IMG/VR virus record: IMGVR_UViG_3300023100_000007
Location: 1 to 28,412 of that record
From: a virus
Taxonomy: Duplodnaviria; Caudoviricetes
DNA: 28,412 nucleotides
Reading direction: 5' to 3' (one strand)
Below, in pieces: positions 1 through 28,412 of this stretch; within the stretch, counting starts at the first letter, position 1, and the number at the start of each line of letters is the position of its first letter. The notes under the pieces were generated by a model. That model did no database searches, had not been told where the DNA came from, and saw only the letters and a program-made list of their open reading frames with translations. The position numbers and the translations under genes are program-made.

Positions 1-119
1 TTAAATGACTCACCATCGGCCATAGTCGCGTATTTGTTGTGGTCAAATCGAGACACGTTGACCTCGCGCATGATGCAATCCTTACTACCCTCTACAGGGT
101 AGTCAGTCCAAGCCTTCAT
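1..119 (-). CDS. hypothetical phage protein, 5' part (MKAWTDYPVEGSKDC...), runs off the window
   Basis: ATG at 119 after GAGAGGG RBS-like sequence and a promoter at 160-203; open to the window edge. Confidence 0.6.
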   Translation of the reverse strand, partial: MKAWTDYPVEGSKDCIMREVNVSRFDHNKYATMADGESF

Positions 120-159
120 CCCCAAACCCTCTCTATTCGGCCATCGCCGCGATAGGTCA

Positions 160-203
160 ATCCTAGCAAACCTAGCCTTTCCGTAGGCCTACAAATATAG
201 AAC
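160..203 (-). promoter_or_regulatory. GTTCYA-type promoter (GTTCTA-N32-TAGGAT)
   Basis: GTTCTA at 203-198 and -10 TAGGAT at 165-160, 32 nt apart as in the other copies. Confidence 0.6.
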
Positions 204-214
204 AATGAGTTGCG

Positions 215-400
215 TTATTCGTCGCAATCCGGGGCGTATAGGGTCGCCCTGTCGGCCAAGTCAGCCTTTGTGTACCGGTAGCCGCAGTAGCAGCTCATTC
301 CTACAGCCACGTCAATCGGCTCTAGATCGTAGTCGATGCCGCATTTAGGGCACTCAATCTCTACCCACGGGGACAGTACGTCCATTACTACGTGGCGCAT
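215..400 (-). CDS. small zinc-ribbon protein
   Basis: 61 aa with CPKC...CYCG; start overlaps the i-spanin stop (TAATG). Confidence 0.65.
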   Translation of the reverse strand: MRHVVMDVLSPWVEIECPKCGIDYDLEPIDVAVGMSCYCGYRYTKADLADRATLYAPDCDE

Positions 401-948
401 TACTTTTCCTTAGGAACCATGCACTTGCCGTACAGCTCGCGGATTGCGATCAGTTCGGATTGGAGCCAGACGATCCATTGGTCGGATTGGTCGGCGTTTC
501 CAACAAGATAGCCCGTGCCTTCTGCCCGAAGGTCGGCGTCTGCATCCGGTCTGCTGGCAGTTCCGGCAACGGCTTGACCTTCACGTACTCGATTTGACTC
601 ACAGCCCCGCCACTGCTGCTGCAACCGCTGATTACCACTGCGAAGATCGCTGACAAGAGTAGTTTGCGCATGGATAGCCGACTCCCGTCCGGCCTGGTAG
701 TTTCGTTCGGCCTCAGCCGACTTAGATTGGTATTCAATGACAGCCTCTTGTGCCTTCTCTCGGGCCGTAGCAGCCGCCTGAGCAGCCTTTGCCGTAGCGG
801 CCACTACCTTATCCCGATAAGCAGCGTAGGCGCCCTGAGAATTCCCAAGACGCCATGTCTGCACCCCAGCGGCTAGGAGGAGTAAAGCAGCCAATGCAGC
901 GAAGCAAGAAGCCCTAATTCCGCCTAGCGCTAGGATGATGGCGTTCAT
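400..948 (-). CDS. Rz: Rz-like inner-membrane spanin (i-spanin)
   Basis: N-terminal TM helix, long Ala-rich coiled coil, DLRSGNQRLQ motif, C-terminal Cys; end of lysis cassette. Confidence 0.85.
   Translation of the reverse strand: MNAIILALGGIRASCFAALAALLLLAAGVQTWRLGNSQGAYAAYRDKVVAATAKAAQAAATAREKAQEAVIEYQSKSAEAERNYQAGRESAIHAQTTLVSDLRSGNQRLQQQWRGCESNRVREGQAVAGTASRPDADADLRAEGTGYLVGNADQSDQWIVWLQSELIAIRELYGKCMVPKEK
450..671 (-). CDS. Rz1: Rz1-like outer-membrane lipoprotein spanin (o-spanin), embedded in the i-spanin gene
   Basis: MRKLLLSAIFAVVISG|C lipobox with Pro-rich mature part, in an alternative frame fully inside Rz; start refined to ATG 671. Confidence 0.85.
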   Translation of the reverse strand: MRKLLLSAIFAVVISGCSSSGGAVSQIEYVKVKPLPELPADRMQTPTFGQKARAILLETPTNPTNGSSGSNPN

Positions 949-1061
949 TAGCCTTCGCCGAAGCCGTTGCTAACAATATCTTCAGTGGACTGACTTACCC
1001 AGTCACCTGTAGTCGAGCAGTCCTCTACACCGTTATCTATCCAGCCAGTCTTATCACTCAT
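948..1061 (-). CDS. 37-aa acidic peptide (MSDKTGWIDNGVEDCSTTGDWVSQSTEDIVSNGFGEG)
   Basis: GAGGA RBS; stop overlaps the Rz ATG (TAATG); below the ORF-track cutoff. Confidence 0.55.
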   Translation of the reverse strand: MSDKTGWIDNGVEDCSTTGDWVSQSTEDIVSNGFGEG

Positions 1062-1077
1062 TCTCACATCCTCTTGA

Positions 1078-1500
1078 TTATTGGCGAATTCGCTTGTAGA
1101 TCAAATCCCAAAAAGCTGCGCACAGCCGGAACACGATAGATACAGACAGTCCGGCGATAACAGCAAACATGGTTGACATGAGTGTCTTCTGCTGCGCCCA
1201 TACCGTGAAGAATGCTGCTGCCGATGCTGCAATTTCAATGAACGCTAGCCGCAGGTGCATTAGGTCATTTCGCTTAGATTCTGGAATCCATCGGCGGAGC
1301 GCACCCATTACCGATACGCCCATAACGATGGCAACAAAGAATGATGCAACGCCAATGGGCATCTTATCCACTACCAACATGAGCCAGTTAAACCCAGCCG
1401 TCAGCGTGGAAAACAAGCCCTCTCCCTGAGTCGCCACCAAGACCACTAGGGCCGACAGGGACACCCCGACTGCACCAGCGGTCTTGGCGGGGGCACTCAT
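1078..1500 (-). CDS. multi-pass membrane protein, holin candidate
   Basis: 140 aa with about 4 hydrophobic segments and a basic C-terminus, inside the lysis cassette. Confidence 0.6.
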   Translation of the reverse strand: MSAPAKTAGAVGVSLSALVVLVATQGEGLFSTLTAGFNWLMLVVDKMPIGVASFFVAIVMGVSVMGALRRWIPESKRNDLMHLRLAFIEIAASAAAFFTVWAQQKTLMSTMFAVIAGLSVSIVFRLCAAFWDLIYKRIRQ

Positions 1501-1652
1501 TCTGACTGCTCTTCCTGAGCATCCATCTGCTCAGCCACGGCTCGCAGAATGTCAGAGGTGCGTGCGCCCTCGACGTATTCAGCGCCGAATTCCTGCACGC
1601 TGGCCTGACGATTCGGTCGCTTTGGTGGGGTGATTATGATGATGGTGGACAT
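1497..1652 (-). CDS. 51-aa hypothetical protein (MSTIIIITPPKRPNRQ...)
   Basis: AAGGA RBS; ATGA overlap with the next gene. Confidence 0.6.
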   Translation of the reverse strand: MSTIIIITPPKRPNRQASVQEFGAEYVEGARTSDILRAVAEQMDAQEEQSE

Positions 1653-1653
1653 G

Positions 1654-1947
1654 CTATTCCTTCTTTTCGGCCGGGGGCTTAAGCCATGGGGCTTGCTGGT
1701 AGATCACACTCAATAGGTCCTGAGTGCGATCATATTTTCTATTCATATCTAAGAACATAACGGCCATCAAACCGCAAAGCACCAAGCTTACTAGGCTCGT
1801 AGTTGCACAAATCCAGACACCGACGCCCCCAGCATTGATGTTGATATTGTTCCCATTCTGGCTTCCGCCGGAGCTAGACCCGATCCGCTCTAGAGAATCC
1901 TTGATATCCTTCACAGACTGCTCCATCCCCCTGATGCGAGTTTCCAT
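1654..1947 (-). CDS. single-TM lysis-region protein (holin/antiholin candidate)
   Basis: N-terminal coiled coil, then TM segment GVWICATTSLVSLVLCGLMAVMFL. Confidence 0.6.
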   Translation of the reverse strand: METRIRGMEQSVKDIKDSLERIGSSSGGSQNGNNININAGGVGVWICATTSLVSLVLCGLMAVMFLDMNRKYDRTQDLLSVIYQQAPWLKPPAEKKE

Positions 1948-1952
1948 GAGCG

Positions 1953-2237
1953 TTATTTGTTCCTTGCTTCCATTCGGATAACAATATCACGAACCTCTGC
2001 CAGCGTCGAAGCTACAGACTCAACCCTGCGGCTTAGATCATGGTAGTCCTCTCGGTCTGGAATCTCAGAAACCACCTTCATTTCCATGGCCGCCATACGG
2101 TCTTCCATCTTTGACATGCGGGCCTCAGCCTTATCGCGCTCTTTGTCAGCCGCAGACGCTTGGCGCTGTACCCAAAAAATGGTGATGCCAGCAATCAGGG
2201 TGGCCAACAAGCTCCACCAATTCATTGAATCACCCAT
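1953..2237 (-). CDS. N-terminal TM plus coiled-coil lysis-region protein
   Basis: WWSLLATLIAGITIFWV TM followed by heptad repeats; directly downstream of the endolysin. Confidence 0.65.
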   Translation of the reverse strand: MGDSMNWWSLLATLIAGITIFWVQRQASAADKERDKAEARMSKMEDRMAAMEMKVVSEIPDREDYHDLSRRVESVASTLAEVRDIVIRMEARNK

Positions 2238-2292
2238 TGGATAGCCCTCTTAGAAGATAGGGCTAGGCTACTCATTCGCGCTGAACGTGGCG

Positions 2293-2934
2293 TCATTTCA
2301 CGCTCCATGCACCAGCGTACTTCAGGGTCCATGATTTACGGTCGGCCAGACCAATAGCTCCACCATTGACCACCTTAGTGACGGCATCGACCGAACCCTT
2401 ATCGGCAATCTCGTTCAGGCCATTGGCCTTCCAAAACCAAATGGCACTAGCCACCGCGCCGTCAGGCTGGGCTACACGGTCAGGATTATCTAGGAGGTTC
2501 TCATCGCCAAGCCATGCGCGGCTGAAGCGTCGGTAGTTGTCGCGTCCTGTCAACTGCTTGATCCCGCGCCCACGGAACTTCCAACCATCCCCCGGTTTGG
2601 TATTCCCAAGATTCTTACGCCCCCACTCACCGCCGTACAGAATGTTAGCCAAGGCGTTCTGATGGGCCTCATGATCGCTAGTCCGCCCGAACTTGTCGGC
2701 GTCCTCTAGACTGATCCGGTGGCGTCCAAACAGCTTCTTCAGCGCGTCAGCCGAGTAGTTCAGGCTTTCCACCGTAGTCCGGAAGCCCCCCGTCTCCACG
2801 TGGCACTGTGCAAGAAACATAGAAGCTCGCCGAACATTATTCATCACGCCAGCGGCCTTCATCTGCCGAACTAGCTCTCGGGCGTAAGGCGCTGCGGCTG
2901 GGGCGATTCGGACGATTGATTCAGCAGTGATCAT
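2293..2934 (-). CDS. glycoside hydrolase family 19 endolysin
   Basis: FLAQCHVETGGF, GDGWKFRGRGIKQLTGRDNY, SAIWFW and TKVVNGG motifs typical of GH19 phage lysins. Confidence 0.92.
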   Translation of the reverse strand: MITAESIVRIAPAAAPYARELVRQMKAAGVMNNVRRASMFLAQCHVETGGFRTTVESLNYSADALKKLFGRHRISLEDADKFGRTSDHEAHQNALANILYGGEWGRKNLGNTKPGDGWKFRGRGIKQLTGRDNYRRFSRAWLGDENLLDNPDRVAQPDGAVASAIWFWKANGLNEIADKGSVDAVTKVVNGGAIGLADRKSWTLKYAGAWSVK

Positions 2935-2941
2935 ATATACA

Positions 2942-2979
2942 CAAGGCGCAGGTTTTCGAAAGGATACCCCTGCGCCTTG
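2942..2979. promoter_or_regulatory. 11-bp perfect inverted repeat just upstream of the endolysin start
   Basis: CAAGGCGCAGG (2942-2952) / CCTGCGCCTTG (2969-2979). Confidence 0.6.
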
Positions 2980-2990
2980 CTTGATGCAAA

Positions 2991-3239
2991 TTACTTCAGA
3001 TTTTCGTCAATCTCTGCAATTCGGGTATTGCCATCGTGGCCGTATCCGATGCACTCAGCATCCCACCCATCCCTGAAATCCGACTTTGAATTAATTTCAT
3101 GCGTTACATCAATCTTAGGGTCCATTGAATCATCAACAATGTCCCGAGCCGAATCTACCGCAATGGTGTGTGCCTCAAACTCACTTTCAGCATAAACAAC
3201 ACCTACGTAAGTCAGTTCAACGTTATAGAACTTCTTCAT
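2991..3239 (-). CDS. hypothetical acidic phage protein
   Basis: 82 aa, GGAGAGG RBS. Confidence 0.75.
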   Translation of the reverse strand: MKKFYNVELTYVGVVYAESEFEAHTIAVDSARDIVDDSMDPKIDVTHEINSKSDFRDGWDAECIGYGHDGNTRIAEIDENLK

Positions 3240-3249
3240 CCCACCTCTC

Positions 3250-3396
3250 CTATCGAATAACCCGCGAGTGCAAGGGCGCGACTCGCTCAGCCTTTTCCCG
3301 ATCCCGCTTAACCTGCTCAGACGTTCCGTGCCAATCTCGCCATGAGGATTTACCTGGGTTCTTCGCCCGCTGCATTGCGCGCTCTTGGTCAGTCAT
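3250..3396 (-). CDS. 48-aa hypothetical protein (MTDQERAMQRAKNPGKSSWRDW...)
   Basis: ATGA overlap with the upstream gene; fills the gap. Confidence 0.55.
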   Translation of the reverse strand: MTDQERAMQRAKNPGKSSWRDWHGTSEQVKRDREKAERVAPLHSRVIR

Positions 3397-3713
3397 CGAC
3401 TGACTCTCACTTCTGCATCAGGGTATTCATTGCAGGCCACGGCGTAGGCGACGGCGAAATCTAGAAGCCCCTCATAATCCCCCCAACCATTCTCAGGGTT
3501 CAGCAATTCCATCTCAGCCTTTCGCTTTACCAATTGAATAATTCCTGGTTCAAGGAAGGGTGAAATCTGAGAGGCCTTATCCATCCCATAACAATCCGGT
3601 CGCCAGGCTGCGTTTCCAAATCCTGCGGCATCTGCCATTGGACGAAGGTTATGCGTGATGTTCCACTCAAAAACCTCTTGTCCATCTACTTTAAGCCAAA
3701 CATCAAGGCTCAT
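3393..3713 (-). CDS. conserved hypothetical phage protein
   Basis: 106 aa, NITHNL..MA and NPENGWGDY motifs common in phage proteins; GGGGAG RBS. Confidence 0.8.
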   Translation of the reverse strand: MSLDVWLKVDGQEVFEWNITHNLRPMADAAGFGNAAWRPDCYGMDKASQISPFLEPGIIQLVKRKAEMELLNPENGWGDYEGLLDFAVAYAVACNEYPDAEVRVSR

Positions 3714-3752
3714 CTCATCTCCCTATTGGCCTGTGGCCTTTGTGTGTGAATT

Positions 3753-3864
3753 TGGAGCCGCTTACGGCGGCAAGTCGGGCTTTGGCTTACCGGGGCCCTA
3801 TCACGGAGTCGAACCGCATCTCGTCTTCACCAGAACGTCGCCACCTAGCGGGAATCGAACCCGC
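3753..3864 (-). ncRNA. tRNA-like element with two T-arm hairpins and a CCA end
   Basis: GCGGG-TTCGATT-CCCGC (3864-3848) and GCGG-TTCGACT-CCGT (3817-3803); ends ...GCGGCTCCA; no complete cloverleaf. Confidence 0.45.
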
Positions 3865-3872
3865 GATTTTCC

Positions 3873-4088
3873 TTAGATGCCAAACTCGGCCATCAATTCT
3901 TCGTCACTCAGATCGCAATCCACCGGAGCAGTCATCCCGAGGCGTTCACGCTCATCAGCAATCTGCTTTTCGTACTGACTAACCCAAACCTTTCGCAGCG
4001 AACGCTCACCTTCAGACTTAGCCTCACGAAGACGGATCATCTCATTATGAAGTCCGTATTCAAGGGCGTTCAGGTGGCTGGTATCCAT
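3873..4088 (-). CDS. hypothetical protein
   Basis: 71 aa helical ORF downstream of a GTTCYA promoter. Confidence 0.7.
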   Translation of the reverse strand: MDTSHLNALEYGLHNEMIRLREAKSEGERSLRKVWVSQYEKQIADERERLGMTAPVDCDLSDEELMAEFGI

Positions 4089-4118
4089 TTGGGCGTCTCA
4101 GTGCGTTGGTGTAGGCAT

Positions 4119-4182
4119 AGACTACCAAATTACACGATCCTATCAATATCATGCGTAGAACGATCTTTGCCATGGATGGAAC
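4119..4182 (-). promoter_or_regulatory. GTTCYA double-box promoter
   Basis: GTTCCA (4182-4177), GTTCTA (4161-4156), -35 TTGATA (4146-4141), -10 TAGTCT (4124-4119). Confidence 0.7.
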
Positions 4183-4196
4183 GATGGATTTTAGGC

Positions 4197-4232
4197 AAAA
4201 AAAGACCCAACGGTGGATGAGGCCGCTGGGTC
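4197..4232 (-). terminator. rho-independent terminator
   Basis: GACCCAGCGG-loop-CCGTTGGGTC followed by T7. Confidence 0.85.
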
Positions 4233-4309
4233 CGGAGCAGTTGGCGGGGAGGGACGCCACTTACTCATCCAGTGGGGAGGACACTGGGCAGGCGCTTGAG
4301 CAGCCGTGC
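4197..4309 (-). ncRNA. ~113-nt sRNA with C-rich (anti-SD) loops, sX13/cuckoo-like architecture
   Basis: Own promoter; hairpins CCAGTG-TCCTCCC-CACTGG and TGGCG-TCCCTCCC-CGCCA; intrinsic terminator. Confidence 0.75.
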
Positions 4310-4315
4310 GAGTTC

Positions 4316-4343
4316 ATTATAGCGACTCATGCGCGGCTGGCAA
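4316..4343 (-). promoter_or_regulatory. sigma70-type promoter for the sRNA
   Basis: TTGCCA-N16-TATAAT. Confidence 0.75.
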
Positions 4344-4353
4344 TAGCCAAATG

Positions 4354-4440
4354 TGGTTTCGTACATGAAGGAGTCGAACCTTCGACCGCAAAACCGCTTC
4401 AATCCGCCGTTGTACACCGGCTTTTATCTATCGGAACCGC
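4354..4440 (-). pseudogene. degenerate tRNA-Tyr(GTA)-like RNA
   Basis: T-arm GAAGG-TTCGACT-CCTTC as in bacterial tRNA-Tyr; GCCG-GTGTACAA-CGGC anticodon-like arm; long variable region; CCA end; D-arm and acceptor stem not canonical. Confidence 0.5.
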
Positions 4441-4464
4441 AGACTGCCGAGAGACGACATTTTT

Positions 4465-4540
4465 TGGAGCGGGTAGCCGGTAACGATCCGGTCTACTGCG
4501 ACTTGGAAGGACGCTGTGTATCCATAAACACCTTACCCGC
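4465..4540 (-). tRNA. tRNA-Gly(TCC)
   Basis: Acceptor GCGGGTA/TACCCGC, loop CTTCCAA, U73 plus CCA; atypical T-loop ATCGTTA. Confidence 0.85.
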
Positions 4541-4547
4541 TAAAACT

Positions 4548-4619
4548 CAACGAAGATTGGACTCGAACCAATACTATCGGCTTTGGAGGCCGAGGTGCTG
4601 CCAATTACACCACTCCGTC
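4548..4619 (-). tRNA. tRNA-Trp(CCA), CCA end not encoded
   Basis: GACGGAG/CTTCGTT acceptor, TCGGC-CTCCAAA-GCCGA anticodon arm, ATTGG-TTCGAGT-CCAAT T-arm, G73. Confidence 0.88.
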
Positions 4620-4627
4620 TAACTAAT

Positions 4628-4725
4628 TGGATAGGGCTGGATTTGAACCAGCAACCTCTAAGGTTTCGATGCCATCTTGTCGGCACCTACTAATATCGCG
4701 CTCTGTCCTGTTGAGCTACCTATCC
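4628..4725 (-). ncRNA. tRNA-like RNA with an expanded, remodelled anticodon domain
   Basis: Perfect acceptor (GGATAGG/CCTATCC), D-arm (GCTC/GAGC) and T-arm (GCTGG-TTCAAAT-CCAGC), but ~24 extra nt and no canonical anticodon loop. Confidence 0.7.
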
Positions 4726-4730
4726 AAAAT

Positions 4731-4816
4731 TGGCAGGACTACACTGAATCGAAAAGTTATCTATTTCTAGATAGCCAGGTTTTCAAGACCTGTTTGCACC
4801 CTGTGCGCGTAGACCC
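4731..4816 (-). tRNA. tRNA-Ser(TGA) with 8/4-type acceptor/T-stem
   Basis: CAGGT-CTTGAAA-ACCTG anticodon arm, long V-arm TATCTA-GAAA-TAGATA, G73-CCA; acceptor GGGTCTAC/GTAGTCCT (8 bp), short T-stem. Confidence 0.75.
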
Positions 4817-4820
4817 TAAA

Positions 4821-4936
4821 TGAGATATCGGCTTCTCAGTGCTTCAGGTTTTCCATCCTAGTTGATGGGCCTTAGCTTTGTCTCGACTTCACAGATCGTC
4901 ATCCGCTTGTCGTCTAACTGAGAATGCGATAACTCA
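4821..4936 (-). ncRNA. 116-nt three-way-junction RNA candidate
   Basis: Closing stem 4821-4840/4917-4936 encloses two internal hairpins; strand inferred from the tRNA operon. Confidence 0.55.
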
Positions 4937-5007
4937 CTTTCCCCCGCCAGCAGCCCTAAGCCCTCTAGAGCCACTGGCGGGTTCCTACATGCTACTTATC
5001 TCACAAT

Positions 5008-5219
5008 CCAAGTCTAGGCCGCGTGGGCGCTATACCATCCCCAATTTAGCCCCTCTAATCCTAGTTACGCTAGTTACTCGCCTAGATCACGCTGCGGAGA
5101 CGCCCGAAGGCTACACGACGCTCTGGGTGCCGCTGTTGTTTCGTCAAGCCAAGACCTGCGGCTGCTCGACTTCGCAGGTATCCGGATAACCGGGGCGCTG
5201 CGCTCGCCTACAAACCTTG
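5008..5219 (-). ncRNA. ~210-nt structured leader RNA candidate
   Basis: No credible ORF; ends pair (TAGGC/GCCTA, CAAG/CTTG); ACCTGCG/CGCAGGT hairpin; GCC-TTCG-GGC tetraloop. Confidence 0.4.
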
Positions 5220-5225
5220 AATTGA

Positions 5226-5253
5226 ATCTTACTCTTACTAGAATCCTATGCAA
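5226..5253 (-). promoter_or_regulatory. sigma70-type promoter for the RNA cluster
   Basis: TTGCAT-N16-TAAGAT; -35 lies within the inverted repeat 5241-5270. Confidence 0.55.
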
Positions 5254-5291
5254 CACCGTGCGTAGGATTCAGTGGTGCAGTGGTGGAACGA

Positions 5292-5699
5292 TCAGAGAGA
5301 CTTGCCGCCAGCCTTGGCGCGGTTCTCGGGCTTGTGGTCTGCTCGTTGCTGGTTGTACTCCAATTTAGCCAGCACAGCAGGACCAACATTTAGCTTCAGC
5401 GCACCAGCCAGGTCAAGAATGCGGATGATCGTATCGGCGAACTCAACCTCAACCATTGGCCGATCCGGAAGGTGATCGTCATTCAACCCCTTTCGGAAGC
5501 CTTCCAGCGCCTCCGACACTTCAGAATGCACTAGCGCGATCTTGCCAGCGATGAAGTGCTTACGGCCAACCTCATCCATCGCATCGTACTCATCCCACCA
5601 ACCGGACTGGCGAGCCAGCCGGTGGCAGAGTGATTGGAGGCAGACCATGCCAGCATTGGAAATATCCTTGGCCGCTTCACCAATCACTTGATTACTCAT
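5292..5699 (-). CDS. MazG-like nucleotide pyrophosphohydrolase
   Basis: IALVHSEVSEALEGFRK...EVEFADTIIRILDLAG...KLEYNQQR motif; probable start ATG 5699 overlapping the upstream stop. Confidence 0.85.
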   Translation of the reverse strand: MSNQVIGEAAKDISNAGMVCLQSLCHRLARQSGWWDEYDAMDEVGRKHFIAGKIALVHSEVSEALEGFRKGLNDDHLPDRPMVEVEFADTIIRILDLAGALKLNVGPAVLAKLEYNQQRADHKPENRAKAGGKSL

Positions 5700-6228
5700 C
5701 GGCAATAACTCGGTCGGCGTCGGGGTCAGCTTCATCATAGCTGGCTTCAGAGGAGCCGCTGCCGCTATATACGCCAGTCACGCCTTCTTCTGGCGGGTTA
5801 ACCTTGAATTCACCGGCCTTATTCAGCACCCAATTTCCATCTTCAGATTTAATATCGCCAAGCACATGCACTCCATCAACGTGCAGGCCATCATTCTTCA
5901 GCACGGAATTACCTTCTCGATACTCAAAAGGCGGCTCAATATCCTTTGGCAGACCCAAGCCCTCATCCAGCGTCAGCGTGAACTCATGGCCCTCAGTCGC
6001 GCCGATCACGCTATCCAGTCGGTAGCCCAGCGTGCCGAGAATATCCACCAGCGCATCGGAACTGATCTTCTCAACCTGGCCGCGCAGGATCGTACTCATA
6101 CGGCTATTGGCGATGCCGCATTCTTTCGCAGCCTGTACGCCGTTCAATCCCTTCATCTCAACGTGGCTCTTGATCGCCCGAGCCAGAGCGCCGCGCAGGG
6201 CGGTAGAGTTGCTATCAGTCATGTTCAT
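5692..6228 (-). CDS. XRE-family (HigA2/HTH_37-like) HTH protein with an acidic C-terminal extension
   Basis: GLNGVQAAKECGIANSRMSTILRGQVEKISSDALVDILGTLG HTH signature. Confidence 0.75.
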   Translation of the reverse strand: MNMTDSNSTALRGALARAIKSHVEMKGLNGVQAAKECGIANSRMSTILRGQVEKISSDALVDILGTLGYRLDSVIGATEGHEFTLTLDEGLGLPKDIEPPFEYREGNSVLKNDGLHVDGVHVLGDIKSEDGNWVLNKAGEFKVNPPEEGVTGVYSGSGSSEASYDEADPDADRVIADE

Positions 6229-6230
6229 CC

Positions 6231-6440
6231 TTAGTTGGTTGGCGGAGCCGGAAGCGGCATCCAGTGTGTGATTTCATCATACTCAAACCATCCAGCTAGG
6301 CCGCGCGATCCAGCGAAGAAGCATTTCTTATCTCTACTGTACTCGGCAGGCCAAACCTTAAGATTTTCATTAGTTGGATCAAATACTACGCATAGCTGAC
6401 CATCCTCAGGCTCTTCATTATTTGCCCTCCAATCCATCAC
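6231..6440 (-). CDS. DUF551-like protein
   Basis: W...PE...ITHWMPLPAPP signature. Confidence 0.85.
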   Translation of the reverse strand: MMDWRANNEEPEDGQLCVVFDPTNENLKVWPAEYSRDKKCFFAGSRGLAGWFEYDEITHWMPLPAPPTN

Positions 6441-6637
6441 TTCCCTCTCTTTCGTCGTTGAAGTTCTTTCTTCATCATCTCGCCCTCAGCCTTATACATC
6501 CTAGCCTCGTGCAAAATATCTTGAACGTCATAGCCTTGCCGATGAATCTCGAAGACTGACTTGGCTAGTTCTCTACTTAGACGCATGACGATTTCTAGTT
6601 CATCGTCTGTGTACTGGCTAAACCTTGGCGATTTCAT
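6437..6637 (-). CDS. hypothetical protein
   Basis: 66 aa; overlaps both neighbours in the operon. Confidence 0.65.
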   Translation of the reverse strand: MKSPRFSQYTDDELEIVMRLSRELAKSVFEIHRQGYDVQDILHEARMYKAEGEMMKKELQRRKRGK

Positions 6638-6884
6638 TTTCTACCAATCGAGCATATCCCGAAATGTCATGCCAATTGTCGGCGTACATAGGATCACCAC
6701 AAACCGCACGCGCCATCTTGTTGCAGATCATGCGCAGCGCTTCAATATGGTAAGCATGGAATCCCTCGCGCCCTTCCATGCGCTCGCATAAGACCCCGAA
6801 CAAATCTATCGTCACGTGAGAAACATCAACAAAGCTACCATAGCGGCTAGCGCGCTCTTCCAGAGTTGAATCTACGTTATTCAT
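6618..6884 (-). CDS. DUF6378-like protein
   Basis: [12 protein letters not shown]...[25 protein letters not shown] signature. Confidence 0.8.
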
Positions 6885-7243
6885 GGGCCTCCCGTAATCC
6901 TGATCCGAACCTCTCCACCCTTCACAACTTCATTCTTCACAAATGGATGCGAGATGAAGCGCTTGTCATCGATCTTTAGTGCATCCGCAATGCCATCCCG
7001 GTACGCTTTGCAGCGGCTAAGCATGTTGTCATCATCTGGCATCCGCTTGGTGGGCGGGTAGAAGTCAATCCAGATATGAAGCCGCCCTTCCGGCAGCTCC
7101 ATTTTATGCCATTCCGCCTCTTGTGTCTTAAAAAATGCAAAGGTTCTTGCAATCTTTACGGCTTTGGCCTTCCTAGCCCAATGAATTCTGGAATTAGGGG
7201 ACATGTCTTTGTCAGGCCATGGGAGGCGCAGTTCACTTAGCAC
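6881..7243 (-). CDS. rusA: RusA-like Holliday junction endonuclease
   Basis: LPWP...SPNSRIHW...FYPP.KR.PDDDN...K...[14 protein letters not shown]; start refined to GTG 7243. Confidence 0.8.
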
Positions 7244-7406
7244 TCTTCTTACTCCGTTGTGCATCCTCAAACCGCCAGCCTTCTCGCCATTTCTTCCTTC
7301 GCTCTGCATCCTCTGGAAGAATGCCGTACTTAGGCCCATCCGACTCAGACGCGCCACGCTCTCTGGCATAGCGGCCTGCTTGGTAGGCTTGGTCTAGCTC
7401 GTTCAC
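7233..7406 (-). CDS. Rmf (ribosome modulation factor)-fold small protein
   Basis: 57 aa [28 protein letters not shown]...RKKWREGWR resembles Rmf (A..RGYQAG..GRS...PY....R.QWLGGWR); not in the ORF track. Confidence 0.65.
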
Positions 7407-7678
7407 CAGTCAGAACCGCAGAGCCAATCAGCATTTTTCATCTGACTCAACAATTTTCGAATCGTAGTTGCACCGCCTGTCGCGACTTCGTTGTCATCGA
7501 ACTCAGGATATTCTTTATCAAGGTCAACATCAGTTAGCTCAATAACGTCATCAATTGAAAAAGTGGGATCAGAATCGACGCTATCACATGTGTTATTCGC
7601 CAAATACAAAGCTTGTTCGGCAGACCTAGCCGCATAGAAGTCACTATCGCCAACTGCATAAGCCTTCAAGTCACTCAT
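7403..7678 (-). CDS. hypothetical acidic phage protein
   Basis: 91 aa, AGGAGA RBS, translationally coupled. Confidence 0.75.
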   Translation of the reverse strand: MSDLKAYAVGDSDFYAARSAEQALYLANNTCDSVDSDPTFSIDDVIELTDVDLDKEYPEFDDNEVATGGATTIRKLLSQMKNADWLCGSDW

Positions 7679-8030
7679 ATCTATCTCCTAGTAGTTTATT
7701 CTGATACTCAAGAAGTTCGTCATCATTGCCTATCAATTCCCGGAACGCTCTCGGCTGCTTTGCATAGCTAGGGCCGAACATTTCCATGCACTGATCGGTT
7801 GTTAGTCCGTTGAATGGCACTCCTCGGTGGCTCCAAGGATTTAGCCCGATACTGAACTCATGCCCTCGCCGTTTAGCGCCATGTTTCCCACCTATAGTCA
7901 GATGGTGGATTTCAGCAGGCACCCAGCCTAGGTCAAGCTTATGCCCAAGGATGCAACCAAGCTCCTTGATGGCATCCAAGCGCGCAGCCTCAGCCTTGGT
8001 TGGCGTACCAGTAGACCGCCCCTGTTTCAT
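7671..8030 (-). CDS. Ref/DUF968-like HNH recombination-enhancement nuclease (degenerate Zn ligands)
   Basis: AEAARLDAIKELGC...AEIHH...RRGHEFSIGLNPWSHRG...G.DDELLEYQ. Confidence 0.7.
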   Translation of the reverse strand: MKQGRSTGTPTKAEAARLDAIKELGCILGHKLDLGWVPAEIHHLTIGGKHGAKRRGHEFSIGLNPWSHRGVPFNGLTTDQCMEMFGPSYAKQPRAFRELIGNDDELLEYQNKLLGDRYE

Positions 8031-8167
8031 CGCCCCATCCGAAGGTCAGCCCACATGCCGCAAATCCATGCTGACATTGCGCTAGCCCATACAGGTGCGT
8101 CCAGCAGATAGTAAGCCGCTGAGAATCCGACGACCATGCAAACCGCTACATAAATCTCCCGCTTCAT
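8027..8167 (-). CDS. 46-aa small membrane protein
   Basis: MKREIYVAVCMVVGFSAAYYLLDAPVWASAMSAWICGMW...; ATGA overlaps at both ends. Confidence 0.6.
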   Translation of the reverse strand: MKREIYVAVCMVVGFSAAYYLLDAPVWASAMSAWICGMWADLRMGR

Positions 8168-8358
8168 GGAGTAATCCACTTAAAGTGAGCCATGCCGCTA
8201 GCAAATCCCTCATCGAAGGCTTGCCGCTCAATCTCATCTTGGTATGGATTCCGATACACCATACCCATCAATGCTTGGCTAGTGCCTTCATTGATGATGT
8301 AAGAGTATGCCGATCCGATACGAGGGACCTTAAAGTCTACTTGCACAACGCTCTCCAT
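8164..8358 (-). CDS. second Rmf-like small protein
   Basis: EG..QA.MG...RNPY.....RQAFDEGF pattern. Confidence 0.5.
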   Translation of the reverse strand: MESVVQVDFKVPRIGSAYSYIINEGTSQALMGMVYRNPYQDEIERQAFDEGFASGMAHFKWITP

Positions 8359-8516
8359 TCTTCCACCTTTTGTTCATAGTAGCTAATGCGATCTTCACGA
8401 ACCACCCCGTAAAAGGATGGGTCAGTCCTAGCCGCCTCTAGCTGGCGCTCCCATGCGTCTAGCATCCGCTGCGGGCTGTGGTCGAAAATGTCTAAGTTTC
8501 GGCCTTCGGATCGCAT
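8337..8516 (-). CDS. 59-aa hypothetical protein (MRSEGRNLDIFDHSPQRM...)
   Basis: AGGA RBS; fills the operon gap. Confidence 0.6.
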   Translation of the reverse strand: MRSEGRNLDIFDHSPQRMLDAWERQLEAARTDPSFYGVVREDRISYYEQKVEEWRALCK

Positions 8517-8517
8517 G

Positions 8518-8730
8518 TCAATTTCCTGGAAAAACTATGTACTCCATAGTCGGCTTGTCCGGTCGATTGTCATGAACCCATCCATCAGCGCGTGGATGAC
8601 ATAGCTCGGATATTTCAATTTCGGAAACCTCCATCAAAACAAACTCGCTGAAGCAGCGGTATGCTACAGGCAAGTCTTGCCTCTGATTCTTAAGAAAATC
8701 AATCAAATCTGAAACCGTAATAGCTTTCAT
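8518..8730 (-). CDS. hypothetical phage protein
   Basis: Start refined to MKAITVSDLIDFLK (ATG 8730); GGAGGA upstream. Confidence 0.7.
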   Translation of the reverse strand: MKAITVSDLIDFLKNQRQDLPVAYRCFSEFVLMEVSEIEISELCHPRADGWVHDNRPDKPTMEYIVFPGN

Positions 8731-9113
8731 CCCAGTTCCTCCATTAGATTTACGTTGAACCCCATCCCAATCAATGCAGTCCTGCACCATCTAACCGGCT
8801 TGCAATCTAGCCCCTGCTCATCGGGATGGTCGCCAATCTGGATAGCCATTGTAATGGCGTCAGATGCCTGTGACTTACTTAAATCCTTACTGCTTCCGCC
8901 CAAGTAGATCAACCCCGGCGAGCCATTGCCGGTGTCGATTCCAGGCAACATCCGCCAACCCAGCACAGTACCGCTCAGCATATGCCGCCAATCATCCTTG
9001 GATAGCTTATTGCCGTGCCACTTAAATTGGTTTGCCAAATCGCCGCAGATACAGTTGAGCATCTTTCGTTGCTCATCCGTCATCTTGGTTTGACCTTCTT
9101 CTTTCCAGTTCAT
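8727..9113 (-). CDS. ninB: NinB/Orf-like recombination protein
   Basis: EQRKMLNCICGDLANQFKWHGNKLSKDDWR...PGID...LGGSSKDLSKSQASDAI; start refined to 9113. Confidence 0.75.
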   Translation of the reverse strand: MNWKEEGQTKMTDEQRKMLNCICGDLANQFKWHGNKLSKDDWRHMLSGTVLGWRMLPGIDTGNGSPGLIYLGGSSKDLSKSQASDAITMAIQIGDHPDEQGLDCKPVRWCRTALIGMGFNVNLMEELG

Positions 9114-9310
9114 GCCGCCGCCGCATTCCAAAGCATTTTCACGACGATAGCCAGGCAGACGATTACAAACCAAGTCGTCAGCCGTTCCTTGATCTTGGCT
9201 TTCCGTGCTTTCCTCTCATGAATTTCCTTCCATGCCGCTGCACGGTCTACGTCAGCGTGAGTCTCGATGCGAATGTCGGTGTATCTGTCTACGTGGCGAT
9301 TAGACCGCAT
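9110..9310 (-). CDS. small protein with a C-terminal TM
   Basis: MRSNRHVDRY...WFVIVCLAIVVKMLW; start refined to 9310. Confidence 0.6.
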   Translation of the reverse strand: MRSNRHVDRYTDIRIETHADVDRAAAWKEIHERKARKAKIKERLTTWFVIVCLAIVVKMLWNAAAA

Positions 9311-9524
9311 GATAAGAATCTCCACGACCGTATCCCATGTACGCCTCAAGCATATCAATTGCTTTGGCGTCATCAGCATAGAAAAATTCAGGCCACCCAG
9401 CGCCGTCAATGCCGCGCTGACCGTACTTGTTCCACACGAACTGACCGATGCGAATGCTCTTATCACGCTCATTGATTTCAGAAATCAACTTGCTCCACTC
9501 AGGAATCCCAATCAAACGTGCCAT
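9300..9524 (-). CDS. hypothetical protein
   Basis: 74 aa, GGGAGAG RBS, downstream of a GTTCYA promoter. Confidence 0.7.
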   Translation of the reverse strand: MARLIGIPEWSKLISEINERDKSIRIGQFVWNKYGQRGIDGAGWPEFFYADDAKAIDMLEAYMGYGRGDSYHAV

Positions 9525-9559
9525 CTCACTCTCCCGTTAGGCCGCTGCCCGATGACTAC

Positions 9560-9624
9560 ATACTACGCCCGTTCCATCATCGGATAAACATCACTTGTAG
9601 AACGATCAACATCATGGATGGAAC
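9560..9624 (-). promoter_or_regulatory. GTTCYA double-box promoter
   Basis: GTTCCA (9624-9619), GTTCTA (9603-9598), -10 TAGTAT (9565-9560); near-identical to the 4156-4184 copy. Confidence 0.7.
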
Positions 9625-9626
9625 GA

Positions 9627-9872
9627 TCAAATTGACATATTCTCAGCAACCAGCTCAAGCGCCTTTTCAGTCTGAACTAGTACAGTCTTGTACTCCTTGG
9701 CCTTTTGCCTAAATTCTTCGACCGTCGCCACGTATTTAGACCCATGACTTGTGGTTTCAATCCAGCGGTTGCCTGCCTGATCCTCAACGACCCATGCCTC
9801 ATTGTCCATTTCCCAGCCTTCATGGAGGACTGTGAACGTGTATATTTTCTTTCCTTCCAATTTCGTATTCAT
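9627..9872 (-). CDS. hypothetical protein
   Basis: MNTKLEGKKIYTF...; start refined to 9872, coupled to the upstream gene. Confidence 0.7.
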   Translation of the reverse strand: MNTKLEGKKIYTFTVLHEGWEMDNEAWVVEDQAGNRWIETTSHGSKYVATVEEFRQKAKEYKTVLVQTEKALELVAENMSI

Positions 9873-10066
9873 AGACTCACCACATAGTCGCTTATAGGGG
9901 TGCCACGCCAGCCACGGAACGCCCAAGGGATGCGCTGCTCAGCCAGTGGACGAGGCTTGGCTAGGCGAAGCTTGATGATGCGCTCGCTGTAGCCGACTGC
10001 TAGGGCGATTTCCTGTACTGAGCAGCGCTCAGAGGTTAGGAATCTGATTGCTTCTGCCTTGGTCAC
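9869..10066 (-). CDS. small HTH-like protein
   Basis: SVQEIALAVGYSERIIK HTH-like motif. Confidence 0.55.
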   Translation of the reverse strand: MTKAEAIRFLTSERCSVQEIALAVGYSERIIKLRLAKPRPLAEQRIPWAFRGWRGTPISDYVVSL

Positions 10067-10311
10067 TTGACCTCCGGGCCAGTTGAAATAAGTTGTTCAC
10101 TAATCCAATCGACTACCGCCTCAGCACTCACGCCTTCGCCTACAAAGTCCCTAGCTTGAAGAAGGATATCTTCTACATATGAAAGCTCAACCCAGCCATC
10201 AAAAGAATCAGAACAGCTAACCAGCCCTTGAGGGCCAGGATCATGCGACAACAATCCTTCAAGCATTCGACGGTTATAACGATGCCACCAATTCCTAATA
10301 GGACTCAGCAT
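10063..10311 (-). CDS. hypothetical protein
   Basis: 82 aa, coupled at both ends. Confidence 0.65.
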   Translation of the reverse strand: MLSPIRNWWHRYNRRMLEGLLSHDPGPQGLVSCSDSFDGWVELSYVEDILLQARDFVGEGVSAEAVVDWISEQLISTGPEVK

Positions 10312-10727
10312 TACGCTTCTCCTTCACGGAACGGCGTGCCCGCATACAGTGGCATGTACATGCGGCCACTGCCGTCCTCTACATCCCAAACCAGTTGATC
10401 GTCTTCCCACTCAGCCCACTTCTCTATAAATGCGATTGGCTTACCAGCGGGCGGCCTGTCGTAAAGTGGCATAGGCATTTTCGCAGGGTCACCCATCCAT
10501 TGCAGCCAATGCATTCCAGTTTCAGGGTCCATGTGAGCATGCGCAACGGGAACCAACTTGGCAGCATCCAATTCGCCGTCGATCAGCTTCTGCAAATAAG
10601 GCCGCATCTGTGTATCCCACGCTTCCTTTGGTGAAATAGCCTGCGCTCCCATACCCATCATGCCCGCAAGCTCGTAGAACGCCTCCACGTACCCATGCAT
10701 CTCTGAGTTATTCTCAATATCACTCAT
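10311..10727 (-). CDS. hypothetical protein (P[VI]A...PLY repeat type)
   Basis: 138 aa with two PVA/PIA...PLY modules typical of phage accessory proteins. Confidence 0.7.
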   Translation of the reverse strand: MSDIENNSEMHGYVEAFYELAGMMGMGAQAISPKEAWDTQMRPYLQKLIDGELDAAKLVPVAHAHMDPETGMHWLQWMGDPAKMPMPLYDRPPAGKPIAFIEKWAEWEDDQLVWDVEDGSGRMYMPLYAGTPFREGEA

Positions 10728-11014
10728 GCCACCACCACTCCAAGGTTATCCATCAGTTCGGCAAAGCTGAATTCGGAAGGTTGTGCGCCTTCGGGGAGGA
10801 TTGGTTCAAGCTGGCATAAAAACTGTGGCGAAATACCTCCACGATCCCAGATTACAACACAATCCGATTCCATCGCAGTACGCATAAAAGTACCCGGGAC
10901 AGGTGCTCCGATTGGCAGGTAGCAAATAGCCGAAATCCTACCCTCAATGCCAAAATTTGAAGGGAAATGCGGCCTAACTAATCTAACGCGCTGACCAACA
11001 AATTTACTCACCAT
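10724..11014 (-). CDS. hypothetical SH3-like phage protein
   Basis: KFVGQRVRLV...G.EGRI...V.WD...LEPILP. Confidence 0.65.
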   Translation of the reverse strand: MVSKFVGQRVRLVRPHFPSNFGIEGRISAICYLPIGAPVPGTFMRTAMESDCVVIWDRGGISPQFLCQLEPILPEGAQPSEFSFAELMDNLGVVVA

Positions 11015-11343
11015 TTCAAAGCCTCTCCCAATTCATCAATCATCTTCTGCACCTTTGCCTGATCTACTGGCTTGGGTGGCAGCGCCTTTAGCTGCGGACG
11101 CGGCGGCATAGAATCTACGAACTGCTTAGGCGTGGGCCACTGCGTACACTCAGCCATCATGCTCAAGAAAGCGTGGCGGAACCTGGGGCCATCCATCTGC
11201 TGATCCCACACCCGATTGTGCTTTACGGCTGCGGTCCATGCCATGAGCGTGCCTTGCATCATATCCGGCGGTGGTGCCCAAGGCAGGCCGATGCACATCA
11301 ATTGCATCAGGCCGTGCTTCAGTTCTTTTTCGATCCAGTCCAT
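11008..11343 (-). CDS. putative helicase loader/inhibitor (lambda P / G39P-like position and motif)
   Basis: Directly after the initiator; ...W......AF......QWPTPKQF motif. Confidence 0.55.
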   Translation of the reverse strand: MDWIEKELKHGLMQLMCIGLPWAPPPDMMQGTLMAWTAAVKHNRVWDQQMDGPRFRHAFLSMMAECTQWPTPKQFVDSMPPRPQLKALPPKPVDQAKVQKMIDELGEALKW

Positions 11344-11734
11344 TCATTCCACCCATCTGCATTAGTGCCTGCATCTGCTTGCTAGGCTGCTGTCGTGCGG
11401 CTATCGGTGCTGCCTGCGGTACGTCAGTCCATCGCTTCTGATTGAGGTACGTCGATCCCATTGGAGCATAGCCGCGCTGCCAGCCGTCATCTTGGTCAAT
11501 CATCAGGTAGACATGCTGGATGATCGTGTCGGCCATGTCATCCAGGCTATCAGCCTTCCATCGCTTCTCAGCCTCAGCCTTACCCTTCTTGTTAGGGTAG
11601 GCGGTCCAGAAATCTCCGAAGCGCTTAGCCATCACTGGCTTCTTCTTTCGCAGGCTTGCCAATTCCTGTTCCAACTCTACTACTCGGGCCTCTAGTTCCT
11701 CGTAGCTTGGCTTGGCGTCGAATAGGTTCATCAA
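11150..11734 (-). CDS. phage replication initiator, C-terminal domain only
   Basis: FGDFWTAYPNKKGKAEAEKRW...YAPMGSTYLNQKRWTD motif; N-terminus is a short coiled coil rather than an HTH. Confidence 0.7.
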   Translation of the reverse strand: MMNLFDAKPSYEELEARVVELEQELASLRKKKPVMAKRFGDFWTAYPNKKGKAEAEKRWKADSLDDMADTIIQHVYLMIDQDDGWQRGYAPMGSTYLNQKRWTDVPQAAPIAARQQPSKQMQALMQMGGMNGLDRKRTEARPDAIDVHRPALGTTAGYDARHAHGMDRSRKAQSGVGSADGWPQVPPRFLEHDG

Positions 11735-12687
11735 TAACGACTCGCACTGTAGACCTCTGCAATCCGCTGGTAGTCCGCCATAAGCTCAGCATCATCTACC
11801 ATCCCATAGATCACGTCATAGCTGTATTCCATATCTCGGAACACCCTGCCATCGCCTTCCCAATCTTCAATTCGGGAAGAAACGGCATCGTAAATCTCCT
11901 GATCTTCCTCGCTCTCAACCTTGAAGCCATCAAGGCCAACACGTGCCGAATCAGGGCCATCGTTCCAATCAAGGCGATTTTCCTGCATCCAGTGAGCAAG
12001 CCAAAGATACTTGTTCTTGCCGATGATAGCGCGCAGAACGTCATAGACCGTATCTTCAACATCGCACTTGTACTTCACGCGCATGTGAACGATAAGCGCA
12101 TCATCTTTGATCTTCTTTTTAGCCGCAGCTTCTTCCCGCTCCTTTTGAGCTAGACCAGCAACTTTCTTGGCGTGGTACTCCTTAGCTTGCTGCTTTGCCC
12201 GTGCAGCACTTGCAATGGCCGCGTCATAGCAATCAGAAAGGATCACATTACGGCTCAAGTCACCCAGGTAACCAGCATTACGCGTGTTGTACTTCGGGCG
12301 CTGCGCACGCGAACTGTAGTCGCGCTCCTGATACGTTAGCGGAATACCAAGCTCACGCATGATTAGGCTTACTTTGGAAGTAATGGCCTGATTGTTAGCA
12401 ATTGCCACTTCATTTGACTTATGGACTTGCTTGATGGCCTCAACCTTGCCATCAACCTCAGCGTTAAACGCATCAAGCGAACGATTCCAGCCATCTACCG
12501 TCGTCGGCTCTTTCCGACTGCCCCATCCATCCCGAACTTCAAGGCTGCTGGAATTGAATTCCACGCCTTTGCAAGGCTCAACTTTCATGATTTTGGGGAT
12601 TGTCTCATCCGCTTTCTTCTTCTGAATGTCGAACATGTGCTGAGCCTGAGCCAGAACATCAGCAAACGTGTCGCCAGCAATAATCAT
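11731..12687 (-). CDS. conserved hypothetical phage protein (~318 aa)
   Basis: Long ORF; start refined to ATG 12687 with GGAGAG RBS. Confidence 0.8.
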   Translation of the reverse strand: MIIAGDTFADVLAQAQHMFDIQKKKADETIPKIMKVEPCKGVEFNSSSLEVRDGWGSRKEPTTVDGWNRSLDAFNAEVDGKVEAIKQVHKSNEVAIANNQAITSKVSLIMRELGIPLTYQERDYSSRAQRPKYNTRNAGYLGDLSRNVILSDCYDAAIASAARAKQQAKEYHAKKVAGLAQKEREEAAAKKKIKDDALIVHMRVKYKCDVEDTVYDVLRAIIGKNKYLWLAHWMQENRLDWNDGPDSARVGLDGFKVESEEDQEIYDAVSSRIEDWEGDGRVFRDMEYSYDVIYGMVDDAELMADYQRIAEVYSASRY

Positions 12688-12712
12688 CACACTCTCCGTT
12701 GTTGGTGAACCC

Positions 12713-12778
12713 ATCGTCCTCTTGTCTGGACGTTCGATCAACAGTCGATTTGGAACACATCGTTGCTACTTTTGGAAC
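12713..12778 (-). promoter_or_regulatory. GTTCYA double-box promoter
   Basis: GTTCCA at 12778-12773 and 12756-12751, -35 TTGATC (12741-12736), N17, -10 GACGAT (12718-12713). Confidence 0.65.
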
Positions 12779-12789
12779 ACTGCCTTTCT

Positions 12790-13196
12790 ATATTTCAGGT
12801 ATAGTTCCCCCAAGAGTGACCTAACGGGGCTTTCCCCGTAGACCATCTCCACCCACCATACCCTTAGACAATCATGGGTAGGCCAGTGTCACTAGGTGCC
12901 GATATTCGCTTCGCTCCGCGCCTTGGACCCTTTCGGGCGTCACTTGTACGCGGTCTATGCCAGTCGCTATCGGAACGCTGGTCGGCAAGCGGACGTTACC
13001 CCTACTAGCCGGTGTTTCCTGACGTGCAGCCCATGCAGGCCCATGACTAACGTGCGTCGTGACGGCAGTTAGTTGCCAGGTTCATGCGAATTGAGACAGA
13101 TAGTTGCGTTTCAGAGGGGTGGACGCGCTATAATGGCGTCGCACAACGTTGCTGAAGACAACTTGTGACAATTCGCAGGAGCTGGTAACTCGCTGC
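12790..13196 (-). ncRNA. ~400-nt structured RNA upstream of the replication genes
   Basis: ORF-free; own promoter; many hairpins (CCC-GAAA-GGG, ACGGGG/CCCCGT) and long-range helices (AGTGAC/GTCACT, TGCCGA/TCGGCA). Confidence 0.6.
13104..13134 (+). promoter_or_regulatory. promoter of an antisense RNA
   Basis: Perfect TATAAT at 13129-13134; TTGCGT 19 nt upstream (long spacer). Confidence 0.55.
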
Positions 13197-13202
13197 GGAA
13201 CC

Positions 13203-13232
13203 ATTTTACGCCGTGAGCAGTCGGCGATGCAA
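13203..13232 (-). promoter_or_regulatory. sigma70-type promoter for the structured leader
   Basis: TTGCAT-N18-TAAAAT. Confidence 0.65.
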
Positions 13233-13239
13233 TAGAGAG

Positions 13240-13265
13240 AGGCCCCGCAATGGGGCCTTTTCTTT
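13240..13265 (+). terminator. rho-independent terminator
   Basis: AGGCCCC-GCAAT-GGGGCCT-TTTCTTT. Confidence 0.75.
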
Positions 13266-13271
13266 GCCCGT

Positions 13272-13298
13272 AAAAAAGGCCGCGTCAATAGCGGCCTT
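13272..13298 (-). terminator. rho-independent terminator
   Basis: GGCCGC-TATTGAC-GCGGCC-T6, just after the stop of 13303..13626. Confidence 0.8.
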
Positions 13299-13302
13299 GG
13301 GG

Positions 13303-13626
13303 TTACACGTCGTCAGCGTCGAAAATGTCAGATGGTCGGAAGTATTTCACACACTCCCCTTGCTCAGTGACCTTGTAGTCGCAGACTTGGCCCATGTCAC
13401 ATTCATCCGTTTGGACGGCATACTCAATCTGGCATCCAGCAATGGTCAACGCGCCAATCTGTACGTACCAGTTGGTTGACTTGGCATTGGTCCGAAGGCC
13501 CAACGTCTCCTCACTAGAGTGGATGCCGTGGACAGTGCCAAACGCAGCCCTATACGTCCGACCATCAGGCGCGAAGAACCATGCGCTGGTTGTCAGAAGG
13601 TACGTCTTCCCGATTTCAATGTTCAT
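13303..13626 (-). CDS. conserved hypothetical phage protein
   Basis: 107 aa, YLLTT..WFFAPDG..YRA.FG motif. Confidence 0.8.
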   Translation of the reverse strand: MNIEIGKTYLLTTSAWFFAPDGRTYRAAFGTVHGIHSSEETLGLRTNAKSTNWYVQIGALTIAGCQIEYAVQTDECDMGQVCDYKVTEQGECVKYFRPSDIFDADDV

Positions 13627-13817
13627 CCCATCATCCCCTTCTCTCTAATCGCCTCTTCCTCAACATCCCTCAGAAGATGGCTACGGTTGGCCCCCTCACA
13701 CAGCGCCTTGATGCACGAATAGCTGAATCCTGTGCGCTCTGCTAGGTATTCACGAGGCACACCCGCCAGGTTTTGGCGTATGACCTCACGCGCTTGGTCG
13801 TCGGAGAGGCGAATCAC
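13623..13817 (-). CDS. small HTH-like protein
   Basis: GVPREYLAERTGFSYSCIKAL. Confidence 0.6.
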   Translation of the reverse strand: MIRLSDDQAREVIRQNLAGVPREYLAERTGFSYSCIKALCEGANRSHLLRDVEEEAIREKGMMG

Positions 13818-14113
13818 GTCTTAGCCGTCCACATCGGAACCTTAATCCAAACCGGCTTGAGGCTCCCATTGCTACTCTTAGCCCCAGCCGCCCCGCAGCG
13901 GATGATAAGCCCATCGCAGTTCAGGCCACGGATCACAGTGCCCATCGTGCGGCGATCCCACGGCTCTCCGACCTGAGCCACAATGTCCTTAAGCAGTTCT
14001 TCGCTGAGGAATGACTTAGCCCGGTACTTCCGGGCGATGATCTTCTTCGCAGCGGAATAGGCCACACTAGCCCAAGCTGCATTCTCCATCACTTCGGTTC
14101 CATCAATTTTCAT
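13814..14113 (-). CDS. winged-helix-like hypothetical protein
   Basis: Start refined to MKIDGTEV (GAGGAG RBS); EP.D.R..G.V motif. Confidence 0.65.
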   Translation of the reverse strand: MKIDGTEVMENAAWASVAYSAAKKIIARKYRAKSFLSEELLKDIVAQVGEPWDRRTMGTVIRGLNCDGLIIRCGAAGAKSSNGSLKPVWIKVPMWTAKT

Positions 14114-14306
14114 TACGAAGCTCCTCAATGCAGTCAAAACAGTATTTAGCCCGAACGCCACTGGCGAATACGTGAACCGTAGAAGATTCACAATAAGCAC
14201 AATCAGGCAGTGGAGTAGGCCGCTGACACCGGCTGGCGTGCTGGCGCATTGCTAGGTCGAGGAAGTAGGTTTCGGCGTCGGATGCCGCATCTGCGAAGTC
14301 GGTCAC
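14103..14306 (-). CDS. TraR/DksA C4-type zinc-finger protein
   Basis: D.ADAAS..E N-terminal acidic motif plus CAYC...YCFDC. Confidence 0.75.
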   Translation of the reverse strand: MTDFADAASDAETYFLDLAMRQHASRCQRPTPLPDCAYCESSTVHVFASGVRAKYCFDCIEELRNEN

Positions 14307-14527
14307 GGGCGCGCCTCCAAGGTGTCGAACGCCTGATCCCAGTCTGGCCCATCACAGTCTGGAATCCCAGTGTCGTACTCTGCTATGTTTTCTTCGTTGA
14401 ATGATTGTTGCCAAAGCTCATCGCTTTCCTCAAAGAAAGGCTTTCGATCAAACCAAACCCAGCGGCCATCCCCATCCATCGCCAGCCACTGCGCCCACTC
14501 CGGCGCATCATTCCAATCAGGTTTCAT
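14303..14527 (-). CDS. hypothetical phage protein (WNDAPEWAQWLAMD family)
   Basis: Recurrent phage motif; start refined to 14527. Confidence 0.75.
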   Translation of the reverse strand: MKPDWNDAPEWAQWLAMDGDGRWVWFDRKPFFEESDELWQQSFNEENIAEYDTGIPDCDGPDWDQAFDTLEARP

Positions 14528-14537
14528 CCCTCTCTCC

Positions 14538-14687
14538 TCACTTAAAAACAACGTAGGCGACTACAAGAGCCGCGACACATACCCATAGGGCGATAGTTCC
14601 AGCCTTGCTGCCACGGGGCTTGCGATAGCCTGCTGAGGCGGTGCAGTGGTCGATTGTGTGGGCTAGCATTCGGTTGGCGAGGCTCAT
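14538..14687 (-). CDS. 49-aa small membrane protein
   Basis: AGGAGA RBS; C-terminal TM IALWVCVAALVVAYVVF. Confidence 0.6.
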   Translation of the reverse strand: MSLANRMLAHTIDHCTASAGYRKPRGSKAGTIALWVCVAALVVAYVVFK

Positions 14688-15160
14688 ACGGATTCTCCTT
14701 TTTTAGTGGATATTGCTTTTCGACCTATTTCAGCAAGCCTCATATTTACGGCTCTCATAGATCTATTATTTCTTTCTTCTTGACTAATTTTTAACTTATA
14801 GCCAGTTCTGTATTCTCGTTCTGAATTGGTAACTTTTGTATGGTCCCCGTGCATCAGGACTGACAAATTTTCTGGACGGTTATCATGCTTAATTCCATTT
14901 ATATGGTGGACGTCCTCATCAATTCGCAGGGGCCTACCAAGTATCCCCTCAGCTACCCATCGATGTTGCTTTACTCTTATTTGAGTTGACTCATCAATCC
15001 ATATCCTCCCCTCTATGTATCCTTTGCTATTTTTCCACCAACTAACTTCTTTTTTATTCTGGCCACCATTGTTAGCCCAAGAGCAAGGGCGGCTGCAATA
15101 CTTAGAGGTAGACCTAGCGGCATTGAAATCTTCGCCGCAGTTTTGACATTTTTTCTTCAT
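14684..15160 (-). CDS. HNH homing endonuclease with an N-terminal Zn finger
   Basis: CQNC..YCSRPC and HRWVAE...VHHINGIKHDNRPENL; visibly AT-richer than its flanks. Confidence 0.88.
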   Translation of the reverse strand: MKKKCQNCGEDFNAARSTSKYCSRPCSWANNGGQNKKEVSWWKNSKGYIEGRIWIDESTQIRVKQHRWVAEGILGRPLRIDEDVHHINGIKHDNRPENLSVLMHGDHTKVTNSEREYRTGYKLKISQEERNNRSMRAVNMRLAEIGRKAISTKKGESV

Positions 15161-15201
15161 GTTTTATCGCGGCCTTCGATGAGGCTTTAATGTTACACTA
15201 A

Positions 15202-15420
15202 TTACTTAACCAGCGTAAGGTGCCGCCGTTTAGGCTTGTCATGCGGCGACCGATTCACAATGACCCTGTAGCCGCGCTTAGTCTCTTCTGTATCTACATC
15301 GAATCCCCGATTCCTCATTTCTGCCAAGTAGGCGTCGATTTTGTGCTTGGCGACCCGTGTATTGATTGAGTCTCCACCGTGCAAAGCAAGCCAGCAGGCT
15401 GGCGGTCGTGCGTTCTTCAT
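15202..15420 (-). CDS. first leftward early gene (cro position), possibly leaderless
   Basis: 72 aa; TAGAGT -10 box ends 7 nt before the ATG; no SD. Confidence 0.6.
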   Translation of the reverse strand: MKNARPPACWLALHGGDSINTRVAKHKIDAYLAEMRNRGFDVDTEETKRGYRVIVNRSPHDKPKRRHLTLVK

Positions 15421-15427
15421 GGGGCCT

Positions 15428-15521
15428 ACTCTAGCAAGGGATTTGGGCTAGCGGTGTTCTATGTATGCAACGATCTGTTCCAAGATCATGGATTGATAGG
15501 ATGCTGGAATAGGAGGACTAT
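15428..15521. promoter_or_regulatory. divergent promoter pair with GTTCYA boxes
   Basis: Plus strand: GTTCTA 15456, GTTCCA 15477, TTGATA-N17-GACTAT. Minus strand: GTTGCA (15471-15466)-N32-TAGAGT (15433-15428). Confidence 0.65.
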
Positions 15522-15561
15522 AGACCCATCAAGACGGGCAGAGGCCCTTGGGAGAGTAGAG

Positions 15562-15846
15562 ATGACCGCATACGATGACTGGAAGACGACCAAGCAAGAG
15601 ATTGATGATGAGGCTTGGGAGGATGCGACCGAATATGTATTTTGCAGCATGAAGGAAGATGAGGGCGCTGAGGCTGTTAGCATTCTTGCTAACGCGGATG
15701 ACGTGCTGACCTGGCTGAGCCATGCTGTCGAAGTGCCGCAGCATCACCTTCACGCCTTCCGCGACCTTTGCACCCTTGCGGCCAACCTTCGTAAGCAGGT
15801 TGAGACTGAGATGAAGGCTAACCGGAGCTATCCCGATGGCGATTGA
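15562..15846 (+). CDS. hypothetical early protein
   Basis: MTAYDDWKTT...; GGGAGAG RBS. Confidence 0.75.
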   Translation: MTAYDDWKTTKQEIDDEAWEDATEYVFCSMKEDEGAEAVSILANADDVLTWLSHAVEVPQHHLHAFRDLCTLAANLRKQVETEMKANRSYPDGD

Positions 15847-15955
15847 CTGGCCGATGATGATGGATGAAGTGAAGATCGTACTTGCTGGGATCGGCATTGC
15901 CGCATGTGTGGCAGGTCTGATTGGGATTGGGTTTCTGGCTATTGGAGGGGTGTGA
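15836..15955 (+). CDS. 39-aa small membrane protein
   Basis: GGAG RBS; TM IVLAGIGIAACVAGLIGIGFLAIG; TGATG overlap. Confidence 0.55.
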   Translation: MAIDWPMMMDEVKIVLAGIGIAACVAGLIGIGFLAIGGV

Positions 15956-16239
15956 TGAAGGTTTTGATTGCAGCAGTATTGATGATGGGTATGGCGTTCG
16001 GTGCGAGCGCTAGCAACAACTGCGGGCCGGTTGCTGATCTTGCAAAGACGATCATGAAGGCTCGCCAATCTGGCATGTCAATCGTCAAGGCTATGGAGAT
16101 TGCAGGGGATGACAAGGGGGTTCAGGCGATTGTCCGGCTGGCCTACATGGAGCCGCGATATAGCAGCGAGCTGTACCGAGAGAGCGCTGCGACTGACTTT
16201 GAAACTGAGGTGTACCTGATTTGCATTGGCGGCAAGTAA
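15955..16239 (+). CDS. secreted/periplasmic protein
   Basis: Sec signal MKVLIAAVLMMGMAFGASA|; two Cys near the mature termini; GGAGGG RBS. Confidence 0.75.
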   Translation: MKVLIAAVLMMGMAFGASASNNCGPVADLAKTIMKARQSGMSIVKAMEIAGDDKGVQAIVRLAYMEPRYSSELYRESAATDFETEVYLICIGGK

Positions 16240-16290
16240 GTCTTAGCTAGTGCGACTGGCATGCGGTAAAATAGTTGTACGATGAAGATA

Positions 16291-16419
16291 TGGAGTGAAT
16301 GCGCAGGCTGATGCGCAAGAGGAAAGGCTCGATTCAGACCTTTGACTAGCCGCAGATTGGCGGACAATCCTAGTCATAAATCATTTTCATGCGTGGGATC
16401 AGTACACGCCACTCCACCA
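16291..16419 (+). ncRNA. tRNA-like RNA with a loop-loop pseudoknot and CCA end
   Basis: TGGAGTG/CACTCCA plus CCA; TGCGCA-GGCTGA-TGCGCA and GCGTG-GGATCAGTA-CACGC arms with complementary loops. Confidence 0.7.
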
Positions 16420-16436
16420 TTAAGAGAGCAATAGAG

Positions 16437-17339
16437 ATGAATGAAGCAATTGAAGCGCAGCCGAAAGAGCAGCGCATGGCCCCTTATCAGGCGGCTATTA
16501 AAAAGGCAGAGGATAAGTTCCGCGAAGTAGCCGAAAAGTCGGTCAACTATGACCGTGAGTGCATCTTTGCCATGCAGGCATTGATGAAGACAGACTTTGC
16601 CATGCAGACGGCGAACAAGAATCCTAAGTCTGTTCACTTGGCGATGATCAACGTTGCGTCCACTGGCCTGACGTTGAATCCGGCCAATGCTTACGCTTAC
16701 CTGATCCCCCGAGATGGAGCTATCGTCCTAGATATTAGCTACAAGGGCCTTATCAAGATCGCAACGGACACCGGCTCTATCCGTTGGGGTCGTGCTGAGA
16801 TTGTGTACGAAAGCGATACGTTCGAGTACCACGGCCCAGCCCGCGAGCCGGTTCACAAGTGCAATCCGTTCAAGCGTAAGGATGACGATCAAATCATCGG
16901 TGTTTACTGCATCGCTAAGACCAGTGACGGTGACATTCTGACGGAAGTCATGGGCGCAGATGAGCTTGAGAAGATTCGCGGTAAGTCCATGAGCTACGCC
17001 AAGAAGAAGTCCGGCCCGTGGGTTGAGTGGTTTGAGCAGATGGCCAAGAAGGCCGTAATCAAGCGAGCTAGCAAGACGTGGCCTTACACCGAGCGCGCTG
17101 AGAAGCTGAACATTGCCGTTGAAATGGCTAACGAGGCTGAGGGCGGATATGACCTTGAGGCCGAAGCAGTGAAGTTGGTGAGCCAGGACCAAGCCGCAAC
17201 CATTCGTGACCATATCGAGGCATCTGGCATTGATGCCCCTAAGCTGCTTGGAATCATTGGCGTTGATGCTATTGAAGCTATCCCCGCCAATCGATTCACT
17301 GAGGTTGTTCAGACCATCAAAGAGGCTTCTCAGGCGTGA
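16437..17339 (+). CDS. recT: RecT-family single-strand annealing protein
   Basis: GLTLNPA...AYLIPR...ISYKGLIKIA...PWVEWFEQMAKKAVIKRASKTWP; start refined to 16437. Confidence 0.92.
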   Translation: MNEAIEAQPKEQRMAPYQAAIKKAEDKFREVAEKSVNYDRECIFAMQALMKTDFAMQTANKNPKSVHLAMINVASTGLTLNPANAYAYLIPRDGAIVLDISYKGLIKIATDTGSIRWGRAEIVYESDTFEYHGPAREPVHKCNPFKRKDDDQIIGVYCIAKTSDGDILTEVMGADELEKIRGKSMSYAKKKSGPWVEWFEQMAKKAVIKRASKTWPYTERAEKLNIAVEMANEAEGGYDLEAEAVKLVSQDQAATIRDHIEASGIDAPKLLGIIGVDAIEAIPANRFTEVVQTIKEASQA

Positions 17340-17983
17340 GGATTCTAGACTGTGAGCAATACTCGCCTGAGTGGTGGGCGATTCGGGCTGGGGTTCCTAC
17401 AGCGTCAAATGCGGATCGAATCCTGACAGCAGCGGGCAAGCCTTCATCTAGTCAATCGGCTTACATGGCCGAACTGATTGATGAGATTGTTCGTCCGCGT
17501 GATGAGCGACCAGCGGATGAGCAGTCTTTCAGCGGCAACCGACACACCGAGCGTGGCAATGAGTTGGAGCCGAAGGCTAGGGCATGGCATAGCCTAGTAA
17601 CGGGGCATGAAATCAAAGAAGTCGGTATGATCTTCCGCGATGATGGTCTAGTAGCTTGTTCGCCGGATGGACTCATTGTTGGTCCTGATGGCGTGCCGCT
17701 GGGTGGCGGAGAGTACAAGGCCCCCGAGGGAAAGAAGCACGTCCTATGGATGATCGAAAACAAGCTGCCGGATGAGCATAAGCAGCAGGTTCATTTCTCG
17801 CTAGCGGTAAGTGGCTTGCCGTTTTGGGAGTTCGTAAGCCACTGCCCAGGTTACAAGCCGTTCCGTATCCGCGTAACACCCGACGACTATACAGCCAAGA
17901 TGGCGGCTGAGATTGACGCGTTTGTCATCAAGCTACAGGCAGCAAAAGAACAATTCATCGACTATATCAACGCAAGGAAATGA
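17336..17983 (+). CDS. YqaJ/lambda-exonuclease family 5'-3' exonuclease
   Basis: EQYSPEWW..RAG.PTAS...RGNELEP.AR...ACSPDGL...EYKAP...QVH. Confidence 0.9.
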   Translation: MRILDCEQYSPEWWAIRAGVPTASNADRILTAAGKPSSSQSAYMAELIDEIVRPRDERPADEQSFSGNRHTERGNELEPKARAWHSLVTGHEIKEVGMIFRDDGLVACSPDGLIVGPDGVPLGGGEYKAPEGKKHVLWMIENKLPDEHKQQVHFSLAVSGLPFWEFVSHCPGYKPFRIRVTPDDYTAKMAAEIDAFVIKLQAAKEQFIDYINARK

Positions 17984-17984
17984 A

Positions 17985-18293
17985 ATGGCACAAGTAGTTC
18001 AGCGGTTCAACGTAGCAGCAGGCAAGCCCTATCAGACCCGTGACGGCCAGGATAAGAAGCAGTGGATCAATGCAGGCCGCGCGGTCCAATGGGATGACGG
18101 CGGAATTAGCATCGAACTGACGGCGGTTCCCGTAGGTAATTGGTGGGATGGAAAGCTTTCGCTGTTTGTGCAGGAAGAGAAGCAGCAGAGCGGGAATAGT
18201 GGTGGCGGTCAGCGCCAGCAGGCTCCACAGCAGCGTCAAGCGCCCCAGCATAACAGTGGTGGCAGTTTCAACGATGATGACATTCCTTTCTAA
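17985..18293 (+). CDS. ssb: single-stranded DNA-binding protein
   Basis: Y.TRDG..KKQW, Gln/Gly-rich linker, C-terminal DDDIPF. Confidence 0.85.
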   Translation: MAQVVQRFNVAAGKPYQTRDGQDKKQWINAGRAVQWDDGGISIELTAVPVGNWWDGKLSLFVQEEKQQSGNSGGGQRQQAPQQRQAPQHNSGGSFNDDDIPF

Positions 18294-18316
18294 CATCATA
18301 GAATATTGAGAGTAAA

Positions 18317-18496
18317 ATGACCAAGCAGAAGAAGCCGAAGACTGGCGATGTTGTGGGGTGGATCGTTCTAGGGCATGGCTATGACAGGCCTATCTTTGCA
18401 TCACGAGCATCAGCTAGAGCTGCTATTAAGCAATATTCCCAAGTACACCAAGCGTGGGGAAAGGCTAGGCTTGGCCGAGTATTGCTAGCCAAGTGA
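18317..18496 (+). CDS. 59-aa basic hypothetical protein
   Basis: MTKQKKPKTGDVVGWIV...; GAGAG RBS. Confidence 0.55.
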   Translation: MTKQKKPKTGDVVGWIVLGHGYDRPIFASRASARAAIKQYSQVHQAWGKARLGRVLLAK

Positions 18497-18498
18497 TC

Positions 18499-18564
18499 GT
18501 TCCATTTCCGTAAACGATCTGTTCCACAAATGATGGCTTCATTGTTCCTAGTAATGGGTATGAT
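18499..18564 (+). promoter_or_regulatory. GTTCYA double-box promoter
   Basis: GTTCCA at 18499 and 18521, N32, -10 TATGAT at 18559. Confidence 0.7.
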
Positions 18565-18594
18565 GGAGCCATCAATCACTAGGAGGGAGTAAAG

Positions 18595-19071
18595 ATGACT
18601 ACTGATACCAAGGCTGTGGCGCGGTGGGATATTGATTGCATGCGCGCCCAAATGGACACGTTCGATGATGGGCGCTATGTCGAATTCACATACCACGAGC
18701 GGGTGGTGGGGGATGTATGGGAGATCACTCGTGAAATTCAAATTCAGAGTGATAAATATTGGAATGAGCTACGCCAACTACGTGCCACTTTGGAGGATCT
18801 GAATGAAGCCCAAGCAGTGGGCGATGGCACGGTCTCCGGCTCCCTGCTGCACTGGCACCAGCGTGCGCTTGCCGCAGAGGCCGCCCTCGCTGCGAGTCGC
18901 GCCGAGATTGATGGGTTTCGCTCTGTCTTACAGCAGATTGAGGTAATGGCTCCGGTCCATGGGCTTAACCCTCTGGCAAAGATCAGTGACCCGCAGCACG
19001 TCAAGGTTTGCTGGAATACGCAGCTTGCCGCCAGATCAGCACTTGCCGCAATGGAGAAGGGAAATGTCTGA
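18595..19071 (+). CDS. hypothetical coiled-coil protein
   Basis: 158 aa, AGGAGGGAG RBS. Confidence 0.75.
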   Translation: MTTDTKAVARWDIDCMRAQMDTFDDGRYVEFTYHERVVGDVWEITREIQIQSDKYWNELRQLRATLEDLNEAQAVGDGTVSGSLLHWHQRALAAEAALAASRAEIDGFRSVLQQIEVMAPVHGLNPLAKISDPQHVKVCWNTQLAARSALAAMEKGNV

Positions 19072-19642
19072 GGCCAAGATCAGTGAGGCGGTGCCTATCG
19101 CATGGGTAGACATCGCAAACTGGCGTGACGAACTAGAAGCAAACGAATGTTTCTTCACCGACTATCAGGACGAGGATACTGTTCCCGTCTACCTCCACCC
19201 GCAGCCCGCAGAGCTGGCCGAGCCGCAGGACACGTCTTCTTGGTCGCTGCATGACCGCGTGGAATTCGCCCTGCGCGACGCTGGATTTGACCTAGATGAA
19301 GCCTCGCGGATTGCGTTGCAGGTTGATGGCAAGCAGCAGGTTGGCGAGGTGCAGGATGAGCGCGAGCGGTTTGAGGCTTGGGCTACCTCCAAAGGCCTGA
19401 ACACAGTGCGCTCTAGCGAAGAGATTGACAGGTACGCACACACCGACACTTTCTATGCATGGCAGGGCTACCAAGCCGCCCCGCCAGCGCAGGGCATCGA
19501 CCTGGGGCAGTTACGGCAGGCTGTTGTTCACTGGTATGCGGACGCGGACAACGCGAACACAAACCCGGGTTGGGTGCGCGCAGAAGCCGACCGCCTTCTG
19601 GCCCTGATCGACCATCGCGATGCAGCGCCGGGGGTGGAGTGA
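19064..19642 (+). CDS. mosaic accessory protein (PIAW..PVY and ERERFEAW modules)
   Basis: Start refined to MSEAKIS; modules typical of phage Ead/Eaa-like proteins. Confidence 0.7.
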   Translation: MSEAKISEAVPIAWVDIANWRDELEANECFFTDYQDEDTVPVYLHPQPAELAEPQDTSSWSLHDRVEFALRDAGFDLDEASRIALQVDGKQQVGEVQDERERFEAWATSKGLNTVRSSEEIDRYAHTDTFYAWQGYQAAPPAQGIDLGQLRQAVVHWYADADNANTNPGWVRAEADRLLALIDHRDAAPGVE

Positions 19643-20358
19643 ACATAAGCGAACGCATCCGCAGCCTGATTAGCCATGCTATGACGGCTGCGGAGATTCA
19701 TGAACTCATGCCGGATGTTGACGTTAAGATGATCCGTGGATGCATTCAGCCTATGGTTGCCTCAGGCGTTATGCATCGAGTTGGCGATAAGAAGCCATAC
19801 AAGTACCAGCTAGGCCGTGGCCTAGAAATTCACAACAGAGGTAGGAATTTGAACATCACTCAACAGGTTCGTGAGTACATTCGAGGGCATGCGCCGATCA
19901 GTTCAGATCGAATCGCTATGGGCACTGGATTGGCGCTTAAGGTAGTTCGCTCTCGTGTCAGCGAGATGAAGAAGCGAGGCATGCTTGTACGCGATGACAA
20001 CGGCCTTTACTCGATGGGCCGTGAGCTTATCTGCCGACCGAGCAAAAGGACTGAGGAAGATAAGCGCCGGGATGCACGAGATGCATCAAGGCGTCGGCGC
20101 GCGCGGGAGCGTGCGGCGCGCGAGTCTAAGCGCCCCAAGGAATCCACGCCCATGACGGTTGTGAAGGTCAAAGAGAAGGCAGATCCTAAGGCTGTGAAGA
20201 CGCAGACAGTGGATGAATGGCTGGCAGAAGGCGGCGTTATCGACCGATCCCCTACTCCGCTGCCCTTTGAGCGCCTGAGCCGGGATGATATCGACATGTC
20301 CTATCGTGCTGCATCGACTGCGCAGTTGCGGACCACTCGGACTTATCTTGTCGGGTGA
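19639..20358 (+). CDS. tandem winged-HTH protein with a SutA-like C-terminal motif; putative transcription activator
   Basis: GTG start overlapping the previous stop; MTAAEIHE..V...GV and ISSDRIAMGTGL...VRSRVSEMKKRGML wHTHs; Arg-rich helix; TVDEWLAEGGVI. Confidence 0.7.
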   Translation: MNISERIRSLISHAMTAAEIHELMPDVDVKMIRGCIQPMVASGVMHRVGDKKPYKYQLGRGLEIHNRGRNLNITQQVREYIRGHAPISSDRIAMGTGLALKVVRSRVSEMKKRGMLVRDDNGLYSMGRELICRPSKRTEEDKRRDARDASRRRRARERAARESKRPKESTPMTVVKVKEKADPKAVKTQTVDEWLAEGGVIDRSPTPLPFERLSRDDIDMSYRAASTAQLRTTRTYLVG

Positions 20359-20366
20359 GATGCAGT

Positions 20367-20410
20367 GTTCTAATTTTGGTGTATACAGAGGTTGGTAGGT
20401 GTGTCAATCT
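20367..20410 (+). promoter_or_regulatory. GTTCYA single-box promoter
   Basis: GTTCTA 20367-20372, N32, CAATCT 20405-20410, inside the inverted repeat GGTTGGTAGG/CCTACCAACC. Confidence 0.5.
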
Positions 20411-20437
20411 AGTCCTACCAACCAAGAGGAAAACCAC

Positions 20438-20581
20438 GTGAAGAAGATCATCATCGCAATTTCCATCTGCCTTTCGCTTGCCTCCTGCGCCAGCATGCGT
20501 GAATTCAATAAGCCTGAAGTTGGCGCAGATGGAAGCCGAGAGTTTCGCGTCAGTTCCGCTATTGGGCGCTGCCGCTGCTAA
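20438..20581 (+). CDS. short lipoprotein (possibly truncated; exclusion-lipoprotein-like position)
   Basis: GAGGA RBS, GTG start, MKKIIIAISICLSLAS|C lipobox; stop overlaps the stop of the convergent tail gene. Confidence 0.65.
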   Translation: MKKIIIAISICLSLASCASMREFNKPEVGADGSREFRVSSAIGRCRC

Positions 20582-21318
20582 GCAGTAAAGTTCAATGGAA
20601 CTTCACTAAGGTCAACGATGAATATCGTTGCATTCTGAGGACCCATTGTCGCGCCACCAATAGGATAGGTGTTTGAAAGTAGGATTTGGCTATTTATTGG
20701 GGAGCGTGACCCATAAATCCTATTATCGCTAGTCATATGAAAATGATCTGCCGACATTGTGCATCTGTCTTGAGATACTGAATTGTAATAAAACCTAGGG
20801 GATGGAATGGCAATCCCAATTTTGGTACCAACAGAATATTGTCCAATAAGAATTGGCAAACCTGTAATTTCTGGCAGCGTAATTACATGAAGAACGCGAA
20901 GGCTTTTCCTTCTGGAGTCGTAATATACGGCTCCATTTTCATTTTTCAGCCTTAGCCCTACAGGTCCTGAAGCTGGCGTAGTCAATGCGTTGAATGTGTA
21001 ATATTCAAGAGACTTGTTGGCCGCTTGATTTGATGCATATATGTAACAAGAAATATTTGACTGGACAACTGTAAATCCACTTATAGGCTGAACGTTGTCA
21101 TTTACGTATCTGATGACGTGCAGATTAGTAGTTGCATTAGTGGATGCCAAAAACCCACGCGCTCCTCCATTTACCGAAGGTGGCGACCCGCCAGTCGATC
21201 CAGGTAAAAATGTGCCAGTATCCAAAACACCTGACTTTGCCAGTTGCAAATTTGTATATCCATCTGCAATCTGAATAAGTCCAGTAGATTGGTTTCTGAC
21301 CCTAAAGCCAACAGCCAT
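20578..21318 (-). CDS. tail-tip accessory / receptor-binding-associated protein
   Basis: MAVGFRVRN...IQI and GLRLKNENG.VYYDS repeats typical of post-J tail proteins. Confidence 0.75.
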   Translation of the reverse strand: MAVGFRVRNQSTGLIQIADGYTNLQLAKSGVLDTGTFLPGSTGGSPPSVNGGARGFLASTNATTNLHVIRYVNDNVQPISGFTVVQSNISCYIYASNQAANKSLEYYTFNALTTPASGPVGLRLKNENGAVYYDSRRKSLRVLHVITLPEITGLPILIGQYSVGTKIGIAIPSPRFYYNSVSQDRCTMSADHFHMTSDNRIYGSRSPINSQILLSNTYPIGGATMGPQNATIFIVDLSEVPLNFTA

Positions 21319-21323
21319 CAGCT

Positions 21324-21707
21324 CTACACCCCGTAGTGAATTGTTATACCGCCAACTGTATTTGTGTTTGGATTGTTTACGAAAATCTCAAATCGAACAT
21401 GGTAGTTAACAACGTCATCAACCCAATTCCATGAAATTGAGTTTCCAGAAATGGTAACTGATGGAACAAGCATTCCGTATGTAGAGCGCTGTCCTTCAGC
21501 GGTGAAATAGTAGAAAGGTTCGCCGCCAAGGAAGTCGTTTGAAACCAACCCGCCGTTAGCTGCTGCTGGGGCTGTCCACTTACCGCCAACCAACACCGGG
21601 TTATACAGAGGAAATGTGTAAGAACCAATAGTCTTTGTGATCTTGGTGGTTACAGTCGTTTCAACATAACCATCAGGGCTTTTGACCCTCAACCCAATGT
21701 CGGCCAT
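21324..21707 (-). CDS. small tail-tip protein following J
   Basis: GLRVKSPDG..., C-terminal ITIHYGV; coupled to J. Confidence 0.75.
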   Translation of the reverse strand: MADIGLRVKSPDGYVETTVTTKITKTIGSYTFPLYNPVLVGGKWTAPAAANGGLVSNDFLGGEPFYYFTAEGQRSTYGMLVPSVTISGNSISWNWVDDVVNYHVRFEIFVNNPNTNTVGGITIHYGV

Positions 21708-24700
21708 TACAGTAGCACCCCAAGCTCAACAGCGGGATTTCCATTCGGGTAGTAAATATAGACGCCTTGGTTTGTTACATTCAATCTATAGCCTCCCGCG
21801 ATTGAACCGTTGAATTCAAATCCGCCGCCAGCGGCCTTGTTGATCCTCCAACCAGTCTGCCCTGAAACGTAGTCATCAGATTGGATTGTACCGCTGATCT
21901 TGGCGTTGGTAATGGCTGCATTCTGGATCATAGCGTTAGTGATCCAGCTATCTCCAATCAACGCCTGACTAATGAAGGTCTGCCCACCCTGAATCACAAA
22001 CGGGCTAGTTACATTGCCGTTGACCAAGTTGATTACAGCGAATCGGTCGGCCTGCATGAGAATCTGCGACTGGAAACTGCCATCCGGCTGATTCTCAATT
22101 CCAACGCCCATGCCAGCGGCGTAATACTGGCCGTTAGCAGCGATCTGTAGCTTGAGCGTCCACGATGCACTGATCTGGCCGTCAAGGTCAACTAGGGCCT
22201 GAGAAGTCTCTTGAACCGTAGCCGATACGTCGCCAACCTCAGCTTGTACAGTTTCAACGCGCCTACTGAGAGCGTAGTCCTGAGTGGCAATAACCGTCTG
22301 AATGGTCGTTGTACCAGCGAATACGTCATTGTCGGCGGTGTAGGTGTCCTCATCGGCAGTGAAGTCCGTGTCGATGGAGGCGAACAGGCCATCAACCTTT
22401 TGTCCCTGAGCTACAACCTGGCCCTCGATTTCAGTTACGTCTAGTTCAAGCTGATCCACGCGCCCAACAATAGCCCCTGCCTGTGCGATAGCCTCGCCAA
22501 CGTCCTGCCAGTCAACGCTAGGCGGCTCATTGTTGCCGGGGGTGGTGTTGGTCCAGCTATAGATGCGTCCGTTGTATACGACCGTCTGGCCTTCCTCATA
22601 AGTGGCGTTAGCATCCCAAATCAATGGAACAATCTGGCTGATGCTATCGATTTTAGAAAGAAGGTCTTGGCCTAGAGCGCTCTCAGTAATGCGACCGGAG
22701 AAGTATTCATCGTACTCAGTCTGATCAATGCTCGATTCGCCCATGACGCCAGCCTGCGACGTACTGGGGAGCCACGGTCCGATGTTCCCGCTGCGGTCAA
22801 CCAGTCGGCCCCAAAAATAGAATCGTGCGCCAGCAGCAAGCCCGTTGATCTGATGCCGGTTTTGAGGATATGAGAAATCTCCAAGCTTGATAGCCGATGC
22901 GAAGTCCGGACCAGTAGAATACCAAATCTCAGTCCGCTCAGTGTCCGTTGCTCCTTGCGGGAATCCCCACTGAAGGCCGATAGCGAACACAATGCTAGTG
23001 GTGGTCAGCGACGTAAGCGCAGGCGGAGGAGTAGTCTTTCCATCGATCTGAGTGAGAGCGCTAGTAGTCGGAATGGACATTGCGCCAAGCGCGTTGATTG
23101 CCCGAATGCGAGCAAGGTAGCGACCGGTGTAAATTCCGCGAACGTCAACGCTGGTTGTGCTTACATTTGGGATCTTCACCCAATCCATATCATCACGTCG
23201 CCACTCGACGTTGTACTCAATGGCGTTAGGCGGCGCTTCCCACGAAATGGTTAGGTCCGTGCGCGCATTGGCCTGATCGATAACGGAGAACGACGACAAA
23301 GTTACGTTAGTGGGCGGCGCCTGAACGCTTGGCGGGATGACGCTGATTGGTGGCGCTTCTAGCCTAGTGCCATCATCGATATATGCGAACTTATCCGCGC
23401 GGTAAGACAGCCCGGTGATACTAAAAGTGTTATCGCCATTATCTACAACAGCGATGCAACGGAACGTTTCGGCTACAAGGGTAGACTTTTCAAGAATGAA
23501 AACACCCTGATCTGCTGGCGGCGAGGACCAGTCAACAGTTACATTGACTTTTCTACCTGCAACGGACCGAACAGTTCGCGCTTCAATCCTCCCAGTAGAG
23601 AGCATGACCTTAATGGTATCGCCAGGTCCAATCTCATCAGGCATCTTGTCAACGGTAACGCTGTCATCCGTATATGCGCTGATGCGCCCGCCCATGCGCC
23701 GCCCAGCTCGATAGGCATTGGATACGTTGAAGATATCCCCAGGAGATACCAGGACGCCCGCCAGTCCAACTTTAAAGTTGACCGTCTCTGTTTCCAAATT
23801 CTCAGAAACAAGAATGTGATTTCCGATGCGTTGAGCCTGCCCACGAGACGTGCAGCCAATTGCCGTGACTTCAGTCTCTTGGATTCCATAGCGAATTAGG
23901 CCGGGACGAAATTCAACGCGCTCAACCTTCTGACGCCCGAAATCAGTCTGATCCGACCATGACACAAGGGCCACGGTATGGCGAACCTTGCGCCCTGAAC
24001 CAACATAGTCAAACTTCCCATCAACAACGTCAGCGTTAGTGAAGCCTACGGCAACCTGTTTTGGCATATCCGCAGAGGCAATCATCTGACCTACTGCGTA
24101 GTAGCTAACGCCACGGAACACCGATGCCAAGTCCTGAAGAACTTTGAAGGCATCGGTTCGGGTCTGCATGTACACGTTACAAGTAAAGCGAGGCTCCATT
24201 CCGCCAAAGCCATCCGATACCAACTCATCGCAATACTGTGCGATCTGATACAGATTCCACGAGTCTACCCAAGCCTGAGGGATATGGTTGCCAAGTCCAA
24301 AACGGTCATTGGTTACAATATCGTAGAAAATCCACGCAGGGTTGTTAGTCCATGCAGATTTAAATGTGCCATTCCAGATACCGTTGGTAGTGCCTTGACC
24401 TGTAGTCGCATAGGTTCGTGCAATAGGGTCATAGTTAGCAGGAACGCGAATGATCCGACCATATACGTTATAAGCACGAGGCGGAATATTCTGGAAGCTG
24501 CGCGCATCGAATGAAATACCAACTAGCGCGCTGTTGGGATAGCGAAGCTTCGCGTCGATAATCTCCGTAATAGACAAGACGCGAGTAGTGTCAGCAATGG
24601 TTGCTGAGTTCGCATTTGGCGTAAGGCGACGGATACGCACCTGCCACTGATTGCCTGCTGGGAGGTCAATGCGGTGGCTGCGCTCATACTGCGTCGTCGT

Positions 24701-25213
24701 CTTGCCAGTGAAAGCACTATTCAATACGGTGGTGTATGCTCCGCCATCGGTAGAAATGTCAATCGCATATGAAATACTGTACCCGACAGTATCGCCATTG
24801 CTAAGGTCGGTCTTTTGCAGGCCAGGAACAGCCAAGCGAACGCGGATTGCCGAAAGGTCAGAGCCGGAAACAGAGCGAACCACGGGTGCGTTAGAGGTAA
24901 GCTCAACGTCCACCCCGATTTCATTCTCAACACTTGGGAAGCCAGGAATGTGAGTCTGATCCTGCGTCCCGCTGCGCGTCTCTACGGATACATTCTGGAA
25001 GTTGAAAGAGCCATCAGCACTCTGCAATGGAGTGCCATTTAGGTAGATAGACCGATATCCATCAACAAGCCCGCGAATCTCGCCTTCACCAATAAGATCA
25101 ATGATCTTGGCATAAGAAATTGATCGAAGGCTGTCAGGGGACTCAACCGGAGTCCGTGGCTTCTCAGAACCGCCGCCACCTGCGCCTACAATTTCAATCT
25201 TATGGTTATTCAT
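21707..25213 (-). CDS. J: tail tip / host specificity protein J (central tail fiber)
   Basis: GAGGG..PRTPVESPDSL, DLIGEGEI.GL, WTNNPAWI, FN3 repeats, C-terminal coiled coil and ADRFAV; start refined to 25213. Confidence 0.95.
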   Translation of the reverse strand: MNNHKIEIVGAGGGGSEKPRTPVESPDSLRSISYAKIIDLIGEGEIRGLVDGYRSIYLNGTPLQSADGSFNFQNVSVETRSGTQDQTHIPGFPSVENEIGVDVELTSNAPVVRSVSGSDLSAIRVRLAVPGLQKTDLSNGDTVGYSISYAIDISTDGGAYTTVLNSAFTGKTTTQYERSHRIDLPAGNQWQVRIRRLTPNANSATIADTTRVLSITEIIDAKLRYPNSALVGISFDARSFQNIPPRAYNVYGRIIRVPANYDPIARTYATTGQGTTNGIWNGTFKSAWTNNPAWIFYDIVTNDRFGLGNHIPQAWVDSWNLYQIAQYCDELVSDGFGGMEPRFTCNVYMQTRTDAFKVLQDLASVFRGVSYYAVGQMIASADMPKQVAVGFTNADVVDGKFDYVGSGRKVRHTVALVSWSDQTDFGRQKVERVEFRPGLIRYGIQETEVTAIGCTSRGQAQRIGNHILVSENLETETVNFKVGLAGVLVSPGDIFNVSNAYRAGRRMGGRISAYTDDSVTVDKMPDEIGPGDTIKVMLSTGRIEARTVRSVAGRKVNVTVDWSSPPADQGVFILEKSTLVAETFRCIAVVDNGDNTFSITGLSYRADKFAYIDDGTRLEAPPISVIPPSVQAPPTNVTLSSFSVIDQANARTDLTISWEAPPNAIEYNVEWRRDDMDWVKIPNVSTTSVDVRGIYTGRYLARIRAINALGAMSIPTTSALTQIDGKTTPPPALTSLTTTSIVFAIGLQWGFPQGATDTERTEIWYSTGPDFASAIKLGDFSYPQNRHQINGLAAGARFYFWGRLVDRSGNIGPWLPSTSQAGVMGESSIDQTEYDEYFSGRITESALGQDLLSKIDSISQIVPLIWDANATYEEGQTVVYNGRIYSWTNTTPGNNEPPSVDWQDVGEAIAQAGAIVGRVDQLELDVTEIEGQVVAQGQKVDGLFASIDTDFTADEDTYTADNDVFAGTTTIQTVIATQDYALSRRVETVQAEVGDVSATVQETSQALVDLDGQISASWTLKLQIAANGQYYAAGMGVGIENQPDGSFQSQILMQADRFAVINLVNGNVTSPFVIQGGQTFISQALIGDSWITNAMIQNAAITNAKISGTIQSDDYVSGQTGWRINKAAGGGFEFNGSIAGGYRLNVTNQGVYIYYPNGNPAVELGVLL

Positions 25214-25217
25214 GGGT

Positions 25218-25808
25218 TCAATTGATGAATGCATTTGTTGCCAAGTCCTCGGCGTAAATCCCACCACTAATAAGGGCAGACCCTGCAATCAAAGGCCCTC
25301 CATATAGGAGAGGTACGGGATTACCTTCAGCCTGAGTATTAACAGCTCCATTCATGCTGTAACTTGGCTGATTTTCAGGGCTATCCTTCGCCCCTAAGCC
25401 GCGCGGCTGCGGCGAAAGCATCTGCACCACGCCACCAAGCGCCATGGCGATACCAGGCTGTAAAAGATATGGGGCGGTTACCGGAAAGAAGTATGAAATT
25501 GCGATAAGAACAACGCCAACAATTGTCTGAAGAACACCGCCACGTTTGCTACCTTCGATGATAGGGGCAATCCTGATTTCATCATCGCCAGCCGGATCTT
25601 CAATTCCATTCTCAGCGATATTTCTTTTGCCGATGAAGATAGCAAACGTAAGACCAGCGGCCTTAGACTCTGCAAGGTACTTCTTAAAACCTGGAACCTG
25701 CACGCATAGCGCTCGAATGGCCTCAGCAGGCGAAGACACGCAAAGCTCATACTCTCGACCGAATCTACGTCGCATGGGTCCGTATAGCTTTACAGTTCTA
25801 AGCTTCAC
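25218..25808 (-). CDS. I: tail assembly protein I
   Basis: TVKLYG...FGR...SPAEAIRALC.Q.PGF...GNPVPLLYG. Confidence 0.93.
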   Translation of the reverse strand: MKLRTVKLYGPMRRRFGREYELCVSSPAEAIRALCVQVPGFKKYLAESKAAGLTFAIFIGKRNIAENGIEDPAGDDEIRIAPIIEGSKRGGVLQTIVGVVLIAISYFFPVTAPYLLQPGIAMALGGVVQMLSPQPRGLGAKDSPENQPSYSMNGAVNTQAEGNPVPLLYGGPLIAGSALISGGIYAEDLATNAFIN

Positions 25809-26539
25809 GCTGGCATATCCTTGTGTCTAACAATGTAACAGGTCCGCTCCGCCCACATGCCGCCATATGGCTCTCGGCAAGAAAGCCGCCCATACAAGTG
25901 ATGGAGCATCTGACCATTCCCCAAATATACAGCGGCGTGATTAGGAACTTTTGAAGCCCGATTCATCAGGATTATATCACCGCGCTTAGGCTCATCCTTG
26001 ATCTGGAAGAAGCCCTCAGCGTTCAAGCGCTCAATGCTATAAAGCTCCTGACCCTTACTCCACCAATCATCCTCACGCTCATAGTTAGCCACCTTGATTC
26101 CATACTCTCGATCAAGGAAGTCTTTGAACAAGGTGAAGCAATCAAGGATTCCATGGGCGAATTGACGGCCCTCAAGCGGAGCTTTGTAACCGCATGGTTG
26201 GCAATATCCCTGCTGCCCGAACTCTGGCTTTCCGTCAACCATCCCTATACTGAGAATGTGCCACGGCAACTCAGATAGCTCGCATTGCACCCGGTCTGCA
26301 TCAGATGGGCGTCCAGCAGCGTTAGGGTGGCTGTGAACTACGGATTGAACCTCACCAAGATCCTCAGCGTCTGCGAAGTCCTCGCCGTTCAGCCGGAAAT
26401 GCTCTGCTGGCTTATCGTGAGAATTTTTGCATGGCACATAGATCTCACCATCAGCCGTCATAACAACAAGGCCACATGACTCATTCGGATAGCATTCCGC
26501 TGCGTGATCCTGAGCGGCCTTTAGTGTTGCCAGTTTCAC
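25805..26539 (-). CDS. K: tail tip assembly protein K (JAB/MPN + NlpC/P60)
   Basis: YPNESCG, VHSHP....PSDAD, DCF, NHAAVYLG...LHH. Confidence 0.94.
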   Translation of the reverse strand: MKLATLKAAQDHAAECYPNESCGLVVMTADGEIYVPCKNSHDKPAEHFRLNGEDFADAEDLGEVQSVVHSHPNAAGRPSDADRVQCELSELPWHILSIGMVDGKPEFGQQGYCQPCGYKAPLEGRQFAHGILDCFTLFKDFLDREYGIKVANYEREDDWWSKGQELYSIERLNAEGFFQIKDEPKRGDIILMNRASKVPNHAAVYLGNGQMLHHLYGRLSCREPYGGMWAERTCYIVRHKDMPA

Positions 26540-26540
26540 G

Positions 26541-27236
26541 TTAACTCCTGATTAGACTTGCTGCCGGATAAGATCCGTAAGGAATAGGCTCATTCTGACC
26601 CCATCGCATCTTGCAACTTCTAACTCGGCCACCGCAAACATCGCGGCTCGGATCATCAGTAGGCTGGTCGTTAATGTCAGCAACCGCAGGGCCATTGTAC
26701 CCGCAGTATGGTCCTCGATAGCCACCGCGCAGAATCCATGTGCATGCATTTGCAATAATCTGCCTGCCGGGTAGGCTTGCACCATTTAGATCAGCGGCAG
26801 TAGCTAGTTCAAACTGCACGACCTCATTGTTTTCCCCGGACTTTCGTTCGATATACCAAATTTCATCAGGGAAATGCTCATCGGGATCAGCGGTTGGATT
26901 TCCATCTTGGAAGTTTTCAGCATCAAGATACTGCTTGAGAGTCTGCCGACGAATTACCCGTGAGCCTACAAGATCATCAAACATCAAGCAGAGCGCGGTG
27001 ATTGTTCCTTCAACATTGCCAACACTGAGAGTAGGAGACGGCGACTGCGAGGTGTTGCGCTCAAACCCCTCGCATTCAATTGGCCATGGATCGTATCGCT
27101 GACCCTGCCAAAAGATAGGTCCACTCTGTAGATGTGCATGAAAGAACAACTGATCCGCACCAATGCTTGATGCATCAAGCTCAAATAGGGCGATACGCGA
27201 ACCAGGCTCTAGAGATTGAATATCAGAAGTTATCAT
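26541..27236 (-). CDS. L: minor tail protein L
   Basis: IQSLEPG..LFELD...YLDAENF.DGNPTADP...Cys ligands (CTW..YRG..CGY..DVC...SC); start refined to 27236. Confidence 0.94.
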   Translation of the reverse strand: MITSDIQSLEPGSRIALFELDASSIGADQLFFHAHLQSGPIFWQGQRYDPWPIECEGFERNTSQSPSPTLSVGNVEGTITALCLMFDDLVGSRVIRRQTLKQYLDAENFQDGNPTADPDEHFPDEIWYIERKSGENNEVVQFELATAADLNGASLPGRQIIANACTWILRGGYRGPYCGYNGPAVADINDQPTDDPSRDVCGGRVRSCKMRWGQNEPIPYGSYPAASLIRS

Positions 27237-28123
27237 GAAGAAAGCTCGCAATCAGCAAAGAAAACTGCACCTCGGATTACATAGCTAAACCCCTGTGTAA
27301 CGCTTCCAGTGAATCCAGTAGGATCAATTCTAAAGCCTCTGTTGCTAATATTGCCTGTTACTATTGTCGTAATAGTTCCACTGGCCCCATTACCAACCCA
27401 TGAACCATTTGCGATAGTAATAAGGCTGGGAATTGCGCGCTTTACAGAATTGAATTGAACATACCCAGTTATATTGCTTGCCGAAAATGCACACGCAACA
27501 AACTCCCTATCAGTAACTATTTCTCCATACCATTGGCATAGAGAAAGTTCCTGAGATTGGAATCTCACATCATATGCTGTAGCAGCAGGGCCTCGCTCAA
27601 GCTGCGGCCTGCTGTAGTTAACTCCGCTTGCTGTAAGACGAACAAGCATGTTGCCGCTGCCAGATGGAGTTACTGTGACCGACATTCTTCCTACGCCAGC
27701 AGGAATTACGCCAGTGGCGCCGCCGATACTTACAGAAATAGGACCAGTCGGGCTATCTACACTTAAGGTAACAGGAGCACCCCAAGCCAATAGCGGAGAC
27801 TCCACAATCTGTTCAATAGAGCCGCTGTTATGGCTAAACAGTCCGTTAGAGGGATTGATTGATATATTGCATCCGCTTGAGCCTGCTCGCCAACGATCAT
27901 AGCCATATACTCCAGCCGCCAATGCTCCACCAGCAAAACCACGTTGATTAATCGGGATGCCGCAATTGATAAGCATGTTTTTACCGGAAATAAATCCTGA
28001 CATTCCAGTAGAGGCATAAATCTCAGCGGTCATGTCATTGACCTTTTCCCACGCTGCCTTAGTAGGCTCACCCATCTTCCCGTTGGGCTGCGGAGTGGTT
28101 AGGTCGATTTCTTGGCGTGCCAT
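27233..28123 (-). CDS. tail fiber-like protein
   Basis: MARQEID..GEP...AWEKVN N-terminus; KNMLINC..PINQRG...YGYDRW...QLERG..AT.Y...EL.LCQ.Y. Confidence 0.8.
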   Translation of the reverse strand: MARQEIDLTTPQPNGKMGEPTKAAWEKVNDMTAEIYASTGMSGFISGKNMLINCGIPINQRGFAGGALAAGVYGYDRWRAGSSGCNISINPSNGLFSHNSGSIEQIVESPLLAWGAPVTLSVDSPTGPISVSIGGATGVIPAGVGRMSVTVTPSGSGNMLVRLTASGVNYSRPQLERGPAATAYDVRFQSQELSLCQWYGEIVTDREFVACAFSASNITGYVQFNSVKRAIPSLITIANGSWVGNGASGTITTIVTGNISNRGFRIDPTGFTGSVTQGFSYVIRGAVFFADCELSS

Positions 28124-28147
28124 TTTATTTCCTATTGTTCTTTTATG

Positions 28148-28412
28148 CTAAGCGGCAAGGTTTGGGAGAGCTTTAAATACTGCCTGTGTATCAACAAACG
28201 ACCAAACAACTGTCCCATCTGTTATAGATGCTCCCGTTCCGGTCGGACCTCCTGACGTTGCAGAGGTTCCAGCAGTTGTAACTACATAAACGTTGCCGCC
28301 GTTAGCAGCCCATGCATGCAGCGCATATGCGGTAGATGCAATCCACGCGGAAGCGCCAGAAGCACCGCCTACCGTCAAAACCGATCCTGGAGATCCTCCA
28401 GCGACTGGCGCT
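28148..28412 (-). CDS. C-terminus of a tail fiber/structural protein with a carbohydrate-binding-like module (partial)
   Basis: W.ASTAY......NGGNVY..TTAGTS..GPTG...DGTVVW motif; frame open to the window edge. Confidence 0.65.
   Translation of the reverse strand, partial: APVAGGSPGSVLTVGGASGASAWIASTAYALHAWAANGGNVYVVTTAGTSATSGGPTGTGASITDGTVVWSFVDTQAVFKALPNLAA

Follow-up and report, generated by a model that had tools for sequence, protein, structure and literature searches.

What could be the function of an unnamed protein encoded at the end of a phage recombination operon? The gene in question lies in a window of 28,412 nucleotides, the whole stretch of phage DNA that was analysed, where it is the last gene of a RecT/exonuclease/SSB operon, a position that is syntenic in all four annotated related phages examined. 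The start codon is a GTG that shares nucleotides with the stop of the preceding open reading frame (GTGA), and this start can be considered confirmed because the aligned homologs begin in register at MNISERIRSL (25 of 26, with the first 14 residues missing from the remaining one). The 55 homologs of the encoded protein, P0001, are 209-244 aa long, and the phages that carry the gene comprise a clade of Stenotrophomonas/Xanthomonas-type siphophages. Some phages of Stenotrophomonas and Xanthomonas from this group have been studied for therapy, and CUB19 and SOVA965 are among the relatives in culture. A search of NCBIfam with P0001 produced no match, and the stability of a 10-bp inverted repeat located 3' of the gene does not exceed that of shuffled sequence (z -1.34). 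The features discussed below are collected in Table 1.

Table 1. The P0001 gene, the parts of its product and the promoter elements, in coordinates of the window
Feature	Position	Strand	Basis
P0001 gene, 239 aa	19639..20358	+	ORF translation without internal stop; stop codon 20356-20358
Predicted winged-helix domain 1 (WH1), residues 1-60	19639..19818	+	AlphaFold2, alignment invariants, column identity 0.71
Predicted winged-helix domain 2 (WH2), residues 72-128	19852..20022	+	AlphaFold2, weak Pfam, PHROG, column identity 0.50
K/R-rich helix and linker, residues 135-166	20041..20136	+	AlphaFold2 helix 139-162; 15 K+R in 32 residues
Conserved C-terminal peptide TQTVDEWLAEGGVIDRSPTPLPFERLSRDDI, residues 188-218; SutA-RBD-like motif 190-201	20200..20292	+	alignment conservation; hhalign against SutA
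Promoter element upstream of the three-gene unit ending with the P0001 gene	18487..18574	+	nhmmer E 6.9e-15; boxes 18499-18504, 18521-18526
Promoter element, head of the RecT/exonuclease/SSB operon	15444..15532	+	boxes 15456-15461, 15477-15482; inferred -35 TTGATA, -10 GACTAT, start near 15528
Promoter element, head of the replication-gene block	12701..12790	-	nhmmer; PHROG replication-initiation families matched by the genes downstream
Promoter element ahead of the NinB/RusA block	9549..9636	-	nhmmer, box pattern
Promoter element ahead of the endolysin/spanin block	4109..4194	-	nhmmer, box pattern
Weaker sixth copy of the element	5226..5295	-	nhmmer E 3.6e-4, enlarged profile

The AlphaFold2 model of P0001, built from a 26-sequence alignment (mean pLDDT 74, pTM 0.31), predicts two helix-helix-helix-strand-strand units (residues 3-58 and 73-126), followed by a long helix (139-162) and a short one (191-196). 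Tandem winged-helix proteins are among the PDB matches listed by Foldseek for this model (best E 4.2e-5), the listed matches including an RNA polymerase III subunit chain, ScpB, SelB and AlkX/YcaQ, and the matches in BFVD are uncharacterised phage winged-helix proteins. Together with the match of WH2 to PHROG 1687 (MarR type, E 1.3e-8), the two predicted units and the Foldseek matches point to the winged helix-turn-helix fold, so that the two such domains of the original prediction appear well founded, as does its arginine-rich helix, in the form of a K/R-rich segment within a generally basic region (22 K+R against 11 D+E in residues 129-187). The predicted recognition helix of WH1 (residues 29-42) includes R33, Q37 and M39, which are invariant in the alignment. 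WH2 is the more variable of the two domains and has weak Pfam matches to HTH_24, PaaX and AlkZ-like, with P0001 staying below the gathering scores (HTH_24, 12.3 against 21.9 bits; AlkZ-like, 18.9 against 25.9 bits), and a TrmB-type domain, PF01978, is precomputed on 11 of the 55 homologs. WH2 is also the site of a match to PHROG 142, 'Ren-like exclusion protein' (E 2.2e-6, residues 70-131), which could be taken to mean that P0001 is an exclusion or immunity protein without a role in the phage's own transcription. We regard this as very improbable, given that the match is limited to a generic domain and that conservation and synteny of the gene extend over a clade that includes CUB19, a phage reported to be devoid of lysogeny-associated genes (PMC9612306). 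A scan of 185,579 species genomes that yielded no relative of P0001 also speaks against exclusion; as evidence of absence from prophages it is weak because only N-terminal patterns were used.

The part of P0001 that is conserved best is neither of the winged helices but the C-terminal peptide, with a mean column identity of 0.80 compared to 0.71 in WH1 and 0.50 in WH2. This stretch encompasses the motif singled out by the original prediction, TVDEWLAEGGVI (residues 190-201, nt 20206-20241), whereas natural SutA proteins read AMEEFLARGGKVQEVE at the corresponding position. The pattern EEFLxRGGKV that the same prediction gave for SutA is correct: when back-translated into a DNA pattern, it retrieved 120 loci, of which 114, nearly all from Pseudomonas and its kin, encode acidic-tailed proteins of 100-116 aa; the other six encode the same type of octapeptide in unrelated proteins. 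Common to SutA and P0001 is the pattern hydrophobic-x2-[F/W]-L-x2-G-G-x-[V/I], which in SutA forms the end of a helix, a glycine turn and a beta strand lying in the groove of the RNAP beta protrusion. SutA is described as without homologs among other characterised proteins and as restricted to Pseudomonadales and Alteromonadales (PMC9300723; bioRxiv 10.1101/423384), and K60, R64, L67, M71, F74, L75, G78, G79, V81 and I84 are given as its interface residues (PMC9300723). Six of these ten are matched in kind in P0001, where V191, W194, L195, G198, G199 and I201 correspond to M71, F74, L75, G78, G79 and V81, respectively. According to the same report, substitution of the SutA residues matched by the P0001 tail abolished binding to the beta protrusion, and a bulky substitution of either glycine, G78 or G79, impaired it (PMC9300723). 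Among the 26 aligned homologs of P0001, three have K or Q in place of G199.

There are also differences. K60, R64, L67 and I84 are unmatched, I84 being aligned with S204, and P0001 lacks the N-terminal half of the SutA helix, to which the first three of these residues belong. Where SutA has a 20-residue central helix and a short beta strand, the AlphaFold2 model of P0001 has only six helical residues (191-196), after which the chain is extended. SutA is a small protein of about 105 aa without a DNA-binding domain, with an acidic, disordered N-terminal tail that enters the polymerase cleft, whereas P0001 has two predicted winged helices, and the linker adjoining its motif is basic. Finally, the conserved tail of P0001 runs about 20 residues past the SutA-like part (IDRSPTPxPFERLTxxDI), an extension that has no counterpart in SutA. 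The Pfam match to the SutA RNAP-binding domain, which had been proposed beforehand as a check and the absence of which had been named among the grounds for refutation, was not obtained: P0001 has no match to PF20661 at E<=10 (the gathering score is 29.3 bits), and a six-frame scan of the whole window with this profile gave 0 matches. PDB sequence searches with P0001 (E<=10) retrieved no SutA chain, none is among the best 50 Foldseek PDB matches listed, and a SutA HMM built here scores P0001 at 5.6 bits (E 0.3 among 205 sequences). Profile-profile comparison does align the tail of the P0001 subfamily with natural SutA (hhalign, 57.5%, P 1e-4, score 24.5) above the controls, reversed SutA and 20 column-shuffled versions, which score 5-11, over a span of only about 12-18 residues. 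Thus, of the predicted likeness to the SutA RNAP-binding domain, the C-terminal half stands, with hhalign scores above the controls, and the first half of the helix, the acidic tail and the matches to PF20661 and to PDB sequences do not.

The comparison with SutA extends to a broad family of proteins that are named 'hypothetical protein' at most. A HMMER search of 1.84 billion representatives detected 190 proteins at E<=1e-3, many of them 140-210 aa long, and many of the matches cover positions ~74-207 of the P0001 profile, that is, WH2, the linker and the motif. The plan of this family, which comes from metagenomic sequence (contigs up to ~42 kb), consists of one winged helix-turn-helix domain, a basic linker and a "TVEEFLARGGxIxxLP" tail in 140-210 aa. 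The parts shared with P0001 (HMMER E 1e-10 to 1e-5) include the tails, which align at 98.3% in hhalign; unlike P0001, with its two winged helices, these proteins have one, and they end 12-35 residues past the motif, without the IDRSPTPxPFERL extension. Their tails are nearer to SutA than that of P0001, with F rather than W and with R-G-G-K, to the point that some members share EEFLARGGKVQ exactly with natural SutA; a subgroup has T-G in place of G-G. A regular expression for the motif is positive in 146 of the 205 collected proteins, P0192 among them being a false match. In hhalign, the broad family aligns with SutA at 96.1% (P 2.8e-9, score 38.8), a comparison in which the segments were chosen with the regular expression, a choice that favours the SutA match. 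PF20661 itself is matched, at sub-threshold scores (E 5.6e-5 to 0.13, 12-23 bits), by 16 of the 24 members sampled, always on the tail motif and from profile position 14-15 onward, and the ESM Atlas has a neighbouring cluster, 293 proteins with a length of about 160 aa and with PF20661 on 17% of the members (score 0.82), that provides a lead only. A homologous-protein search with the motif region of P0148 found the query itself alone among 4 candidates and no link to SutA, and tblastn of P0111 against named phages gave no match. We found no paper in the open-access literature on this putative link between SutA and phage winged-helix proteins.

So could the resemblance to SutA be a short convergent motif, in a winged-helix regulator, repressor or activator, whose tail binds a partner other than RNAP, such as a phage protein, a host hub protein or P0001 itself? 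The failure of P0001 in every direct SutA test (PF20661, PDB sequences, the six-frame scan and the SutA HMM), the shortness of the alignment, the presence of the motif in unrelated proteins (six of the 120 loci) and the conserved extension are all compatible with this view. Against it, the profile-profile scores are well above those of the reversed and shuffled controls, the sub-threshold PF20661 matches in two-thirds of the sampled relatives are in the same register throughout, and the matched positions are exactly those defined experimentally as the SutA interface (PMC9300723). On balance, we consider a tail directed at another partner to be somewhat unlikely. The SutA-like tail in P0001 is partly supported by the comparisons of sequences and profiles, and a DNA-bound transcription regulator whose tail docks on the beta protrusion of the host RNA polymerase, similarly to the SutA RNAP-binding domain, is a reading that we take to be quite possible although it falls somewhat short of probable. 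With a SutA-like conserved tail joined to two predicted winged helices, P0001 would be likely to tether the host polymerase to phage DNA. Under this proposal, the winged helices would bind phage DNA; V191-x2-W194-L195-x2-G198-G199-x-I201 would replace M71, F74, L75, G78, G79 and V81 of SutA in the hydrophobic groove of the beta protrusion; and the basic linker of roughly 60 residues would let DNA-bound P0001 reach the polymerase at a nearby promoter and so raise its occupancy there.

Which sites on the phage DNA might such a regulator recognise? The original prediction pointed to repeats of GTTCYA. The lone hexamer is not enriched in the window (30 matches against 20.8 +/- 4.9 expected). Five pairs with a spacing of 21-22 bp are embedded in one conserved ~85-bp element, the paired pattern recurs in four related phage genomes, and, read backwards as a control, it gives 0 matches, so the double boxes are real. 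They are located at about -48 and -70 of six sigma-70-like elements, five strong and one weak, which stand dispersed at the heads of gene blocks and have a TTGATC-like -35 and an nAnnAT -10 hexamer, the hexamers and start sites being inferred by eye from alignments. The P0001 gene is the third open reading frame downstream of one of these elements (inferred -35 CTTCAT, -10 TATGAT, start near 18571). A generic sigma-70/terminator scan of positions 15000-21000 gave 4 promoter-like sites against 5.3 expected and did not pick up the elements; with nhmmer (up to E 0.13), there are 4 matches in W01, 6 in W02 and 5-6 each in W03 and W04.

The proposed co-occurrence of gene and boxes is indeed seen, in that 11 of the 13 IMG/VR loci encoding a P0001 relative also have a match to the promoter element, but it is non-discriminating: conservation across the same genomes is also seen for no fewer than four further phage proteins, one of them an HTH_37 protein (5692-6228). 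Because these proteins co-occur with the boxes just as well, and the phages are all kin, the boxes are not assignable to P0001 by co-occurrence. Two small proteins, encoded at 15202-15420 and by the ORF that ends at 15846, flank the divergent region. Conservation is retained by the boxes and by the recognition helix of WH1, with WH2 diverging. The position of the boxes upstream of the -35 hexamer would suit an activator; a spacing of 21-22 bp is not naturally spanned by two winged helices on a linker of ~12 residues. The six elements are thus the most attractive candidates for targets of P0001, and this assignment, the weakest link in the argument, is less likely than not to hold. If they are the targets, P0001, whose gene lies downstream of two such promoters, would exert positive feedback on itself.

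The failure of co-occurrence to tie P0001 to the boxes, the SutA-like tail (PF20661 in relatives, hhalign) and the strongly basic linker could also be accommodated by a host-takeover factor, in which the tail would bind the host RNAP and the winged helices and linker would bind DNA without sequence preference, such that host transcription would be inhibited or redirected globally rather than at GTTCYA promoters. Phage proteins that bind RNAP and shut off the host, such as T7 Gp2 and Xp10 p7, are known. This explanation is improbable in our view: the invariant polar residues R33 and Q37 in the recognition helix of WH1 suggest specific reading of DNA, and a place at the end of an operon, with two box promoters ahead of it, comes late for a factor that shuts off the host.

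The boxes and the genomic setting bring to mind yet another function, that of an accessory factor of replication or recombination, for instance a protein that binds an origin or iterons, or one that organises the replisome, with two winged helices like plasmid Rep initiators. Tandem winged helices combined with direct repeats at a period of ~22 bp recall iteron systems, the gene sits in the RecT/exonuclease/SSB operon, and P0001 shows weak matches to PHROG families of replication initiators, a DnaD-like loader and a replisome organiser (E 0.02-0.16) as well as to Pfam RepL (E 0.098). All these matches are far below significance, whereas another gene of the window (11150-11734) matches a replication-initiation family much better (E 1e-19); the repeats are dispersed over six block heads next to -35/-10-like hexamers, unlike an origin cluster; and no Rep initiator is among the best 50 Foldseek matches listed. 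Such a function has, accordingly, little likelihood. For an iteron-binding Rep initiator in the strict sense, neither a profile match to a Rep family (RepL at E 0.098, PHROG replication families at E 0.02-0.07) nor a cluster of the repeats at an origin was obtained, and this reading was given less weight.

Returning to P0001 as a polymerase-docking regulator, some precedents for the parts of this scheme exist. CarD binds the beta1/protrusion domain of RNAP and contacts DNA, so that the logic, a beta-protrusion anchor combined with a DNA-contacting module at initiation, would be the same as that proposed for P0001. The anchor of CarD, however, is a Tudor-like domain, its DNA contact is without sequence specificity, and it is a global regulator of cells; no sequence or fold match between CarD and P0001 was seen. 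Among phage activators, lambda cII and T4 MotA recognise repeats adjacent to a weak promoter and share with the proposed role of P0001 the action of a phage DNA-binding protein at a repeat-bearing promoter family via contact with the host polymerase. The polymerase contact of these activators is with sigma or alpha, and their binding sites are at or around -35; the boxes here are farther upstream, and P0001 would instead touch the beta protrusion. No homology of P0001 to cII or MotA was found.

Combining all these considerations, one could envisage a large, unnamed group of winged-helix proteins of phages in which a C-terminal anchor of the SutA type serves as a portable module for polymerase recruitment through the beta protrusion, with P0001, the double winged-helix form, dedicated to activating the ~85-bp promoter family and with SutA as the cellular relative, devoid of DNA binding, of a widespread phage activator tail. 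As a whole, this composite scenario is rather unlikely. If it is valid, the ~85-bp promoter family would drive the entire non-structural half of these phages, the P0001 gene included. More generally, should a large family of DNA-binding proteins of phages terminate in the docking peptide of SutA, the beta protrusion would serve activators generally as a docking site, and these phages of Stenotrophomonas and Xanthomonas would possess a simple, testable transcription switch made up of one protein and one promoter family.

The gene that encodes P0001 is real: its translation is free of stop codons over 239 residues, and its GTG start, which shares nucleotides with the stop codon of the ORF before it, is judged correct from the alignment because MNISERIRSL stands in register at the start of 25 of the 26 aligned sequences, the remaining one lacking the first 14 residues. 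A word-indexed search with this protein retrieved 55 homologs of 209-244 aa, all from metagenomes or phages; the only names given to them are 'hypothetical protein' and, once, 'predicted transcriptional regulator', and 11 of them bear a precomputed TrmB-type wHTH domain (PF01978). Ten named phage records encode a relative, namely those of Acinetobacter phage Silvergun (77% identity), eight Stenotrophomonas phages (36-49%) and Xanthomonas phage Kintu (34%); a single scan of 185,579 species genomes, run with N-terminal patterns, gave no relative. The related phage CUB19 reportedly has no lysogeny-associated genes (PMC9612306).

The AlphaFold2 model of P0001, built on the 26-sequence alignment (mean pLDDT 74), contains both winged-helix domains of the original prediction, WH1 and WH2, followed by a long helix and an otherwise extended tail with one short helix; the pTM is low (0.31), so how the domains are arranged towards one another is not defined. 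The helix that the original prediction called Arg-rich is K/R-rich, with 15 K+R among the 32 residues 135-166. Among the matches listed by Foldseek against the PDB are tandem winged-helix proteins, with an RNA polymerase III subunit chain (E 4.2e-5), ScpB, SelB and AlkX/YcaQ, and no SutA chain appears among the 50 listed; against BFVD, only uncharacterised phage winged-helix proteins were found. Sequence libraries lend this architecture weak support: Pfam gives AlkZ-like (1.3e-3), PaaX, RepL and HTH_24, each below its cutoff, PHROGs gives 1687 'MarR family' (1.3e-8) and 142 'Ren-like' (2.2e-6), and the NCBIfam search gave no match. Mean column identity is 0.80 in the tail (188-218), 0.71 in WH1, 0.50 in WH2 and 0.43 in the basic helix, and the tail runs on as the conserved sequence IDRSPTPxPFERLTxxDI.

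The likeness of this tail to SutA is stronger in a broader family than in P0001 itself, which has no match to the Pfam SutA RNAP-binding domain (PF20661) at E<=10; a six-frame PF20661 scan of the window gave nothing, and no SutA chain came up at E<=10 when the PDB sequences were searched, whether the query was the family profile or the 69 C-terminal residues. When 1.84 billion representatives were searched by HMMER with the family profile, 190 proteins scored at E<=1e-3. Most of them, about ten double winged-helix representatives apart, are 140-210 aa long and align to profile positions of about 74-207, a stretch that comprises one winged helix, the motif and, between them, a K/R-rich linker. 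The regular expression [ED]x[FWY][LIVMA]xx[GT]x is matched near the C-terminus in 146 of the 205 collected proteins, P0192 being a false match. In this broad family, PF20661 matches 16 of 24 sampled members (E 5.6e-5 to 0.13; 12-23 bits against a cutoff of 29.3), always on the motif and always from profile position 14 or 15. Natural SutA genes were retrieved with a DNA pattern back-translated from EEFLxRGGKV. The collection is estimated to have about 640 such loci; of the 120 listed, 114 encode proteins of 100-116 aa whose N-tail is acidic and which carry ...EAKQKERDALARAMEEFLARGGKVQEVEPNVV..., almost all of them from Pseudomonas or its kin, so the attribution of this motif to SutA stands, and the other six encode unrelated proteins. 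An HMM of 101 distinct SutA sequences, scored against the 205 proteins, gives 25 bits for the broad-family member P0111 (E 2.5e-7 among 205) and only 5.6 bits for P0001 (E 0.3 among 205), yet aligned on the motif. In hhalign, SutA matches the broad family, whose segments were selected by the motif regular expression, over 34 columns (probability 96.1%, P 2.8e-9, score 38.8); the P0001 tail matches the SutA C-terminal half over 18 columns (57.5%, P 1e-4, score 24.5), pairing AVKTQTVDEWLAEGGVID with DALARAMEEFLTRGGKVQ, and the broad family over 36 (98.3%, P 2e-14, score 62.5). The controls, reversed SutA and 20 column-shuffled versions, score 5-11 with a probability of at most 0.5%. As leads only, the ESM Atlas clusters nearest to P0001 (scores 0.82-0.87) comprise unnamed Pseudomonadota proteins of about 160-169 aa, and PF20661 is present on 17% of one 293-member cluster. 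In P0099, a broad-family member of 368 aa, a PRA isomerase-like region (Pfam PRAI, E 0.098, far below threshold) is fused to the wHTH, linker and FLANGG tail, so such a tail may combine with other N-terminal modules.

According to the study of the SutA-RNAP structure, the RNAP-binding domain spans residues 57-90 and is made up of a helix (57-76), the pair G78-G79 and, at 81-84, a strand pairing with the beta protrusion; alanine at K60, R64, L67, M71, F74, L75, V81 or I84 impairs binding, as do bulky residues at G78 or G79 (PMC9300723). M71, F74, L75, G78, G79 and V81 correspond to V191, W194, L195, G198, G199 and I201 of P0001, whereas K60, R64 and L67 are without counterpart and the I84 position is S204. 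The predicted helix has 6 residues in P0001 as against 20 in SutA, the flank of the motif is basic rather than acidic, and SutA lacks the conserved extension. K or Q replaces G199 in three of 26 homologs, and G-G becomes T-G in a subgroup of the broad family. Thus, P0001 does not belong to the SutA family; at the level of the motif, a relationship to the C-terminal half of the SutA domain is probable for the broad family and plausible for the P0001 subfamily. A search of the open-access literature found no link between SutA and phage winged-helix proteins, and the word 'phage' is absent from a 2026 SutA preprint.

The virus record (28.4 kb, estimated completeness 58%) has a lambda-like layout (see the table). 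The homolog likewise ends the recombination operon, or nearly so, in Silvergun, SOVA965, CUB19 and Kintu, where this operon converges on tail-tip and fibre genes. The slot directly upstream is variable (2116-2661 and 5326-5979 in the related loci L001 and L016); it is occupied by an HNH endonuclease in Silvergun and Kintu, and the window ORF in this slot has no relative in any of 17 related sequences searched. The G+C content is 51-53% in the window and in all four of these related genomes, whether the stated host is Stenotrophomonas, Xanthomonas or Acinetobacter. Just past the stop codon of the P0001 gene, between the convergent gene sets, lies a perfect 10-bp inverted repeat (GGTTGGTAGG ... 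CCTACCAACC), overlapped by a very weak promoter-element match; its fold is no more stable than that of shuffled sequence (z -1.34). A 47-aa ORF between the P0001 gene and the tail-fibre end begins with VKKIIIAISICLSLASC, which is a lipobox-containing lipoprotein signal (Pfam LPAM_1, E 0.0042, below cutoff). Its place beside receptor-binding genes might, by analogy, recall superinfection-exclusion lipoproteins, of which T5 Llp is an example.

Features of the window and of P0001
Feature	Position	Strand	Detail
Tail genes	28412 down to 20578	-	
Recombination operon	about 15450 to 20358	+	RecT, YqaJ-type exonuclease, SSB-like protein, unknown proteins, P0001 gene last
Other block	15420 down to 400	-	HNH endonuclease, replication proteins, NinB, RecA-dependent nuclease, RusA, pyrophosphatase, HTH_37 protein, endolysin, spanin
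P0001 gene	19639-20358	+	
ORF in variable slot	19073-19642	+	
HTH_37 protein	5692-6228	-	178 aa; E 5e-12
47-aa ORF	20438-20581	+	
Inverted repeat	20390-20423		
Very weak element match	20359-20421		E 3.5
Promoter element	4109-4194		GTTCYA pair at 4156 (-)
Promoter element	5226-5295	-	weak sixth copy; enlarged profile, E 3.6e-4
Promoter element	9549-9636		GTTCYA pair at 9598 (-)
Promoter element	12701-12790		GTTCYA pair at 12751 (-)
Promoter element	15444-15532		GTTCYA pair at 15456 (+)
Promoter element	18487-18574		GTTCYA pair at 18499 (+)
WH1	residues 3-58		AlphaFold2
WH2	residues 73-126		AlphaFold2
Long helix	residues 139-162		AlphaFold2
Short helix in tail	residues 191-196		AlphaFold2

GTTCYA alone is not enriched in the window (30 matches, 20.8 +/- 4.9 expected); the five pairs, with a spacing of 21-22 bp, all lie inside one conserved element of about 85 bp, and the paired pattern read backwards gave no match. 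In the consensus of 41 copies, GTTCcat..tG.aa..ga.tGTTC.A...aTgaTGTTgAtc.gat stands first; after 16-17 bp comes an nAnnAT hexamer and, about 7 bp on, CCAtCA. Read by eye, this would be a sigma-70-type promoter (-35 TTGATC, -10 such as TAGTAT/TATGAT, start at CA) with the boxes centred near -48 and -70; copies of the 18487 type have a third GTTCC within the -35/-10 spacer. A generic promoter scan did no better than chance, and it missed the elements. They head the recombination, replication, NinB/RusA and lysis blocks and therefore organise the non-structural half of the genome. The paired pattern recurs in the four related phages (nhmmer matches up to E 0.13: four in one of them, six in another and 5-6 in each of the other two), and orthologous copies differ very little even where the proteins of the phages share just 35-50% identity.

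So which protein could read these boxes? P0001 is a candidate, in our estimate a rather doubtful one. Activators bind upstream of the -35, and it is there that the boxes are found; the gene is downstream of two box promoters; and the WH1 recognition helix (invariant R33, Q37, M39) stays constant, as do the boxes, while WH2 and the remaining protein drift to 34% identity. Gene and boxes do co-occur: of 13 IMG/VR loci with a gene for a relative (34-56% identity), 11 have at least one element match, and the other two are short or one-sided. This carries little weight because the phages are kin, and across the same genomes the HTH_37 protein (kept in 4/4 complete related genomes) and three small unknown proteins flanking the divergent early region are conserved equally. 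The HTH_37 protein is a priori an equally good candidate. Furthermore, boxes two helical turns apart are an unnatural span for two winged helices joined by about 12 residues, so that binding would take either two P0001 molecules or a separate domain for each box. What the original prediction observed is confirmed, and its interpretation is partly supported. The reading that we prefer, although we rate it somewhat short of an even prospect, is that P0001 is a phage regulator that binds DNA and anchors itself through its tail to the beta protrusion of the host RNA polymerase.
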